This document shows positions 1 through 64,000 of a stretch of 64,000 bases of DNA, one piece after another (within the stretch, counting starts at the first letter, position 1; the number at the start of each line of letters is the position of its first letter). This DNA comes from a virus (taxonomy: Duplodnaviria; Caudoviricetes). Both the position numbers and the translations under genes were made by a program. The stretch covers positions 1 to 64,000 of the IMG/VR virus record IMGVR_UViG_2634166419_000001; one strand, given 5' to 3'. The notes below the pieces were generated by a model that ran no database searches, was not told the DNA's origin, and was given only the letters and a program-made list of their open reading frames with translations.

Positions 1-525
1 TTAATCTAAAGGTATAATGTCTTTTGTTTTCGTCGAATAAGCTACAACTCTATATTGATCAGCGGCAATTTGATATTTCAATTCAATTCCAGTTGTATCG
101 TTAGGTAGATTCTTGGCTATTTCAGATACTTTCTGTTTAAATGCTGATATAACTAATTTTTGAGTATCGTCAGCAGTGTTTGAATCAATTGCATCTACGA
201 TTTCTTTTGTTCCTTTGGCGGTTTCACCGCTCAATAATACATTAATAACATCGTGGCCATCAGGAAAATCGCTATCTTGAACATCGTTTTCAATTTCGAT
301 TGTAAAGTCACTATCGTTTTCTGGATTTAATTCAGATTGTAGTGATTTAACTACGCTATCGTATTGACTATTATCGACTTCTTTCTTTGCTTCTTTTTCC
401 ACAACGTTTGATGATGTAGTTGTGCTACTTTTAGCAGTCGTTTCTTTTTTGTCGCTACTTCCACAAGCTGCTAACGATAAAGTAAGTGCACACAACAATC
501 CTAATTTTATAATTTTCTTCTTCAT
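1..525 (-). CDS. Prophage lipoprotein, candidate superinfection exclusion protein
   Basis: MKKK signal peptide, lipobox LAAC, Ser/Thr linker; directly downstream of cI; ATG at 525 follows SD GGGAG. Confidence 0.75.
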   Translation of the reverse strand: MKKKIIKLGLLCALTLSLAACGSSDKKETTAKSSTTTSSNVVEKEAKKEVDNSQYDSVVKSLQSELNPENDSDFTIEIENDVQDSDFPDGHDVINVLLSGETAKGTKEIVDAIDSNTADDTQKLVISAFKQKVSEIAKNLPNDTTGIELKYQIAADQYRVVAYSTKTKDIIPLD

Positions 526-554
526 AAAACTCACTCCCTATGATATAATAAAAT

Positions 555-610
555 CGCATATGAATATATCGGCTAGGGAGTGGACAGAAACATTCCCTAG
601 CCATTTTTTT
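555..610 (+). ncRNA. Candidate ~55-nt antisense RNA opposite the lipoprotein leader
   Basis: TG-A-TATAAT 541-549, TTCATA 17 bp upstream, hairpin GGCTAGGGAGTG/CATTCCCTAGCC plus T-run; near-identical copy in prophage 2. Confidence 0.5.
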
Positions 611-1289
611 ATAAAACTACTACACCGACAACTTTAAAATCATCATATTCATTAATTAAAATATCTTTATATTTTTTATTTAACGACACCAGGCGATTCC
701 CCATTATCTTTTTAACGTACGTTTCATTATTTAGCGTACAGACAATTATTTGACCGTCGCGTACTTCGTGGGTTTTTCTGATAAATAATATTTGGTTATC
801 TTCAAATAATGGCAACATTGAATCACCGTTTACACGAACGACATAATCATGATTAGGTATTTGGCCGTTATATTCAATTTCTTCCTTTAAGCTGCCATCT
901 TGCCATTCTCCGGTACCGGCGGATACAACTGCATCAAGATTAAGTGTGGTAGGAAACGGAACGACATTATCGGAAATAGTGTTTTGTTCGTCAAGTTTAG
1001 ATTTGGCGAAATCGATAACCTTTAACTTACTATCTTTAGTGAGTTTTTCAAAATAAAAATATAAATCCTTATTAAGATTTTCTTTTTCAGATAGTAGTAG
1101 CATATCTTCGGCTCTCATGTTTAATTCATCCGCTATTCTTATTACATTTTCTACTTTGGCATTTAATAAGCCTCTTTCTAAAATCGACCTTATCGTTGTG
1201 TAAGGTATATTTATTTTTTCAGAAAATGCTTTAACGTTTTGATATTTTTCTTCTATTATTCTCTTTAGAACTTCTTCATTCGTCATCAT
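609..1289 (-). CDS. CI-like repressor (HTH + S24 peptidase)
   Basis: N-terminal HTH, SAGTG cleavage motif, VNGDSM and YVKK catalytic motifs; divergent from cro. Confidence 0.92.
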   Translation of the reverse strand: MMTNEEVLKRIIEEKYQNVKAFSEKINIPYTTIRSILERGLLNAKVENVIRIADELNMRAEDMLLLSEKENLNKDLYFYFEKLTKDSKLKVIDFAKSKLDEQNTISDNVVPFPTTLNLDAVVSAGTGEWQDGSLKEEIEYNGQIPNHDYVVRVNGDSMLPLFEDNQILFIRKTHEVRDGQIIVCTLNNETYVKKIMGNRLVSLNKKYKDILINEYDDFKVVGVVVL

Positions 1290-1317
1290 TAACACCTCCT
1301 TATACCGTTATTATACC

Positions 1318-1458
1318 ATGCGAAAAATCGTATATCAACAAAAAATAAACAAAAAAATGCGAATTTTCGTGTTGACAAGATACGAATTTTCGTATAATAT
1401 AAAAGTGCGGACGGGGAAAACGTCCTAAAAAAATATCGCATAATACGAAAATTCGTAT
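1318..1458. promoter_or_regulatory. Lysis/lysogeny switch with four palindromic operators
   Basis: ATRCGAA-N2-TCGT repeats at 1318, 1357, 1380 and 1443, overlapping TTGACA at 1372 and the -10 region. Confidence 0.85.
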
Positions 1459-1479
1459 ATAGAAAGGAGGTAAAGACTT

Positions 1480-1695
1480 ATGCTTAAAAATTTGGAAGAA
1501 GCACGAATTAAAAAGAATATAGCTCTTGTTGATATCGCCGATGCTTTGGGTATTCGTTATCAAACAGTCAGAGATAAAATCGACGGAATATACGACTTCA
1601 AATTCGGAGAAGCATTGATTGTTCAAGAAAAATTTTTCCCAGAATACGACATTAAATTTTTGTTTGAACGTTCCGACGAATTGCAGACAGTTTGA
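1480..1695 (+). CDS. Cro-like HTH regulator
   Basis: 71-aa XRE HTH, first gene of the rightward operon. Confidence 0.85.
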   Translation: MLKNLEEARIKKNIALVDIADALGIRYQTVRDKIDGIYDFKFGEALIVQEKFFPEYDIKFLFERSDELQTV

Positions 1696-1726
1696 TGATT
1701 AGTGAAAACTATTCAGATAGAAAGGA

Positions 1727-2452
1727 ATGAACAGCATGGAATTAATCAAAGTCCAAAGTGACAACGAAAAGCAATTAGTCAGCGCAAGAGAGCTACATGA
1801 AGCGTTGAATGTAAAAACAAGATTTAGTCAGTGGGTAGAGCAAAACTTCAAACATTTTAGAAAAGGTGTTGATTTTGACGGCGTAGTTATAACTACACCC
1901 TTCAATCCAAAATATCCTGATGGCAAAAAGCAAGAACTACAAGATTATGCCTTGTCTGTTGAAATGGCAAAACATATTGCAATGATGAGTGGAACTGATA
2001 AAGGATATGAAATCAGAGATTACTTCATACAAGTAGAGCAAGCATGGAATAGCCCAGAGATGATTATGAAGCGTGCTTTAGAGATTGCAAATAAGAAAGT
2101 TGAACAGTTAAAACTAGAAAACGAAGAAATGAAACCCAAAGCGCTATTTGCTGATGCGGTCACAGCTAGTCATACATCTATTTTAGTTGGTGATTTGGCA
2201 AAAATATTGAAACAAAACGGTGTTGATATTGGTGCTAAACGATTATTTGCATGGTTACGCGATCGTGGTTATCTCATCAAACGTAAGGGCGCTGAATGGA
2301 ATTCGCCTACGCAAAAATCAATGGATTTAGGATTGTTCGAAACGAAAGAAACAGTTATCCAACGTCCAGATGGCGGAGTTGATGTTAAGAAAACACCAAA
2401 AGTAACAGGAAAAGGTCAGGTATATTTTATAAATAAGTTTAAAAAATCATAA
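1727..2452 (+). CDS. Antirepressor (AntA/AntB-type N-terminus, ANT/KilAC C-terminus)
   Basis: VSARELHEAL; KPKALFADAV...TPKVTGKGQVYF. Confidence 0.9.
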   Translation: MNSMELIKVQSDNEKQLVSARELHEALNVKTRFSQWVEQNFKHFRKGVDFDGVVITTPFNPKYPDGKKQELQDYALSVEMAKHIAMMSGTDKGYEIRDYFIQVEQAWNSPEMIMKRALEIANKKVEQLKLENEEMKPKALFADAVTASHTSILVGDLAKILKQNGVDIGAKRLFAWLRDRGYLIKRKGAEWNSPTQKSMDLGLFETKETVIQRPDGGVDVKKTPKVTGKGQVYFINKFKKS

Positions 2453-2466
2453 GGAGGAAATCAAAA

Positions 2467-2829
2467 ATGAACGAAAAAGAAAAATTGCTAGAAAATATTA
2501 AATTAATGCTAGAAGCGTATGAAAATGAATCGGCGATGTTAGATGTAGTGACTGACGAATATGAAAGTGTAGAGAAATTTGTTAGAGGTTCAAAGTTGGT
2601 GGGGACAGAAGAAGGAAATCCGTTTTACTTTGACGGAAAGCACGTCATGATGTTTTTCACAGAAGGTAAGGTTATTCAAGTTACGTTACAAGATGGAAAA
2701 ATCGCTAACTTTAATTATTTGATAGGCGACTCAAAACCACAAACAAATTTGTTAAAAGCAATGAAAAAGACAATTGATAAATTGATTGATTTAGAAAATG
2801 GTGATACCGATGCGGATAAAAAAATCTGA
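2467..2829 (+). CDS. Hypothetical phage protein
   Basis: Strong SD, in operon. Confidence 0.7.
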   Translation: MNEKEKLLENIKLMLEAYENESAMLDVVTDEYESVEKFVRGSKLVGTEEGNPFYFDGKHVMMFFTEGKVIQVTLQDGKIANFNYLIGDSKPQTNLLKAMKKTIDKLIDLENGDTDADKKI

Positions 2830-3067
2830 ATTCCTACGTCGCTACGGCCCTCGTGATACGCCGATGAGTCCGATGACCTACCACAGGAGAATGAAAGAAT
2901 TAAAGGAAACGCCGTTTTTTAACGAAGCATACCAGGAAGTGACAAGTAACGAGGTGTATATCGATACCGATATGTACGACGAATATATTCGTTGGCGTAG
3001 TCATAATCGTAGAAAAGGAACTAAATACATCGAGCCATTGGAATGGTTGAAGGGGGTAAGGCGATGA
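2810..3067 (+). CDS. Putative excisionase/DNA-binding protein
   Basis: Small basic protein in the slot held by the xis-like gene in prophage 2; function inferred from position. Confidence 0.45.
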   Translation: MRIKKSEFLRRYGPRDTPMSPMTYHRRMKELKETPFFNEAYQEVTSNEVYIDTDMYDEYIRWRSHNRRKGTKYIEPLEWLKGVRR

Positions 3068-3243
3068 AAAAAGGAAGTATCTATTTTCTAAGAGTGATTT
3101 TATTTGGATGGCTAATGTTCGGCCTAGGCGTATTCGCCAGTGGTAAGTTTGGTGGAAAGATGGCTATCGGATTTACTTTGGTATCAGTGGCGTTGTTAAT
3201 TGGATATGACACAGCGTTTGATGAGTATTTGAAAGGGAGATGA
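3064..3243 (+). CDS. Small two-TM membrane protein
   Basis: Hydrophobic; homologous to 40832..41065. Confidence 0.7.
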   Translation: MKKGSIYFLRVILFGWLMFGLGVFASGKFGGKMAIGFTLVSVALLIGYDTAFDEYLKGR

Positions 3244-3569
3244 AGACAATGGAATTTGATAAGGCATTAGATCGTTACTTGACTGAACCACCACAAGAAC
3301 CGCCAATCAGACAGTATTCCTATACCGATAAAGAGATTTATCAAGGCGAAGAATACTATCAAGATGACGGCAATCATTGTTTGCTATTTGAAGAAATTGA
3401 CGCTTTTTTATCAAATAGAAATCTAAAGACAATGGTAGAAATGATTGTTGTACTAGATGATGAACCATACAAACAAGCACGAGAAGTCTTGCTTGAAATC
3501 ATCAAAGACAACTATACCGACGAACAAATTCTTGAATACTTCAACTTTGAAAAGGTGGTAGCAGAATGA
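3240..3569 (+). CDS. Hypothetical phage protein
   Basis: Overlapping start/stop coupling; weak similarity to 41777..42142. Confidence 0.7.
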   Translation: MKTMEFDKALDRYLTEPPQEPPIRQYSYTDKEIYQGEEYYQDDGNHCLLFEEIDAFLSNRNLKTMVEMIVVLDDEPYKQAREVLLEIIKDNYTDEQILEYFNFEKVVAE

Positions 3570-4054
3570 TTACACTAAGAGATTTGAATGAAAGCTATAT
3601 GAACATTATGACAATCTTAGATAACCCAGAAGCAGACCAAGAAGCGTTGATTGCTGCATTGAATGAAATCAATGAAACGGCTGATGAAAAGATTGTCAAC
3701 ATTATCAAGGTCATCAAGGAATATGAAGATAGAAACAAAGCAATCAAAGAAGAAAAAGCACGGTTAGGTCAGCTTGAAACGATTAATAAGAACGCAATCG
3801 AACGCTTGAAAGATTACGCTAAACAATCAATGTTGCTTAGAAATCAGAAGAAGATTGTATCCGACCTATACACAATCACTTTAGCGAACAATCAACCAAA
3901 AGTGAACGTGTTAGACGAAACCAAGATACCGCTTGATTTCTTTGAAGAAGTAAGGGAAATGAAGTTAGATAAGAAAGCGTTGAAAGAATATTTAAAGAAT
4001 AACGAATGTGACTACGCTTATTTAGAAAGTAAACAGTCGTTGAGGATTAAATAG
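3566..4054 (+). CDS. Siphovirus Gp157 family protein
   Basis: Coiled coil with DKKALKEYLK...SLRIK C-terminus. Confidence 0.85.
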   Translation: MITLRDLNESYMNIMTILDNPEADQEALIAALNEINETADEKIVNIIKVIKEYEDRNKAIKEEKARLGQLETINKNAIERLKDYAKQSMLLRNQKKIVSDLYTITLANNQPKVNVLDETKIPLDFFEEVREMKLDKKALKEYLKNNECDYAYLESKQSLRIK

Positions 4055-4065
4055 GGGGGATAAGA

Positions 4066-5169
4066 ATGATTGAAATTTCAAGCGGAATTATAGCCAAAGC
4101 GCAAAAAGTGGTTATTTATGGGCCAGAAGGCATCGGGAAGTCGACGTTCGCTAGTCAATTTCCGGACCCGATTTTTACTGATACCGAAGGTTCGACAAAC
4201 AACATGAATGTTAGACGTTTAACTAAGCCAACTAGTTGGTCGATGCTCAAACAGGAAGCAGAATTTATCAAAATCAATCGACCATGTAAGACATGGATTA
4301 TCGACACAATCGATTGGGCGGAACGATTAGCTATTGAACATATATGTAGCTCTCATAATAAAAAAGGCATTGAAGATTTTGGTTATGGCAATGGCTATAT
4401 ATTTTTAGCTGAAGAACTTGGAAAATTTTTGAATACGCTACAAGAGATTGTAGATGCAGGAGTCAATGTCGTGTTAACTGCACATAGCCAAATTAAAAAA
4501 TTTGAAATGCCAGACGAATTGGGTAGCTATGACCGCTATGAGTTGAAATTGGGCAACAAAAAAACAAACTCAATGACATCATCATTGGTCAAAGAATGGG
4601 CAGACATGATTTTATTCATCAATTACAAGACTTTGCTTGTAGCAGATGCCAATGGGAAGAAACGTGGCCAAGGGGCAGAACGCAAGATGTACGCTACCCA
4701 CCAAGCGGCGTGGGATGCCAAAAATCGATTTGGACTGCCAGATGAAATGAATTTAGATTATAGCCTAATCAAGCATATTTTCGATGTTCAAGGCAGCCAA
4801 CAGGTTGCTCAACAACCAGTCCAAACTCAACCACAAGCTCCAGTAACTAGTCAGCCGGTCAATCAACAACAACCGGTTAGCCAACCAGTAGCACAGCCGA
4901 CAGAAGAAGTTAAAACAGATGATGTGCCTATTAATTTTGATAGGGAAGAACCTAATCCAAGTGAATTTGATGGTATTCCACAATCGTTGGTCGATTTAAT
5001 GACAGCCGATGGGATTACGGTTGGCGAAGTGGAAGAAGTGGTCGTTGAAAAAGGATACTTTCCACAAGGGATGCCTTTAAAGAGTTATGATCCAGGATTT
5101 ATCGACGGTGTATTAATCGCTGGATGGGAACAAGTTAAAAAAGCAATCGTTGAAAAACGTGCTTTTTAA
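4066..5169 (+). CDS. AAA_24 ATPase (Sak4-like recombinase)
   Basis: YGPEGIGKST Walker A, IIDTIDW, AWDAKNRFGL. Confidence 0.85.
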   Translation: MIEISSGIIAKAQKVVIYGPEGIGKSTFASQFPDPIFTDTEGSTNNMNVRRLTKPTSWSMLKQEAEFIKINRPCKTWIIDTIDWAERLAIEHICSSHNKKGIEDFGYGNGYIFLAEELGKFLNTLQEIVDAGVNVVLTAHSQIKKFEMPDELGSYDRYELKLGNKKTNSMTSSLVKEWADMILFINYKTLLVADANGKKRGQGAERKMYATHQAAWDAKNRFGLPDEMNLDYSLIKHIFDVQGSQQVAQQPVQTQPQAPVTSQPVNQQQPVSQPVAQPTEEVKTDDVPINFDREEPNPSEFDGIPQSLVDLMTADGITVGEVEEVVVEKGYFPQGMPLKSYDPGFIDGVLIAGWEQVKKAIVEKRAF

Positions 5170-5208
5170 ATAAATAAAAATAAAATCATATAATCGGAGG
5201 AATTTTAA

Positions 5209-5790
5209 ATGAACAACAACAATTACCAACAACCAGATTTTGAATTAGGATGGGATGACGAATTAACTGTCGACCAAGAAGAGTTAGTCACATTACGACC
5301 AGGCGAATACATTTTCACAATTATCGGATTCGAACGCAAACGCTACGAACCAAAACCAGGTAGCACAGGAAAATTACCATCATGTAACATGGCAGAAATT
5401 ACGATTGAAATTAATGACCCACAACAAGGCCGTGGTATTGCGCGAAATAACCTTTACTTGCATAGCAGCACACAAGGATTATTATCAGCCTTCTTCGCGT
5501 CTATTGGCATGAAAAAGAAAGGCGAACCGGCCAAAATGAACTGGGCACAAGTACTTGGTAAGCAAGGTGTGGTTAAAATCAAAAACCGCGAATATAACGG
5601 CAATAAATACAATGATGTAGATCGTTTCTTGCCTTTAGACGCTAGTTACTATCAAGGTAAGACAATGCCACCTTTAGTTGCTCAATTGCAACAACCAGTA
5701 ACTTATGGCCAACAGCCTCAGCAAGGGTATCAACAACAGCCAACACAACCGCAACAACCAAATCATACATGGCAAGCCGGTCAATTTTAA
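5209..5790 (+). CDS. DUF669-like ssDNA-binding protein
   Basis: PGEY motif, YNGNKYNDV, Q/P-rich tail; follows Sak4-like gene. Confidence 0.7.
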   Translation: MNNNNYQQPDFELGWDDELTVDQEELVTLRPGEYIFTIIGFERKRYEPKPGSTGKLPSCNMAEITIEINDPQQGRGIARNNLYLHSSTQGLLSAFFASIGMKKKGEPAKMNWAQVLGKQGVVKIKNREYNGNKYNDVDRFLPLDASYYQGKTMPPLVAQLQQPVTYGQQPQQGYQQQPTQPQQPNHTWQAGQF

Positions 5791-5807
5791 AAGTAAGGGT
5801 GGTAGTG

Positions 5808-7400
5808 ATGAGACTAAGGGATTATCAGGAGGAAGCACGAAAGGCGGTCCAAGCAGAATGGGAAAAAGGCAATAAGCGTACTTTGCTTGTCTTGCCAACA
5901 GGATGCGGAAAGACAATCGTGTTCTCGTCAATCACAGAGGACCGTGTTCGTCAAGGGGAGCGCGTCTTAATTTTAGCGCATCGTGGCGAACTGCTAGAAC
6001 AAGCAAGCGATAAATTAAAAAAAGTAACTGGCTTGAATACAGCAGTCGAAAAAGCGGAACAGACTAGCTTAGATAGCTTTTTCCGTGTGGTTGTAGGTAG
6101 TGTACAAACGCTACAAAGCGAAAAGCGTTTGAAGAAATTTGAACCAGATCACTTCGATACGATTATCGTGGACGAAGCGCACCACTGCATCAGTGATGGC
6201 TATCAACGAGTTTTGAAATATTTCGAAAGCGCCAATGTGTTGGGAGTAACTGCTACTCCCGACCGTGGTGATATGAGAAATTTAGGAACATATTTTGATA
6301 GTTTAGCTTACGAGTACACTTTACCAAAGGCGATTAAAGCCGGTTATCTTAGCCCGATAAAAGCCTTAACGATACCTTTAAAGTTAGACTTATCATCTGT
6401 TAGCCAACAAGGTGGAGATTTTAAAACAAAAGATTTAGGGACTGCATTAGATCCTTACTTAGACCAAATAGCTGACGAAATGACTAAATACTGCAAAGGC
6501 CGTAAGACAGTTGTGTTTTTGCCGTTAGTTAAAACGAGCCAAAAATTTTGCCATATCTTAAAACAAAAAGGATTTAAAGCAGCCGAAGTGAATGGCTCAA
6601 GTGTAAATCGTTCAGAAATTTTGGAAGATTTTGAAAACAATAAATACAATGTGCTTTGCAATTCGATGCTGTTAACAGAAGGTTGGGACTGCCCAGATGT
6701 CGATTGCGTGGTCGTCTTGAGGCCGACTAAAGTGCGTGCTTTATACAGTCAAATGGTTGGTCGTGGCACACGTTTAGCACCAGGCAAAGAAGAATTGCTA
6801 TTACTTGATTTTCTGTGGCATTCTGAACGCCATGAATTATGCAGACCGGCACATTTAATCGCGAAAAGCGATGAAGTAGCTAAAAAGATGACCGAAAATC
6901 TTGAAAACGAAGATGCCGTGACGAAGGCTATTGATTTAGAAGAGGCGGAAAAACAAGCAGAAAGAGATGTAATCGCCGAACGCGAAAAAGCGTTAGCTGA
7001 ACAATTAGCTGAAATGCGTAAACGTAAGAAACGTTTAGTAGATCCATTGCAATTCGAAATGTCTATCAATGCTGAAGATTTAACAAATTATGTTCCTACG
7101 TTTGGATGGGAAATGTCGCCGCCGAGCGAAAAACAATTAGCAGCTTTAGAAAAATACGGTATCTTGCCAGACATCATCGAAAATGCCGGAAAGGCTAGTT
7201 TGCTAATCGATAGGTTAAACAAAAGAAAAGTTAATGGTTTTTCCACGCCAAAACAAATACGCTTACTCGAAAGATATAACTTTAAATCTGTCGGCACATG
7301 GACAGCGGAACAAGCCAACAAAATGATTAGTCGAATATCGGCTAATGGATGGAGAGTGCCAAGCGGAGTCATTCCGTCTACGTACGCACCAGAAGATTAA
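5808..7400 (+). CDS. SF2 DEAH-box helicase
   Basis: PTGCGKT, DEAHH, TATP, QMVGRGTR. Confidence 0.92.
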   Translation: MRLRDYQEEARKAVQAEWEKGNKRTLLVLPTGCGKTIVFSSITEDRVRQGERVLILAHRGELLEQASDKLKKVTGLNTAVEKAEQTSLDSFFRVVVGSVQTLQSEKRLKKFEPDHFDTIIVDEAHHCISDGYQRVLKYFESANVLGVTATPDRGDMRNLGTYFDSLAYEYTLPKAIKAGYLSPIKALTIPLKLDLSSVSQQGGDFKTKDLGTALDPYLDQIADEMTKYCKGRKTVVFLPLVKTSQKFCHILKQKGFKAAEVNGSSVNRSEILEDFENNKYNVLCNSMLLTEGWDCPDVDCVVVLRPTKVRALYSQMVGRGTRLAPGKEELLLLDFLWHSERHELCRPAHLIAKSDEVAKKMTENLENEDAVTKAIDLEEAEKQAERDVIAEREKALAEQLAEMRKRKKRLVDPLQFEMSINAEDLTNYVPTFGWEMSPPSEKQLAALEKYGILPDIIENAGKASLLIDRLNKRKVNGFSTPKQIRLLERYNFKSVGTWTAEQANKMISRISANGWRVPSGVIPSTYAPED

Positions 7401-7429
7401 TAATAAAAGCAAAAAAGAAAGGATTACAG

Positions 7430-9649
7430 ATGGAGGATAAGCTAAACCTTATTGAATTATTAGAATATATCGACCCAGTTATGTTGACCTATCAAGAATG
7501 GGTAAATGTCGGTATGGCTCTCAAACACGAGGGCTATACCGCATCCGATTGGGATAATTGGTCAAGGCGAGATAGCGAACGTTACCACAGCGGTGAATGT
7601 TTCAAAAAATGGACAACCTTTGATGAATCTTCCAGTGACCTTGTAACTGGGGCTACGATTACCAAGTTTGCTAAAGATGGCGGATGGCGTTCATCTTATA
7701 AATTTGATGGTGAAGGCTACGAGTTAGGTTGGGACGATACGATTATCGATGATTTAGTCATTGTCGACTCAGCGTGGGTCGAAGGCATCGAAATCAATGA
7801 ACCTAAGAATTTCAATCCAGTAAACGAAATCACCACGTATCTAAGATTGCTTTTTAATCCAGATGAACACGTTGGCTATAATGTCGAAGCGTGGCAAGGG
7901 GATGACGGAAAGTGGAAACCAAGTAATCAAGGTAGCTACAGCCGAACCGCCGGAGAATTAATTCGTCAATTAAATGCTTGTAATAGCGATATCGGTGCAG
8001 TCTTAGGGGATTACAACGAAGAAGCCGGCGCTTGGATTCGTTTCAATCCTTTGGACGGGCAAGGAGTTAAAAATCAAAACGTGTCTGAATATCGATACAC
8101 ATTGGTTGAGTCGGATAATACATCTATCGAAAAGCAAAATGCGATTATTCGTGAGTTGGAATTACCAGTAGTGGTAATGGTTCATTCAGGCGGAAAATCC
8201 TTACACGCCATCGTTAAAATTGATGCGAAAAATTATGACGAATATCGTACGCGTGTCGATTACCTTTATCAAGTATGCGATAAAAATGGACTAAGCATCG
8301 ACAAACAAAACCGCAATCCAAGTCGATTGTCCAGATTGCCTGGTGTTGTCAGAAATGGCAAAAAGCAATTTATTGTCGATCAAAATATTGGTAAAGAAAA
8401 TTGGGAAGAATGGAAAGAGTGGATTGAAGGTGTCAACGACGATTTACCAGATCCAGAAAATTTAGCTGATTACTTCGATAATCCGCCAAAATTGGCGCCA
8501 GAATTAATTGAAGGAGTGCTTCGCCAAGGACACAAGATGTTGATTGCTGGTCCGTCAAAAGCCGGTAAATCATTCGCGCTGATTGAATTATGTGCAGCGA
8601 TTGCTGAAGGAAAAGAATGGCTAGGTTGGAAATGCGTGCAAGGAAAAATTTTATACGTCAATCTCGAATTAGATAAACCAAGCGCTTATCGAAGATTTAT
8701 TGATGTTTATAAATCTTTAGGGATTCCACCGCAAAATGTTAGCAATATCGATATTTGGAATTTGCGTGGTAAATCCGTACCGATGGATAAACTAGCGCCT
8801 AAATTAATCAGACGAGCGAGTAAGAAGAATTACACCGCTATTGTAATTGACCCAATCTACAAGGTATTGACCGGGGACGAAAATAGCGCCGAACAGATGG
8901 GAAAATTTACCAACCAATTTGACAAGGTTGCCAGTGAATTAGGATGTGCAGTTATCTACTGTCATCATCATTCGAAAGGTAGTCAAGGCGGCAAGAAATC
9001 AATGGACAGAGCAAGTGGTAGCGGCGTATTTGCTCGTGATCCAGATGCATTGATTGACCTAATCGAGTTAGAGTTGACCGAAGATATTTTCAAACAAATA
9101 GCCAACAAACGTGCTTGCAAGGTAATCGAACAATACATCAAAAAGCACAACTTAGATTACTATGATTCGATTGATGACGATGACTTTTACAGCCGAGCGA
9201 AAATGGAACAGCACGCAGCAACGTGTATTCGAAAAGAACAAAGAAGTAAGCTGACCGAAGAATTACAAGAAATCGATAAGCAAGTAAGATTGCAGACGGC
9301 ATGGCGAGTCGAAGGAACGCTCCGAGAGTTTCCAAGATTCAAGCCGAAAGATATGTGGTTTGAATATCCAGTACACAGAATAGATGATACTGGCATCTTA
9401 CAAGATATTAAGTTAGATGATGCAAATCCTTTTGTACAAGGAAGAAGAAAAGCAAATCAAAATAAATCTCAAAAAGCAAATGCGGAATTTGAAGAAGCAT
9501 TTGATATGTGTGATATGGATGGAGATGGGAAAGTAGACATCAATGATTTAATCGATTATACAGGTAAATCAAAACAAGCGCTATACAAACAACTCAAAAA
9601 GATGGATAAATTCAGTGTGGAAAATGGAATCGTAAGCAAGGAGAATTAG
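7430..9649 (+). CDS. Primase-helicase (PriCT-2 + primase + AAA_25/RepA-type)
   Basis: EWVNVGMALK, HSGGKSLH, NPSRLSRLPG, GPSKAGKS, VIDPIYK. Confidence 0.88.
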   Translation: MEDKLNLIELLEYIDPVMLTYQEWVNVGMALKHEGYTASDWDNWSRRDSERYHSGECFKKWTTFDESSSDLVTGATITKFAKDGGWRSSYKFDGEGYELGWDDTIIDDLVIVDSAWVEGIEINEPKNFNPVNEITTYLRLLFNPDEHVGYNVEAWQGDDGKWKPSNQGSYSRTAGELIRQLNACNSDIGAVLGDYNEEAGAWIRFNPLDGQGVKNQNVSEYRYTLVESDNTSIEKQNAIIRELELPVVVMVHSGGKSLHAIVKIDAKNYDEYRTRVDYLYQVCDKNGLSIDKQNRNPSRLSRLPGVVRNGKKQFIVDQNIGKENWEEWKEWIEGVNDDLPDPENLADYFDNPPKLAPELIEGVLRQGHKMLIAGPSKAGKSFALIELCAAIAEGKEWLGWKCVQGKILYVNLELDKPSAYRRFIDVYKSLGIPPQNVSNIDIWNLRGKSVPMDKLAPKLIRRASKKNYTAIVIDPIYKVLTGDENSAEQMGKFTNQFDKVASELGCAVIYCHHHSKGSQGGKKSMDRASGSGVFARDPDALIDLIELELTEDIFKQIANKRACKVIEQYIKKHNLDYYDSIDDDDFYSRAKMEQHAATCIRKEQRSKLTEELQEIDKQVRLQTAWRVEGTLREFPRFKPKDMWFEYPVHRIDDTGILQDIKLDDANPFVQGRRKANQNKSQKANAEFEEAFDMCDMDGDGKVDINDLIDYTGKSKQALYKQLKKMDKFSVENGIVSKEN

Positions 9650-9661
9650 TTATTTTATTAC

Positions 9662-9817
9662 AGTCAACCACAGCAGGTTGTTTACTAGTGGTTTACATAA
9701 GTCAACCACTACTGGCTGTTTACTAGTGGTTTACAGGGTGAAAGCCTTGTCCGCCATAGTCTAACCAGTCCCGTAAACAACACAATTGGAAATTGTTGTT
9801 TACGGACAAGGTTGACT
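9662..9817. repeat. Putative prophage 1 replication origin
   Basis: Two ~36-bp repeats AGTCAACCAC..TGTTTACTAGTGGTTTACA (9662, 9700) then an inverted repeat around GTAAACAA/TTGTTTAC, non-coding, right after primase. Confidence 0.7.
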
Positions 9818-9920
9818 ATCGGCAAGTGTTATTGATTTGTGTTGTTGTCAACCGAAAAATTAAATGCACTTTACTGGAGATTAAAATCAAAAAATAGAAA
9901 AATTGAAAGGTCGTGGAAAT

Positions 9921-10340
9921 GTGATTGAATTTTTTATGCCGATGAAAATTCCGACGGTTACTCACCAACAGAAAAAAGTAGCGGTCAAAAATGGAAAGCC
10001 AATTTTTTACGAAGATAAAAGATTGCAAGATGCACGCGAAAAATTTATGAGTTACTTATCTCATTTTGTTCCAGACGAACGTATTGAAAATGTGCCTATC
10101 AGATTGACAACTAAATGGCTATTTGAATCTGGAAATTTAGTTAAGCATTATGATGGGGAATATAAAATTACCAAGCCTGATACAGATAATTTAGTCAAGT
10201 TGCTAAAAGATTGCATGACGGAATCTCAATTTTGGAAAGATGATGCTTTAGTGGCTAGTGAAATCATCGAAAAATTTTGGGCGAAGACACCAGGAATATA
10301 TGTCAAAGTCGAGGTATTAGACAATGGATTTTTGGGTTAG
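9921..10340 (+). CDS. rusA: RusA-family Holliday junction resolvase
   Basis: TKPDTDNLVKLLKD...WKDDALV. Confidence 0.88.
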   Translation: MIEFFMPMKIPTVTHQQKKVAVKNGKPIFYEDKRLQDAREKFMSYLSHFVPDERIENVPIRLTTKWLFESGNLVKHYDGEYKITKPDTDNLVKLLKDCMTESQFWKDDALVASEIIEKFWAKTPGIYVKVEVLDNGFLG

Positions 10341-10557
10341 CTTTTTCAAAGACTTGTTAAGATGGATGCAACAATCGAATCGACAAGCAGCTAATTTCCC
10401 GATTACCACAGACGAGTATTGGAATTGGGCGTTGGAGAGTTTGGGGAAATTAGAAGTGAAATATCAACGGCATCCGTTAGTGGTCAAAATTTTAACAGCA
10501 GTTTTAGAATATCAAGATGAAAATTTTAGAAAGGAAAGCGATCAGAATGGTAAATAA
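10324..10557 (+). CDS. Hypothetical phage protein
   Basis: In operon, SD present. Confidence 0.7.
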   Translation: MDFWVSFFKDLLRWMQQSNRQAANFPITTDEYWNWALESLGKLEVKYQRHPLVVKILTAVLEYQDENFRKESDQNGK

Positions 10558-10702
10558 AAAATGCACCTTATGCAACGGAACAGGTCGCATCGTCACACAC
10601 AGCGAGAATTTGATTACTGTTCGAGCGTGTCCGAGATGCAATAAACGAGGAACAGTAGTTAATGTCGGAAAAATTAATCAGGAATGGATGCGAAGATTAT
10701 GA
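10547..10702 (+). CDS. Small Zn-finger protein
   Basis: CTLCNGTG and CPRC; homologue at 46271..46429. Confidence 0.7.
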   Translation: MVNKKCTLCNGTGRIVTHSENLITVRACPRCNKRGTVVNVGKINQEWMRRL

Positions 10703-10911
10703 TGAAGATTACTGTAGAATATCCACCGTCGGCTAAAGGCGAGCATTTTATCGAGCCGTATCTGATTATTAATTATACCGTGACAGTTGGTGGAACGATG
10801 ATACAGTTGACGGATGGAAAGATTTTAAAAATCAAAGAAAGCTATAGCTATGTGGATAATTTTGTGACACAAGCGAATATGGAGGCGACGAGATATGGAA
10901 GAATTAATTAA
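10684..10911 (+). CDS. Hypothetical phage protein
   Basis: Almost identical to 46411..46638. Confidence 0.7.
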   Translation: MDAKIMMKITVEYPPSAKGEHFIEPYLIINYTVTVGGTMIQLTDGKILKIKESYSYVDNFVTQANMEATRYGRIN

Positions 10912-11374
10912 AAAAGTACAAGAATGGAGTATCGAGAGAGGGCTAAATACTGCTGATCCAAACAAACAACGATTGAAGTTGTGGGAAGAATTTGGCGAGT
11001 TAAATGCAGCGATTGCTAGAGATAATCGTAAAGATGCGATTGACGCTATTGGCGATATGATAGTCGTGATGATTATTTATAAGCAACAACTAGGGTATGA
11101 CAGCAATGATGTGTTTTGTCCAAGAAAAGATAACGTTGACCTTCTTTCTAGATTAGACGATACCTCATTGATTGATTGTATCGGACGTGGAATTTCTGAC
11201 TCACAAAGTTGTATCGAGGGTTTAGGAATGGTTACTGAAAATCTAACCGTATTAGCGTATCGATTAAATACGAATTTAAAAGAATGTTTAGCTGCTGCAT
11301 ATGATGTGATTAAAGATAGACGTGGAAAGATGGTAAATGGTGTGTTCGTGAAGGAGTCTGATTTGAATGGCTAA
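10895..11374 (+). CDS. MazG-like nucleotide pyrophosphohydrolase
   Basis: KLWEEFGEL, DAIGDMIV, AYDVIKDRRGKMVNGVFVKE. Confidence 0.85.
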   Translation: MEELIKKVQEWSIERGLNTADPNKQRLKLWEEFGELNAAIARDNRKDAIDAIGDMIVVMIIYKQQLGYDSNDVFCPRKDNVDLLSRLDDTSLIDCIGRGISDSQSCIEGLGMVTENLTVLAYRLNTNLKECLAAAYDVIKDRRGKMVNGVFVKESDLNG

Positions 11375-11507
11375 ATCACAGAACAGATGGAATAAAGTTT
11401 ATCAGAAACAACGCAACAACCAACTCATGCGAGCGTGGAATAAATCAAAGAAAGAAGTGATTTCCGGTGGACAAAGACATAATCAAAGTGTTTTGGGGAA
11501 ACGTTGA
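11367..11507 (+). CDS. Small basic protein (46 aa), not in ORF track
   Basis: MAKSQNRWNKVYQKQRNNQLMRAW; homologue 47465..47605 with synonymous changes. Confidence 0.65.
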   Translation: MAKSQNRWNKVYQKQRNNQLMRAWNKSKKEVISGGQRHNQSVLGKR

Positions 11508-11679
11508 TTGGCATAGAAGAAACAAAAATATACCATGGAGTGCTTTTTACTCTGGCGCTAACGGTGTGAGTAAAATGAAGAATCATGAGTTGAATGTTAC
11601 GCTGAAAAAAGTGCAAGAAATTGCTGATAAATTAGATATTGATGATTATACAATCTTATTTGAAAGGGGTTACGACTGA
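11467..11679 (+). CDS. XRE-like HTH protein
   Basis: NVTLKKVQEIADKLDI; homologue 47565..47777. Confidence 0.75.
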   Translation: MDKDIIKVFWGNVDWHRRNKNIPWSAFYSGANGVSKMKNHELNVTLKKVQEIADKLDIDDYTILFERGYD

Positions 11680-12347
11680 TGCCGACAGCCGAGTATTACC
11701 AGGCGATTAAATTATTAAATGATAAATGCGAAGATAACTGGGTAATTGCTATGGATATGTGCAGCGAAGAAGAAAAGAAATTTATTATCGAATCTATCGG
11801 TGGCGATAAATACGTACAAGACGGATTTAAGGAAATTACCTTGAGAAAATGCGACGATGGTCTTTTAAGACGACATAAGCACATATACAAGCATCATCCA
11901 AAGTATTCGAATATTTTAGTCAGCAATAATGGCCGAATATTTAGAATTGAAGAGAAAGTCAGCGAAAGTCAATTTGAAGTAACCTATACAACTAAACGCT
12001 ACAGTCGTATTTCGTGCAACCATAGCGGAAATCCTACAATATCTTTTTTAGGCGCACCAGTTTTAATCAAAAATATTGTCTATGATACATTTGTTGGTGA
12101 CAGAAAGAAAAATGAAATAATCATAAATATTAATGGCGATAAGCGAGATAATCGCTTGAGTAATTTAAAAATAGAAACGCCATTAGACAGGTTTATGAGT
12201 CACGAGCTATACCCATACCTAGACGAAATTGTGGAAATGCAGAAACGTAATGTAGCATTAAAATTTATAGCCGGTAAATTCGAAGTGACACGAAGTAAGT
12301 TGGTTTGGTTTTTGAGTAATGCTAGAAAGCTAGGAGTGATTGAATGA
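11679..12347 (+). CDS. Degenerate NUMOD4/HNH-like protein with C-terminal HTH-like region
   Basis: VSNNGRI and NINGDKRDNRLSNL without the usual His residues. Confidence 0.6.
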   Translation: MPTAEYYQAIKLLNDKCEDNWVIAMDMCSEEEKKFIIESIGGDKYVQDGFKEITLRKCDDGLLRRHKHIYKHHPKYSNILVSNNGRIFRIEEKVSESQFEVTYTTKRYSRISCNHSGNPTISFLGAPVLIKNIVYDTFVGDRKKNEIIININGDKRDNRLSNLKIETPLDRFMSHELYPYLDEIVEMQKRNVALKFIAGKFEVTRSKLVWFLSNARKLGVIE

Positions 12348-12454
12348 TGAAGATAATTGAAAGGGCGATTTTTATTAGTACATATCCAGTAGAGAGAAAA
12401 TAGTGTGGACACCTCCTCCGCCAGATTATCTTAACGCAAAGGAGCATAAGAATT

Positions 12455-12868
12455 TTGAATAGAAATTTAACAAGTTACCTTGAAGAAAAATTTAAGCTAT
12501 ATCCAAAGTATCCATCAATGATTGCTAGACGAAGAGCAGAGTTGGAATGCAGAAAAGAAGTTGACGAATCGTTGTCAATAAGTAAATCTAACTATGGAAA
12601 TCACGAAGAAAATAAACGAGTTAAAATTTTAGATGATGCAGCAATTAATAATTATTATCGGCTATACAAAGGTGTTGAAAAAACATTAGAATATTTAGAG
12701 AAAAAAGATCCAGAAAAACGAACGTTAATCGAAGATAGATACTGGGGAGAACATTCGTGGAAAAACTGGAAAGAATACGCTGAATCAATTAATTACTCAG
12801 TAAGAAGTGCGTATCGATTGCGAGATGAAGTGTTGGCAATCTTTGCAGAAAAAATTGGTGAGTTTTAA
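12455..12868 (+). CDS. RinA-like late transcriptional activator
   Basis: LIEDRYW...YSVRSAYRLR C-terminal HTH; last gene before packaging module. Confidence 0.8.
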   Translation: MNRNLTSYLEEKFKLYPKYPSMIARRRAELECRKEVDESLSISKSNYGNHEENKRVKILDDAAINNYYRLYKGVEKTLEYLEKKDPEKRTLIEDRYWGEHSWKNWKEYAESINYSVRSAYRLRDEVLAIFAEKIGEF

Positions 12869-12871
12869 AAG

Positions 12872-12920
12872 TTGGCACAAAACAATATAGAATTGACAAG
12901 CATATTGAATTATTATGATA
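12872..12920 (+). promoter_or_regulatory. Putative late promoter of prophage 1
   Basis: TTGGCACA, TTGACA (12893) and TATTAT/TATGAT with non-canonical spacing right after the activator gene. Confidence 0.5.
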
Positions 12921-13003
12921 GCATAAGGTTTTAAGGGAAAGGATAGTATATATCCTTGGCATCCTCCTTATGGTTCCCTGTTTTCATTCAATACCCTCAA
13001 TAT

Positions 13004-13034
13004 GGCATCCACAGAACGTGGGTGTCTTTATTTT
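13004..13034 (+). terminator. Intrinsic terminator-like hairpin
   Basis: GGCATCCAC/GTGGGTGTC followed by TTTATTTT. Confidence 0.6.
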
Positions 13035-13047
13035 GCAGAAAGGACGG

Positions 13048-13170
13048 ATGAAAATGTTGCTATTAAAATTAATCGGTTATGCATTTGGAATATTAATCGT
13101 AGTAGCTATCGTATGTATGATAGCGGCTATTATCATGGCTACCTTCGACGAGAGCAAGCACGACCGGTAG
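13048..13170 (+). CDS. Small single-TM protein
   Basis: SD AAAGGA, 40-aa hydrophobic peptide. Confidence 0.55.
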   Translation: MKMLLLKLIGYAFGILIVVAIVCMIAAIIMATFDESKHDR

Positions 13171-13210
13171 CTAAATAATATGATTAATCAAACACGGGGA
13201 GGTTGGACGG

Positions 13211-13552
13211 ATGAGAGCTGATAGAGTAGGACAACATCGTACAGCTTTTGAGAAAAACCGAAAGCGCATATTAATGACTGAGAACACTTGTGGGATATGT
13301 GGTCAACCGGTCGATAAGAACCTCAAACCACCACATCCATTGAGCCCAGTCATAGACCATATCATTCCGATTAATAAAGGTGGACATCCATCAGATATTA
13401 ATAACTTACAGCTTGCTCATTGGCAGTGCAACAGAGCGAAGTCTGACAAGCTGTTCAATTCAAAGGAAATCAAAACAGAAACAAAAACTAATGTAATAGG
13501 CAATCGAAATCTGCCTCAAAGCATTGATTGGTTAAATTATAGAAGTAAATGA
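13211..13552 (+). CDS. Packaging-associated HNH endonuclease
   Basis: CGIC, DHIIP..GG, NLQLAHWQCNRAK; directly before head genes. Confidence 0.88.
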   Translation: MRADRVGQHRTAFEKNRKRILMTENTCGICGQPVDKNLKPPHPLSPVIDHIIPINKGGHPSDINNLQLAHWQCNRAKSDKLFNSKEIKTETKTNVIGNRNLPQSIDWLNYRSK

Positions 13553-13653
13553 GCGATAAGGTATAGCGGGGTGGGTACCCCTTGAATTGTTGCTTAGCAC
13601 TTCACGCCGTCATTGCAAGTTTTTTCTCGCGCGAGATGAAAGGAGTATGAAAA

Positions 13654-14883
13654 ATGCCATATAAAGGTATAGATTATTTAAAAAGAAAGCTGATTTCAAA
13701 GCGTTCTAGGGTTCAGTTGCGTTATAAACAATACGCGATGAAGCATAGTGATTATGAAGTAGGTATCACTATTCCAACTGAAATAAGACAGAGATATAAA
13801 GCTGTGATGGGATGGTGTGCGAAAGGCGTAGATGCCTTAGCTGACCGTTTGATGTTTCGAGAATTTGAGAATGACGATTTTGAAGTAAATGAGATTTTCC
13901 ATGCTAACAATCCAGATATCTTTTTTGACAGCGCAGTGCTTTCAGCTTTGATTGCATCGTGCTGTTTTGTCTATGTATCTAGTGGCGACGATGGTATGCC
14001 AAGATTACAAATCATCGAGGCGAGCGATGCTACTGGAGTTATTGATCCAATTACCGGATTATTAACAGAGGGATACGCTGTCCTTCAAAGAGACGATAAC
14101 GATTTACCAATTTTAGAAGCGTATTTTCTAAAGGAACGTACTTGGTTTTATCCAAAAGACGGCAAGGCTTATAGCATCGAAAATAAAGCAGGCATTCCAT
14201 TGCTAGTGCCAATTATCCATCGTCCTGATGCAGTCCGTCCGTTTGGTCGTTCAAGAATTACGCGTTCTGCGATGTATTATCAAAGATACGCTAAACGAAC
14301 GATGGAACGTGCAGATATTACTGCTGAATTCTATTCATTTCCACAAAAATATGTAGTAGGACTTTCACAAGACGCTGAACCGATGGATACTTGGAAAGCA
14401 ACTGTTTCATCAATGCTGCAATTTACAAAGGATGATGAAGGGGGTAATCCTACTCTTGGTCAATTTAGTACATCAAATATGTCACCTTTTACTGAGCAGC
14501 TTAGAACAGCAGCTGCTGGTTTTGCTGGGGAAATGGGATTAACCTTGGATGATTTGGGGTTTGTGTCAGACAATCCTTCAAGTGTAGAAGCGATTAAAGC
14601 TAGTCATGAGGGGTTGCGTTTAGCCGGTAAGAAAGCACAGAGAAGTCTAGGCTCAGGACTACTTAACGTAGCTTATGTGGCAGTCTGTCTAAGAGATGAG
14701 TTCACATACACTCGGACAAGATTCATGGACACCATTCCTAAATGGGAACCACTATTTGAAGCCGATGCATCTGCTTTAGGTCTTATTGGCGACGCAGCAA
14801 TCAAACTGAATCAAGCTATTCCAGGATTGGTAGATGAAGCGATGATTCGTGATTATACGGGTATGGGTGGTAAAAATGGATAA
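13654..14883 (+). CDS. Portal protein
   Basis: GWCAKGVDALADRL, RPFGRSRI, AEFYSFPQ, NPSSVEAI. Confidence 0.85.
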   Translation: MPYKGIDYLKRKLISKRSRVQLRYKQYAMKHSDYEVGITIPTEIRQRYKAVMGWCAKGVDALADRLMFREFENDDFEVNEIFHANNPDIFFDSAVLSALIASCCFVYVSSGDDGMPRLQIIEASDATGVIDPITGLLTEGYAVLQRDDNDLPILEAYFLKERTWFYPKDGKAYSIENKAGIPLLVPIIHRPDAVRPFGRSRITRSAMYYQRYAKRTMERADITAEFYSFPQKYVVGLSQDAEPMDTWKATVSSMLQFTKDDEGGNPTLGQFSTSNMSPFTEQLRTAAAGFAGEMGLTLDDLGFVSDNPSSVEAIKASHEGLRLAGKKAQRSLGSGLLNVAYVAVCLRDEFTYTRTRFMDTIPKWEPLFEADASALGLIGDAAIKLNQAIPGLVDEAMIRDYTGMGGKNG

Positions 14884-15592
14884 AGATATTGTACCTGAAT
14901 TACTTGAGAAGATAAAAAAAGAATTCGAAAAAGAAAAAGTTGCAAACAAAAATATCAATCAATTATTAAAGTTGCTAGATGAGAACAGTGCTACATATTT
15001 AGAAGCTAATAAATACGCAATTGAAATTGGTGAATTGCTTTCTAAAATTCTAAATAGGCATATTACTGTAGAAATACTACCTGATGGTAAGATGTATTTT
15101 AATATTGCTGATCGCGTATTAAACGAAACACTTAAAAATAATTACGAATTAATTTCTGATTATGCAGAAAATGTACAATATCAATTGAATAAAAAGGCGA
15201 ATTTAGGAATTAAATCAAAACGTCCATCTATCAATCAAGATAGAATCGATGGAATTGTAAATAGAATATCTACCGAGGAGTCGTTTGATGATATTAAGTG
15301 GATTCTAGGCGATCCGATTGTGAATTTCAGTCAGAGTATTGTTGATGAATTCATTAAATCAAACGTTGAATTTCACAATGAAATAGGATTAGAACCAGAA
15401 ATCAAAAGAATTGCAGTTGGAAAAGCGTGCAAATGGTGTAGAAGCCTAGAGGGAAGTTATAGTTATCCTGATAATGTACCAAAAGATGTGTATCATCGAC
15501 ACGAGAATTGTCGCTGTATGGTAGATTATCACCCGAAAGATAGTAGAGGAAAACAAAACGTCTGGAACAAGAGTTGGACAAAAAATATTTAG
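14876..15592 (+). CDS. Minor capsid/head morphogenesis protein
   Basis: ACKWC and HENCRC motifs; follows portal. Confidence 0.7.
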   Translation: MDKDIVPELLEKIKKEFEKEKVANKNINQLLKLLDENSATYLEANKYAIEIGELLSKILNRHITVEILPDGKMYFNIADRVLNETLKNNYELISDYAENVQYQLNKKANLGIKSKRPSINQDRIDGIVNRISTEESFDDIKWILGDPIVNFSQSIVDEFIKSNVEFHNEIGLEPEIKRIAVGKACKWCRSLEGSYSYPDNVPKDVYHRHENCRCMVDYHPKDSRGKQNVWNKSWTKNI

Positions 15593-15718
15593 TATTCAAC
15601 TATTATTATCTCACAACGCGTAAAATAAAGGTGGTGGTCAAGATGAGTGATGAATGGGATGAGTTAGAAGAATTGGAAAATATTGGACTCATCTAAAAAG
15701 ATTGAAAGGGGCGATAAA

Positions 15719-17125
15719 ATGACCAACAAACGAGTTGGCAATCAAACTCCTACTCAATCGGTAATAATACCATATCAGAAAACTTTAAGCGATGAAGCTG
15801 TTAAGTATTATGAGCGCACAGGCTTGAAATGTTACGATTGGCAGAAAAATTTGCTAGATAGCATTATGGCTATTGATGAAGAAGGCTTGTGGGTACATCA
15901 GAAATTCGGATATGCTATACCGCGTCGAAACGGTAAGACAGAAGTTATCTACATTAAAGAAATATGGGCTTTAGAACAAGGCCTTAACGTCTTACACACT
16001 GCGCACCGAATCAGCACTTCTCATGCGTCTTTTGAAAAGGTCAAGCGTTATCTTGAAAAGTCTGGGTACGTTGACGGTACGGATTTCAATTCGATTAAAG
16101 CTAAAGGTCAAGAACGTATTGAATTATATGAATCAGGTGGAGTCATACAATTCCGTACACGTACATCTAGTGGCGGTCTTGGTGAAGGGTTTGACCTTTT
16201 AGTAATCGATGAAGCGCAAGAATACACGATGGAACAGGAATCAGCTCTTAAATACACAGTTACCGATTCGGACAATCCACAAACAATCATGTGTGGAACG
16301 CCACCAACTCCTGTATCAAGTGGTACGGTATTTACAAGTTATCGTGATACAGTGCTTGCTGGAGGGGCTAAGTATTCTGGTTGGGCTGAATGGTCTGTTG
16401 ATAGCCAGAAAGATATTCATGATGTGGATGCTTGGTATAATTCCAATCCATCTTTGGGTTATCATTTGTCTGAGCGTAAAATTGAAGCTGAGTTGGGCGA
16501 TGATAAACTGGACCACAATATCCAACGTTTAGGATACTGGCCAAAGTATAATCAGAAGTCGGCTATCACTAAAGGCGAATGGGATACTTTAAAAGTCAAT
16601 GAATTGCCTACGTTTAATGGGCCGCTCTTCATTGGCATTAAATACGGCAACGATAATACCAACGTGGCGATGAGTGTAGCAGTCAGAACAGATGATAATC
16701 GCATTTTTATCGAGACATTAGACTGTCAATCAATTAGAAATGGCAACCAGTGGATTATTAATTTTATCAAAAATGCCGATGTGGCTAAGGTAGTAGTCGA
16801 TGGTGCGAATGGTCAAAAAATTTTAGCTGATGAATTTAAGGATTTTGGTCTTAAAAAACCGATTATGCCAACAGTTAAAGAAATCATCGTGGCCAACTCA
16901 TTATGGAGTCAAGCGATTTACCAAAAAGAATTGTGTCATAATAATCAGCCATCGTTGGCTAAAGTGGCTACCAACTGTGAGAAGCGCAATATTGGCTCGA
17001 ATGGTGGATTTGGTTATCGGTCACAGTTTGATGATATGGATATTAGTTTAATGGATAGTGCACTTTTAGCACATTGGGCTTGCTATACAACCAAGCCAAA
17101 GAAAAAACAAAAAATCAGGTATTAG
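15719..17125 (+). CDS. terL: Terminase large subunit
   Basis: PRRNGKT Walker A, LLVIDEAQ Walker B, GTPP. Confidence 0.92.
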   Translation: MTNKRVGNQTPTQSVIIPYQKTLSDEAVKYYERTGLKCYDWQKNLLDSIMAIDEEGLWVHQKFGYAIPRRNGKTEVIYIKEIWALEQGLNVLHTAHRISTSHASFEKVKRYLEKSGYVDGTDFNSIKAKGQERIELYESGGVIQFRTRTSSGGLGEGFDLLVIDEAQEYTMEQESALKYTVTDSDNPQTIMCGTPPTPVSSGTVFTSYRDTVLAGGAKYSGWAEWSVDSQKDIHDVDAWYNSNPSLGYHLSERKIEAELGDDKLDHNIQRLGYWPKYNQKSAITKGEWDTLKVNELPTFNGPLFIGIKYGNDNTNVAMSVAVRTDDNRIFIETLDCQSIRNGNQWIINFIKNADVAKVVVDGANGQKILADEFKDFGLKKPIMPTVKEIIVANSLWSQAIYQKELCHNNQPSLAKVATNCEKRNIGSNGGFGYRSQFDDMDISLMDSALLAHWACYTTKPKKKQKIRY

Positions 17126-17151
17126 GCATCTCAAAAAGAGGTGCTTTTTTA
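17124..17151 (+). terminator. Terminator-like hairpin after terL
   Basis: AGGCATCTC/GAGGTGCTT plus T-run. Confidence 0.6.
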
Positions 17152-17200
17152 ATACAAAAATTACCGAACTGCCGGGTAAGCAGGAGAAAGGATGTTTGGA

Positions 17201-17668
17201 ATGTCATTTAAAACAATCGAAACACAAGAAGAGTTGGACAATATTCTTAAAGAGCGTTTAGCACGTCAAAAACAGCAATATGAAGAACAATTGCAAGGAT
17301 ATGGCCAGCTTAAGACTCAATATGAGGATTTACAAAAAGAAGCTGCTGGATTTAAGTCAGCGTTAGAAGAAGCTACGCAGAAAGCAAACACAAGTGAGCA
17401 ATCAATCGCAGATCTGCAATCAAAGGTAACGAGCTATGAACAAGCTCAATTAAGAACGAAAATCGCCTTACAACAAGGATTGCCATTTGAATTAGCTGAT
17501 AGATTGGCCGGAACTAATGAAGACGAATTGAAGGCAGATGCAGAACGTTTAGCAGGATTTTTAACACCAAAAGAACCGACTGCACCATTAAAAAGTGTGG
17601 AAGAACCAGGTATTGTCGGTGAAAATGCTGCTTATCGTTCAATGTTGCAAAATTTAAGCAAAGATTAA
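17201..17668 (+). CDS. Capsid scaffolding protein (DUF4355-like)
   Basis: TQEELDNILKERLAR coiled coil; precedes capsid gene. Confidence 0.8.
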   Translation: MSFKTIETQEELDNILKERLARQKQQYEEQLQGYGQLKTQYEDLQKEAAGFKSALEEATQKANTSEQSIADLQSKVTSYEQAQLRTKIALQQGLPFELADRLAGTNEDELKADAERLAGFLTPKEPTAPLKSVEEPGIVGENAAYRSMLQNLSKD

Positions 17669-17683
17669 AGGAGAGAAAATATT

Positions 17684-18589
17684 ATGACAGACAACTCATT
17701 AAAAGCAGGAACACTATTTAAACCGGAATTAGTAAAAGAATTAATTTCTAAAGTACAAGGGAAATCAGTTTTAGCGAAATTATCAGCGCAAACACCTATT
17801 CCTTTTAACGGAACAGAACAGTTTATTTTTAATTTAGAAGGCAATGCTCAAATTGTCGGTGAAGGTGCGCAAAAAGGCGCAGGCGAAGCGACTTTGACTT
17901 CTAAAGTGATTAAACCTATTAAATTCGTCTATCAAGCACGTATCACTGATGAATTTAAGTATGCTTCTGAAGAAAAGCAAATCCAATACTTACAATCATT
18001 TAGCGATGGATTTGCTAAGAAAATTGCTGAAGCGTTTGATATTGCAGCTTTACATGGATTAGAACCAAAATCAATGGCGGATGCAAGCTTTAGAGCGACC
18101 AACTCATTTGATGGTCAAATTACAGCCAACGTAGTAACTTATGCTGAAGCTACTTTTGACGATAATATTGAAGCAGCAGTGCAACAAGTGACTGCTAAAG
18201 GTGGAGAGGTTACAGGTATCGCGCTATCTCCTGTCGGTGGCCAAGCGTTAGCTAAAATTAAAGATACAAATAAAAATCCGTTATACCCAGAGTTCCGCTT
18301 TGGTCAAAACCCTAACTCATTCTATGGTATGGCATCCGATATTAATAAGAACTTAACTGTAACTGGCGGAACAGCTGAAACAGACCACGCTATTGTTGGT
18401 GATTTCCAAAATATGTTCAAATGGGGTTACGCAGAAAATATTCCGTTAGAAATTATCGAATACGGCGATCCTGATGGTGCTGGTCGCGACTTGAAAGCAT
18501 ATAACGAAATCTGTTTACGTGCTGAAGCATTTATCGGATGGGGTATTTTAGACACAGATGCATTTGCTCGTGTAAAAGCAGGTGCCTAG
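17684..18589 (+). CDS. Major capsid protein
   Basis: VGEG, AIVGDF, LRAEAFIGWGI..AFA. Confidence 0.9.
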   Translation: MTDNSLKAGTLFKPELVKELISKVQGKSVLAKLSAQTPIPFNGTEQFIFNLEGNAQIVGEGAQKGAGEATLTSKVIKPIKFVYQARITDEFKYASEEKQIQYLQSFSDGFAKKIAEAFDIAALHGLEPKSMADASFRATNSFDGQITANVVTYAEATFDDNIEAAVQQVTAKGGEVTGIALSPVGGQALAKIKDTNKNPLYPEFRFGQNPNSFYGMASDINKNLTVTGGTAETDHAIVGDFQNMFKWGYAENIPLEIIEYGDPDGAGRDLKAYNEICLRAEAFIGWGILDTDAFARVKAGA

Positions 18590-18601
18590 AGGTGATTTAC
18601 T

Positions 18602-18877
18602 ATGAGATATAAAGATATCAAAACAGGCGCTATCATCGTAACTGATAGCGTCCTTGGTGGTGATTGGGTGCCAGCTGATGAATTAGCTGCAAACGTCGAA
18701 AAAGAACCATCAGAAATTGGAAAAGAGCCTGATGTAGCAGAAGAAGTAGTTGAAGAAGATGAAAAACTTGATGAATTGACCGTAGCAGAATTAAAAGCTC
18801 GACTAGATGAAATGGGTGTAACTTATCCAAATAGTGCTAGAAAACAAGATTTGATTGATATCTTATCTCAATTTTAG
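18602..18877 (+). CDS. Head accessory protein with HeH/Rho-N-like C-terminus
   Basis: LTVAELKARLDEMGV..ARKQDLI. Confidence 0.65.
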   Translation: MRYKDIKTGAIIVTDSVLGGDWVPADELAANVEKEPSEIGKEPDVAEEVVEEDEKLDELTVAELKARLDEMGVTYPNSARKQDLIDILSQF

Positions 18878-18888
18878 GTGGTGGTAAG

Positions 18889-19281
18889 ATGAATTTTGCA
18901 ACCATTGATGACTTATCTCAACTTTGGCGACCTCTGAAACCAGGGGAGATAGAACGAGCAGAATCATTGCTAACAGTCGTATCTGATTCGCTAAGGATTG
19001 AAGCTCAAAAAGTTGGTAAAGATTTAGATGTATTAGTGGCTGATAGTGTGTCTTTTGCTAATGTAGTTAAATCGGTAACGGTCGATGTTGTCGCTCGTAC
19101 ATTGATGACTTCTACGGACCAGGAACCAATGACTCAGGTTACAGAAAGTGCTTTGGGATATTCAGTTCAGGGTTCTTTTCTTGTTCCTGGTGGTGGTTTA
19201 TTTATCAAAAATAGCGAATTGGCACGATTGGGATTGCGTAGGCAGAGATATGGAGTGATGGAACTATATGACTATGATTAA
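18889..19281 (+). CDS. Head-tail connector (Gp19/Gp15/Gp42-like)
   Basis: FATIDDL..LWRPL, ESALGYS; position. Confidence 0.78.
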   Translation: MNFATIDDLSQLWRPLKPGEIERAESLLTVVSDSLRIEAQKVGKDLDVLVADSVSFANVVKSVTVDVVARTLMTSTDQEPMTQVTESALGYSVQGSFLVPGGGLFIKNSELARLGLRRQRYGVMELYDYD

Positions 19282-19606
19282 AGGCATTACGGTCATTTTA
19301 GTTGATAAGATTAGTGATGGTGTAGATCCGTTTGGTACACCTATCTATCGCGATGCTGAAATACCAGTCGATAATGTATTAGTCACACCATCCACTACTG
19401 ATGATATGGTCAATCAACTAAATTTGACAGGTAAGAAAGCTGTTTATACCTTAGCTATTCCAAAGGGCGATGAACACGACTGGGAAGATAAGGAAGTCAG
19501 ATTCTTTGGTCAAACTTGGCGGACTTTTGGCTTTGTGACTCAAGGGATTGAGCATCTAATTCCGCTTGATTGGAACAAGAAAGTGATGGTGGAGCGCTAT
19601 GAGTAG
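19268..19606 (+). CDS. Head closure protein
   Basis: GVDPFGTPIY motif; position. Confidence 0.7.
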   Translation: MTMIKGITVILVDKISDGVDPFGTPIYRDAEIPVDNVLVTPSTTDDMVNQLNLTGKKAVYTLAIPKGDEHDWEDKEVRFFGQTWRTFGFVTQGIEHLIPLDWNKKVMVERYE

Positions 19607-19835
19607 CTTTAAATTCAAACTGAATCGAAGCGGTGTGCGTGAACTGATGAAGTCAACTGAGATGCAATCGGTGTTGACTAACTACGCATCTAACATCAGA
19701 AACCGATGTGGTAATGGCTATGAGCAAGATATATATGTTGGTAGCAATCGTGCAAATGCGATGGTCAGTGCTGCAACAGCTAAAGCTAAAAGAGATAATA
19801 AAAAGAATAATACGCTATTAAAGGCGGTGCGTTAA
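19599..19835 (+). CDS. Neck/tail-completion protein
   Basis: LNRSGVRELMKS...NTLLKAV; position. Confidence 0.65.
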   Translation: MSSFKFKLNRSGVRELMKSTEMQSVLTNYASNIRNRCGNGYEQDIYVGSNRANAMVSAATAKAKRDNKKNNTLLKAVR

Positions 19836-20171
19836 ATGATTGAACTGATTATCAAACAGTATTTAGACAGTCATTTAGATGTACCGTCTTTTTTGGAGCG
19901 AAAAAGTACAATGCCAGCTAAATTTGTGTTGTTTGAAAAGACAAGTGGGGCTAAGAATAATCATTTAAAATCAGCAACCTTTGCATTTCAAAGTTATGCA
20001 AAATCATTATATGATGCAGCAATGCTTAATGAGCAAGTAAAAGAAGCTGTTGAGCAAATGATTGAATTACCTGAAATTAATGGCATTGAATTAAATAGTG
20101 ATTATAACTTTACTGATGAAGAAACAAAAGAATACCGATATCAAGCGGTATTTGACATTAATTATTATTAG
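19836..20171 (+). CDS. Tail terminator protein
   Basis: Precedes major tail protein; YRYQ C-terminus. Confidence 0.65.
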   Translation: MIELIIKQYLDSHLDVPSFLERKSTMPAKFVLFEKTSGAKNNHLKSATFAFQSYAKSLYDAAMLNEQVKEAVEQMIELPEINGIELNSDYNFTDEETKEYRYQAVFDINYY

Positions 20172-20183
20172 GAGGATATATAA

Positions 20184-20738
20184 ATGGCAGATGTAAAAAA
20201 TGTAACTGCAGCTAAACCTAAAGTCGGTGGAGCGGTATATTCAGCTCCTCTTGGAACTACACTACCCACAGATGCAACAACAGCATTAGACGCAGCATTT
20301 AAAGCTTTAGGATATATTTCAGAAGATGGATTAACTAATGAAAATAGTCCATCATCGGAAAACGTTAAGGCTTGGGGTGGCGATACGGTATTAACTACCC
20401 AAACAGAAAAGGAAGATACGTTTAGTTATACTTTAATTGAGTCGTTGAATGTTGAGGTATTAAAAGAAGTCTATGGTGCTGATAACGTAAGCGGAACTTT
20501 AGATACCGGTATTACAATCAAAGCCAACTCTAAGGAATTACCCGAGCATTGTTTAGTAATCGAAGTAATCCTTAAAGGTGGGGTATTAAAACGAACAGTA
20601 TTACCAGTGGCGAAAGTATCAGAAATTGGCGAAATTAGCTATACAGATGGTGATCCTGTTGGCTACGAAATTACGATTCAAGCCTTGCCAGATACAAATG
20701 GCAATACGCACTATGAATACATCAAGAAACCTGAGTAG
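20184..20738 (+). CDS. Major tail protein
   Basis: [19 protein letters not shown]. Confidence 0.88.
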
Positions 20739-20763
20739 GTGCTGAGGTTGGAGGTTAAATCAG

Positions 20764-21024
20764 ATGATTAAAGGAAAAACAAAGTCAGGATTCAAATTTG
20801 AAATTGATGATGCAGTATTAAATGACTACGAAACAATCGAACTATTAGGCGACGTGGAAGAAAATCCGTTACTATTTCCGAAAGTTGTCAAACGAATTTT
20901 AGGCGATGAACAGACTACAGCTTTAAAAAATCATATTCGTGATGAAAAAGGACGAGTGAATGCAGAAAAAATGACTGCAGAAGTTACGGAAATTTTTCAA
21001 AGTCAGGCTCAACTAAAAAAATAA
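20764..21024 (+). CDS. Tail assembly chaperone (gpG-like)
   Basis: Between tail tube and TMP; ends at A AAA AAA slippery site. Confidence 0.8.
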   Translation: MIKGKTKSGFKFEIDDAVLNDYETIELLGDVEENPLLFPKVVKRILGDEQTTALKNHIRDEKGRVNAEKMTAEVTEIFQSQAQLKK

Positions 21025-21038
21025 TAATCCTTGCCAAA

Positions 21039-21416
21039 ATGCTCAAAGTAGACGAAGATGCGATTATTTGCGACTTAGCTGAGACATACAATATCTACGA
21101 TTATAGACAGCTACCTGTATCAAAGGTGGCTGTTTTTGTTTGTGGTTTAAGGTCAGATTCGCGAATCATGATGAAGATTAGCGATTCTAAATTGCCTTTA
21201 GACACGTTGTTACTTGCTGGAGTAGCTGACAGATTAAGTATCATGCTTTGGCAAAATACGAAAGATGGTCAACGCGGAAAAAATCAACCTGTATCTATTG
21301 TTGATCAACTAACTAAGCAGCAAATCGAACGCGAAGAAGTATCATTTGAGTCTGGCAAGGATTTTGAAGCAGAAAAAGCAAGAATTTTAAGAGGGGGTGT
21401 GGTGAATGGCGACTGA
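21039..21416 (+). CDS. Tail chaperone extension (gpT-like), reached by -1 frameshift
   Basis: -1 frame open from 21015 through 21416. Confidence 0.75.
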   Translation: MLKVDEDAIICDLAETYNIYDYRQLPVSKVAVFVCGLRSDSRIMMKISDSKLPLDTLLLAGVADRLSIMLWQNTKDGQRGKNQPVSIVDQLTKQQIEREEVSFESGKDFEAEKARILRGGVVNGD

Positions 21417-21936
21417 ATTAGGTCAAGCGTACGTCCAAATTATGCCATCAGCGAAAGGTATTAGTGGTATGATTCAGAAGCAAATAGAGCCTGAATCAAA
21501 ATCGGCTGGTGCTAGTGCAGGAATTAGTTTGGGTAAATCAATGATTACCGCAGTTACAGCTGCTATTGCGGCTGCTGGGATTGGAAAGATGTTTGCTGCA
21601 TCAATTTCTGAAGGAGCGGCACTTCAACAATCTTTGGGTGGTGTTGAGACGCTATTTAAGAGTAGCGCTGATACGGTCAAAAACTACGCTAACCAAGCAT
21701 ACAGAACAGCCGGAGTGTCGGCTAATAAGTACATGGAAAATGTTACTTCCTTCTCGGCTTCCTTAATTTCTTCGCTTGGTGGCGATACTGCTAAGGCTGC
21801 AGAGTTAGCCAATACGGCTATGGTTGATATGTCGGATAACGCAAACAAGATGGGTACCGATATGGAATCCATCACACAAACTTACCAATCTTTAGCGCGT
21901 GGAAATTATGCCATGTTAGATAACTTGAAGCTCGGT
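21406..21936 (+). CDS. Tape measure protein, exon 1 (177 codons)
   Basis: MATELGQAYVQI...MLDNLKLG; ends in T at the group I 5' splice site. Confidence 0.9.
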
Positions 21937-22846
21937 AGAAAATCCATAGCCGAGTATAAACCTAGTGAAAACGGTGAAACTCTAAGTTTAGCGGCTTAGA
22001 CAATACCGTGCTAAGCAAGAATTAGATACTTTGCTTGAATTTTACGTATTAGTTTGATAAAATAAAACATATAAATACGTGGAGGGTTGCAAAGTGTGGA
22101 AGAAAATTGGTAGAAATCCAAATTATTCAATTAATGAAAACGGCGAAGTTAGAAATGATAAAACAAATCATATAAAAAGTTGTTTTGTAAATCCTAAAAA
22201 TAACTATCTCATGGTTGACCTTTACGAAAATAATCAACCAAAGAAAGTCCCTATTCATAGATTGATTGCAGAGGCTTTTATTCCAAATCCAGAGAATAAA
22301 GCGACTGTAGATCATATAGATGGAAACAGACAAAACAACGATATTTCTAATTTGAGATGGGCAACTTACTCAGAGAACAATTCTCGGTTTGGAACCGTTG
22401 GAGTAAGAAGCGAAGCGGTTGTTGTTACTAAGTATAAAGAAGAACGGAAAAAACGAGGCGGTGGACATTTAGCGTGGTTAGATGTCATCGAAAAACTTGA
22501 GTTCGAGAGTATATCGGCAACTGCAGAATATTTCGGTTGTACTATTTCTAACGTTTCTTTAATGTTAGAAAAAGGTACAATCGGGCAGCGCGGAAAAACG
22601 AGAGGATATCAATTTTCTTATAAGAACGGTAAACGTTCGACTTATAATTCTTGAAAGTGTAACGACTATCGAAACAGAGAAAACACCTGAAAGGGTGTTT
22701 TTTTTAATGGAGTAGAGTAGGATTCAAGCGAATTCGAAGCGCTAGGATGCAGAAATGCATAAGAGATAGTCTACTCTCTATGGTGACATAGAGCAGCTCT
22801 AAAAGAGCGGTCATGAGTTAGCGACTTGTGGCGAATGTGTACCAAG
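21937..22846 (+). ncRNA. Group I self-splicing intron (IA-like), 910 nt
   Basis: P1 CTCGGT/GCCGAG with U-G, P10 CCATA/TATGG, P3 CCTAG/CTAGG, P4 ACGGT/ACCGT, R AACGACTAT, S AAGAGATAGTCT, terminal G; removal restores LKLG-YGGTK in frame. Confidence 0.93.
22094..22654 (+). CDS. Intron-encoded HNH homing endonuclease (NUMOD4-like N-terminus)
   Basis: YSINENGEV, IHRLIAEAFIPNP, VDHIDGNRQNN..NLRW; in P6 loop; GTG 8 nt after GGAGG. Confidence 0.9.
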   Translation: MWKKIGRNPNYSINENGEVRNDKTNHIKSCFVNPKNNYLMVDLYENNQPKKVPIHRLIAEAFIPNPENKATVDHIDGNRQNNDISNLRWATYSENNSRFGTVGVRSEAVVVTKYKEERKKRGGGHLAWLDVIEKLEFESISATAEYFGCTISNVSLMLEKGTIGQRGKTRGYQFSYKNGKRSTYNS

Positions 22847-24676
22847 TATGGTGGTACGAAATCTGAACTGGAACGCTTGATGCGAGATGCAGAAAAACTG
22901 ACTGGTGAGCATTACACAGTTGGGGATTTTGCCGATACCGTCAAGGCGATTCATGCAGTGCAAGAGAGCATGGGCATTACAGGCACAACAGCCAAAGAAG
23001 CAGCAACAACTTTAAGTGGTTCACTAGCAAGTATGAAGGCAGCGTTTAGTGATGTTTTGGGTAAATTATCGTTAGGTCAAGATATTGTTCCGTCTTTAAA
23101 TGCGTTGGCTGAAACAACTGCTACATTCTTATTTGGCAATTTCATTCCGATGGTTGGTAACATTCTAAAAGGATTACCAACTGCAATCACCACGTTCATT
23201 TCTGCAGCAATCCCTCAAATGACCGCAGGATTACAATCGGTGTTTTCTGATATAGGTGTAGATATTGATTTTTCGGGGTTAACTTCTAAATTTTCAGGAA
23301 TTATAACTGCTATTCAGCCGATAATCAACGGACTAAAAACAGCTTTTGGACAGCTTCCAAGCCTATTTAATTCAGTAGTAAGTTCTGTTACACCGGTCAT
23401 TAATACATTAGTCAGTGGCTTTAGTCGATTAGATTTTAGTGGTATTCAGACATTGATTTCTTCAATTATTCCGGCTATTCAAACTGGATTTAGCACAATG
23501 ATGTCTATTGTCGGTCCAGCAATCGATAGTGTGGTCAATTCGTTTGTATCAATGTGGAATGCAGCACAACCACTTATTTCTGTGATTAGCGGTGCTTTGA
23601 TGCCTGCTTTTCAAATCTTAGGTTCATTTTTAGGCGGTGTGATTAAAGGTGCATTAATGGGTATATCGATGGCTTTTGATGCGGTAAAAATTGCAATCGA
23701 ATTTTTAACACCAATTATTACAATTGTCGTAAATGCATTTAGTACATTATCGCCAATTTTGAGTACGATTGCTCAATGGGTAGGCACGGTAATTGGATTA
23801 TTTGGTAATTTGGGTACTGCTGGTCAAGGATTGAGCAGCTTCATTCAGTCAGCGTGGTCAAACATTCAAACAGCTATTTCTACTGCAGCAAGTGTAATCG
23901 GAACAGTTATTGAATATATTAAACTAGCTTTTTCGGGAGTTGGTAATGCTGCTCAAGTTGTCAAAAATATCATATCGATTGTTTGGATGGCTATTGGCGA
24001 TGTCATTCGAACAGTGGCATCAGCAATCAGAAGTGCGATGTCAGCTGCAGGAAGCGCGTTTAGTGGCTTTGGAAGTGTCGTATCAGCTATATCAGGTACG
24101 ATTAAAGGCGTTATAAACGGTGTAAAAAATACTTTTAATAGTTTAAAAAATATTAACTTAGTTGGTGCAGGTAGCGCAATCATGAATGGATTTTTAGGCG
24201 GTTTGCAAGCTGGTTTTAATAAAGTAAAAGGATTTGTTGGTGGTATTGCAAGCTGGATTAAAGAACATAAAGGTCCAATCAGCTATGACCGTAAAATCTT
24301 GATTCCGGCCGGTAACGCAATTATGAAAGGTCTGAATGAAGGGTTAAGCACACAATTTAAAGATGTGCAATCAAATGTTTTAGGCATGGCTGATACACTG
24401 GCTAATACATTTAATCCTGATTTGAATGCAGAATTGAGTGCAGTTGGCGATGTGCAATTAGCTGTATCGTCAAAAGGTTTATATGATAGTTCTAGCCAAC
24501 AATCAAACAAAGAATCATATTTAATGGACTTATTGGTTAAAATGGCTAATCGTCCAGTAATTATCGAAAATAAAATGGATGGTAAAAAGATTGGTCAGAT
24601 GGTAGCTGAACCGGTGACAGATGAACAAAATAAACGACAAGCAATATTAAATGCTGTGTATGGATTGGGGTGGTAA
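22847..24676 (+). CDS. Tape measure protein, exon 2 (spliced product 786 aa)
   Basis: YGGTKSELERL, amphipathic repeats, HKGPISYD motif. Confidence 0.9.
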   Translation, partial: YGGTKSELERLMRDAEKLTGEHYTVGDFADTVKAIHAVQESMGITGTTAKEAATTLSGSLASMKAAFSDVLGKLSLGQDIVPSLNALAETTATFLFGNFIPMVGNILKGLPTAITTFISAAIPQMTAGLQSVFSDIGVDIDFSGLTSKFSGIITAIQPIINGLKTAFGQLPSLFNSVVSSVTPVINTLVSGFSRLDFSGIQTLISSIIPAIQTGFSTMMSIVGPAIDSVVNSFVSMWNAAQPLISVISGALMPAFQILGSFLGGVIKGALMGISMAFDAVKIAIEFLTPIITIVVNAFSTLSPILSTIAQWVGTVIGLFGNLGTAGQGLSSFIQSAWSNIQTAISTAASVIGTVIEYIKLAFSGVGNAAQVVKNIISIVWMAIGDVIRTVASAIRSAMSAAGSAFSGFGSVVSAISGTIKGVINGVKNTFNSLKNINLVGAGSAIMNGFLGGLQAGFNKVKGFVGGIASWIKEHKGPISYDRKILIPAGNAIMKGLNEGLSTQFKDVQSNVLGMADTLANTFNPDLNAELSAVGDVQLAVSSKGLYDSSSQQSNKESYLMDLLVKMANRPVIIENKMDGKKIGQMVAEPVTDEQNKRQAILNAVYGLGW

Positions 24677-24679
24677 ATC

Positions 24680-26167
24680 GTGTTAAGAGTGACTTTTAAT
24701 GGCGTTGATTTAACTAGATATTTAGTAGTACTCAAAGGATTTACCGCCTTTGATGGAGCAGATTTTAAAGTATCAACATTGGAATATCAAACATTAAACG
24801 GCGAAGAATTTAACTACACTCGCAAAGGCAGTAAAAAAATTGAGATGCCTTTTTATGTGAAATATGAGAATGCTGCTGAGTATGATCGTCTACAACAGAT
24901 TTTGAATGTTAGTGAACCAAAACCATTGGAGTTTAGCCATATACCAAATCGTGTATTTTATGCTATACCGTCTGGCACACTTGATTTTGAAGAATATAAG
25001 ATGAACGGTAAAGGTACGATTACATGGTTAATACCTGATGGCTTGGCTCATGCAAAAAATATCAAATCTTTTCAGTTTAATTTCAATTCTGCTAAGGGAT
25101 GTTACGAGACCACTATTGTAAACAATGGAAGTGAATCAGTCCCTATCAATTACCGCGTAAAACTTAAGAAAGAATCAGGCTATCTAGGAATTGTCAGCCA
25201 ACACGGAGTCATCCAATATGGCAATCCGAAAGAACAAGATTTTACTGAAGCGAAAAAGAGTGTCAAATTGTTAAATAATGCCGGCGGAGATTTTGCTAAC
25301 TGGACCAAAGGCACGGTCTTTTATGAAAACCAATCAAAGAAAACAGTAACCGACATGAGCGTTTGGAGTTCGTTTGGGGGTTGGTTAGGCAAATTACCTA
25401 GTGGATATTCAAATACAGCAAGTGCTAGCTATTTTGGTGATATCAAAGAAATAACCTTACCTGAACAAGCAACTGATTGGTATTTATGGGCTCGTGCGTG
25501 GTTCGAGACCGGCTTGATGGGCCAGACTGGAGAGTGGGCATTAACAGTCATTGACGAAAATAATAAACTTATTGCCGGTATGGTTTTGGAAAAATACGAT
25601 AGAGTCGGAAACACAGCGCAATGTTCTTTTCTAATCGGCGACAATGGTGGTTCGCTCGTCAAAAAGACGATTAATTTCACACCAAGCGTTTGGGTTAGCC
25701 AAAATCCTTATGGTGGGGAAGGACGTGACCAAAACAGAAACATGTTCGATTTGAAAAAGACTTCAGACAAAGTGACTTATTATTGGTATGGCACACACTA
25801 CACATATAGTGATAGTCGATTGAGAGATAAAAAAGCAACTAAAATACAATTTTTTGTTGGACAAATGGCAGGTCGTAATACCACAAATCAGCTAGTAACA
25901 CATCATTATTTGAGTGACCTGTCCTTTACCAAACTCAACGTCCCTTACTGGGTGGACGTGCCTAATAGATTCCCAGCAGGGGCCAATATGTATGTAGATG
26001 GCGAAAAGGGAAATCTTTATGTCAATAATCTGATTTCACATGATGATGAAGTTGTGGGTACCGATTATTTCCACGCGCCACCAGGAGAAACGACTATACA
26101 GCTTTATGTATCGTCATTCAGCGAGATTGAATCAGCTACTGCAGAAATTAAGGAGGCTTATATTTAA
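24680..26167 (+). CDS. Distal tail protein (Dit) with internal insertion
   Basis: VTFNGVDL start, WLIPDGLAH; 495 aa; follows TMP. Confidence 0.82.
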   Translation: MLRVTFNGVDLTRYLVVLKGFTAFDGADFKVSTLEYQTLNGEEFNYTRKGSKKIEMPFYVKYENAAEYDRLQQILNVSEPKPLEFSHIPNRVFYAIPSGTLDFEEYKMNGKGTITWLIPDGLAHAKNIKSFQFNFNSAKGCYETTIVNNGSESVPINYRVKLKKESGYLGIVSQHGVIQYGNPKEQDFTEAKKSVKLLNNAGGDFANWTKGTVFYENQSKKTVTDMSVWSSFGGWLGKLPSGYSNTASASYFGDIKEITLPEQATDWYLWARAWFETGLMGQTGEWALTVIDENNKLIAGMVLEKYDRVGNTAQCSFLIGDNGGSLVKKTINFTPSVWVSQNPYGGEGRDQNRNMFDLKKTSDKVTYYWYGTHYTYSDSRLRDKKATKIQFFVGQMAGRNTTNQLVTHHYLSDLSFTKLNVPYWVDVPNRFPAGANMYVDGEKGNLYVNNLISHDDEVVGTDYFHAPPGETTIQLYVSSFSEIESATAEIKEAYI

Positions 26168-29100
26168 TGGATCATATTCGTATAGCAATACGCGACTCAA
26201 CCGATAGCATGAATATTTGCTTTTTAGATAATAAGGCAGGAATTAAATTTCATGAGGCAACCTTACAGCGATTTCTAAAAGGTACGTGTAATTTTCTAAC
26301 TTTAAAATTCTACGGAAAAGACATAGATACTATTTATCCAGGTTGCAGATTAGCGTTTAAATATGCAGATAACGATTATTGGCTAACGATTAATAGCTTT
26401 GAAAAAAATGGCTATGAGTGTAGCTTGACTGCATACTCTTTATCGCTTGAAACGAACAAAGAAAAGCGCAAGGCATTTAAAGCGCCGAAGTGGACATTTA
26501 AGCAATATCTTGATTATATAGATCCTGAACACAGTTTAACGTTAGGTCTCAACGAAGTCGCAAGTCAATCAATGCAATTGGAATGGTCGGGCACAGATAC
26601 GATTCTGGCTCGACTTTTTAGTATAGCCAATAGTTTTGGCGCGGAGTTGGAATTTGTCACCGAACTCAATGATGACTACTCGCTTAAACGCCATGTTTTG
26701 AATGTTTATAAGGTCGGCAATATCGGCAAGGATAAAACAGGAATGCCGATAAGAGTAGGAAAATCATTAAAGGTCATTAATTACACAGCTAATATTGATG
26801 AGTTATACACTGCTATTCGTGTGCATGGGAAAGACGGGCTAACCATACAAGGTCTTGATAAGAAGGTTTATGACGAAGATAATAACTTACTTTACTATAC
26901 GCAGGGCGACACGCTGTATGCGCCACAGGCTAGAGATAGATTTCCAGCTATTGCGCACAAAGCTAGCGACAGTTTTATTTGTTTGGAAAGTGAAGACACA
27001 GAGCACGCTACCAAAGAAGCACTGTATGCCTACATGCTTGGAGAACTCAAAAAGCACTCTGAGCCTAAAATCGACTATGAGACAGAAGGCTATGTGGACG
27101 GGGAGATTGGCGATAGAATGCTACTGATTGACAGTGTGCATTACGATCCACCACTTTATGTCCAAGCTAGAATCAGCGAACAGACCATATCGCTATTAGA
27201 CAAATCTAAAAATAAGACAGTATTTACGAACTATGAGCGGAAAAAGTCGGAGATTGCTAATGAACTATTAGCTAAAATGAATGCCTTAATCGAAGAAAAC
27301 AAGGTATTTGACGTGCAAATCCTAACTACCAATGGATATAGTTTTAAAAATGGATTTGGCGAGACTACACTTACAGCACGCGTCATGGACGGACCTAAAG
27401 ACGTCACGAATGAGTTTAGCCTTACCTGGTTTAAAAATTCGACAGAGTATTCCCACGACGCAAGTATAATCGTAAGAGCCGGTAGTATTGACGAATTAGC
27501 GACCTTTTTAGTTATAGCTGAAAAAGACGGTCGTGAACGTGGGCGGAACGAGTTAACAGTTTTTAATATTAAAGACGGTCAGCCAGGTAAAACACCAGTC
27601 GTGCATCTAGCATGGGCAGACTCAGCAGACGGTAGTGTAGGATTTACTTTGGAATTACCTACAGACTGGATACCAAAATATCGTGGTTACTATGTCGATT
27701 ATTCCACGGTCGCAAGCACGAATCCGAAATTGTATAAGTGGGAAAGAAATCCAGACGACGCTGCTAAAGTGGCAGATGAAGCAAAGGATAAAGCAGATGC
27801 GGCCGATAGTAAAGCAGATAGCGCTATAGACACAGCGAATAGTGCTAAAGATACAGCTGACGAAGCAAGTAAGCAGACAGCCTTAGTTAACGGATTGGCG
27901 AACGCTGCCAAAGATTTAGCAGATAAAGCTAAAGCAGACGCAGCCGAAGCAAACAGATTAATTGGCCTTACAAACACGGAAATTAGTAAGTTAAATACGA
28001 ATGTGGATAATGTGAAGTCTGATTTAGCGAGCGCTGAAACTGAATTAGCTAGTAAAATTGAGACCGTCAAGACTACGCTCACTCAAAATTATGCTACTAA
28101 GACGAATTTATCTGAGACACAGTTAACGTTAAATAAGACAATAACTGACTCAGTGGCAAGCGTGAAGCAGGAAATGTCAGAAAAATACGCGGTTAAATCT
28201 GACTTAACCACACTACAAGGCGAATATAACAGCTTTAAGGAAGAAACCGCAAAGAAAATAAGTCAGCAAGTATCTAGTATTGAAACTATACAGACAAATA
28301 CGACTGAAGCCCAAAAGCTAGCAGGGAACGCTTATAATAAGGCACAAAGTGCGGCCACGAGCGCCACTAACGCAAGTAGCACAGCAAACAGCGCATTAGA
28401 CAAGGCCTCAAATGCGACAAACGTAGCTAATAGTGCTAGCCAAAACGCCACTAATGCAGTGGCGAGTGCGAACAGTGCAGTATCAACAGCAAATACAGCG
28501 AAAGAAAATGCTATTAAGGCGATAGCCGATGTAGCCGCATTGACTAAGACAGTAAGCAGTCAGAGTACGAAAATTGAGCAAACAAGTAATCGTATTGACT
28601 TAGTAGCGAATGGAATCACTGAAGTTGGGAACAAGCTAGATAACCTAAAACTAAGTGATGATAACTTGTTGGAAAAAACTGACACAAGCGTATTTGGAAA
28701 AGGTAATTGGTTTAATAATGGAGATGGGAATATATCATTAGATAATAGTGTAAAATACCAAGGCAGACCAACATTGAAACTAGATTTTACTCAAAACAGC
28801 AGCGGAGCTAAAAACAATCAATACATAACGCTTAAACCAGATACAGAATACTACTATTCAGCGGTTATCAAATCTAATAAATCTTTTAATGTTGGTAATT
28901 CTACCCCATTGCATATTTGGATGCACAACACTACAGCAACTGGCAACCATGCAGAAATAAGCATCTCGTATGAGCCAAATACCGTTAAGGCTAATGAATG
29001 GACAACTGTTATTAGAAAATTTAAAACGCCAAAAGATTACGATACTTACTATTTATACGTACTTCTATACGGATTGTCAGGTGTCGTAATAAACGTTGCT

Positions 29101-31149
29101 GATATTCAGGTTAGAGAGGGTAGCAAATATATTCCGTGGAGTCCTTCTAGCAAGGATAGTCAATCACAGATTGATGGTATAAACACAAATCTATCTGATA
29201 ATTTTTATCAAAAAACAACAGTAGATAGCAAATTATCTACAGCGGTAAGTGGAATAACAGCTCAATACACAAAAGATATTAATACTAAGTTAGGTAATTA
29301 CTATGATAAGTCAACGATTGATAGTAAGTTGACAATTGATGGTCAAGGGATTGCTACATACGTTAAGAATACTCAAAGTAAGCTAGATAATTTAAGTGTC
29401 GGTGGAGCCAATTTAATCAGAGATACTGGCGAACCTTTTATTATGGGATGGGGTATCCCAAATACAACATGGGAAAATGGTAGGACGATATTAAGGTATG
29501 GCAGTGGGAACAACCCTATGACAAAAACTGAAATACTCCCCCAAAACGGGGCTTTTGATGAGTTTGTTATGAAACGAGGAGTGGTATATACTCAGTCGCT
29601 CATTGTAGAAACAGATGCTACTTTTGCACCTAATGGGGAATTTAATTTTTCGTGGTTTAGAATGTCTCCTACAGCACACAATTATAAAAAAGGAAATATT
29701 AAAAAAACCGGAAACGAGCAATACTTGATTTGGTGTACAGCTAGCGTAAATGAAGATAATTTCCGGTTAAGAGCTTTTGATGTTTTTGACTTACAAAATG
29801 TTCTTAGTTTTAATAATTCGGGTAGCTATATCGCTTTTTCTAAGCCGAAATTAGAAGAAGGTAATACACCTACGGCATGGTCTCCATCTCCAGAAGACAT
29901 GGCTACACTTACCCAATACACAGAAGTCAAGCAATTAGCCGACCGTATCTCATCAACCGTGTACGACAGCAGTACAGGCCTCGCAACTAAGGTCAATCAG
30001 CTGGCTGGCAAATATGCCATAACAGCTTTAAATAGCGCTGGCGATATATTAGCGTCGCTTAACCTAAACGCTAACACGTCAACAGCTGAAATTAACGCTA
30101 AATTAATCAGGTTAAATGGCTCCACGAAGATGGACGACGCGTTCGTTAATAAATTGGTGGCTAACAGTATTATTACCAACAAAATTAAGGCGACTGAGAT
30201 TAGTGGAGATATTATTAAAGGTGGAACGATACAAGGGGTTAAAATTATATCTAACAATGGTTCTGGCAACGTAGTATTAAATAATGGACGAATCGATATG
30301 GACTTAACCGAACAAAACGTTAATAGAAAGAGTGTGGGTAAATTTACCCCGTCGTATATAACAATGGCCAGCTATATTAATGGGTCAAATTTAGATGGGT
30401 CAGTCTCCTTTGATTACACTGGATTTGTTTCAAAAATAAAAGATGACAGCGGAACAATTCGAGAACGTCGTACACAGTTCGGCTCGGAGTCCTTGAGCAT
30501 ATATCCACTCACAAGTTCTGGAGACACTTTAAATTCTGGGATTAGATTATACGGAAAATATGCTTATATCGATTTAAACGGTAATAAAACTACTAAAGTT
30601 AACGGTACTGTATCTCGAATTGTATCGAATCCAGATGGAAATATGCAGATTATTAATTATGACGGTAATATCTATTTAAACACGAAAAACGGCGAAAATC
30701 CCGTTTCGAACGGATACAAGATACCTTACACGTTTACAGATGGTAATATGGGAATACGAGTTGCAAGGATAGCGAATCCGACATCTTCTGGGGCGTATTT
30801 AGAATTATCTAACATGGTAGGTAAAGCGTGGGGCGTATCAATGTGGGCATCTGACCAACGCCTAAAATCAAATATTAAACCACCAACGCAAGACGCCTTA
30901 GATACAATCAACAAACTACAAGTACGTCAGTTTGACTGGAAATCTGACAACGTACACGAGGATTTTGGGTTAATCGCTCAAGAAGTCGAACAAGTCCTAC
31001 CTAATGCCGTATTTAAGGTGGGAGACTATTACCAAATCAAAGATAGTGGCTTAATCCCAGTATTAATTGGCGCAGTCCAAACATTATCAAAAAAAGTAAA
31101 TCTATTAGAAAGCATAATCTATAACACAAAAGGAGGTAATCTATTATGA
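26167..31149 (+). CDS. Tal/central tail fibre with two CBM-like modules and C-terminal S74 chaperone
   Basis: N-terminal tail domain, Ala-rich coiled coils, two NL..WSP modules, SDQRLKSNI and GLIAQEV. Confidence 0.85.
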   Translation: MDHIRIAIRDSTDSMNICFLDNKAGIKFHEATLQRFLKGTCNFLTLKFYGKDIDTIYPGCRLAFKYADNDYWLTINSFEKNGYECSLTAYSLSLETNKEKRKAFKAPKWTFKQYLDYIDPEHSLTLGLNEVASQSMQLEWSGTDTILARLFSIANSFGAELEFVTELNDDYSLKRHVLNVYKVGNIGKDKTGMPIRVGKSLKVINYTANIDELYTAIRVHGKDGLTIQGLDKKVYDEDNNLLYYTQGDTLYAPQARDRFPAIAHKASDSFICLESEDTEHATKEALYAYMLGELKKHSEPKIDYETEGYVDGEIGDRMLLIDSVHYDPPLYVQARISEQTISLLDKSKNKTVFTNYERKKSEIANELLAKMNALIEENKVFDVQILTTNGYSFKNGFGETTLTARVMDGPKDVTNEFSLTWFKNSTEYSHDASIIVRAGSIDELATFLVIAEKDGRERGRNELTVFNIKDGQPGKTPVVHLAWADSADGSVGFTLELPTDWIPKYRGYYVDYSTVASTNPKLYKWERNPDDAAKVADEAKDKADAADSKADSAIDTANSAKDTADEASKQTALVNGLANAAKDLADKAKADAAEANRLIGLTNTEISKLNTNVDNVKSDLASAETELASKIETVKTTLTQNYATKTNLSETQLTLNKTITDSVASVKQEMSEKYAVKSDLTTLQGEYNSFKEETAKKISQQVSSIETIQTNTTEAQKLAGNAYNKAQSAATSATNASSTANSALDKASNATNVANSASQNATNAVASANSAVSTANTAKENAIKAIADVAALTKTVSSQSTKIEQTSNRIDLVANGITEVGNKLDNLKLSDDNLLEKTDTSVFGKGNWFNNGDGNISLDNSVKYQGRPTLKLDFTQNSSGAKNNQYITLKPDTEYYYSAVIKSNKSFNVGNSTPLHIWMHNTTATGNHAEISISYEPNTVKANEWTTVIRKFKTPKDYDTYYLYVLLYGLSGVVINVADIQVREGSKYIPWSPSSKDSQSQIDGINTNLSDNFYQKTTVDSKLSTAVSGITAQYTKDINTKLGNYYDKSTIDSKLTIDGQGIATYVKNTQSKLDNLSVGGANLIRDTGEPFIMGWGIPNTTWENGRTILRYGSGNNPMTKTEILPQNGAFDEFVMKRGVVYTQSLIVETDATFAPNGEFNFSWFRMSPTAHNYKKGNIKKTGNEQYLIWCTASVNEDNFRLRAFDVFDLQNVLSFNNSGSYIAFSKPKLEEGNTPTAWSPSPEDMATLTQYTEVKQLADRISSTVYDSSTGLATKVNQLAGKYAITALNSAGDILASLNLNANTSTAEINAKLIRLNGSTKMDDAFVNKLVANSIITNKIKATEISGDIIKGGTIQGVKIISNNGSGNVVLNNGRIDMDLTEQNVNRKSVGKFTPSYITMASYINGSNLDGSVSFDYTGFVSKIKDDSGTIRERRTQFGSESLSIYPLTSSGDTLNSGIRLYGKYAYIDLNGNKTTKVNGTVSRIVSNPDGNMQIINYDGNIYLNTKNGENPVSNGYKIPYTFTDGNMGIRVARIANPTSSGAYLELSNMVGKAWGVSMWASDQRLKSNIKPPTQDALDTINKLQVRQFDWKSDNVHEDFGLIAQEVEQVLPNAVFKVGDYYQIKDSGLIPVLIGAVQTLSKKVNLLESIIYNTKGGNLL

Positions 31150-31367
31150 TTACAACAAACATTACAAACGTAAACTTACAAGTAGAAGAAGGACAAATTA
31201 CTAATGCAACAGTATTTATGAACGCAAATATCGGCTTTATTAGCTTAGCTGCTAACGTTCCTTTGAATAACGAAAGCGGCTATAATTTAAACGAGCTAAC
31301 ACCTAACAAATGGTTTGAAAAAGCCAAAGAAGAATTTGTCAAAGAATTAACTGGAGGTATTGAATAA
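31146..31367 (+). CDS. Hypothetical protein
   Basis: SD AGGAGG, coupled to fibre gene. Confidence 0.7.
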   Translation: MITTNITNVNLQVEEGQITNATVFMNANIGFISLAANVPLNNESGYNLNELTPNKWFEKAKEEFVKELTGGIE

Positions 31368-31368
31368 T

Positions 31369-31527
31369 ATGATGAACCAGTTAGTACAGGAACGCTTAGG
31401 GCAATTGGAGTTAGAACGATTGCAACTAGTAGCTACGATTGGCGAAAAGGATAAGGAAATTGCTGATTTGAAGGCAGAGTTAGCTACTTATAAGGAAAAC
31501 GAAGTAGAAGCAGAAAGTGAAGAATAG
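31369..31527 (+). CDS. Small coiled-coil protein (52 aa), not in ORF track
   Basis: SD GGAGG; MMNQLVQERLGQLELERLQL. Confidence 0.6.
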   Translation: MMNQLVQERLGQLELERLQLVATIGEKDKEIADLKAELATYKENEVEAESEE

Positions 31528-31578
31528 TTAACTATGGGTGTGGATATCTTCGTCCACATCCTTTTATTTTAGGAAGAA

Positions 31579-31980
31579 TTGGTGGTTAAAATGATGATAA
31601 TTGATAATTTAAAACTGTTAGCAGAATTTAGACATTTATTAAACAATGCGTTTATTCAGATTTTAGTATTGATAGTGTTATTTGATATTTTAACAGGTAT
31701 GGTTAATGGGCTGAAAGGCAAGAAAGGTAATAGCACGAAAGGCCTTTTGGGAGTAGTTAAACACTTGCTAGTTGTGTTATTGGTTATCGTGGCTTATCCA
31801 TATATGCGAGTCATGGGAATGTCATTGACAGCCAACGCATTCGTAATTTTCTACATTGCAGTTTACGGCATTTCGGTCACTGAAAATCTAGGACAGTTAG
31901 GATTGCCACTACCTAAATTTGTAATTGAACGTTTGGAAAAATTACGTGATGAAGCAGACAAAGGAGATGATGTAAAATGA
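31579..31980 (+). CDS. Holin (phage_holin_4-like)
   Basis: Three TM segments, DILTG, SVTENLGQLGLPLP. Confidence 0.88.
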   Translation: MVVKMMIIDNLKLLAEFRHLLNNAFIQILVLIVLFDILTGMVNGLKGKKGNSTKGLLGVVKHLLVVLLVIVAYPYMRVMGMSLTANAFVIFYIAVYGISVTENLGQLGLPLPKFVIERLEKLRDEADKGDDVK

Positions 31981-32693
31981 TAGATATTAATAAAGCTATC
32001 GATTATATGTACCAACTAAAAAATCGTGGTGTTACTTACAGTATGTCAGGTAGTCGTATCGGTACAGATGGGACAGCAGATTGCTCAGGCGCAGTCTATA
32101 TTTCACTTGTTAAAGGTGGAGCAAAACCGCATAGTTATCCAGTTAACACAGAGAGCGAACACGCATGGTTAATCGCCAACGGTTTTGAGTTAATAGCTTT
32201 TAATAAATCATGGAATATGCAACGTGGAGATGTGTTGATTTTCGGACTCAAAGGACAATCCGCAGGTGCAGGAGGACATACAGCTATTGCGGTTGACCAC
32301 AACAACGTAATTCATTGTAATTACGCACACAACGGGGTTAGTGTTAATCCTGAGACGACCATGCCATACAGTATGGGTTGGTATGTTTATCGTTATAAAG
32401 GTGCCAAACCTAATCCACAACCACAAGCAAAACCGCAGCCTACAGGCATTCACTGGATTAAAGAAGAATGGCACTTTACATTAAGCGAACGCATTAAATT
32501 GCGAACAGCGCCAAACACATCGGCTACAATCATTGCAGAATTGCAACCAGGTGATGTGGTTAAATATGATGCATATTGCTATAGTGGCGGCTACGTGTGG
32601 ATTCGTCAAAAGCGTGGAAATGGCTATGGGTATTTAGCTACTGGTCAATGCGTAGGAAACAAACGCACAAGTTACTGGGGGTCGTTTAATTAA
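31977..32693 (+). CDS. Endolysin (Amidase_5/NlpC-type + SH3_5)
   Basis: YSM..R, DCSGAV, GAGGHT, IHCNY; SH3b C-terminus GYVWI. Confidence 0.9.
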   Translation: MIDINKAIDYMYQLKNRGVTYSMSGSRIGTDGTADCSGAVYISLVKGGAKPHSYPVNTESEHAWLIANGFELIAFNKSWNMQRGDVLIFGLKGQSAGAGGHTAIAVDHNNVIHCNYAHNGVSVNPETTMPYSMGWYVYRYKGAKPNPQPQAKPQPTGIHWIKEEWHFTLSERIKLRTAPNTSATIIAELQPGDVVKYDAYCYSGGYVWIRQKRGNGYGYLATGQCVGNKRTSYWGSFN

Positions 32694-32731
32694 ACGTTGA
32701 CCACGCGATTAATCAGTGATATATTTAAAAC

Positions 32732-32810
32732 ACCTAAATAATATTTAATCATATTATTGTAGGCCGTTTTCACATAGCCCTAGCCATTCGTGGTTAGGGC
32801 TTATTTTTTT
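32732..32810 (+). ncRNA. Candidate ~80-nt sRNA ending in the lysis-operon terminator
   Basis: TTGACC-17-TGaTATATT promoter, internal hairpin, AGCCCTAGCCA/TGGTTAGGGCT terminator, no ORF. Confidence 0.4.
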
Positions 32811-32962
32811 AAGTGGCAAAAAAGGGGCATAATTTGGCAAATGGTTGATATATTTTGATATATCAGATAACAAAGAAAACCGTATAGATTGTTAGTCTGA
32901 TACGGTTTGAGATGCTTTGATATAACTTGGTATATGTGTGTTAAGTTCTGTATAGGGGAAGT
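32811..32962. other. Probable attR region of prophage 1
   Basis: Arm-site-like repeats GTGGCAAA/GGGGCATA/TTGGCAAA after the lysis terminator; core unconfirmed without attL. Confidence 0.45.
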
Positions 32963-32992
32963 AATCTAAATGATTGGAAAAAGGATAGCAGT

Positions 32993-33044
32993 AAATTAAA
33001 TGGTGCTTTTGTCTGAAAAAACAAGAGTGCCATTTAATTTTTTT
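32993..33044 (+). terminator. Host intrinsic terminator
   Basis: AAATTAAATGGTGCTTTTGT/ACAAGAGTGCCATTTAATTT plus T-run. Confidence 0.6.
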
Positions 33045-33158
33045 ATGCACACTTTGATTCGCTCAAGGTGTTTTTTTGTGCCTGATTTGTTAACTTGTTT
33101 TTATTCCATATGTAGGATAAAATGGAGAAGTGTGATTTTATAGAAAAGGAAGGAAATC

Positions 33159-34094
33159 ATGGAAGGCATTTTACCTTTATGGAAAGAACGTGGCTTAACG
33201 AGTCATGACTGTGTATTTAAGTTACGCAAAATTTTACATATGAAAAAGATTGGTCATAGCGGGACTTTGGATCCTGATGTTGATGGCATTTTACCAATCT
33301 GTATCGGACGAGCGACTAAGGTTGTTGAATTTTTGACGGATTCTGGAAAAGTATATGAAGGCGAAATTACTCTAGGCTATTCGACGACGACAGAGGATGC
33401 GAGTGGGGAGATTGTTGATTTAACACCCGTTGAAAAAGTTCTGTCAAATGAATTGATTGATAGCACAATGCAGACTTTTATTGGTGAGATTACGCAAATT
33501 CCACCCATGTATTCAGCAGTTAGAGTGAATGGTAAGCGATTATATGAATATGCACGTAATGGCGAAACTGTTGAAAGACCTGTCAGAAAAGCTCAAATTT
33601 ATCGCTTTCAAAGAATCACGGAACCGGTCTTTGATGCGCAAAAACACACGCTATCTTGGCGCTTTCAGGTAGCTTGTGGCAAAGGTACTTATGTTCGTAC
33701 GCTAGCTGTTGATTTAGGGAAAAAATTAGGCTTTGCTGCTCATATGTCCGATTTAACACGGATAAAAAGTGGTGGTTTTACCAAAGAGCAAGCCGTAACT
33801 TTAGACCAAGTAGCTCAAGCGATGGCAAACAATGAGGTAGAAAAGCTGCTTTTACCCATTGAGTATGGGGTTCGTGATTTTCCACGCATTGATATTTCTG
33901 AAGAGTTGACCAAAAAAGTGATGAATGGGATGCGGATTCCGTATTGGCAATTTGGTTTTAATACTTGTCCAGATCGTCCAATCGCCTTATATTATAACAA
34001 TCAGGTATTAAGTATCTATGAAGTAAGTCCAAGTGACAAAAATAAGCTTAAACCACAGAAAATGTTAAGAACGCAATTAGAAATGAAGGAATAA
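33159..34094 (+). CDS. truB: tRNA pseudouridine(55) synthase
   Basis: GHSGTLDP, QIPPMYSA, CGKGTYVRTL. Confidence 0.97.
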   Translation: MEGILPLWKERGLTSHDCVFKLRKILHMKKIGHSGTLDPDVDGILPICIGRATKVVEFLTDSGKVYEGEITLGYSTTTEDASGEIVDLTPVEKVLSNELIDSTMQTFIGEITQIPPMYSAVRVNGKRLYEYARNGETVERPVRKAQIYRFQRITEPVFDAQKHTLSWRFQVACGKGTYVRTLAVDLGKKLGFAAHMSDLTRIKSGGFTKEQAVTLDQVAQAMANNEVEKLLLPIEYGVRDFPRIDISEELTKKVMNGMRIPYWQFGFNTCPDRPIALYYNNQVLSIYEVSPSDKNKLKPQKMLRTQLEMKE

Positions 34095-34099
34095 TAGTT

Positions 34100-35053
34100 A
34101 TGAATATCATTGAATTAAGACATCCGTTTGAAAAAGAACGCGTAATCAAGGAAGAGGTTGTTTTGGTGCTAGGCTTTTTTGACGGGGTACATCGCGGACA
34201 TCAAGCAGTGATTGAACAAGGGAAAAAACTAGCAAAAGAAAAGAATCTGAAACTAGCACTGATGACTTTTAACCAACACCCATCCATTGTTTTTCAAAAA
34301 ATGTCTAAAGAAACGATGACCTATTTAACGAGCATGAATCAAAAAGCGCAATTGTTTGAAAAAGCTGGGGTGGATTTATTATATGTGGTTGATTTTACTT
34401 CAGCCTTTGCAAAATTAACGCCCGAAGAATTTATCGAACAATATATCATTGGGTTACATGCTAAAGTAGTTGTGGCTGGATTTGACTATACATTTGGCTA
34501 TCAAGGAAAAGCAACAATGACAGATTTAGCGCAATTAGCGAACCAACGCTTTGAAGTAATCGAAGTGCCTGAATTAAGCGAACATGGACAAAAGGTTAGT
34601 TCGACCGCCATTCGCCAAGCTTTGGCAAAAGGCGATATGCAAGCAGTCAATGAATTATTAGGCTATCCTTATACGATAGAAGGAACAGTGATGCATGGCG
34701 ATGCGCGTGGCCGAACACTGGGATTTCCTACAGCGAATATTCGTTTTGCCCCAACGACGCGCTTACCAATCGAAGGCGTGTATGTTTGTGAATTTAAAGT
34801 GGGGAATACCTGGCATCAAGCAATGGGATCAATTGGCCATAATGATACGTTTGGAGAAGGCCGTAAATTAACAGTAGAGGTCTATATTTTAGATTTTCAT
34901 CAAGAAATTTATGGAGAATTTGTGGAAGTGCGTTGGTTACATCTACTCCGTGAACAAATTAAATTTGATGGAGCTGAGCGTTTGATTCAACAACTCCATC
35001 AAGATGAGGTAGATACAAGAGCATATTTTGCGACCTTAGCGAAGGAATCATGA
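34100..35053 (+). CDS. ribF: Bifunctional riboflavin kinase/FAD synthetase
   Basis: GFFDGVHRGH, VSSTAIR, GRTLGFPTAN; follows truB. Confidence 0.96.
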   Translation: MNIIELRHPFEKERVIKEEVVLVLGFFDGVHRGHQAVIEQGKKLAKEKNLKLALMTFNQHPSIVFQKMSKETMTYLTSMNQKAQLFEKAGVDLLYVVDFTSAFAKLTPEEFIEQYIIGLHAKVVVAGFDYTFGYQGKATMTDLAQLANQRFEVIEVPELSEHGQKVSSTAIRQALAKGDMQAVNELLGYPYTIEGTVMHGDARGRTLGFPTANIRFAPTTRLPIEGVYVCEFKVGNTWHQAMGSIGHNDTFGEGRKLTVEVYILDFHQEIYGEFVEVRWLHLLREQIKFDGAERLIQQLHQDEVDTRAYFATLAKES

Positions 35054-35245
35054 TTTTTGAACATTAATTAGCTGAAATTCTTCGCTATCAGGCACTTTTA
35101 TGATGAGAAATCCGTCTGGCAAAGTCGCAGGGGAAACGTCTTTGATATTTTTTCCGCTTGCAATCTGTGCCATACGGATTAATTCTTTTTCATCTTTGCT
35201 GCTGGCTACCAGATTTCCGAGATTAAAAAGGGCATTTTCTTCCAT
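35048..35245 (-). CDS. Small hypothetical protein
   Basis: SD AAGGAGG before ATG; TG-N-TATAAT upstream. Confidence 0.55.
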   Translation of the reverse strand: MEENALFNLGNLVASSKDEKELIRMAQIASGKNIKDVSPATLPDGFLIIKVPDSEEFQLINVQKS

Positions 35246-35295
35246 GACAATCACCTCCTTGTGTATATTATATCAAAAATGAGAAAGAAAGGGGG

Positions 35296-36444
35296 ATGGA
35301 AATGTTAGAGGCGGTTTCAAGTTATATTCATATACCTTTTTGTGAGCATATCTGTTATTATTGCGATTTTAATAAAGTCTTTTATGAAGGACAACCCGTA
35401 GATGAGTACCTAGAAAAACTGGATTTGGAAATGAAATTATGGATAGAAAAATATCCGCAACAACAAACACCAACCATCTACATTGGGGGAGGGACGCCAA
35501 CTTCTTTAAATGATGCTCAGTTACGTTCCTTATTAACAAGCGTAACCAAATATTTTGATGTGACGACAACCAAAGAATTTACTGTTGAAGCGAACCCAGG
35601 AGATTTAACAGAAAATAAACTTCATATTATGCAAGAATTTGGGGTCAATCGGTTATCAATGGGTGTGCAGACTTTTAATGACCGCTTGCTAAAGAAAATT
35701 GGTCGGAAGCATACGGTTAAAGATGTGGATGATACACTGAACTTTTTAGCGAAGAATCATTTTGATAATGTGAGTATTGATTTGATTTATGCTTTACCAG
35801 GTCAGACGCAGCAAGATTTTGATGAGACCTTAAAGCAAGCACTTAGTTATGACTTGCCACATTACTCGATGTATTCTTTGATTTTGGAAAATAAGACGAT
35901 GTTTATGAATTGGGTGCGCAAAGGTCGATTAGAATTACCTAGCCAGGAAGAAGAGGCGGGAATGTTTGCCTTGGCGATGGATGTGATGTGTCAAAAAGGT
36001 TATGAGCAGTATGAAGTTTCAAACTTTGCTAAACCAGGCTTTCAGTCACAGCACAACCTTGTTTACTGGAATAATGAGTACTACTTTGGCTTCGGCGCTG
36101 GGGCTAGTGGATATGTCGACAAAGTAAGATATAAAAATCATGGCCCGATTCAACATTATTTAAATCCTTTACGAAACCAACAATTGCCCATTTTCTCTGA
36201 AGAAACCTTAGATCAAAAAGCACGTATGGAAGAGGAGATGTTTTTAGGGCTCCGTAAAGCACAAGGCGTCTCCATTGCGCACTTTAATGAGAAATTTGGT
36301 GTTGATTTCCATCAAATATACGGTTCTGTTGTTGGAAATTATGTATCTAAAGGATTACTCAATCAAACGGATAACGGCTATATTCAACTAACCAAAAAAG
36401 GACTTTTTCTAGGGAATGAAGTATTTGAGGGATTCTTACTTTAG
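35296..36444 (+). CDS. hemW: Radical SAM heme chaperone (HemN-like)
   Basis: YIHIPFC..ICYYCDF, GGGTP, YEVSN, HNLVYW. Confidence 0.95.
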   Translation: MEMLEAVSSYIHIPFCEHICYYCDFNKVFYEGQPVDEYLEKLDLEMKLWIEKYPQQQTPTIYIGGGTPTSLNDAQLRSLLTSVTKYFDVTTTKEFTVEANPGDLTENKLHIMQEFGVNRLSMGVQTFNDRLLKKIGRKHTVKDVDDTLNFLAKNHFDNVSIDLIYALPGQTQQDFDETLKQALSYDLPHYSMYSLILENKTMFMNWVRKGRLELPSQEEEAGMFALAMDVMCQKGYEQYEVSNFAKPGFQSQHNLVYWNNEYYFGFGAGASGYVDKVRYKNHGPIQHYLNPLRNQQLPIFSEETLDQKARMEEEMFLGLRKAQGVSIAHFNEKFGVDFHQIYGSVVGNYVSKGLLNQTDNGYIQLTKKGLFLGNEVFEGFLL

Positions 36445-36617
36445 CTTGTGATTTCATTGTATCTTAATACTGAATAGCTTTCAAAAGTTATGATTTTTCG
36501 TGTATCTTTTTTGATATTGATACTTATTTGTTAAATTGATATTTTTTCAAAACTTTTGAACGAAATACAGTAGGAAGTATTCAGATGAATAGATTATACT
36601 TATAATGAATACAATAT

Positions 36618-36676
36618 AGACTCACTAGGTGTAAGATCATTTATTTTGTGATATTACACCTTAGTGAGTCTTTTGT
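36618..36676 (+). terminator. Long imperfect hairpin near the prophage 2 left junction
   Basis: AGACTCACTAGGTGTAA/TTACACCTTAGTGAGTCT followed by TTT. Confidence 0.5.
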
Positions 36677-36827
36677 GTCAAATATTTATATTGCAAAAAG
36701 ATAGCTGTACTATTAGTGTGAGTGATCTAAATGATATGAGTTATATTTCATGTTTTTCAAGTTTGTACATAACTATAATAAAATCGCTCGGAACGCTGGT
36801 ATCAACGCTTTTGCTCCTCTGTCTAAA

Positions 36828-37997
36828 TCATTGACTGCCATTTTGAATGCCATTGACAAAATCGACGAACTTATCCAAAGTGCCGACTTCGTATTCTTTA
36901 GATAAGTGACCATACGTGTCCATAGTCACGGTAATGGATCCGTGGCGCAGACGAGTTTGCACCTCCTTAAGGTTAGCACCTGCCTCGATTAAAAAACTCG
37001 CGTGCGTGTGCCTGGTTGCGTGGTTGCCATAAAAAGGCACGCCCGCGTTTTTGGTTGCTCTTCTGAGTTGATAATAAACATCAGAGGAAAATACCCAGTC
37101 GCCCTCAAGTTTGCTAAAAATAGGCGGCTCGCCTGTTAAGCCAATTGCTAAACGGGCCTTTTTCTTATACGCTCGCCACGTTTTTAAAATCCTTAATGTT
37201 TGCTCATCAACGGGTAACACTGCAACACTAGCCTTTGTTTTAGGTTTGCCAACAGTCAGCTTACTATCAACAAGCTTGAGCGTTTTGTCAATGTTTAAGG
37301 TTTTAGCCTTAAAATCTATATCGGACCATTCGAGCGCGAGAGCCTCATTGATGCGCAAGCCAGTGAAGAAAAGTAAACGAAACAGCGCGTACATGAAATA
37401 ACCATCATAATCAGATTGGTTATCTTTTAGATACGCCATAAGTGTATTAAAATCTTGTTTAGCGTACACTTTAACGCGTTTGTGAGCATCTCCTTTAGGC
37501 TTAATAACAGACTCCATTGGGTTAATACTTATCAAGTCCATGGTAATGGCGTATTTAAAGATACGACTAGCCTTGCATGTCAGTGCTCCGAGTGCTGAGT
37601 ATTGTAAATACCAATCATTCACCGCCTGTTGGCATTCCACCCTTGTGATGTCCTTAATAGGTCGGTCACCAAATTTAGGGTATAGATAGTTTTTTAAGAT
37701 GTTTTTGGTTCCTTGATACGTTACATCCTGCACGGTTAACTTGTAGCTGGTTAACCAAAGCTCGGCCACCTCTTTAAAAGTTAAGCTATCTATGCTATCA
37801 TTTTCTTGTGAGGCCCACGTATCTGCATCAAATTCAGCGAGTAACTGACTGCAGGCGCGTTGGGCTTGTTTTTTTGTCTCAAAGCCACGCCTTGTGGTCT
37901 TGATACGCTTTCCTGTTTTCGGGTCAGTACCAAGATAAGCGGAAAATTGCCACGCTTCTTGGCCGTTCTTTTTGGTGTATTTTTTAAAATTTGCCAT
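36828..37997 (-). CDS. int: Tyrosine integrase
   Basis: Arm-binding N-terminus, TGLRINE, HATRHTHAS, RLRH..TMDTYGH. Confidence 0.95.
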   Translation of the reverse strand: MANFKKYTKKNGQEAWQFSAYLGTDPKTGKRIKTTRRGFETKKQAQRACSQLLAEFDADTWASQENDSIDSLTFKEVAELWLTSYKLTVQDVTYQGTKNILKNYLYPKFGDRPIKDITRVECQQAVNDWYLQYSALGALTCKASRIFKYAITMDLISINPMESVIKPKGDAHKRVKVYAKQDFNTLMAYLKDNQSDYDGYFMYALFRLLFFTGLRINEALALEWSDIDFKAKTLNIDKTLKLVDSKLTVGKPKTKASVAVLPVDEQTLRILKTWRAYKKKARLAIGLTGEPPIFSKLEGDWVFSSDVYYQLRRATKNAGVPFYGNHATRHTHASFLIEAGANLKEVQTRLRHGSITVTMDTYGHLSKEYEVGTLDKFVDFVNGIQNGSQ

Positions 37998-38055
37998 TTT
38001 AATTCCTCCTAAAGTTTGTCCGGGCGGGGCTTATCTTTAGGGAATATTAGGCAAT

Positions 38056-38092
38056 AAAGGCCTGAGACGCATTTACTACACCCAGGCCTTTT
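38056..38092. terminator. Hairpin/terminator between ltp and int
   Basis: AAAGGCCTGAG/CCCAGGCCTTT. Confidence 0.6.
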
Positions 38093-38097
38093 GCTTA

Positions 38098-38562
38098 CTA
38101 CTTATTAAGATTATCTACCGCATATTGGGCTTCCTCTGGGGTAAATTTCTCAAACTCAGAGGTTAGTTGATCTTTGATTGCATCAGGCGACATAGCCATT
38201 TTATCCTGATATGATTTAGCTTTTTCTAAGGCGTTGGCATTATAGTCTGCTTTTAAATTATCTACCGCGTATTGAGCCGCTTCCGGAGAAAACTTCTCAA
38301 AATCAGAGGTCAGCTGGTCATAAATGCCTTGCTTAGACATGTGCATAGTTTTTGAATAAGTCTCAGCTTTCTTTAGTGCTGCAGTATATTCAGCAGGCAC
38401 CGCAGGTTTTTCCTCAGCTTTAGAGGATGAAACTGTTGTTTGTTCTGTTTTAACACTGCTTGCTGTTGCGTTATCACCTTTGGCAGATGTGTCTGAGCTG
38501 CCACACGCAGCCAATAGTAACGCAGTTGAGCAAACTAGCCCTAAACTTAAAATTTTCTTCAT
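38098..38562 (-). CDS. ltp: Ltp-family lipoprotein (superinfection exclusion)
   Basis: Lipobox LAAC; two repeats AL.KA..Y...M.MS...I.DQLTS.FEKF.PE.AQYAVDNL; between int and cI. Confidence 0.88.
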   Translation of the reverse strand: MKKILSLGLVCSTALLLAACGSSDTSAKGDNATASSVKTEQTTVSSSKAEEKPAVPAEYTAALKKAETYSKTMHMSKQGIYDQLTSDFEKFSPEAAQYAVDNLKADYNANALEKAKSYQDKMAMSPDAIKDQLTSEFEKFTPEEAQYAVDNLNK

Positions 38563-38591
38563 TTGTACCACTCCCTATGATATAATTTATT

Positions 38592-38646
38592 TGCATATGA
38601 ATATATCGGCTAGGGAGTGGACGGAAACATTCCCTAGCCATTTTTT
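38592..38646 (+). ncRNA. Candidate antisense RNA opposite the ltp leader
   Basis: TG-A-TATAAT 38578-38586, same hairpin and T-run as 555..610. Confidence 0.5.
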
Positions 38647-39328
38647 ATAAAGCTACCACACCGACAACTTTAAAATCATCATATTCATTAATTAAAATAT
38701 CTTTATATTTTTTATTTAACGATACTAAACGATTCCCCATTATCTTCTTGACGTACGTTTCATTATTAAGCGTACAGACGATTATTTGTCCGTCGCGTAC
38801 TTCGTGGGTTTTTCTGATGAATATTATTTGGTTATCTTCAAATAATGGTTGCATCGAGTCGCCGTTTACTCTTACCACATAATCGTGATTAGGAATCTGA
38901 CCGTCATATTCAATTTCTTCTTTAAAATTATCATCTTGCCATTCGCCAGTACCGGCCGATACGACTGCATCTAAATTTAAGGTAGTTGGGAATGGAACGA
39001 CGTTGTCAGAAATGGTATTTTGTTCATCTAATTTGGATTTGGCGAAATCGTAGACGATGGCTTGGTTATCAGAATTTAGCAAGTTATACACTTCGTTGAT
39101 ATCTTTAGTTTCAACACGTGGAAAAAACGTATTAATAGAAATTCCGAAAATATCTGCCAATTCAAAAAGTATATCTTGATTTGCTTTTCTATCGCCATTT
39201 TCGTATCTGCTGATTGATTGTCTTGTTGTTCTCAACTTCTTAGCTAGATCTTCTTGCGTCATTCCCATTTGTTCGCGGTAGTATTTAATTTTGCTACCAA
39301 TATACACTGATAATTCCATGATTTTCAC
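38645..39328 (-). CDS. CI-like repressor (XRE HTH + S24 peptidase)
   Basis: MTQEDLA..SISRYENG; C-terminal domain nearly identical to prophage 1 CI. Confidence 0.92.
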   Translation of the reverse strand: MKIMELSVYIGSKIKYYREQMGMTQEDLAKKLRTTRQSISRYENGDRKANQDILFELADIFGISINTFFPRVETKDINEVYNLLNSDNQAIVYDFAKSKLDEQNTISDNVVPFPTTLNLDAVVSAGTGEWQDDNFKEEIEYDGQIPNHDYVVRVNGDSMQPLFEDNQIIFIRKTHEVRDGQIIVCTLNNETYVKKIMGNRLVSLNKKYKDILINEYDDFKVVGVVAL

Positions 39329-39358
39329 CTCCTTTACAAAAATTATTATACCACTCTT

Positions 39359-39495
39359 AGCACCAAAACGGAACTATTTTTTTCTATTTAATAGAAATAA
39401 TTCTATTTTTTTAGAATTAAAAAAAATTTTTTAGAAAAAATACTTGTCATGTAACCGAAATGGTGCTATTATGTGAATGTAACCAAAATGGTTAC
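39359..39495. promoter_or_regulatory. Prophage 2 switch operators and lytic promoter
   Basis: ACC-N5-GG centred 17-mers at 39359, 39451, 39479 (another at 39705); TTGTCA-17-TATTAT at 39444-39472. Confidence 0.82.
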
Positions 39496-39504
39496 TAGAA
39501 AGAG

Positions 39505-39720
39505 GTGAAAAAAATGCAAACGAAATTGTGGGAAATTCGAAAATCCAACAAAATGAATCAAAGTGAAGTAGCTGATATTTTGGGAATAACAGTACAAGCG
39601 TATCGTTTAAAAGAGCAAGGAAAAAATCAATTTACACAAGATGAAATGTTTTCGCTAAGCAAGTATTTTAACCTTGATATTGAAGATATTTTTTTACCAC
39701 GAAAAGCACCAAAACGGTAA
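39505..39720 (+). CDS. Cro-like XRE regulator
   Basis: MNQSEVADILGIT..AYRLKEQG. Confidence 0.88.
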   Translation: MKKMQTKLWEIRKSNKMNQSEVADILGITVQAYRLKEQGKNQFTQDEMFSLSKYFNLDIEDIFLPRKAPKR

Positions 39721-39740
39721 CAAAAAAACAGATAGAAAGG

Positions 39741-40520
39741 ATGATGAACATGGAATTACAAACATTTAGCAACAACTTATTTGATTTAACAGTTAAAACA
39801 GAAAACGGCGAAGCGCTATTTGATGTTGAAACAGTAGCAAGAAGTTTAGGATTTGTTCAAACGAAGAGCGGAAAAGAATACGTCAGATGGGAAACAGTCA
39901 ATAAGTATTTAAGAAAATATCTTTCCCAAGAAGTTGGGAAAAACGATTATATCAGCGAACCAATGGTATATAAGTTGGCATTTAAAGCAAACAACGCATT
40001 AGCCGAACAGTTTCAAGATTGGTTAGCAACTGAAGTTCTTCCAGTGATTAGAAAACACGGGGCTTACTTAACTCCAGATAAAATCGAAGAAGTGCTTTTA
40101 AACCCAGATACGCTAATTAATTTAGCTACACAATTAAAACAGGAACGTGAAGGTCGCTTGATTGCTGAACAGCGAGTCAACGAACTAACACCAAAAGCGA
40201 GTTATTACGATAAGGTTCTTTCTAACAAGGCGCTAGTGACAATTACTGTGATTGCTAAAGATTATGGAATGAGCGGTAAAGCTATGAATGCATTGCTGCA
40301 TGAGTTAGGCATTCAGTATAAGCAAGGTACAACATGGTTACTATATGCACGCTATCAAAAGAACGGTTGGACTCATTCTGAAACGGTTATGATTACCGAT
40401 AAAGACGGTAATGAAAAAGCTGTTCTGAACACTAAATGGACTCAAAAAGGGCGCTTAGGATTGTATGAATTATTAAAGAGAAAAGGCTATTTACCAGTAA
40501 TTGAAAGAGAAACAGCTTAG
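39741..40520 (+). CDS. Antirepressor (BRO-N + ANT/KilAC)
   Basis: FQDWLATEVLPVIRKHGAY; PKASYYD..WTQKGR. Confidence 0.9.
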   Translation: MMNMELQTFSNNLFDLTVKTENGEALFDVETVARSLGFVQTKSGKEYVRWETVNKYLRKYLSQEVGKNDYISEPMVYKLAFKANNALAEQFQDWLATEVLPVIRKHGAYLTPDKIEEVLLNPDTLINLATQLKQEREGRLIAEQRVNELTPKASYYDKVLSNKALVTITVIAKDYGMSGKAMNALLHELGIQYKQGTTWLLYARYQKNGWTHSETVMITDKDGNEKAVLNTKWTQKGRLGLYELLKRKGYLPVIERETA

Positions 40521-40523
40521 GAG

Positions 40524-40796
40524 GTGGCAGTTATGAAAGGAAGTATCGACTTGCTACTAAGTCAGATAGACGGCTACATCAGGCGCGTGATACGTGAAGA
40601 AGTCAGTGCTGTGATCAAAGCAAGTCAAACAACTGATGCGTTTCCTCAAAAGGAAACGGCTCAAATATTGGGAATGAGCGAGGCGACGCTCATTAAAAAG
40701 CGTAAACAAGGCATGATACAAGCCTACGAAAGTGGGCGGCATGTAATGTATACGCAATCGGAAATAAATAAGTTTAGAGAAAATAACACGATTTGA
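40524..40796 (+). CDS. Excisionase-like helix-turn-helix protein
   Basis: KETAQILGMSEATL..RKQGMI...YTQSEI. Confidence 0.7.
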   Translation: MAVMKGSIDLLLSQIDGYIRRVIREEVSAVIKASQTTDAFPQKETAQILGMSEATLIKKRKQGMIQAYESGRHVMYTQSEINKFRENNTI

Positions 40797-40831
40797 GTCC
40801 GGGCGGGGCTGTGGAAAAAGAGGCAAAGAAA

Positions 40832-41065
40832 ATGAACAATAAAATGAAAAAAATACAAAAAAATATAGGTATGTTTAGAATCATCCTATTTGGATGGATG
40901 ATGTTTGGGTTAGGTTTGCTAGCAAGTGGAGAATTTAACGGAAAAATTGCAATAGGCTTTACTATCACTTCTGTTGTTGTTTTGCTAGCTTATGACGCAT
41001 ATTTTGACCGCTATCTAAAGAGTAGACCGATTTATTTTAAGCTAACAAGAAAAGAAGGGAAATAA
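40832..41065 (+). CDS. Small membrane protein
   Basis: Homologue of 3064..3243. Confidence 0.65.
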   Translation: MNNKMKKIQKNIGMFRIILFGWMMFGLGLLASGEFNGKIAIGFTITSVVVLLAYDAYFDRYLKSRPIYFKLTRKEGK

Positions 41066-41066
41066 A

Positions 41067-41267
41067 ATGGAACTAATCGCATATTGTAGTCAAGCTATGG
41101 TGATTAACGAAAAAATAAACGAGGTAATGATACGCTACGACGATTTGAATGTCGTATGTGTTTCAAAGGGATTAATGGATAAATACGCTGAGTGGTACAT
41201 CAGAGAAAACTTCGAGATGTCTGAAAAAGACGGATGGATTAGGAGGTTAGAATCTGATGAAAGTTAA
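41067..41267 (+). CDS. Hypothetical phage protein
   Basis: In operon with SD. Confidence 0.6.
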   Translation: MELIAYCSQAMVINEKINEVMIRYDDLNVVCVSKGLMDKYAEWYIRENFEMSEKDGWIRRLESDES

Positions 41268-41586
41268 ATATAAGAAATGGAATTGCATCGTTCAATGGTC
41301 AATGTACTACGAAAATAATAACATTGCTATCCAGTTGGTTGATGAAAAAACAAAAGAATTAATTTCGGTAGCTACTACTAATACAGGACATAAAAATAGC
41401 GAATCTAATGTCCAAATTAAAGACTGGTCTGAAAACAAAGGAATGTGGCAAGCGTTAGTTGATGCAGGTGTCATTAAAGACAAGATTGTCAACATAATAC
41501 CTACTGGATACGTAGAAGTGAAAGTAGCTGAATTGACGGAAGAAGCAAAGAAAGATTTTGAAAATTGGTTAGAAGAGTGGTGTTGA
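41257..41586 (+). CDS. Hypothetical phage protein
   Basis: SD AGGAGG; in operon. Confidence 0.7.
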   Translation: MKVKYKKWNCIVQWSMYYENNNIAIQLVDEKTKELISVATTNTGHKNSESNVQIKDWSENKGMWQALVDAGVIKDKIVNIIPTGYVEVKVAELTEEAKKDFENWLEEWC

Positions 41587-41592
41587 CATATA

Positions 41593-41724
41593 ATGAGAAA
41601 CTTTGATTTCGAAGCAGCAAATGAATGGCTGGCAGAGAATTGGAATGTAATTAAATCTCAACAGTATATTGATGTGATAAAAAGATGCATAGAAAAAGAA
41701 AAAGCCACTGACGGCAATCAGTGA
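41593..41724 (+). CDS. Small ORF (43 aa) ending in a hairpin
   Basis: MRNFDFEAANEWLAENW; below track cutoff. Confidence 0.45.
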   Translation: MRNFDFEAANEWLAENWNVIKSQQYIDVIKRCIEKEKATDGNQ

Positions 41725-41776
41725 CTAACAAAAATAATTTACAAGTTAAGTATAGCACGAAAGGGGCAATTTTGGA

Positions 41777-42142
41777 ATGACACCTGAACAAGAATGGATT
41801 GATAGAAATCTGCAACCGCCAGAAGAGAGAGTGGCAGATATCGAACGAGAACCAGTAGATAAATCTTTTATTTCGGATGAACCAATATACGAAGGACAAC
41901 AAGTAATTGTCACTGAATTTGGATACAAAGCATTTCCTGATGAAGTCGACGCATTAATTGGCGAACAATTAGAGATGTATTCAAAAGACGAATTGATAGA
42001 CGTTTTAGAAGCGTTCTCTGGCGACGGAATAATGATTTATCTGAAAGGCAAAATCATTAAATATATAAATCTTTTTAAGCAACAAGGAAGAGATGAAGAA
42101 ATCATGGAAATACTAAGATTTGAAGAAAGGGTGATTGACTAA
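41777..42142 (+). CDS. Hypothetical phage protein
   Basis: SD AAAGGGG; precedes recombinase. Confidence 0.7.
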   Translation: MTPEQEWIDRNLQPPEERVADIEREPVDKSFISDEPIYEGQQVIVTEFGYKAFPDEVDALIGEQLEMYSKDELIDVLEAFSGDGIMIYLKGKIIKYINLFKQQGRDEEIMEILRFEERVID

Positions 42143-42825
42143 TGGAAGAAGAAAAGAAATTAGATGTAGCAGAAATGACGTTTTATGAACGGTTAGTTAA
42201 AACGCAAATTGAAGTGAAAGCGCCGAAGAGTCAATATAATTCGTTTGGTAAATATCACTATCGATCAGCGGACGATATTTATCAAGCAGCCAAGCCGATA
42301 AACGAAAAATACGGCTTGTACCTAACTTTAACTGATGAACCATTCGAAATCGGCGGAAGAGTCTATATCAAAGCAATCGCAAAAATCGTCGATTGTTTTA
42401 ATCCGTCAAATTCAATATACGTAACAGCTTATGCACGAGAAGCAGAAATAAAGAAAGGCATGGACGATAGCCAAATTACCGGCGGTGCGTCATCTTACGC
42501 GAGAAAATACGCATTAAACGGTCTTTATTTACTAGATGATACAAAAGACGCAGATACAGAAGAGTTTAAACAACAAGTTGATAGCGCGAAAGCTAAGATA
42601 ATTGACGAAACAAAAGTAAAAGCATTGAAACAGAAAGTCGAAAATCTAGCTAAATTTATTTCAGAAAAAACTGGAGATGAACAATCATTTGATAAAATCT
42701 ACAGCTATTTATCTGACCATAAATTCATGAAAGTTATTCCGATTGAAAAATTAGATACGGAACAATACGTGACAATCAACCGATTTGCTGACGAATTAAA
42801 AAAACGATATGAGAAACAAAAGTAG
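42142..42825 (+). CDS. ERF-family single-strand annealing protein
   Basis: KSQYNSFGKYHYRS, QITGGASSYARKYAL..DDTKDAD. Confidence 0.9.
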   Translation: MEEEKKLDVAEMTFYERLVKTQIEVKAPKSQYNSFGKYHYRSADDIYQAAKPINEKYGLYLTLTDEPFEIGGRVYIKAIAKIVDCFNPSNSIYVTAYAREAEIKKGMDDSQITGGASSYARKYALNGLYLLDDTKDADTEEFKQQVDSAKAKIIDETKVKALKQKVENLAKFISEKTGDEQSFDKIYSYLSDHKFMKVIPIEKLDTEQYVTINRFADELKKRYEKQK

Positions 42826-43488
42826 ATGGAATACTCAGGAAAGATTATAAAATTAGATAACAGAAGAATAGTTATCGACACAAACGAAGATATCAATATT
42901 GAACGACTCAAAACATTGTATTTTGGATATCAAGGTCACATGAATGTAGAAGTGACAATCAGTGACCCTAGAAAATTCAGCAAACAACAACGACTATTTT
43001 ATTACGCAGTGCTAGGCGATATCTATCGCTACACAGGCGAATCAGTAGAGATACTTGATGAGTTTTTCAAAAATCGCTATACCGTGCTAACAGGCGCAAG
43101 TATCAGCCTATCCAATCATTCGCAAGCGACGATGGAAGAAGTCGGTAAGTTATGCGATATCGTGATTGCGTTCGTGCTAGAGTGGAATATCCCGTTTAAA
43201 AACGGTTATGAAATTCCACCACAAAACACAGAGTGGTTTTTATACAAATGTTTAACAGAAAGAAAATGCTGCTTGTGTGGCAAGAAAGCAGATATCCATC
43301 ACGCAACGCATTTAGTCGGTATGGGAAACAACAGAAAAAAGCACGACCACATTAATAGCTCGTTTATGGCGTTATGCAGAGAACATCACATTTTAATTCA
43401 TAACATAGGGCTAAGCGAATTCATGAAAAGATACAATGTTTTTCCTGTTAAGTTAAATAACGAAACAATCAAAAGATTGAATATATAA
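42826..43488 (+). CDS. Putative HNHc nuclease (DUF968-like)
   Basis: CCLCGKKADIHH..VGMG..ALCREHH. Confidence 0.8.
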   Translation: MEYSGKIIKLDNRRIVIDTNEDINIERLKTLYFGYQGHMNVEVTISDPRKFSKQQRLFYYAVLGDIYRYTGESVEILDEFFKNRYTVLTGASISLSNHSQATMEEVGKLCDIVIAFVLEWNIPFKNGYEIPPQNTEWFLYKCLTERKCCLCGKKADIHHATHLVGMGNNRKKHDHINSSFMALCREHHILIHNIGLSEFMKRYNVFPVKLNNETIKRLNI

Positions 43489-43500
43489 GGAGGTAGAAAA

Positions 43501-44337
43501 TTGGGAGATAGAAGAATGATCAGTAAAAAGATAACTGATACCGACAAATTTCTAGCTATGCCTTTATCCACTCAAGCGTTATATTTTCATCTTAATACAC
43601 ACGGAGATGATTATGGTTTTGTCGACAAAGCAAAGACCATCCAAAGAACGATTGGAGCTAGTGAAGATGATTTGAAGTTGTTGATTGCTAAACAATATAT
43701 CATCCCTTTTGAAAGTGGTGTTGTGGTTATTAAAGATTGGTTTATCCATAACATCATTAGAAAAGATAGGTTGAAAGAAACTTCATATATTCAAGAAAAG
43801 CAACAATTACAAATAACTGAAAGTAGAACGTATGAACACACGACAACCAATTGTCAACCAACCGACAACCAATTGTCAACCAATTGGCGCCCTAACCTAA
43901 CTAAACCTAACTTAACTAAACCTAACTTAACCCAACCTAACTTAACTAAACCGTCTAAAGACTATATATTGTCAGGCACGCCCGACTTCACATTTCCAAA
44001 ATGGCTAGATGAAAAAGCAATCAACGAAATTCAAAAAGGGAATCCTCAAAATTATGAGCAACGTATTCCGATTGCTTACCTCAACCAAAAATTAGACAAA
44101 AACTACAAGTACGTTGAAAAAAATACAAAGTTAGTAAAGACAAGATTAAACGAAGGATACACGCTTGATGACTTCAAAACAGTCATTGATAAAAAAGTCA
44201 CTGAATGGCAAAACAATGAAAGTATGGCTAAGTATTTGCGACCAGAAACGCTATTCGGAACGAAATTTGACGGTTACTTAAATCAACCAACAGCCAAATC
44301 AAAAGGCTACGACAATGATATAGATTTACCATTTTAG
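43501..44337 (+). CDS. Replisome organizer/replication initiator
   Basis: STQALYFHL..DDYGFV; YLRPETLFGTKFDGYLNQ; internal iterons. Confidence 0.88.
   Translation: MGDRRMISKKITDTDKFLAMPLSTQALYFHLNTHGDDYGFVDKAKTIQRTIGASEDDLKLLIAKQYIIPFESGVVVIKDWFIHNIIRKDRLKETSYIQEKQQLQITESRTYEHTTTNCQPTDNQLSTNWRPNLTKPNLTKPNLTQPNLTKPSKDYILSGTPDFTFPKWLDEKAINEIQKGNPQNYEQRIPIAYLNQKLDKNYKYVEKNTKLVKTRLNEGYTLDDFKTVIDKKVTEWQNNESMAKYLRPETLFGTKFDGYLNQPTAKSKGYDNDIDLPF
43841..43952 (+). repeat. Iterons inside the initiator gene (putative origin)
   Basis: CGACAACCAATTGTCAACCAA x2, then four 15-bp CCTAACYTAACYMAA units (PNLTK). Confidence 0.8.
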
Positions 44338-44349
44338 GAGGAATGAACT

Positions 44350-44727
44350 ATGTTAAACAACACGACACTAGTAGGAAGATTGACGAAAGACCCAGATTTA
44401 AAGTACACACAATCAGGAAAGGCGGTTGCACAATTCACATTGGCAGTTACTAGAGATTTTAAAAATGCTGATGGAGAATATGACGCTGATTTTATTAATT
44501 GCGTGATGTGGGGCAAGCCGGCGGAAACGTTAGCTGACCGTGTGAAGAAAGGCGAACGTATCAGTTTAGCTGGGCGTATTCAAACGAGAAACTATGAAAA
44601 CAACGACGGTCAACGGGTGTATGTGACGGAAGTTGTAGCAAACACTTTCCATTTTTTAGAAACGAAAGGCGGAAACGGTGGCAACAATCAACAGAGACCA
44701 ATCACTGATGACGATTTGCCATTTTAG
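44350..44727 (+). CDS. ssb: Single-stranded DNA-binding protein
   Basis: [25 protein letters not shown] tail. Confidence 0.95.
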
Positions 44728-44737
44728 GAGTTAGAGC

Positions 44738-45553
44738 ATGAATATAGCAAATATGATGAGTCGTATTAGATACACGACAGAACATTGTCCGAAGCATGAT
44801 GTTCCGCTGATTTATATGGCTAGGCTAGAAGTAGATGGAAAGCCAATAGCACCATTTTGTCCAGAGTGCAATCGTGAAAAAGTCAATCAGCAAGAAGAAC
44901 AAGATACGACTGAAAGAGTAGCCAAGAAACGCAAGGAACGCACATACGGAATGTTAAAGCGTAGTTCGATTGTTGGAAATGACAAGATGTTTAGCAAGAC
45001 GTTTGATAATTTCGACGTGACTTGCAATGAAACGCAAAAGGTTAAGATGCAAGCTATGAGAATTGCTGAAAGCTATTTAGCTAGAGAAGAATTTAATTGC
45101 ATCTTAACCGGCCAACCAGGTACAGGTAAAAGTCACTTAGCTATGGCTATTTTGCAACACGTCAACGAAAATGCGCAACCTTACATGAGTTGTTTGTTTG
45201 TCAGTTTGATTGATTTGCTAGCTGAAATCAGAGAGAGTTTTAACAGCCAAACGGAAGGTATTTCTGAATCCCAAGCTACGCGATTATTGCAGCGAGCAGA
45301 TGTATTAGTGATTGACGATTTAGGTAGTGAGTCGAATTTTACAAGCGACAATAGTCAAGCGAGCGATTTTATTCAAAGGGTTTTGTTTCAAATTTTGAAC
45401 GCTAGATCTAGGACAATCATTACAACCAATCTAAGTGGTCAAGAGTTAAAAAAGATTTACAATCCAAAAATTGTTAGTCGAATGTTAGAAAATGCAAAAC
45501 AGGAACATTTTCTAAACATGACAGGAATCAAGGATAACAGGAGGAAATTTTGA
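44738..45553 (+). CDS. DnaC/IstB-like helicase loader
   Basis: GQPGTGKSHLA, LVIDDLG, IITTNL. Confidence 0.9.
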   Translation: MNIANMMSRIRYTTEHCPKHDVPLIYMARLEVDGKPIAPFCPECNREKVNQQEEQDTTERVAKKRKERTYGMLKRSSIVGNDKMFSKTFDNFDVTCNETQKVKMQAMRIAESYLAREEFNCILTGQPGTGKSHLAMAILQHVNENAQPYMSCLFVSLIDLLAEIRESFNSQTEGISESQATRLLQRADVLVIDDLGSESNFTSDNSQASDFIQRVLFQILNARSRTIITTNLSGQELKKIYNPKIVSRMLENAKQEHFLNMTGIKDNRRKF

Positions 45554-45708
45554 TGTTAGTTAATCAAGGAATGGGCGTTTTTAAATTCGTAGCTGAACCT
45601 GTGACAGAAGAAAGACGCAAGGAAAGTCAAAGAGAATTAGAGCGAATTATTGAAGAAGCTAGCAAATATCTTGGAAATGAGGTTGTTCATGAGCAAGTAC
45701 AAAAATAA
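45553..45708 (+). CDS. Small hypothetical protein (51 aa)
   Basis: TGATG coupling and SD GAGG. Confidence 0.5.
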   Translation: MLVNQGMGVFKFVAEPVTEERRKESQRELERIIEEASKYLGNEVVHEQVQK

Positions 45709-46141
45709 AAAAGTCGTAGTGGATGGCTATAATTTTGACTCAAAGGCTGAAGCGAGGTACTACGAAAAGTTAAGAGATAGTGGCGAGTCATTCTCGTCGC
45801 TATCAAACGAATACTGGGAGATGCAGAAGTCTATTGCAGTGTTGCCTGGATATACATTGCCAAACGGTAGAAAGATATTGCCAATCAAATACAAAGCTGA
45901 TTTTGTTAAATACCGTGATGGCGAAATAGTCAAGGTAGTTGATGTCAAAGGCTACCAGGACAATACATCAAAGCTGAAGATGAAAATGTTTAGCTACGTG
46001 TACAGATACGAAGTTGTGTTTGCCAAATACGACAGAAAGACAGACACGTTCGAGGAAATGAGCTGTTTTGACAGTCTTAAATTGCAAAATCAGCGAGCTA
46101 AACTTAGACGTGAGAAAAAGAAAGTCAAGAATAGCCTTTAA
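45689..46141 (+). CDS. DUF1064 family putative endonuclease
   Basis: SKYKNKK..DG..FDSKAEARYY, YKADF, VDVKG. Confidence 0.85.
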   Translation: MSKYKNKKVVVDGYNFDSKAEARYYEKLRDSGESFSSLSNEYWEMQKSIAVLPGYTLPNGRKILPIKYKADFVKYRDGEIVKVVDVKGYQDNTSKLKMKMFSYVYRYEVVFAKYDRKTDTFEEMSCFDSLKLQNQRAKLRREKKKVKNSL

Positions 46142-46270
46142 AATCATTTCTAAGGCGTTTAAGCAATCTTTGGTATAAATATATTAAATCAAAATAAAAA
46201 TAGCTTAGAAATGAAATTAGGGACTAAAAACACATATTTTTAAGCTGAAGAGATTGTACAGGAGGAAATC

Positions 46271-46429
46271 ATGAAGAAGAAATGCACATTATGCAACGGA
46301 ACAGGCAGAATTGTGACAGAGAGACATTCGGAAAATTTGATAACCGTCCGATCTTGTCCGAAATGCAACAAGAAAGGACCAGTTGTAGACGTCGGTAAAT
46401 TAAATCAAGAATGGATGCGAAAATTATGA
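46271..46429 (+). CDS. Small Zn-finger protein, not in ORF track
   Basis: SD GGAGG; CTLCNGTG/CPKC; homologue of 10547..10702. Confidence 0.7.
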   Translation: MKKKCTLCNGTGRIVTERHSENLITVRSCPKCNKKGPVVDVGKLNQEWMRKL

Positions 46430-46638
46430 TGAAGATTACTGTAGAGTATCCACCGTCGGCTAAAGGCGAACATTTTATCGACCCGTATCTGATTATCAAC
46501 TATACCGTGACAGTCGGCGGAACGATGATACAACTAACTGATGGAAAAATTTTAAAAATCAAAGAAAGTTATAGCTATGTGGATAATTTCGTCACACAAG
46601 CGAATATGGAGGCGGCAAGATATGGAAGAATTAATTAA
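46411..46638 (+). CDS. Hypothetical phage protein
   Basis: Almost identical to 10684..10911. Confidence 0.7.
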   Translation: MDAKIMMKITVEYPPSAKGEHFIDPYLIINYTVTVGGTMIQLTDGKILKIKESYSYVDNFVTQANMEAARYGRIN

Positions 46639-46666
46639 AAAAGCACAAGAAAGGAAAGTGATTTGA

Positions 46667-47472
46667 ATGAATAAGATTAAATGCGAGTTGTTCAATGACC
46701 ACTTTCAAAATTACAAAAGATACAGTATTCCAAAAGCGCAACTTGTAATAGCAGATATTCCCTATAATTTAGGGAATAATGCTTATGCAAGTAACCCCGA
46801 TTGGTATAAGGGGGGCAAATTGCAAACGGCGAGTCTGAAAAAGCAGGTAAAGCATTCTTTGATACCGACCATAATTTTAGAATCGCTGAATTTATGCACT
46901 TTTGTTCAAAAATGTTAGTAAAAGAGCCAAAAGAAAAAGGCAAAGCACCGGCAATGATTGTATTTTGTGCGTTTCAACAAATGCAAATGGTTATTGATTA
47001 TGGCAAACAGTACGGTTTCAACAACAGCTATCCTATTTTCTTTCTAAAGAAATCTAGTGCGCAAGTTTTAAAAGCGAACATGAAAATTGTAAATGCTATG
47101 GAGTATGCCGTTGTACTATATCGTGACAAGTTGCCTAAATTCAATAATAACGGGCGAATGATTAAGAATTATTTTCAGTGGCAAAATGACAACCGCAAAA
47201 TTTATCCAAAATTGCACCCGACACAAAAGCCTATTGGTACTTTGAAAGAACTGATTGAAATTTTTACAGATAAAGATGAAGTTGTGATTGATCCTTGCGC
47301 CGGAAGTGGAAGCGCTTTGCGAGCTGCATGGGAATTAGGAAGAAACGCATACGGCTTTGAAATTAAGAAAGATTTTTACAAGTTAGCTAAAGAAGAAATG
47401 TTGAATACTGATGAAATTGCACTACAAACAGATATTTTTGATTTTATTGAAGGAGATGTAATGAATGGCTAA
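46667..47472 (+). pseudogene. N4/N6 DNA methyltransferase, frameshifted at a G6 tract
   Basis: ADIPY in the first frame, HPTQKP and DPCAGSGS in the -1 frame; one extra G at 46810-46815 joins them. Confidence 0.8.
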
Positions 47473-47605
47473 ATCACAATCACGGTGGAATAGAATTTAT
47501 CAGAAACAAAGGAATAACCAGTTAATGAGAGCGTGGAATAAATCAAAGAAAGAGGCGGTTATCGTTGGAAAAGGATGTTATAAAAATATTTTGGCAAAAC
47601 GTTGA
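47465..47605 (+). CDS. Small basic protein (46 aa)
   Basis: Homologue of 11367..11507. Confidence 0.65.
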   Translation: MAKSQSRWNRIYQKQRNNQLMRAWNKSKKEAVIVGKGCYKNILAKR

Positions 47606-47777
47606 CTGGCACAGAAAAAATAAAAACATACCGTGGAGTGCATTTTACTCAGGCGCTGACGGTGTGAAAAAGATGAAAAATCATGAGTTGAATGTGACCT
47701 TAAAGAAAGTGCAAGAAATTGCTGATAAATTAGATATTGATGATTATACGATTCTGTTTGAAAGGGGTTACGACTGA
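47565..47777 (+). CDS. XRE-like HTH protein
   Basis: Homologue of 11467..11679. Confidence 0.75.
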   Translation: MEKDVIKIFWQNVDWHRKNKNIPWSAFYSGADGVKKMKNHELNVTLKKVQEIADKLDIDDYTILFERGYD

Positions 47778-48448
47778 TGCCAACAGCCGAGTATTACCAA
47801 GCGATTAAAATTTTAAACAGCAAATACGAAGATAATTGGGGAATTGCGATAGATCTATGCACGGAAAGCGAAAGAAATTTTATTCGCGAAGCAGTTGGAG
47901 CATACAATTGCGAAGCTAGTGACGCAGTAAGAGTTACGACTTTCAAGAAAAGCAGTAGTGGTGGACTATATCGCAATGGAAATATATTTAGAATCCATCC
48001 ACAATATAGCGATATGTTAGTCAGCACGACTGGACAGATTTATTTAATACTAAAAAAGCTAGAAGAGAATCCAGCGAATGCGATTTATCGTATTAAACGA
48101 TTAGAGCGGTCAAAATATCGTTCAGAGACAAGAACGAGTATTGTGTATTTAGGAACGTGTCTGATGGTTAATTATTTAGTGTATGACACCTTTGTAGGAC
48201 GAGAAGACAAAAAAGGTAAAGTAATCAATATCGACGGAAATATCAGAAATTGTAGATTGTCTAATTTGAAGATAGAAACACCTTTAGATAAATTCAAGCG
48301 TTCTGAATTGTATGAGCATCTAGACAAGATTATTGAAATGAGAAAACAGAAAATTACGTTTGAGAAGATGTCGGATATTTTGGGCGTGAATGTACCAGCG
48401 CTTAAACATTTTGTACAAAAAGCGAAAAAGCTAGGAGTGATTGAATGA
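47777..48448 (+). CDS. Degenerate NUMOD4/HNH-like protein with C-terminal HTH-like region
   Basis: Homologue of 11679..12347; also lacks HNH histidines. Confidence 0.6.
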   Translation: MPTAEYYQAIKILNSKYEDNWGIAIDLCTESERNFIREAVGAYNCEASDAVRVTTFKKSSSGGLYRNGNIFRIHPQYSDMLVSTTGQIYLILKKLEENPANAIYRIKRLERSKYRSETRTSIVYLGTCLMVNYLVYDTFVGREDKKGKVINIDGNIRNCRLSNLKIETPLDKFKRSELYEHLDKIIEMRKQKITFEKMSDILGVNVPALKHFVQKAKKLGVIE

Positions 48449-48518
48449 TATGGCATATTCAGGTAGTTGATAGTGAAAACAATATAAGACAGCAAGTTGA
48501 TTTCGAAGGTAGTGAAGA

Positions 48519-48607
48519 AATAAGCTATCAAGTATGCTCTATTCCCAAGAAGCTCCCACTTCAAGCGTTAAGAACCGTTAGGTTTAGCTAAGTGGTGAGT
48601 AGTTCAC
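48519..48607 (+). mobile_element. Probable IS200/IS605-family right-end remnant
   Basis: CAAGAAGCTCCCACTT...AAGTGGTGAGTAGTTCAC subterminal hairpin ending in TCAC; recognised from memory of tnpB element ends. Confidence 0.55.
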
Positions 48608-48632
48608 TTATATCATAAAAGGGGCGATTTGG

Positions 48633-49046
48633 TTGATGTTATTGCAAGAAGTTGATATTAAGAAAACAAAGACAAATGCACGCAAGACTCTGAAGAATTA
48701 CAGGCGCTTGGAACGGATAGTTGGAAGATCTAGCATTGATATTAAGTCGCCGATTATCAGTGATATGCCACGAATTCCAACTCATGGAAATAAAATTGAA
48801 GACGCCATTGTACAGTTAGCTGATGCAGAATTAGAAATTAATGCAATTATTGCTGCGTTAAAAGCGTTGAGTTTGATTAGTAGGCAAGTGCTTCTATACA
48901 GTTTTTGCTCAAAAGAAATGTACACCAACTATAAGATTAGTCAAGAGATGGGCTATTCGGAAAGAAGTATCGAAAGAATGAAAAGCATTGCCTTGGTCGA
49001 GTTTGCTGAAGCTTATAGGAATGGTAAATTAATTGCTTACCGATAA
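48633..49046 (+). CDS. ArpU-family late transcriptional activator
   Basis: KSPIISDMP...ALVEFAEAY. Confidence 0.9.
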   Translation: MMLLQEVDIKKTKTNARKTLKNYRRLERIVGRSSIDIKSPIISDMPRIPTHGNKIEDAIVQLADAELEINAIIAALKALSLISRQVLLYSFCSKEMYTNYKISQEMGYSERSIERMKSIALVEFAEAYRNGKLIAYR

Positions 49047-49049
49047 CTT

Positions 49050-49104
49050 TGGCGGTTTTTTGGCGGAAATATGGCGGTTTTAACCGTAAAATAGGTGTTA
49101 TTAT
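49050..49104 (+). promoter_or_regulatory. Late promoter with putative ArpU binding repeats
   Basis: TGGCGG at 49050, 49061, 49072 (11-bp period), then TG-N-TATTAT. Confidence 0.72.
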
Positions 49105-49172
49105 GGTATTGTCAGATAGGGACGGGAACTACCAACTCGTCCTTTTTATTTTTATCGAGGAAGTGAGGCGGT

Positions 49173-49622
49173 ATGGCGAATGAGGAAAACTTAAACGGGC
49201 ATGGATTTCATGAACGACCAGCGAGCGAACAGCGAGAAATTGCTAAAATGGGCGGAATAGCATCAGGAAAAGCCAGAAGGAAAAAAGCCAACCTAAAAAA
49301 GGCTTTAAATACCATTTTGACAGCCGAGGCTACTAACAAGACTGCAGCAGTATTGGAGTCTTTGGGGTTCGAAAATACAAACGAGATGGCCATCATGCTA
49401 TCTCTGACGCAGCAAGCTTTAAAAGGTAACGTGCGAGCGATTGAATTAATTAATAAGATGGCCACGAGTGAGAAAGATGAGCTTGATCGCAAAGAACAAA
49501 AAGCTCGTATCAAACAGCTTGAGTTATCAAACAAGGCAGCTGCAGAAGATACAACCGTTAACGATGAGCAGATTATTATCGTTGACGAATGGCAGGAAGA
49601 TGAGGTGGAAACAGATGGCTAA
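49173..49622 (+). CDS. terS: Terminase small subunit
   Basis: ANEENL..REIAKMGGIASGKARR; directly before terL. Confidence 0.75.
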   Translation: MANEENLNGHGFHERPASEQREIAKMGGIASGKARRKKANLKKALNTILTAEATNKTAAVLESLGFENTNEMAIMLSLTQQALKGNVRAIELINKMATSEKDELDRKEQKARIKQLELSNKAAAEDTTVNDEQIIIVDEWQEDEVETDG

Positions 49623-50958
49623 AGTTTTCAATGTGCAAAAAAATGTCAACCCTCATTTTAAAAGCGTCTGGAATTCCAAGTATCCTTATAACATCCTAAA
49701 AGGTGGCCGGAACTCATTCAAAAGCTCAGTCATTGCACTGTTGTTAGCTTATAAAATGATACAGTTTACACGTCAAGGACAGGTAGCTAATGTAATCGTC
49801 ATTCGCAAGGTTGGCAATACTATTCGCGACTCCGTTTATAAAAAAATTCATTGGGCTTTAAATATGCTAAACGTTGGCTCACAATTTAAGCCGACTGTAT
49901 CGCCTTTTAACATCATTCATAAAAAGACGGGTTCGACCTTTTATTTTTATGGGCTGGATGACTTCCAAAAGCTAAAATCAAACGACGTGTCTAATATCAT
50001 AGCCGTTTGGTACGAAGAGGCCGCGGAGTTTAAGAATGAGGAAGAGTTTAACCAAACCAATATCACGTTTATGCGGCAAAAGCATCCTAGACTTAACTAT
50101 GTGCAGTTTTTCTGGTCTTACAATCCTCCACGTAATCCATACAGCTGGATTAACGAATGGGTTGAGAGTTTAGAAGGTGAAAAAGATTATCTGATACACT
50201 CATCTAGCTATTTAGACGACGAACTCGATTTGATACACGAGCAAACTTATGCGGAAATTGAACGAATTAAACGCAATGACTATGAGTATTATCGGTACTT
50301 GTATTTAGGCGAGCCAGTTGGTCTTGGCACAAACGTATATAATTTGAATCTTTTTAAACAAATAAATGCTATACCAAGCGAAGAACGCATCGTCTATGTA
50401 TATTTTGCATGCGACTCTGGTCACCAACAATCAGCGACAACCTGCCTGTGTTTGGCTTTGACCAACGCAGATAACGTGTATTTGATTGACACTTATTACT
50501 ATTCTCCTGCAGGTAAGGTTGACAAAAAAGCGCCGAGTGAATTATCGCGTGACTTGCACGACTTTGAACAGTCAATGATGAGTCAACCCCTTTTGATAAC
50601 GCGGAACGTTCGCAAGCGCACCATAGATAGCGCTGAGGGAGCTTTGAGAAATCAGTACAAGAAGGACTACCACGTGAAATGGCATCCGGTTAAAAAGAAA
50701 AAGAAAATAGTCATGACGGAATTCGTTCAGTCGCTTTTAGCGGAAGGACGATTTTTTTATTTACCGACCGAAAACAATCTAAAGTTTTTTATCGAAGAGC
50801 ATAAAAAGTACCAGTGGGACGAGAAAACTGTCATGAATGATGATCCTCACGTTATCAAAGAGGACGACCATACTTGTGACGCGCTGCAGTATTTCGTGGT
50901 CGATAATTTAAAGGACCTTAAGCTTAAAGATAAGACCGGCGCGAAAATTATGAAGTAA
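49615..50958 (+). CDS. terL: Terminase large subunit (PBSX family)
   Basis: KGGRNSFKS, WYEEAAE, SYNPP, DDHTCDA. Confidence 0.93.
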   Translation: MAKVFNVQKNVNPHFKSVWNSKYPYNILKGGRNSFKSSVIALLLAYKMIQFTRQGQVANVIVIRKVGNTIRDSVYKKIHWALNMLNVGSQFKPTVSPFNIIHKKTGSTFYFYGLDDFQKLKSNDVSNIIAVWYEEAAEFKNEEEFNQTNITFMRQKHPRLNYVQFFWSYNPPRNPYSWINEWVESLEGEKDYLIHSSSYLDDELDLIHEQTYAEIERIKRNDYEYYRYLYLGEPVGLGTNVYNLNLFKQINAIPSEERIVYVYFACDSGHQQSATTCLCLALTNADNVYLIDTYYYSPAGKVDKKAPSELSRDLHDFEQSMMSQPLLITRNVRKRTIDSAEGALRNQYKKDYHVKWHPVKKKKKIVMTEFVQSLLAEGRFFYLPTENNLKFFIEEHKKYQWDEKTVMNDDPHVIKEDDHTCDALQYFVVDNLKDLKLKDKTGAKIMK

Positions 50959-50971
50959 AGGAGGCTATCGC

Positions 50972-52009
50972 TTGTTAACTTATGAAGATTACTATTCTTG
51001 CGCGGAAAATGTGAAGCAGCATGCGCAGTTTGAGAAGTTTTTAGAGTCTGCCGTGTTTGATAGAAAAAAACGCGAGACTTTTTACGATAAACTGCACGAG
51101 CGCTTAGTTGATAATGGCATCTATAGTGCAGGCATTGACACGTTTAAGCCTTACTTTGAGGAGTATGCCGCCGAGCGCAAGACCAACAAGCAAGACTATA
51201 CACCTGATGCCGTGGCTAAGTTAGTCGCGACTTTAACGCAGACCGAAGCTACTGGCAAATTTAGCGCTTATGACCCTGCAGCAGGGACAGGCGCTTTAAT
51301 TATCAGTAAATGGTATGACGACCGATTGCAAGAGAGTCCTTTTAGTTACGCGCCGCATCGTTACTTGTATTGCTGCGAAGAGTTAGCCGATAACGCGATA
51401 CCTTACTTGTTGCACAATCTAGCTTATCGAGGCATGAATTGCATCGTGATACACGGTGACAGTTTGGCGCGTAAGGCTAAACAAGTGTATTTCGTGCAAA
51501 ACAGCAAGGACGATTACCTAGCCTACTCTGATATTAATGTGCTGCCACACAGCGACGACGTGATGCGTGAGTTTAACATTAAAGAGTGGGAAGAGGAAGC
51601 TATCAAGCATATCGAGTCCCAAGAAGTAAGAGCACAGTACGCGTTACCGATGAAGAAAAAGATGCGCGAAGTAAATACTATCCCGCAATTAGTTGAGCGC
51701 CCAAAAGCTTGGTGGGTAAATCGGCCTCGACTGAAAAACATTGCGACGGTGGAACGCGCACAGAAAGACAAGATTTACCCAAAACACTCAATCGTGATAC
51801 AAATCTCAGCGACTCGCGGTCAAGTGGGTTTGCTGAAATCCAGTGGTAAGGTTGGCAGTCAATACGCGGTCATTTATGACACGATACCGGACTCAAGGTG
51901 GCTATTCTTTTACCTTAAGACTTTAGCGCCTTGGTGGTTTCATCGCGTACAGGAGGGCTTAAATATTAAACTTGAGGACGTGGCCAACATCCCACTACAC
52001 TACTTTTAA
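50972..52009 (+). CDS. N6-adenine methyltransferase-like protein lacking NPP(F/Y), with HsdS-like tail
   Basis: QDYTP, YDPAAGTGALI, IHGDSL; no catalytic motif IV seen. Confidence 0.7.
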   Translation: MLTYEDYYSCAENVKQHAQFEKFLESAVFDRKKRETFYDKLHERLVDNGIYSAGIDTFKPYFEEYAAERKTNKQDYTPDAVAKLVATLTQTEATGKFSAYDPAAGTGALIISKWYDDRLQESPFSYAPHRYLYCCEELADNAIPYLLHNLAYRGMNCIVIHGDSLARKAKQVYFVQNSKDDYLAYSDINVLPHSDDVMREFNIKEWEEEAIKHIESQEVRAQYALPMKKKMREVNTIPQLVERPKAWWVNRPRLKNIATVERAQKDKIYPKHSIVIQISATRGQVGLLKSSGKVGSQYAVIYDTIPDSRWLFFYLKTLAPWWFHRVQEGLNIKLEDVANIPLHYF

Positions 52010-52027
52010 ACGAGAGGAGGTTAACAA

Positions 52028-53443
52028 ATGGAACTAGCAACTGCAAGAAAATTAATTAAAAAGTTGGAAAATAAGGCAGCGGAAAAGCAAGCAGCTATTC
52101 AGCAAGCTGAGCGCTATTACGCTAATCAGAACGACATCCTGTTTAAAAAGGACACTCGCACGGACAAAAACGACAACCCCTTGCGAACGGCTGACAATCG
52201 CTTATCGCATGCGTGGTATAGCTTACTTGTCGACCAAAAAGCGAGTTATGTGGCTGGTTATCCGCCAACCTTTGACCTGGGACGCGACGATTTAAATGAC
52301 AAAGTTAAAAGCTATCTAGGCGATAACTTCACACGATTATTTAGGCAGCTGGTTGTTAACGCATCTAATGCCGGTATCGCTTGGCTACATCCTTACCGTG
52401 ACACAGATGACGTTATCAGGTTGGCCGTGGTGGATGCCGCACAGATTATCCCGATTTACGAGCCAGGTTTTAAAGCTAATAAACTGGCCGGATTTTGGTG
52501 GATTTATGACAGCTATGATGACAATGCTGACGAGATTACCGTGTTTGAGTTTTGGGACGATGAGAAATGTACAAGTTTCTACATCGAAAAAGGCGAAACG
52601 CACGATTTGGATAGCAGCCTTAAAACCTATGACATTTTCCGCTTGATTGACCTTAGCACGCGTGAAAATATTGGCATGACCAACGAATACGCGCACGGTT
52701 TTGGCTGCGTGCCACTGTTTGCCTTTAGAAATAACCCACAAGAGTCCGTTGACCTGGATAAGGTTAAACAGCAAATCGACGTTTACGATAAGGTCATGAG
52801 TGGTTTTGTCAACGATGCAGACGACGTGCAAGAAATTATCTTTGTCTTAACCAATTACGGCGGCGAAGATAAAAACGAGTTTTTAACAGACTTGAAACGC
52901 TATAAGATGATACAGCTGGAAAGCGACGAAGAAAGCAAAGGCGAGCTGAACACGTTGGCTATCGACATCCCAGTTGAAGCGCGTAGTAAGATTTTAGAGA
53001 TTACGCGCGAGGCTATTTTTGTGCTTGGTCAAGGCGTGGACCCTCAAAAAAATATAGGGACTAACAACAGCGGCGTGGCATTAAAGCAGATGTATGCCTT
53101 GTTAGAGTTAAAAGTATCGGCTTTGGAGGCAGAGTTTCGTGCTGGCTTTAACGAATTACTGCGATTTATTTTAAGTCAAATCGGTGCACCTGCTGATACG
53201 ATCATTACGCAGACCTGGACACGTACGCTGATCAGCAATGACGCGGAAATGGCTGATATTATTAGCAAATTGGCAAGTGTCACCTCGCGTGAAAATATCG
53301 CGAAAAGTAATCCGATTGTTGAGGACCCAGAAGAAGAGCTGGAAAACTTGGCCAGAGAAAAACAAGAGGACTATCAAATGGCGGACGGTTACCGCACTGA
53401 CGCTGAGATAGAAATCGACGAAGAAGAAAGTAGTGACGAATAA
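52028..53443 (+). CDS. Portal protein (SPP1 gp6-like)
   Basis: LLVDQKASY, FRNN, IDVYD, SGVALK. Confidence 0.92.
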   Translation: MELATARKLIKKLENKAAEKQAAIQQAERYYANQNDILFKKDTRTDKNDNPLRTADNRLSHAWYSLLVDQKASYVAGYPPTFDLGRDDLNDKVKSYLGDNFTRLFRQLVVNASNAGIAWLHPYRDTDDVIRLAVVDAAQIIPIYEPGFKANKLAGFWWIYDSYDDNADEITVFEFWDDEKCTSFYIEKGETHDLDSSLKTYDIFRLIDLSTRENIGMTNEYAHGFGCVPLFAFRNNPQESVDLDKVKQQIDVYDKVMSGFVNDADDVQEIIFVLTNYGGEDKNEFLTDLKRYKMIQLESDEESKGELNTLAIDIPVEARSKILEITREAIFVLGQGVDPQKNIGTNNSGVALKQMYALLELKVSALEAEFRAGFNELLRFILSQIGAPADTIITQTWTRTLISNDAEMADIISKLASVTSRENIAKSNPIVEDPEEELENLAREKQEDYQMADGYRTDAEIEIDEEESSDE

Positions 53444-54450
53444 TGGCCACGTATTTTGAAAAGCGTATGAACCGCCTCGCTTTAAGACGCGAGAAACAAA
53501 TCGACGACTACTTGTCCGCTTTTGCACGCAGGCAAGTGAGCCTTGAAAACTCAATCCAAGCTGAAATTGACCGTTTTATCGAGCGTTACGCAGATAAAAG
53601 TGGACTGGACATAGAAGACGCAGAAAAGCTTTTGAGTAAGCAGGAGCAAGCAAATTGGTCCATAACGTTGGCAGAGTTTCGCGAAAAAGCGATTAAAGGC
53701 GGTTATCAAGACGAGCTTGATTTAAGCTATTTTAAAAGCCGTGTGAGTCGTTTACAGCGACTAAAGGGACAAATATACCTGTTAGGGGCTAAACAAGCTG
53801 TGAGCGAGCGTGAGAGCCTTTTAGACTACCTTGCACGCTTTGGACATGAGAGCTTTTATCGGCTACTCTACGAAATCACGGATAAAGGTGCGGTCGACTT
53901 ATATATTGACTGGGGCAAGTTTAACCTGACTTACTTTAAACGTGTGGCGTCGTATCAGTGGAAAGGCTCTGATTTTAGCAAGCGTATCTGGCATAACTAC
54001 ACTAAAGAAATACCCGAACGCGTTTCTCGAGCGCTAACTTTAGGCGCGGTGCACGGTTGGGGCGTGGACGAAATGAAACAAGAGGCGTTTAAAGGTGTAA
54101 CCAATGTAACTAAGTATCGTATGTACACTTTAATTCAAACAGAAGCTGCCCACGTTGCGGAAATGGCTGCAGCGGACACCTACAAAGAGGCAGGCATTGA
54201 GCGCTGGCGCTGGCGAGCGACTTTAGAAGTGCATACTTGCGACAGGTGTGCTAGCTTAGACGGCCAAACGTTTGATGTAGATGGTAACCAAGCACCTCCG
54301 CCAAGTGCGCATCCGAATTGTCGGTGTTTTAGCGAGCCAGTTATAGACGGTTGGGAGCCAGCCAAGCGCTGGAGCCGTGACCCTGTGACTGGTAAAGGCG
54401 AGTTTGTCAGTAATTTAACTTTTAAAGAGTGGAGGGACCAAGTCGCGTGA
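53443..54450 (+). CDS. Minor capsid protein (gp7/MuF family)
   Basis: TCDRCASLDG, PPSAHPNCRC. Confidence 0.88.
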   Translation: MATYFEKRMNRLALRREKQIDDYLSAFARRQVSLENSIQAEIDRFIERYADKSGLDIEDAEKLLSKQEQANWSITLAEFREKAIKGGYQDELDLSYFKSRVSRLQRLKGQIYLLGAKQAVSERESLLDYLARFGHESFYRLLYEITDKGAVDLYIDWGKFNLTYFKRVASYQWKGSDFSKRIWHNYTKEIPERVSRALTLGAVHGWGVDEMKQEAFKGVTNVTKYRMYTLIQTEAAHVAEMAAADTYKEAGIERWRWRATLEVHTCDRCASLDGQTFDVDGNQAPPPSAHPNCRCFSEPVIDGWEPAKRWSRDPVTGKGEFVSNLTFKEWRDQVA

Positions 54451-54590
54451 TACTTTTAAAAATTTTAATGTATGCCGCGCTAGTCTGTGTAACGGCGCCA
54501 TGCGTGGTGTTTTTAGTCGGTATAAGTGCAGTCTTGTGCTCTACGATTATCAGGGCAGCAATTGACTGGATAAAGGATGATTTTATTTAA
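54447..54590 (+). CDS. Small hydrophobic protein (47 aa)
   Basis: GTGA coupling, SD GGAGG, single TM. Confidence 0.45.
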   Translation: MILLKILMYAALVCVTAPCVVFLVGISAVLCSTIIRAAIDWIKDDFI

Positions 54591-54595
54591 AAATT

Positions 54596-54630
54596 TAGAG
54601 CGTATCTCAAGCAGATAGGCTCTATTTTTT
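54596..54630 (+). terminator. Terminator-like hairpin before scaffold gene
   Basis: TAGAGC.TATCT/AGATA.GCTCTA plus T6. Confidence 0.6.
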
Positions 54631-54716
54631 ATACACTCGACCCGGTCACGTCGTAAAACTGAGACCTAATCCAATCGAGGTCGTTACTCGTAAAAATAAC
54701 GTAAGGAGGAAAAATT

Positions 54717-55298
54717 ATGAAACGAGAAGATTTAGAAGCATTAGGTTTAGAAAAAGAAGTCGTCGATAAAGTGATGGGCTTATATGGTCAATCCGTTAAC
54801 CAGCTTAAAACGGATTTAGAAACAGAAAAAGCTAAAAATGCAGGACTGGAAAAGGATATTAAAGAACGCGACAAAGCCTTGAACGAGCTACAAAGCAAGA
54901 ACAAGGATAACGCAGACTTATCTGAAAAGCTGGCAGACCTGCAAGCAACTTACGCTGACTTAAAGAAACAATCCATGCAAGAAATCGAAAATCTCAAACG
55001 TGACAATGCAATCGCCGCAGCATTAGCAGAGGCGAAAGCAAAAGACCCAGCCTTAGTGGCCAAGTCTTTAGATTTAGAATTAATCAAGCTAAACACAGAC
55101 GGCACGGTGGCTGGATTAAAAGAACAAGTGGAACAATTAAAAACCACACACGCGTATCTGTTTGATATGGGCACGGGCGCAGCTGCAGATAACAGTCGTG
55201 AACGTAAAACACCTCAGTTTTCGAGCGACTTAGCTACGGCTATGGCCTCAAAAGATTTTAATCTTACAGAATACGTACAGCATTTACAACAACAATAG
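54717..55298 (+). CDS. Scaffolding protein (Gp20-like)
   Basis: MKREDLEALGL, GLKEQ..L...AYLF. Confidence 0.85.
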   Translation: MKREDLEALGLEKEVVDKVMGLYGQSVNQLKTDLETEKAKNAGLEKDIKERDKALNELQSKNKDNADLSEKLADLQATYADLKKQSMQEIENLKRDNAIAAALAEAKAKDPALVAKSLDLELIKLNTDGTVAGLKEQVEQLKTTHAYLFDMGTGAAADNSRERKTPQFSSDLATAMASKDFNLTEYVQHLQQQ

Positions 55299-55311
55299 GA
55301 GATGATTAAGA

Positions 55312-56319
55312 ATGGCAGATGAATTAACTAAAGTAATTGACGTGATTACGCCTGAGCTGTACACGGACTACATGAACATTTTTACAAAAGAAAAATCGGC
55401 TCTTTTACAATCTGGTGCAGCCGTAGCAGATAGCACTGTATCAGAAAACATTTCAGCAGGCGGCTTATTAGTAAATATGCCAATGTGGAACGACTTAAAC
55501 GGAGAAGATGAAGTCATTGACGACGGCGCAAAAGGCTTAACGACTGGCAAGATTGTAGCGAGTGCCGACATTGCAGCGGTTATGTACCGTGGGAAAGGTT
55601 GGTCAGTTAACGAGTTAGCTGGACAAATTGCAGGAAGCGACCCACTACAAGCCTTAATGACTAAAATCGGGACTTATTGGTTACGCCGTGAGCAACAAGT
55701 GTTTATCAGCGTATTAAATGGTTTGTTTGCTGCAGCAAATAGCGGCTCAAGCACACCAGCTGGAGTATTAAACGGCAGCCACTTGTTAGATAAAAAAGGC
55801 TCTAACATTGATAAATATACAATTTTAGATGCCAAGCAATTGCTAGGAGATGCAGCGGACCAATTATCCATGATTGTCATGCACTCAGCTATCTATACAA
55901 GTTTGCAAAAATTAGAGCTTATCGACTACATCCAACCTAGCCAAGGCGGTCAACGCATCCCTACTTATCAAGGCTATCGCGTGGTCGTTGATGATGGCGT
56001 GCCAAGTTATGGCTCTGGCGCGGCGAAATATTACACGACTTACTTATTTGCTGAGGGCTCTATTGGTCGTAACACTGGTACACCAGGGCGCTTGACAATG
56101 TTTGAGACAGCTCGTGATGCAGCTAAAGGTAACAATAATATCTTTACCCGTCGTGCGTTCACAATGCACCCTTATGGCGTTAAATTTACCAACGTGGATC
56201 GCGAGGCTGGATTTATCACGCCAACCAACAAAGACTTGGCCAACCCTAAAAACTGGGAAAAGGTTTACGAAGATAAAAATATCGGTATTGTGGCTCTTTG
56301 GTGCAAACCTTTAGCGTAG
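55312..56319 (+). CDS. Major capsid protein
   Basis: DVITPE, NMPMWNDL, RVVVDD, NWEKVY. Confidence 0.88.
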   Translation: MADELTKVIDVITPELYTDYMNIFTKEKSALLQSGAAVADSTVSENISAGGLLVNMPMWNDLNGEDEVIDDGAKGLTTGKIVASADIAAVMYRGKGWSVNELAGQIAGSDPLQALMTKIGTYWLRREQQVFISVLNGLFAAANSGSSTPAGVLNGSHLLDKKGSNIDKYTILDAKQLLGDAADQLSMIVMHSAIYTSLQKLELIDYIQPSQGGQRIPTYQGYRVVVDDGVPSYGSGAAKYYTTYLFAEGSIGRNTGTPGRLTMFETARDAAKGNNNIFTRRAFTMHPYGVKFTNVDREAGFITPTNKDLANPKNWEKVYEDKNIGIVALWCKPLA

Positions 56320-56322
56320 GCG

Positions 56323-56706
56323 GTGGTCGACATGATGACCGCTGAACAAAAGCAAGCCATGACCGATACACTGACTAAGTTAGTCAGCCCTGAGATTGAT
56401 GAGTTTCGTGTGACATTTATTTTAAACGCAGTAGTGGACTACATTTTAAACTACTGCCATTTAGACGAGTTGCCGGACAAACTGGTTAACGTGGCGATTT
56501 TGATGGCGACAGATGCGCTGATTGATTTAAATCTGCAAACCAACGCACCTGACCAGTTAGGCGAGGCTAAGAGCTTAACTGAGGGCGACTTTACCATACA
56601 AGCCTTTACCTTGGCTGACATGACCGCAGCTATGGCAGGCTTGTCGAGTAAGTCGTATCTCAAAAAGTACTATAAGCAGCTGAACGCATGCCGGAAATTA
56701 CCTTAG
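56323..56706 (+). CDS. Head-tail connector
   Basis: ILNYCHLDELP, SLTEGD. Confidence 0.78.
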   Translation: MVDMMTAEQKQAMTDTLTKLVSPEIDEFRVTFILNAVVDYILNYCHLDELPDKLVNVAILMATDALIDLNLQTNAPDQLGEAKSLTEGDFTIQAFTLADMTAAMAGLSSKSYLKKYYKQLNACRKLP

Positions 56707-56709
56707 GAG

Positions 56710-57108
56710 GTGGTCGTCATGGGTTTTTACGACCACGCGAGGGATATTTTTGAGCGACAGTACAATTGCACTTTTAAGCTGTTTAACTTGCAGACGGTAA
56801 CTAAGGAGTCGGACAGTCCTTTTGATGATCCGTATGACGTAAGTGAGTGGGTTGAGGTCTTAAGCGACCAACCTTGTCGGATTAGTATGCGCACGCAGTC
56901 AGGACCAGCAGAGGTTAAACAGCCTTATGCTGAGGCTGACTTGGTCCCTTATCTGTATTGCTCGCCACTGGTTGACATTGCCGCAGGTAGCCGCGTAGAA
57001 GTGACAGACGTGCATGGACATGTAACCTTGTACGAGCTAAGCGGCTTGCCACTCAATCATTACGTGACGCATCAAGAGATACAGCTGCGAAAGGTGGTTA
57101 AAGCATGA
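56710..57108 (+). CDS. Head closure protein (XkdH-like)
   Basis: PCRIS, IAAGSRVEV, THQEI. Confidence 0.7.
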   Translation: MVVMGFYDHARDIFERQYNCTFKLFNLQTVTKESDSPFDDPYDVSEWVEVLSDQPCRISMRTQSGPAEVKQPYAEADLVPYLYCSPLVDIAAGSRVEVTDVHGHVTLYELSGLPLNHYVTHQEIQLRKVVKA

Positions 57109-57524
57109 CTTTTGATTATTCCGAGATTAAAGAATTTGCTAACCACCTCAGCGCGGTTAAGTTTTCCAGCGACGAGTTTAAGTTAGACGCAGGTAAGACA
57201 ATCGGCGCCATGATGAACGCGAGCCTTAAAAGTCTGACCCCTGTTGGCCAGTATCCTGAGGGCAGCGGAAAACAGGGCGGAACGTTAAGGCGTGGCTGGT
57301 TTAAATGCCCAACCGTGTTGCAAGGCTTAGATGTAATAGTCGAGTCACAAAACAACACGTATTATGGGCCTTTCGTCAATTACGGTCACCGCACACGAGG
57401 CGGAAAGGGCTGGGTCGAGGGTCAGTTTTTTGTTGAGAAAGCCTTGGCAGACATAGATAGTAACGTAGACCCTATCTTAGAGGCGCGATACATGGCTTAT
57501 CTTGAGGAGTTAATGGGAGGCTAG
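57105..57524 (+). CDS. HK97 gp10-family neck protein
   Basis: TPV..GTLRRGW, FVNYGHR. Confidence 0.8.
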   Translation: MTFDYSEIKEFANHLSAVKFSSDEFKLDAGKTIGAMMNASLKSLTPVGQYPEGSGKQGGTLRRGWFKCPTVLQGLDVIVESQNNTYYGPFVNYGHRTRGGKGWVEGQFFVEKALADIDSNVDPILEARYMAYLEELMGG

Positions 57525-57528
57525 GCGG

Positions 57529-57954
57529 ATGGATATTATGGCAGCAATCGGTAAAGCCTTAAAGCAGGCTGTACCGGACATCAAAAAAATTTATCGCGAA
57601 AAAACCGAGCAAGGCTTTGTCGGCCATAGCTTTTATGTGTATCCCATCTTTGAGCGAGCAGCTGCTGAGATTAGTAACTATGAAATGCGCCGACTATCGT
57701 ATTGTGTCGTGTATTTTCCTGATGAGAGCAAACGTAATGTAAATGAGCAGCTAGACACTATGCGCGCGCAGCTAATGGCGAGCTTTACGCATCTACCTGA
57801 GGTCAATCTAAGACTTTTGGAGCGCGAGGCGACACCAGTAGATGGCGCGTTAAATTTTACCTTTAGTGTACGCTATCGAGGCCTTTATACGCAGGATGAG
57901 ACCTCGATGGCAACCTTAACACAGAAAGGAGGAGTTGCAGAAAATGGCAACTAA
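57529..57954 (+). CDS. Tail terminator protein
   Basis: IYRE..EQGF; position before sheath. Confidence 0.7.
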   Translation: MDIMAAIGKALKQAVPDIKKIYREKTEQGFVGHSFYVYPIFERAAAEISNYEMRRLSYCVVYFPDESKRNVNEQLDTMRAQLMASFTHLPEVNLRLLEREATPVDGALNFTFSVRYRGLYTQDETSMATLTQKGGVAENGN

Positions 57955-58135
57955 AAAAAAGAGCGAGGCAAAATCCGAGCCTACTTACAGCAAGTTAGAG
58001 ATTTTGCAAGCGACAGACGCCTTTACGCGCATCGAACGAGATTTTTTATCTGTCTACCTATCAGACGGAGAGGTCTACTCGATTACCGACGCGCGCGAGG
58101 TACTAAATAAAAAATTAAAGGAGGCTATTAAATAA
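57944..58135 (+). CDS. Small pre-sheath protein
   Basis: SD AAGGAGG; coupled to sheath gene. Confidence 0.65.
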   Translation: MATKKKSEAKSEPTYSKLEILQATDAFTRIERDFLSVYLSDGEVYSITDAREVLNKKLKEAIK

Positions 58136-59439
58136 TGGCTGGAGGTATTTGGACAGCGCAGGACAAGGTACGTCCAGGCGCTTATATCAATGTACAAGGC
58201 AATGGTAAGGTCGGCACTAGCTCTGCAGTTAGCGGCATCATGACCATCCCATTACCTTTAAAATTTGGACCAGTTGGCAAGGTCCTAGAGTTAGATGCAA
58301 CAAGTGATTTAACAATTTTAGGTAACACGTTGAGCGATCCTGAGTTACTGTTAATACGTGAGGCATTTAAACGCGCAAGCAAAGTCTTGCTTTACCGTGT
58401 AGGTGGTGGGACAAAAGCGACTAAGACAGAGGGCACTTTAACTGTTACTGCACAATATCCAGGCACACGCGGAAATGCTATCTCAGTGGTGGTTACTGCT
58501 AATGTTAACCCCGAGTCGACTTTTAATGTGGTGACTTACCTTGACGGAGTAGCAGTAGACACGCAAACAGTCAAGAAAGTGGAAGAGTTACAAGCTAATA
58601 AGTTGGTTACGTTTAGCGGTACTGGAGCAGCCGCTAAAGCAACCATCGCTTTAGAGGGCGGTACCGATACGGAAGCGCAAGCCAACGATTACGCGAAATA
58701 TTTTGAAGCTATCCAAGTGTACGAATTTAACACGATGGCGCTACCTATCTCTGATGATGGAATTAAGGCAACCGCAGCAGCCTTTATCAAACGATTACGT
58801 GATGAAGAGGGCTACAAAGTGCAGTTAGTGGTGGCTAACCATGATGCTAACCACGAGGCAGTGATTAACGTATCTAATGGGGTTGTTTTAGCAGACGGAA
58901 CCAAGTTGACAGCGGAACAGTGTACTGCTTGGGTGGCTGGAGCAACTGCAAGTGCTGGTGTGGCTGGAAGTTTAACGTATGCCACTTACGACGGTGCAGT
59001 TGACGCGAACCCTCGCATGATTAATAGCGACATTATTGACGCGTTAAAAGCTGGTAAGTTTATTTTTACCGAAAAACGCGGAACCGCAGTCGTCGAACAA
59101 GACATTAACAGCTTGCATACCTTTACCAAAGAAAAAGGTAAGGACTTTAGTAAGAACCGTGTCTTACGTGTATTAGACGACATCGCGAACAGCTCTAAAA
59201 AGACCTTTGAAGATAATTACATCGGCAAGGTTAACAATAACACAGACGGTCGTGAGTTATTTAAAGCAGACCGCATCGGCTACTTTGATCGTTTAATGGG
59301 TATGGGCGCAATCGAAAACTTTGTGCCGGATGACATTACCATCGCGCAAGGCGATAGCAAAGACAGCGTATTGCTAGATGTTAAAGTCCAACCAGTAGAC
59401 GCAATGGAAAAATTATACATGACGGTAGTCGTCGAGTAA
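58135..59439 (+). CDS. Tail sheath protein (XkdK-like)
   Basis: MAGGIW..QDKVRPGAYIN, NRVLRVLD, PVDAMEKLY. Confidence 0.92.
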   Translation: MAGGIWTAQDKVRPGAYINVQGNGKVGTSSAVSGIMTIPLPLKFGPVGKVLELDATSDLTILGNTLSDPELLLIREAFKRASKVLLYRVGGGTKATKTEGTLTVTAQYPGTRGNAISVVVTANVNPESTFNVVTYLDGVAVDTQTVKKVEELQANKLVTFSGTGAAAKATIALEGGTDTEAQANDYAKYFEAIQVYEFNTMALPISDDGIKATAAAFIKRLRDEEGYKVQLVVANHDANHEAVINVSNGVVLADGTKLTAEQCTAWVAGATASAGVAGSLTYATYDGAVDANPRMINSDIIDALKAGKFIFTEKRGTAVVEQDINSLHTFTKEKGKDFSKNRVLRVLDDIANSSKKTFEDNYIGKVNNNTDGRELFKADRIGYFDRLMGMGAIENFVPDDITIAQGDSKDSVLLDVKVQPVDAMEKLYMTVVVE

Positions 59440-59454
59440 GGAGGTAAGTAAGAT

Positions 59455-59919
59455 ATGGGATTTTTAAATGCTAATGATGTGATCAACGGTCGTGAGGGCA
59501 CTGCCTTTATTACGATTGACGGTAGAAACATTCCGATGTTTTTCCTCAAAAATATTGAGGCGACTGTTGAGTTAAATAAAGCTGAGGTACCTGTTTTAGG
59601 TACACGAATGGTCCAACAAAAAGTGACCAATGCCTCAGGTAGCGGCTCGATGACCATCCATAAAGTGACAAGTGAGTTTGCTAAAATCGGTGTTGATTAC
59701 TTAAAATCAGGTCGTATCCCAGACATCACGATTAAAGTCACTAATGATGACCCTCAATCGTCAGTCGGTCGTCAATCGACTTTATTAAAACACGTTATTT
59801 TAGATAGCGTGGTCATTGCTAAATTAGATGTTGAATCCGATACTTTGGACGAGGATTGTGACTTTACATTTAACGACGCAGATTTATTGGAAACATTTGT
59901 AGAGCCTACCTTGTTATAA
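59455..59919 (+). CDS. Tail tube protein (XkdM-like)
   Basis: D.INGREG, NDDP.S.VGRQ, FTF. Confidence 0.9.
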   Translation: MGFLNANDVINGREGTAFITIDGRNIPMFFLKNIEATVELNKAEVPVLGTRMVQQKVTNASGSGSMTIHKVTSEFAKIGVDYLKSGRIPDITIKVTNDDPQSSVGRQSTLLKHVILDSVVIAKLDVESDTLDEDCDFTFNDADLLETFVEPTLL

Positions 59920-59994
59920 TCGTATGGCTCTTTTTTGTGCAGCAGGAGTGCACTGCTGCTGCACACGTTTTTAATTTAAGGAGGACTAAAAACA

Positions 59995-60399
59995 ATGGCA
60001 GGAATTATTGATATTAAATCTTTTTTGGTTAAACCCGTAGCAGAGCGTCGTGAGATTAAGTTTGACCGCTTTGACGCCCCTTTTATCATTGAGAGCATTA
60101 CGGAGCATGAAAATGCACGCTTACGTAAGATCAGCACTACACAAAAGCGCAATCGCCAAGGGCAGACAGAAAAGTCTTTAAATACAGACTTGTATGTAGC
60201 TAACTTAATGGCACGCAGCGTGGTACAGCCTGATTTAAACAATGCTGAACTGCAAAGCTTTTTTGCTACCGAGGGCTCAGCAAGTGATACTTTGAGCGCT
60301 ATGTTACTACCAGGTGAGTATGCTAACTTGCAAGAAGCTGTGCTAGAGCTTAACCACTTTGATGACGAGTTAGAGGTTAAAGAACAAGTAAAAAAATAA
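59995..60399 (+). CDS. Tail assembly chaperone (XkdN-like)
   Basis: PDLNNAELQ, LLPGEY; ends at A AAA AAA. Confidence 0.85.
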   Translation: MAGIIDIKSFLVKPVAERREIKFDRFDAPFIIESITEHENARLRKISTTQKRNRQGQTEKSLNTDLYVANLMARSVVQPDLNNAELQSFFATEGSASDTLSAMLLPGEYANLQEAVLELNHFDDELEVKEQVKK

Positions 60400-60587
60400 T
60401 GCAGGATGAGGGGAGTGGCGACTTTTGGTATGCGTATCATGCTTATCACAATAACAATATGTTACCCTCTCAATATGCACGCCTCAGTACAAAAGAAAGA
60501 GGTATGATCATGGCCTTTATCGACTTAAAAATTGAGGCGGAGGAAAAGGAATATAAGAAAATGAAATCTCAATCTAAAAGGAGGTAA
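60399..60587 (+). CDS. Chaperone -1 frameshift extension
   Basis: -1 frame open from 60390. Confidence 0.72.
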   Translation: MQDEGSGDFWYAYHAYHNNNMLPSQYARLSTKERGMIMAFIDLKIEAEEKEYKKMKSQSKRR

Positions 60588-60592
60588 GGCCA

Positions 60593-63500
60593 ATGGCTAA
60601 GACATTAACAGCGACCCTTGCTTTGCGTGATAAGTTTACTAAGACTTTAAGTAAGATTGACTCAAGTCTTGCAGCAACTGTTCAACGTATGGAGGAGTTA
60701 AAGCAAAAGGCAACAGGACCTGCACAAGCCTTTAATACCTTAGCAAACAAAGCACAGAGCGCCATGAGTCGCCTGAGTAATGGTATTAAATCAGGCATGA
60801 GTGCAGCAAGCAACGTAGTCAAGTCGGGCGCGAGTCGCATTATTAGCTTATTTGGCAACTTTGGTAACCGTATTTCCAGCGCATTAAAATTAGACAGCGC
60901 TAAGAGTGCATTTAGCAATACATTTAACACATTTACAAGTACTGCCAAACGCGTCATGAGTAATGTCGTATCTAGCGTACAGACAGGCATGGCTAAAGTT
61001 GGGATGGCGATTAAAGCTAGCGCACCTTACTTTAAACAGTTTGGCCAAGACTTTAAAAAAGGATTTGTCCAATCAGGTCAAGTGGCTGTGGGATTTGGCG
61101 ACAAGTTGCTAAACGTGACTAAGGTTGCAGCTCTAGGTGGTGCGGCCGCAGTCGTTGGATTAGGTAAAAAGGTCTATGATGTGGCCGGTGGCTTTGACCA
61201 ACAAATGGCCAGAGTTAACGCGATTACTGATGAGGTTGGCGTGTCATACGCTGACTTACGTAAAAAGGCAATCGACTTAGGGGCACAGACAGCCTTTAGT
61301 GCGAAAGAGGCAGCCGCTGGTATGGAAAACATGGCATCTGCTGGTTTCAATACCAAAGAGATTTACGACTCGATGCAAGGGGTGCTTGCGTTGGCCGCCG
61401 TATCAGGTGGAGACGTGGCCCTTGCAGCAGAAAACAGTGCATCGGCTTTACGTGGCTTTGGATTAGAGGCAAGTCAAGCTGGTCACGTTGCGGATGTGTT
61501 TGCGCAAGCTGCAGCCAAGACGAACGCGGAAGTAGCTGACATAGGCGAGGCTATGAAATATATCTCGCCGGTGGCACATTCCATGGGCATCTCACTTGAA
61601 GAAACAGCCGCCGCGGTTGGTATCTTATCAGACAGTGGGATTAAAGGTTCCCAGGCCGGTACCTCTCTACGTGGGGCGCTCTCTCGTCTGGCTAAACCCA
61701 CAGACGCAATGCGCGAAACTATGGACGCGTTGGGGTTGTCTTTTTACGACTCAAATGGAAACATGAAATCTTTAGCAGACCAAGTCGGTATGTTAAAAAC
61801 AGCCTTTAAGGGCTTAACGCCTGAGCAACAACAAAATGCCTTAGTAACCTTGTACGGCCAAGAGTCATTATCAGGTATGTTAGCCTTAATCAGTGCAGGG
61901 CCTGAAAAATTGCGAGAATTGACTAAGTCCTTTGAGCAATCAGGTGGGGCTGCAGATAAGATGGCTCAACAGATGCAGAATAACCTACCATCTAAGATTG
62001 AGCAGATGTTTGGTGCGCTCGAATCTGTGGCTATCCGTATTGGTGACAAGCTGTTTCCAATTATCGCGCCACAAATTGAGAAGTTAACCGACTGGATTGA
62101 CAAGACTTTTAGTGAGGTCAATATTGATAAGTTTATCGACAATCTAGGCAAGTATGGCCAAGTGCTTGTAAGTACTTTTAACGATGTTAAAGGTCCAGTA
62201 TCAGAGGCTTTTGGCGCAGTCATGGACAGCCTAGACAAGCTTAACGGTAAGTTTGGCAGCGCTAAAAGTGTGGATAGATTTAAACAGACGATGGAGTCTG
62301 TAGGCGACGCAATTAAAGGCGTGGCCAAGTTTGCAGAAAATCATAGCGATGCCATTGCTAAAATCATCGACATGCTACCTAAACTGGTGGTCGGTTTTGC
62401 AGCCTTTAAAATTGGTAAAGGCGTGCTCAGTCCATTACTTAAATTTGGTGGGGGTCTAGCCTCAATGGCCAAAGCATCGGGTACACTAGTTAAAAATCTT
62501 GCCAAGCTTAAAAAGCCTAAAGTACCTAGTGTACCAAGTACGCCGAGTGCGCCTACACCAAGCACACCAACCGTACCAACAGCGCCGGACACGACTGCGG
62601 TCGATACCGCGGCTAACAGTGCACAGAGCGCGGCTGGTAAGTGGGTGCAATATGGCAAGGCACTATTTCTTGTGGGTGCTGGCGTGGCTTTAGTAGGTGC
62701 AGGATTTTGGCTTATGGCGGATGCTGCGACTAATCTAGCCAGTGCAGGTGGGGCTGCCATTGCTACATTCTTCGGCATGGTGGTAGCTATCGGAGCACTT
62801 CTCGCGGTCGTCGCTTATCTCGGACCACAGCTCTCAGCAGGTGCAGTAGGCATGTTGGCCTTTGGTGCAATGACTGTTCTAGTGGCTGCAGGTATGTGGC
62901 TTGCCTCAACCGCAGCGATACAGTTAGCCAGTGCAGGTGGTGTCGCAATTGCAGTGTTCTTTGGTATGTTCGTGGCAGTGGGCTTGCTTGCTGCAGTGTT
63001 TGCCGCTTTAGGTCCAGCCTTAACAGCTGGCGCTATTGGTATGCTAGCCTTTGGCGCGGCTATGGTGTTAGTAGGGCTCGCCCTTGCGATTGCTACACCG
63101 GCGCTGGAAGTATTACCGCCCGTTATTGAGGCACTCGGCACAGCCTTTGCTACTGCAGCAGAGGGCGTTGGTAACGCGGTCAACACGATTTTAGATGGCG
63201 TGTCTCAAGTAATCGACTCGATTGGTAATGGCTTGCGAAACGTATTAGACGGAGTGGCTGGTGTGTTTGACAGTATTGGTAATGCTGCTTTAAACGCTGG
63301 GAAAGGATTAAAAGCAGCCGCCTCTGGTCTTAAGACGATTGCAGGTATAGGCGCTTGGGGCTTAGCTAAGGCCTTGGGAGCATTGACCGCAGGGTTAGGT
63401 TCGTTAACCGCTCACAGTGGCGCGTTACAAGAGCTGGGCAGCGGCATGCAGACACTTGCTGCTGCGACAATGATGCTTGGTGCAGGTGTGGCGGTGTTTA

Positions 63501-64000
63501 GCGCCCTATCTAGTGCAATTATTAGTGTAGGTAGCGCTATGCAAGTCATGTCAGGCAACTTTACGACTTTTACAAGTCAATTGACTAATCTAGGCGCTAA
63601 CATCATGGTGGCTGTTCCGCCGTTTATGGTGTTGGCAAACGCAAGCACGCAATTAAGCGCGACCTTATTAGCTAGCATGGCTGGTATCACGATTTTTGCG
63701 AGTGCTTTAACTGTGTTAGTCGGTATGGCGAGCGTGGCAGGTGCGGCCGTAATGATGCTAGCTAGTGGCATCGCCTCAATCGGTGGCGCAATTGGCGCTT
63801 ATACAGGCGCAATCATGACCGCTGTTGCTATAACAATGTTGTTAGGTGCAACCGCTCAAATGGTGGCCGCCTTAGTTGTGGCAAGCTTTACCTCTAGTAT
63901 GGCACAAGCGAGTGCTGCGGTTACAAGTGGCATGTCGCAGATGACGGCTGCAGTTACCGCTGGTATGGCCATCGCTTTAAGTATCGTTACCGCTGGTATG
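60593..64000 (+). CDS. Tape measure protein (TP901 family), truncated by window end; missing from ORF track
   Basis: SD AGGAGG, MAKTLTATLALRDKF; TAFSAKEAA, GIKGSQAGTSLR; later Ala/Gly-rich hydrophobic repeats. Confidence 0.9.
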   Translation, partial: MAKTLTATLALRDKFTKTLSKIDSSLAATVQRMEELKQKATGPAQAFNTLANKAQSAMSRLSNGIKSGMSAASNVVKSGASRIISLFGNFGNRISSALKLDSAKSAFSNTFNTFTSTAKRVMSNVVSSVQTGMAKVGMAIKASAPYFKQFGQDFKKGFVQSGQVAVGFGDKLLNVTKVAALGGAAAVVGLGKKVYDVAGGFDQQMARVNAITDEVGVSYADLRKKAIDLGAQTAFSAKEAAAGMENMASAGFNTKEIYDSMQGVLALAAVSGGDVALAAENSASALRGFGLEASQAGHVADVFAQAAAKTNAEVADIGEAMKYISPVAHSMGISLEETAAAVGILSDSGIKGSQAGTSLRGALSRLAKPTDAMRETMDALGLSFYDSNGNMKSLADQVGMLKTAFKGLTPEQQQNALVTLYGQESLSGMLALISAGPEKLRELTKSFEQSGGAADKMAQQMQNNLPSKIEQMFGALESVAIRIGDKLFPIIAPQIEKLTDWIDKTFSEVNIDKFIDNLGKYGQVLVSTFNDVKGPVSEAFGAVMDSLDKLNGKFGSAKSVDRFKQTMESVGDAIKGVAKFAENHSDAIAKIIDMLPKLVVGFAAFKIGKGVLSPLLKFGGGLASMAKASGTLVKNLAKLKKPKVPSVPSTPSAPTPSTPTVPTAPDTTAVDTAANSAQSAAGKWVQYGKALFLVGAGVALVGAGFWLMADAATNLASAGGAAIATFFGMVVAIGALLAVVAYLGPQLSAGAVGMLAFGAMTVLVAAGMWLASTAAIQLASAGGVAIAVFFGMFVAVGLLAAVFAALGPALTAGAIGMLAFGAAMVLVGLALAIATPALEVLPPVIEALGTAFATAAEGVGNAVNTILDGVSQVIDSIGNGLRNVLDGVAGVFDSIGNAALNAGKGLKAAASGLKTIAGIGAWGLAKALGALTAGLGSLTAHSGALQELGSGMQTLAAATMMLGAGVAVFSALSSAIISVGSAMQVMSGNFTTFTSQLTNLGANIMVAVPPFMVLANASTQLSATLLASMAGITIFASALTVLVGMASVAGAAVMMLASGIASIGGAIGAYTGAIMTAVAITMLLGATAQMVAALVVASFTSSMAQASAAVTSGMSQMTAAVTAGMAIALSIVTAGM

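Follow-up and report, generated by a model that had tools for sequence, protein, structure and literature searches.

A putative small antisense RNA unit in the repressor–lipoprotein spacer of two prophages and its relatives at junctions of prophage lysogeny operons

In the immI region of phage P22, the gap between two cistrons of a single operon gives rise to sar, a convergent RNA of ~69 nt that covers the ant ribosome binding site. The sar promoter is located where the downstream gene begins, and the terminator where the upstream gene ends. In phage lambda, the 77-nt cis RNA OOP is located at the 3′ end of cII. Activation of the DsrA–rpoS type follows an anti-antisense logic, in which a leader segment that sequesters the Shine-Dalgarno (SD) sequence is captured by a small RNA; these RNAs are trans-encoded and Hfq-dependent. 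A published table lists the P22 RNA sas as a 105-nt cis-acting translational switch in sieB, and its row for a 77-nt lambda cis RNA presumably refers to OOP (PMC12197685). The tha/ith locus of S. aureus phage 80alpha is described as having a constitutive antisense promoter in the cI operon that, in lysogeny, is silenced when transcription from the cI promoter reads through it (PMC11087260). In the S. pyogenes prophage 370.3, an 89-nt sRNA between int3 and SPy_0938 is reported as confirmed by northern blot (PMC4829319).

Here, we analysed a window of 64,000 nt, the whole stretch under study (positions 1 to 64,000 of IMG/VR record IMGVR_UViG_2634166419_000001), which carries two prophages. In each, a cI-like repressor gene is followed by a short spacer and a lipoprotein gene (Table 1). 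The record begins at the stop codon of the prophage 1 lipoprotein gene. The closest terminase matches of prophages related to those in the window are Streptococcus and Lactococcus phages. An earlier sequence-only reading had noted a nearly identical spacer of ~85 bp in both prophages, ahead of two unrelated mature lipoproteins. The two spacers are indeed short, conserved and 92% identical, with exact lengths of 83 nt (prophage 1) and 82 nt (prophage 2). The lipoproteins also differ as described: defined by a lipoprotein signal and Ltp repeats (PF07553), the Ltp family includes copy 2 only, and copy 1 has no Pfam hit. The cI stop codon, said to abut the first stem, is separated from it by a 6–7-nt A/T-run. 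This spacer most likely encodes a tiny RNA on the opposite strand, one of a family at gene junctions of lysogeny operons in related prophages.

Table 1. Coordinates of the genes and predicted elements of the two repressor–lipoprotein junctions in the window.
Feature	Position	Strand	Details
cI-like repressor gene, prophage 1	609–1295	−	Peptidase_S24 C-terminal domain (PF00717, 82 bits); stop codon 609–611
Lipoprotein gene, prophage 1	1–525	−	ATG 523–525; 174 aa; lipobox LAAC; no Pfam family
Extended −10 TGATATAAT of the putative antisense unit	541–549	+	weak −35 TTCATA at 521–526, overlapping the ATG of the lipoprotein gene
Predicted ~55-nt antisense small RNA	556–610	+	15-nt single-stranded 5′ tail, terminator hairpin and U-tract
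12-bp terminator hairpin GGCUAGGGAGUG / CAUUCCCUAGCC, 8-nt loop	571–602	+	followed by T-run 604–610, overlapping the cI stop codon
Anti-SD segment CACUCCCUAGCC on the mRNA strand	571–582	−	forms the 3′ side of the weak mRNA hairpin; may instead pair with the SD
SD region UAGGGAGUG of the lipoprotein gene	532–540	−	
Putative antisense unit, second copy (prophage 2)	38578–38647	+	TGATATAAT 38578–38586; hairpin 38608–38639; T-run 38641–38646; predicted RNA 38593–38646; model score 89.8 bits
cI-like repressor gene, prophage 2	38645–39328	−	C-terminal domain as in prophage 1, N-terminal domain different
Ltp-family lipoprotein gene, prophage 2	38098–38562	−	ATG 38560–38562; PF07553, 157 bits, two repeats
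Integrase gene after the prophage 2 Ltp-family gene	36828–37997		

A promoter scan of the + strand returned TTCATA-17-TATAAT with an upstream TG at 521–549, the −35 matching at four of six positions. By sequence, it is a candidate sigma-A promoter of the extended −10 class, defined by TGnTATAAT and a purine ~7 nt further on at the start, the −35 being optional. The motif TGNTATAAT occurs nine times in the 64-kb window against 4.55 expected, and four of these nine are the two spacer sites and the two cI promoters, both of which carry the motif shared with the −10 of the antisense unit. A terminator scan found a stem of 12 pairs (7 G–C) with an 8-nt loop and T7, a G+C-rich stem-loop and U-tract typical of intrinsic (Rho-independent) terminators that is retained on the + strand in 21/21 units. 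With the start placed at 556 from the purine 7 nt past the −10, the predicted 55-nt RNA folds at −23.8 kcal/mol (z = −6.0), a value that none of 200 shuffles equalled. All 21 related units carry TGnTATAAT, variable at n only (partly by ascertainment), and a purine at +7 relative to the −10. The predicted RNAs span ~50–73 nt and share no conserved reading frame. A coding small RNA was rejected, as the ATG present in 6 of 8 copies has neither an SD nor a stop ahead of the terminator, and a sense-strand promoter inside the spacer was rejected because its candidate −10 hexamers are not conserved.

The layout resembles that of sar in that a convergent small RNA unit is situated between two cistrons of one operon. 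Unlike sar, the predicted RNA is not complementary to a ribosome binding site: with the −10 placed between its start and the lipoprotein SD, it would stop ~16–20 nt upstream of that SD and could not mask it directly. As for sas and sieB, a cis-antisense RNA would govern the translation of a prophage superinfection-exclusion gene; sas, however, acts inside the sieB reading frame by shifting initiation, whereas the RNA predicted here is placed in the 5′ leader. Like the antisense promoter described for tha/ith, the one predicted here is nested in a cI-driven lysogeny operon beside a prophage defence gene, but the 80alpha unit is described as encoding the protein inhibitor Ith, while the present one spans 50–70 nt without a conserved reading frame (PMC11087260).

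Asking which strand the hairpin serves, we compared nine copies of the spacer, eight of them distinct (that of L015 is identical to that of L004). On the + strand, 12/12 pairs form in 9/9 copies, which comprise 5 distinct hairpins with loops of 4–8 nt. The G·U wobbles in these hairpins become A·C mismatches on the mRNA strand, where each copy has 1–3 of them, 84.4% of cells are paired and the hairpin is weak (−7.9 to −10.5 kcal/mol) in 4/8 distinct copies, or 5/9 counting L015. With three more distant units added in a model-fitted alignment, 131/131 cells are paired on the + strand with two-sided changes in 6/12 pairs, and 0/500 shuffles reach the score. The hairpin is also more stable on the RNA (+) strand in 19/21 units. 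Because the wobbles keep the pairing on the + strand only, the hairpin appears to serve the predicted ~55-nt antisense RNA and not the cI mRNA. The opposite-strand RNA unit of ~55 nt foreseen by the sequence-only reading thus gains support, with an extended −10 in all copies and a hairpin fully paired on the + strand alone. Its companion idea, a conserved switch between two mutually exclusive mRNA folds, loses it, since the first fold carries the A·C mismatches and is weak in half of the distinct copies.

The anti-SD pairing proposed for the mRNA strand is present as described, with the triple CACUCCCUA / UAGGGAAUG / UAGGGAGUG and the GAUAUA/UAUAUC helper. In 6/8 leaders, the fold of lowest energy is the SD-sequestering helix, which is also the RNAalifold consensus; 95.3% of its cells are paired, with two-sided changes in 4 pairs. 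The probability that the SD is unpaired is ≤0.03 in 6/8 clade leaders, 0.40 in w1 and 0.70 in L007, with a median of 0.17 over 21 leaders versus 0.36 for shuffles. Since sequestration fails in w1 (a near tie) and L007 and is weak or absent in several distant units, with L038, L039 and L042 open, it cannot be a universal function of the units; the proposal stands for 6/8 copies of the clade, but only weakly for the wider family. The complement of the −10 is also part of the mRNA helix (GAUAUA/UAUAUC), which could account for some of the −10 conservation. The clade leaders recall the DsrA–rpoS type in that they would hide the SD with a segment that the small RNA could capture, the difference being that the predicted RNA is cis-encoded.

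This type of spacer precedes five unrelated downstream genes, encoding an Ltp protein, three other lipoproteins and one membrane protein. A covariance model search, suggested as a check in the sequence-only reading, recovered matching units elsewhere behind S24 repressor or ImmA genes and ahead of varied surface-protein genes. Model R3 matched in 13/134 and 5/36 genomes of two families, and 13 or 14 of its 18 hits lie exactly between the stop of a Peptidase_S24/Peptidase_M78 gene and the SD of a varied downstream gene; among 12 in-context upstream genes scanned, 9 were Peptidase_S24 or Peptidase_M78. As the search model contains the −10 and the hairpin, their presence in related units is partly circular. 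In most units, the U-tract overlaps the upstream gene's stop codon to within about 2 nt. The downstream genes encode lipoproteins, membrane or secreted proteins of varied families and 99–443 aa, and not the small hydrophobic toxin peptide that faces an antisense RNA in type I toxin–antitoxin systems. In distant units, the anti-SD arm is missing while the promoter and terminator are retained. Units of an equivalent kind also stand behind moron genes and ahead of int, and tandem units occur at successive junctions. Judged by these unrelated downstream genes and different upstream regulators, the unit is portable. Of the proposed portable cassette for exclusion genes, the portability holds, but Ltp is the one known exclusion type among the downstream genes and units also stand before integrase genes.

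Several model hits were set aside. L025–L029, L040 and L045 lack a −10 and are plain terminators; at L035 and L037, both promoter and terminator are present, but a convergent gene end is missing. At the repressor-side junction of the pneumococcal phage phiARI0468-2, a + strand hairpin with a T-run is present, but no extended −10. Behind Peptidase_M78 genes of the same bacterial family, the unit was found at 0/30 top-scoring loci, which encode mostly fused proteins of ~390 aa and not small prophage ImmA proteins, so that this sample says little about how often prophage ImmA genes carry the unit; the detector used recovered 17/18 known loci. A blastn search in distant mode with positions 480–760 found no match in the phage collection. 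When the viral collection was scanned for exact patterns, the matches were confined to the same four contigs and one further contig, and scans with the cI C-terminal domain returned 1 locus in genomes and 2 loci in metagenomes. Nine public sequencing runs hold related sequence, each with 5–11% of words and stored as assembled contigs, a form that preserves neither strand nor transcript ends; contigs in four of these nine are relatives of 90–99% similarity. A 97-nt contig of run X1 (521–617, with depth above its neighbours) was interpreted as an assembly break at a block common to several phage variants, not an RNA.

In phiLC3, Javan221 and a pneumococcal phage, int is preceded by a unit arranged as here, its extended −10 beside the SD and its terminator over the stop codon of the upstream gene. 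Spy_sRNA779816 (RF02589), the 89-nt sRNA of prophage 370.3, is comparable in having its own predicted promoter and terminator within a streptococcal prophage lysogeny module (PMC4829319). It differs in position, before int and not before a moron, and in sequence, which is unrelated to the window unit, and no anti-SD arrangement is reported for it. RF02589 weakly matches the int-side units of Javan290, which shares this layout, and a pneumococcal phage (31.9–32.4 bits against a gathering score of 67). In the window, no Rfam family reaches its gathering score, RF02589 is absent from the matches with E up to 10 in 450–700, and RF02434, with 21.5 bits (gathering score 60, E = 1.6), is at chance level. 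The weak model hits and the shared layout give a weak indication that the window unit may be akin to the S. pyogenes sRNA beside int. The int-side unit of phiARI0468-2 carries the depositors' annotation 'ctRNA_pT181'; the current Rfam model of that name has no match in the window or at that unit. With pT181-type countertranscripts, the unit shares a short convergent RNA directed at a leader, in a Gram-positive element. Those countertranscripts induce a terminator in the sense leader; in the leaders here we found no conserved attenuator terminator on the sense strand, and a U-run follows the SD helix in only some.

Our main reading, to which we give a probability of roughly 0.55, is that the spacer is a self-contained + strand small-RNA unit whose ~55-nt product pairs with the leader and sets the output of the downstream cistron. 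At the level of sequence, the analysis establishes the promoter, the terminator, the strand of the hairpin, purifying selection and portability. Transcription would begin ~7 nt past the sigma-A extended −10, whose −35 overlies the lipoprotein start codon, and would end at the intrinsic terminator, the U-tract being the complement of the cI stop codon and the A-run. The resulting ~55-nt cis-antisense RNA would be fully complementary to the intercistronic leader of a cI–lipoprotein transcript. The two genes are probably co-transcribed, because the spacer has no good sense-strand promoter or terminator. By pairing with the leader, the small RNA may then set the expression level of the downstream cistron. 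In the clade, the leader is predicted to hide its own SD by pairing with CACUCCCUA, the segment that the small RNA covers, so that the small RNA, by pairing with it or through RNase III cleavage of the duplex, would free the SD. Read-through from the cI promoter should dampen the convergent promoter, tying the unit to the lysogenic state. We consider it probable that the small RNA is made, and somewhat better than an even bet that it regulates the downstream cistron. A net activation through SD release is a tentative suggestion, only slightly ahead of a net repression through decay or polymerase collision. More speculative still, and unlikely as it stands, is a plug-in junction in which every cistron added behind the repressor (moron or int) brings an SD-hiding leader and a convergent RNA gene. 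There, an SD-mimic RNA that captures the anti-SD would be a cis translational activator gated by polymerase traffic from the cI promoter, giving the operon a graded, switchable output.

The near-identity of the two window copies raises the question of whether the spacer is simply the functionless footprint of a recent exchange of the cI 3′ end and spacer among prophages. The window copies hardly differ in the final ~130 nt of cI or in the spacer, with mosaic boundaries at the cI domain junction and directly past the SD, and for this pair alone local recombination does contribute. Over the 8 distinct copies, however, the adjoining synonymous sites are near saturation: in the cI C-terminal coding DNA of the nine copies, fourfold-site identity is 49–85%, and only 7/39 fourfold columns (18%) are invariant, compared with 45/78 ungapped spacer columns (58%; Fisher p = 6e-5). 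Variation is also patterned by element. Invariant blocks coincide with the A-run, the two arms of the hairpin, the −10 and the SD, while changes fall in the loop, in the SD–ATG spacer and in 11 nt surrounding the predicted start; the T-run, the TG, the final two TATAAT bases and the purine at +7 are invariant. Diverged units, different in sequence, retain the architecture. The spacer is thus conserved more strongly than synonymous sites, as its sequence comparison indicates, and not just by recent recombination, which the sequence-only reading had named as a refuting outcome. The fourfold-site divergence, the invariant-column test and the covariation result already contradict a pure recombination footprint, which we regard as highly implausible.

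Three further explanations assign the spacer a function. In one, it acts purely in cis on the mRNA, toggling between the cI-stop hairpin and the SD-sequestering helix, with the + strand features as by-products. The compensatory changes in that helix, its rank as the minimum-energy fold in most clade leaders and its inclusion of part of the −10 complement would fit. We nevertheless judge it quite improbable: the competing hairpin is perfect on the + strand but impaired by mismatches on the mRNA strand, the invariant T-run, TG, last two TATAAT bases and +7 purine have no role in mRNA folds, and distant units have kept the promoter and terminator without the anti-SD arm. Control of the repressor on the model of lambda OOP, in which a duplex at the cI stop and 3′ region would invite RNase III cleavage and alter cI mRNA stability with the lipoprotein gene as a bystander, is rather improbable. 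It agrees with the meeting of the U-tract and the upstream stop codon and with the position of R3-type units after a repressor or ImmA gene, but the overlap with the cI reading frame is only 2–3 nt, and units after moron genes and before int have no repressor message end to act on. The spacer might also be an insulator or roadblock without a functional RNA, its terminator halting stray antisense transcription from the integrase side ahead of cI and the lytic genes, and its convergent promoter cutting cI read-through into genes downstream by polymerase collision. Tandem units at successive junctions would then grade expression in the order cI > moron > int, and the suppression of the 80alpha antisense promoter by the cI promoter, as described for lysogeny (PMC11087260), is in keeping with this. 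An RNA hairpin conserved with wobble-mediated covariation, the fixed RNA length of ~50–73 nt and the stable RNA reported from northern validation at the prophage 370.3 int-side locus (PMC4829319) make a roadblock alone improbable.

Phage resistance is shaped by prophage genes expressed in lysogens, among them those for exclusion lipoproteins and further surface proteins. Strand-specific covariation now defines a compact, recurrent candidate promoter–terminator unit at junctions of repressor operons, and the analysis provides a covariance model for it. If the small RNA is regulatory, this would explain how morons can be swapped behind the repressor gene with their expression still controlled, and the unit would represent a small, portable control part for Gram-positive hosts.

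Comparison of the spacer between cI and the lipoprotein gene among related loci demonstrated a predicted promoter–terminator unit under selection on the strand opposite the lysogeny operon. Judged from sequence, the U-tract of this unit is complementary to the stop codon of the gene upstream, and the -10 element touches the downstream Shine-Dalgarno sequence (SD). The features listed in the sequence-only reading (promoter, hairpin with T-run, pairings) are all present. A perfect TGNTATAAT occurs nine times in the 64 kb against 4.55 expected, and four of these occurrences are the two spacer sites and two cI promoters. T(A/G)TG before the -10 agrees with the -16 motif known from promoters of Gram-positive bacteria. 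The predicted RNA consists of a 15-nt tail and the hairpin, and folds at -23.8 kcal/mol (z = -6.0).

The provirus record is 73.8 kb long, of which the window covers the first 64 kb, and contains two tandem prophages. The large terminase is 75–78 % identical to terminases of Streptococcus and Lactococcus phages. The first three bases of the record are the stop codon of the prophage 1 lipoprotein gene, so the integrase and left end of this prophage are absent from it. The C-terminal domain and the spacer are common to both repressors, whose N-terminal domains are different; the similarity ends a few bases past the SD. Between the Ltp stop and the integrase start of prophage 2 lies another hairpin (AAAGGCCTG ... 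CAGGCCTTT) with an A-run on one side and a T-run on the other. It has no extended -10 beside it and resembles a bidirectional terminator at which the cI–Ltp transcript would end.

Features of the two prophages and of loci from other genomes and contigs
Feature	Position	Strand	Remarks
Lipoprotein gene, prophage 1	ATG 523-525, stop 1-3	-	lipobox LAAC
Predicted promoter	521-549	+	TTCATA-17-TATAAT, TG before -10
Predicted 55-nt RNA	556-610	+	
Terminator-like hairpin and T7	571-602	+	
Spacer, prophage 1	3' of cI	-	83 nt, cI to lipoprotein gene
cI-like repressor, prophage 1	609-1295	-	Peptidase_S24
Integrase, prophage 2	36828-37997		after Ltp-family gene
Region with Ltp–integrase hairpin, prophage 2	38040-38100		
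Ltp-family lipoprotein, prophage 2	between spacer and integrase		PF07553, 157 bits
Spacer, prophage 2	between repressor and Ltp-family gene		82 nt
Repressor, prophage 2	38645-39328		arrangement as in prophage 1
Ltp downstream of spacer	prophage 2, L004, L006, L015		
Prophage 1 type lipoprotein downstream of spacer	prophage 1, L014		
Two further lipoproteins downstream of spacer	L005, L007		
Membrane-anchored protein downstream of spacer	L008		
Int-side unit, phiLC3	L046:1216-1345		
Int-side unit, Javan221	L047:1130-1285		
Int-side RNA, phiARI0468-2	L049:1237-1343		
Second unit in series	L038:651-729	+	L039: same place, reverse strand
Chromosomal sites, other genomes	L035:1501-1578, L037:1501-1577		

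Relatives were gathered from four IMG/VR contigs, one Bacillota MAG and two metagenome contigs, giving nine copies with eight distinct spacers (that of L015 is identical to that of L004), and TG(A/G)TATAAT is retained in all eight. The cI C-terminal domains of these relatives share 92–95 % protein identity with the prophage 1 domain and only 49–85 % identity at fourfold-degenerate sites, indicating that the lineages are old. At fourfold sites 7 of 39 positions are invariant, as opposed to 45 of the 78 ungapped columns in the spacer (p = 6e-5). Constant in the spacer are the A-run, GA..TATA, ATTATA.CA, GGAGTG and the two arms of the hairpin; variation falls in the loop, in 11 nt around the predicted start and between SD and ATG. 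Recent recombination alone, the explanation that the sequence-only reading had set against itself, is contradicted by the age of the lineages, this excess of invariant columns and the pairing of the + strand hairpin. The window's two copies hardly differ over the final ~130 nt of cI, so local exchange contributes to the resemblance of this one pair. A 97-nt contig assembled from a wastewater library (run X1) matches the borders of the conserved cassette (window 521-617) at roughly double its neighbours' depth, as would result if the block is common to several phage variants of the sample.

On the + strand, the hairpin forms 12/12 pairs in 9/9 copies, using one to three G.U wobbles. On the mRNA strand these wobble positions become A.C mismatches, which weaken the hairpin to -7.9 to -10.5 kcal/mol in L004, L005, L006, L008 and L015. 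Paired cells amount to 84.4 % for the mRNA-strand hairpin. For the + strand hairpin they amount to 107/107, or 131/131 with three distant units added, both in model-fitted alignments that favour structure but whose arms nevertheless align unambiguously. In the larger set, 6 of the 12 pairs have changed on both sides, and none of 500 shuffles reaches the score. The outermost pair went from G-C to G.U to A-U, and inner pairs from G-C to A-U or C-G. This is the path of substitutions that selection for an RNA helix on the + strand produces, and together with the T-run it marks the hairpin as a predicted intrinsic terminator of transcription on the + strand. In 19 of 21 units the RNA strand gives the more stable hairpin.

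In the mRNA, the SD region (UAGGGAGUG) can pair with the 3' arm of the weak hairpin (CACUCCCUA), assisted by GAUAUA/UAUAUC. The resulting SD-sequestering fold has the lowest energy in six of eight leaders, lies 1.7 kcal/mol above the minimum in prophage 1, and is disfavoured by 12.5 kcal/mol in L007. It is also the RNAalifold consensus; 95.3 % of the cells of its helix are paired, four pairs have changed on both sides, and 0/500 shuffles reach its score. The probability that the SD is unpaired is <= 0.03 in 6/8 leaders versus shuffled means of 0.24–0.42. Across all 21 leaders its median is 0.17 versus 0.36 for shuffles, a mere tendency in the distant units, and the SD is open in the leaders of L038, L039 and L042. 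As modelled, the conserved feature of the mRNA is SD sequestration rather than a balanced two-state switch, and the alternative hairpin is predicted to be too weak to compete in four of the eight distinct copies. The antisense unit and the portability proposed earlier are supported, but the switch between two mRNA folds, whose competing hairpin contains the A.C mismatches, and the specificity for exclusion genes were not. A switch in the spacer acting purely in cis on the mRNA is likewise disfavoured by the weakness of this hairpin, the complete pairing being found on the + strand instead.

The cassette is portable: five unrelated genes have this spacer ahead of them, and related units lie behind other regulators. 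When the bacterial family of the MAG was searched with a covariance model built on the + strand unit, a diverged version turned up, which follows an HTH repressor–Peptidase_M78 (ImmA) gene pair and precedes an RNase_T/BRCT gene. In its stem, G-C has flipped to C-G and there is a + strand wobble; its arm is no longer SD-like. A rebuilt model, R3, matched 13/134 genomes of this family and 5/36 of a second family (E <= 0.01). All 18 matches were inspected: 13 lie in the same context, one (G266) probably does, its upstream gene being ambiguous, two have promoter and terminator with no convergent gene end, and two are ordinary terminators. An earlier order-level sample with model R2 had matched 8/151 genomes at E <= 0.05 (three in context, five ordinary terminators). 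Upstream of the in-context units (L042 left out) are Peptidase_M78 (6), Peptidase_S24 (3), DUF4950 (1) and genes without family (2); among the genes downstream are members of DUF4352, DUF5067, DUF3862 and SHOCT, along with genes for a secreted nuclease, a membrane protein with a zinc ribbon and lipoproteins without family. None of 30 sampled Peptidase_M78 loci had the unit behind the gene, in a sample of the wrong kind of Peptidase_M78 gene for a frequency estimate. Across the 21 units of this wider family, ascertained with the covariance model, a purine lies 7 nt past the -10 in every case and the -10 is 56–79 nt from the T-run end, giving RNAs of ~50–73 nt; promoter constancy is partly circular here, because the search model includes the -10.

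Several other hairpins resemble the unit. The L035 and L037 sites have an extended -10 and a strong terminator ~50 nt on, with no convergent gene end; these may be leaders or small RNA genes of an unrelated kind. The L028 and L029 hairpins, ordinary and partly bidirectional terminators from the same order, are near-identical to ImmA-type units (GCTAAGCAATG ... CATTGCTTAGC), which suggests reuse of a common terminator stem. At window 59912-59972 (+), TGTTATAAT overlaps the stop of a tail gene (59455-59919) and is followed by a strong hairpin and T-run; flagged by the detector because of a spurious reverse-strand ORF, this candidate was rejected as an ordinary same-strand terminator in the late operon.

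The repressor and the next gene are probably co-transcribed, since there is no conserved sense-strand promoter and the mRNA-strand hairpin is weak and has no U-tract. The small RNA would pair with the leader, and first contact could plausibly be made by its single-stranded 5' tail, which is complementary to the apical loop of the fold that sequesters the SD. Since the anti-SD is part of the paired segment in the clade of the window, the SD should become accessible on pairing or on cleavage by RNase III. By analogy with phage 80alpha, for which an antisense promoter inside the cI operon is described (PMC11087260), transcription running on from the cI promoter would be expected to dampen the convergent promoter. 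The net effect may be activation, through release of the SD, or, with about the same probability, repression through decay or collision. Rival readings are an OOP-like effect of the small RNA on the cI mRNA and an insulator that works without a functional RNA.

Rfam gave no match at gathering score in the window, nothing relevant up to E = 10 over positions 450-700, and no match in nine related loci. We found no description in the literature of an antisense RNA at the repressor–moron junction (the moron being the gene carried behind the repressor) of a Gram-positive phage, and a term search of the Ltp paper (PMC3952083) returned no mention of such an RNA. A unit of like layout lies between the stop of sie or a hypothetical gene and the int start in phiLC3 and Javan221, where an extended -10 (TGATAAAAT) adjoins the int SD and the hairpin and T-run fall on the upstream stop. 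The published records of both phages carry no annotation of it; by blastn, the Javan221 unit matched 179 phage records, 178 of them from Streptococcus. L038 and L039 have a second convergent promoter–terminator unit one junction on, between lipoprotein stop and integrase start, and thus two units in series per prophage. In the pneumococcal phage phiARI0468-2, the int-side RNA was labelled ncRNA 'ctRNA_pT181' by the depositors, a match that current Rfam does not return; the int-side units match RF02589 (Spy779816) weakly, at 31.9 and 32.4 bits versus a gathering score of 67. RF02589 takes its name from an 89-nt sRNA of S. pyogenes, located in prophage 370.3 between int3 and SPy_0938; its promoter and terminator are predicted, and a northern blot confirmed the RNA. 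Two more sRNAs are described on opposite strands between int4 and a repressor gene (PMC4829319). The unit in the window, like the S. pyogenes RNA beside int3, has its own predicted promoter and terminator. The antisense unit is akin to an already known kind of prophage small RNA.

Follow-up and report, generated by a model that had tools for sequence, protein, structure and literature searches.

A siphovirus-type prophage with a probable mobile r1t-family group I intron in its tape-measure gene

Introduction

Lactococcus phage r1t reportedly harbors a group I intron, which is said to go back to the report of the phage genome by van Sinderen et al. in 1996. A passage of a further paper names the group I intron of r1t with the same attribution (van Sinderen 1996, as cited in PMC4177764). 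In prophages of the Bacillus cereus group, excerpts of a comparative survey describe introns of subgroups IA1 and IA2, designated TMP-IVS1, -IVS2, and -IVS3a/b, at three sites in genes for the tape-measure protein (TMP) (Tourasse and Kolstø 2008, PMC2504315). The TMP gene is called "frequently interrupted" in passages of a study of Vibrio phage ICP1, whose own TMP is spliced from four exons according to RNA-seq and RT-PCR (Barth et al. 2023, PMC10448857). The lysin gene in phages of Streptococcus thermophilus contains a group I intron that, as relayed in part of a second source, occurs at one site in both full-length and ORF-deleted forms (Foley et al. 2000, via PMC3952083), and Cluster J mycobacteriophages are reported to have spliced introns in genes for the capsid and the tail (PMC3706429). 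Introns in TMP genes are not mentioned in the pertinent passages of PMC5601072, PMC6195288, PMC4299906, PMC7838156, PMC3653736, PMC4118853, and PMC3888941.

Here we describe an insert in a 64,000-nt stretch of viral DNA (hereafter the window), which covers positions 1 to 64,000 of the IMG/VR record IMGVR_UViG_2634166419_000001 and is part of a 73.8-kb provirus record. The insert at 21937-22846 is very probably a mobile r1t-family group I intron, with an IA-type core that includes P7.1 and P7.2. It is located in the TMP gene of a prophage of siphovirus type, for which Enterococcus cecorum is the nearest sequenced host. The original prediction for this locus, made from the DNA letters and a list of open reading frames, had presented the tail ruler as a less familiar kind of intron host; a group I intron in a TMP gene stands, but the novelty was overstated, given the r1t family and the TMP introns already in print (passages of PMC2504315 and PMC10448857).

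The Interrupted Tape-Measure Gene

The insert measures 910 nt, from A21937 to G22846 on the plus strand, and divides two in-frame halves of a TMP gene. Exon 1 (21406-21936, plus strand; 177 codons), delimited by the ORF list, a PHROG search, and tblastn, ends in ...LKLG, its last six nucleotides (CTCGGT) being the exon strand of P1, and lies within an ORF of 197 aa (21406-21999). Exon 2 (22847-24676, plus strand; 609 codons plus stop), delimited by the same means, starts with TATGG, encoding YGGT..., and is in frame with an ORF of 616 aa (22826-24676). Position 21936 is a codon boundary, following codon 177, and splicing would give 177 + 609 = 786 codons across ...LKLG/YGGT..., while the unspliced frame runs into a stop at 21997-21999 and yields 197 aa. 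The original prediction had given the 910 nt of the insert, the 786 aa of the spliced product, and the 197 aa of the unspliced one, and all three figures proved correct when re-read from the DNA and the ORF list.

Both halves resemble tape-measure proteins and occupy successive parts of the same profiles. In the PHROG search, exon 1 matched the TMP profile phrog_6900 (E 1.8e-75), and exon 2 matched the TMP profile phrog_58 (E 1e-63). Exon 1 covers positions 289-467 and exon 2 positions 473-1050 of phrog_58; the two matches abut exactly in phrog_991 (251-485 and 486-803) and in phrog_1204 (162-325 and 326-520). The gene lies where a TMP gene is expected, between the genes of the tail chaperones and that of the distal tail protein; encoded near it are the major tail protein, a DUF5361 protein, Dit, and a tail fibre protein. 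The two halves make up one tape-measure gene.

The element that carries the insert encodes a repressor, an anti-repressor, replication proteins, a portal, a terminase, capsid and connector proteins, a major tail protein, Dit, tail-fibre proteins, a holin, and an endolysin, and from this gene content the prophage, with full modules for head, tail, and lysis around the TMP gene, looks complete apart from the split gene. Its terminase large-subunit-like gene (15683-17125) follows the portal and minor head genes, and an HNH gene (13211-13552) precedes the portal; the order is the same in phage Javan263. A minor head ORF of 247 aa (14849-15592) matches only positions 1-235 of PHROG profiles that are 399-497 long and is without the C-terminal part seen in its relatives. 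The window carries two prophages. The siphovirus-type one with the insert ends near 32700. Genes of the host lie next (33159-36444), namely truB, ribF, and a radical SAM gene resembling hemN, and beyond them (36828-64000) are an integrase gene on the minus strand (36828-37997) and the second prophage. The latter includes a tail sheath gene (58135-59439) and its own uninterrupted TMP gene from 60593.

Alleles that are free of the insert define the junction to the base. When each exon was searched by tblastn against 50,697 phage records, 35 records were common to both exon tables among the matches listed; in 29 of these 35 the exon 1 and exon 2 matches abut with zero bases between them. Javan263 exemplifies this arrangement, its matches meeting at 23973/23974 and its 787-aa protein reading uninterrupted through ...NLKLGYGGTKSE.... 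The remaining six records, among the matches listed, place 275-928 nt between the two exon matches and come from MissG1, C41431, r1t (two records), proPhi7, and 38502. When one genome of each prokaryote species was scanned, 34 loci came up, 20 of them with both exon ends, and in 19 of the 20 the ends abut at the insertion site. Among them is Enterococcus cecorum DSM 20682, the nearest genome allele, with 95% identity in the exon 2 protein and 100% identity over the last 70 residues of exon 1. The original prediction had staked its reading on a contiguous ...LKLGYGGT... in homologous TMPs, which is present, for example, in Javan263, and had proposed a search for intronless alleles, which are now at hand from E. 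cecorum DSM 20682, 18 other genome loci, and Javan263. The TMP homologues of phages SM1, IPP45, IPP67, IPP68, OlisA2, and 315.3 (from Streptococcus mitis, S. pneumoniae, and S. pyogenes) are annotated as PblA or as "putative human platelet-binding protein".

Ribozyme Fold and Covariation

The insert folds as a group I intron on the plus strand, with a conserved core from P3 to P9 that contains the P3/P7 pseudoknot. An internal guide occupies 21944-21954: 21949-21954 (GCCGAG) pairs with the end of exon 1 (21931-21936) to form P1, with a U·G at the splice site, and 21944-21948 (CCATA) can pair with the start of exon 2 (22847-22851, TATGG) to form P10. The 5' part further contributes the first strands of P3 (21961-21965/22742-22746) and P6a (22016-22023/22646-22653; CAAGAATT with AATTCTTG) and both strands of P4 (21971-21975/22005-22009). 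The 3' ribozyme half (22664-22846) comprises, in order, P7, P7.1, P7.2, the 3' strand of P3, P8, the 3' strand of P7, P9, P9.1, P9.2, and the terminal G. Its helices are P7 (22664-22669/22766-22771), P7.1 (22683-22688/22693-22698, with a GAAA loop), P7.2 (22720-22725/22730-22735), P8 (22747-22751/22756-22760), P9 (22776-22782/22787-22793), P9.1 (22796-22799/22805-22808), and P9.2 (22810-22818/22824-22832). These positions bear out the P1 of the original prediction, with its U-G at the splice site, as well as its P3, P4, P6a, P7, P8, and P9 stems and its terminal G.

Group I introns of subgroup IA have two additional helices, P7.1 and P7.2, in the stretch that leads from the 5' strand of P7 to the 3' strand of P3. 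Because the modelled fold contains both helices at this place, the insert is assigned to subgroup IA (IA2-like). It has no P2 in the window, unlike many IA2 introns.

Comparative support for this fold was sought in an alignment of the window with 38 distinct homologues (39 sequences), drawn from 44 distinct sequences after four exact duplicates had been dropped. Left out were L011 (a different intron), L038 and L042 (compound inserts), L086 (a near-duplicate of L085), and L097 (a short flank). The helices P1, P10, P3-P9, P7.1, P7.2, P9.1, and P9.2 were mapped from the window onto this alignment. Across the 39 homologues, 94.8% of 2853 cells were paired, as against 30.5-43.0% when partners were slid by 1-3 columns, a control in which the zero-slide row is favored, both alignment and structure being anchored on the window. 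Changes on both sides of a pair were found in 45 of 76 pairs, and the observed values were reached by none of 500 shuffles, a comparison that related sequences are able to win even without structure.

The individual helices behave as follows in the 39 homologues. All 39 sequences retain the U·G at the splice site, and the terminal G22846 is an invariant column. At position -4 of the exon, which is the silent third position of a codon, the base covaries with the guide (CG in 21 sequences, GC in 16, and AU in two). Pairing amounts to 99.5% in P3, 99.5% in P4, 100% in P6, 93.6-100% in P8, 100% in P9, 98.7% in P9.1, and 88.0% in P9.2; the two subgroup-specific helices are 91.1% (P7.1) and 100% (P7.2) paired, with five of six pairs compensatory in each. 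Compensatory pairs are present in P3, P4, P6a, P7.1, P7.2, P8, P9, P9.1, and P9.2. P7 is 100% paired but invariant, and is uninformative on covariation. P10, which the original prediction had drawn as CCATA with TATGG, does exist as a pairing in the window, but only 77.6% of its cells are paired across the 39 homologues and compensatory change is absent from it; it is plausible for the window's own subgroup only. The compensatory changes extend over the homologues and include the exon-guide pairing, which shows that the fold is still under selection.

The r1t Intron Family

The insert has relatives among phage introns at the same place. A low-stringency blastn search matched the intron in eight records, at 72% DNA identity and over 98% of its length; these records belong to Lactococcus phages r1t, proPhi7, 28201, 50901, and 62501 and to Streptococcus phage Javan520. 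In Streptococcus phages MissG1, IPP23, 33888, and Javan271, the two ribozyme arms were matched but not the middle. In r1t, the match sits between ORF40 and ORF42, both now annotated as TMP, and ORF41 is an HNH endonuclease (RefSeq annotation). The window's intron shares with this family the homology of the ribozyme and the insertion site.

A 16-nt scan of IMG/VR, followed by local BLAST, extended the comparison to at least 92 loci, of which at least 38 carry an insert at the same TMP site. About half of these inserts are 270-311 nt long and ORF-less, about half are 883-928 nt long and ORF-bearing, and a few are intermediate or compound. As many as 31 of the 92 listed loci proved to be chance 16-nt matches with zero similarity to the intron and were discarded. 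A further group of about 16 listed loci matches the 3' ribozyme core only, without TMP exons. Loci with a match to this core but none to the TMP exon ends are L016, L019, L020, L025, L033, L037, L041, L045, L061, L066, L075, L084, and L087, some of which also match part of the HNH gene; these may be related introns in other genes or in more distant TMP genes.

The conserved TMP stretch of about 120 nt that receives the intron is also occupied in relatives by unrelated introns, up to two further ones. Javan271 (L008, about 1-587) and L042 (289-1503) have, upstream of the r1t-type intron, a group I-like intron that carries an HNH gene, and the roughly 22 nt left between the two form a micro-exon; in Lactococcus phage 38502 (L011, 564-1449) the upstream intron is the only one, and L038 has an ORF-less intron about 100 nt upstream. 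The boundaries in all four are putative.

A scan of the whole window against Rfam at the gathering threshold gave zero matches, the gathering score of the group I model RF00028 being 50 bits. A permissive scan did return RF00028 at 22542-22793, with 26.7 bits (E 1.6e-4), and we attribute the low score to the P6 insert of about 630 nt, which holds the ORF and is not spanned by the model. The ORF-less relatives are informative on this point. The 275-nt version in MissG1 is annotated as ncRNA and scores 69.4 bits, and the ORF-less L017 (1185-1485) scores 52.4 bits. The arms of L017 are 97.9% and 98.5% identical to those of the window, the latter figure being that of the 3' half, and the end of exon 1 is the same in both. 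The endonuclease gene is cleanly deleted in L017, with the two ends of the P6 insert seen in the window still in place around the deletion. On its own, L017 folds into most of the helices described above (z = -4.82).

These scores bear on a different reading of the locus, in which the insert would be a mere free-standing HNH gene that splits the TMP gene, with no catalytic RNA and with helices that pair by coincidence. Phages commonly have free-standing nuclease genes close to or within essential genes, according to passages of one study (PMC10448857), and the window itself has no Rfam match at the gathering threshold, which speaks for such a reading. It is hard to reconcile with the ORF-less versions of about 270-311 nt at the very same site, since 11 of 16 of them reach the RF00028 gathering score, with the covariation that supports 13 helices outside the ORF, or with the insert ends, which leave an exact in-frame junction; we regard it as scarcely credible. 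On the Rfam model that the original prediction named as a check, the window falls short (26.7 vs 50 bits), which we put down to the ORF in P6 and do not count against the group I intron that we favor; its ORF-less homologues largely pass.

The Intron-Borne Endonuclease Gene

The P6 loop contains an HNH homing-endonuclease gene on the plus strand (22094-22654), which is absent from the original prediction. The mechanical ORF extends from 22079 to 22654 and encodes 191 aa; we place the start at the GTG at 22094 rather than at 22079, because the ATG of the relatives aligns there, 8 nt after a GGAGG (22081-22085), which gives a protein of 186 aa. The stop codon overlaps the 3' strand of P6a. The ORF matches Pfam HNH_3 (E 7.1e-14; 51.6 bits against a cut-off of 24.8) and phrog_59 (E 1.6e-40), and its residues 7-182 align with residues 3-171 of the 174 in PDB entry 1U3E, "HNH homing endonuclease" (I-HmuI), at E 2e-14. 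I-HmuI derives from Bacillus phage SPO1 and nicks one strand. The protein is identical to r1t ORF41 at 142 of 186 positions (76%), with no gaps, and an open frame of 164-205 aa is kept in all 21 of the ORF-bearing relatives. A second ORF of the HNH_3 type (11679-12347, 222 aa) is free-standing between the replication and packaging genes; its Pfam match (E 4.8e-5) is just below the cut-off.

Upstream of the HNH gene, within the P6 loop, a consensus scan located a promoter-like site on the plus strand (22035-22063), which reads TTGAAT-17 nt-TAAAAT and has a TG before the second hexamer. The same scan found promoter-like sites in the region in numbers no higher than chance. Of the 21 ORF-bearing relatives, however, 16 have kept the pattern TTGnnn-16/18-TAnnnT and 17 have kept an extended -10. 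Directly past the HNH stop, P7.1 forms a terminator-like hairpin on the plus strand (22683-22705) with a run of seven T after the stem; the scan lists this hairpin on the minus strand only. Conservation of the T run across the family exceeds 90%. As modelled, this hairpin and its T run may act as an intrinsic terminator, either ending the endonuclease transcript or attenuating read-through into the TMP gene. With an extended -10 of its own in most relatives and a hairpin followed by a U-run, the HNH gene may be transcribed independently. One could go further and propose that this transcription is independent of the late genes and possibly active in the lysogen, such that the enzyme would nick the intronless TMP sites of incoming phages, combining a homing drive with the exclusion of competitors and making the stretch of about 120 nt a contested hot spot; we consider this extension rather unlikely.

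Splicing and Mobility

The family resemblance suggests how the intron would be removed and spread. In the late transcript, the guide would pair with the six bases at the end of the exon to give a U·G at the cut site, and an external guanosine would attack the 5' splice site. G22846 would then dock, and ligation of the exons would create a single 786-codon TMP frame across ...LKLG/YGGT...; without splicing, translation would end after 197 residues. By analogy with I-HmuI, the HNH enzyme would nick or cut intronless alleles at the same conserved site, and repair would spread the intron by homing. From its sequence, the intron is apparently intact. Catalysis, homing, and independent transcription of the HNH gene are properties that we infer from the family, as we infer the splicing of the TMP transcript and the dependence of tail assembly on it.

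Public sequencing runs were consulted for traces of either form. Sixteen runs were listed, each with under half of the sampled words, and four of them (X6, X9, X1, and X13) were examined as contigs. In X6, an RNA library, one contig of 1494 nt joins 21924 to 22847 with 12 other letters between them, at about 90% identity. We rejected this contig as spliced RNA: the letters at its junction equal those of the intronless Javan263 allele, and it is better read as an intronless relative. X13, a run of unknown type, holds intron-bearing contigs together with loose ends in which 22847 follows immediately on sequence resembling exon 1, which suggests mixed alleles; its depths sum over organisms.

It might be argued that the ribozyme is a decayed, non-splicing relic, and that the TMP is either lost, as in a defective prophage, or made as two polypeptides, namely a 197-aa N-terminal one and a C-terminal one started at an internal codon of exon 2. 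Splicing was not observed in the contigs of the four runs examined, and an in-frame ATG is available 11 codons into exon 2. Databases annotate the TMP halves as separate genes: as the original prediction expected of automated annotation, the genes of r1t, proPhi7, MissG1, IPP23, C41431, 38502, and Javan520 are all entered as separate pieces. Some carriers may indeed be decaying prophages, given that exon 2 is out of frame in Javan520. Against a relic stand the pairing of every helix in the window, a core that is 98% identical to an ORF-less relative passing Rfam, and the compensatory changes across 39 homologues, those between exon and guide included; moreover, the mechanical TTG start at 22826 has no Shine-Dalgarno-like sequence upstream. 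We hold a relic to be very unlikely and retain the reading of a splicing-competent intron as by far the more probable one. In Javan520 itself (L004, a prophage of Streptococcus pyogenes MGAS8232), exon 2 matches lie in two frames at 3407-4013, the region is annotated as three "minor tail protein" ORFs, and the intron-bearing TMP gene appears frameshifted.

Comparison With Known Introns

The analysis confirms the original observation and supports its interpretation. The intron adds a member to the r1t family, specifically one from the Enterococcus/Streptococcus lineage, in a kind of host gene that has already been described, and it opens no new question. Its practical consequences concern annotation, where the two TMP fragments and the HNH gene that they enclose should be treated as a single spliced gene together with a homing gene carried by the intron, and the prediction of tail length, for which about 786 residues should be used rather than 197 or 616. 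The side-by-side occurrence of intronless, ORF-less, and ORF-bearing alleles makes the site well suited to the study of the cycle of intron gain, endonuclease loss, and intron loss.

With I-HmuI (PDB 1U3E), the endonuclease shares similarity over the full length, including the D-H...N...N stretch of the HNH motif, whereas the host gene and the target differ, I-HmuI belonging to an intron of the SPO1 DNA polymerase gene. The lysin intron of S. thermophilus phages likewise coexists with an ORF-deleted form, comparable to L017 here, but interrupts a different host gene.

Among TMP introns, those of Vibrio phage ICP1 resemble the present one in that the middle intron usually carries an endonuclease gene of the HNH-3 type (passages of PMC10448857). 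In contrast, ICP1 infects a Gram-negative host and divides its TMP gene into four exons by three introns, and splicing is experimental there and inferred here; the likeness is one of description (passages of PMC10448857). The introns of the Bacillus cereus group are likewise hosted by prophage TMP genes, occur with and without complete endonuclease genes, lie in conserved target stretches, and have P1 and guide adapted to the site (excerpts of PMC2504315). They differ in TMP family and in hosts, and in occupying three sites as opposed to the one intron here, and they too are likened by description (excerpts of PMC2504315).

The r1t intron is the closest of the systems compared. It shares with the window's intron the point of insertion in the homologous TMP gene, 72% identity over 98% of the length, a P6 loop that likewise holds the ORF, and the same set of helices. 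The two differ in that the nearest allele of the window is found in Enterococcus cecorum and in related streptococcal phages, and in that members of the r1t subgroup do not form P10 in the way proposed for the window. A guide base and its exon partner have changed together in a compensatory manner, and P3, P7.2, P8, and P9 likewise differ by compensatory pairs.
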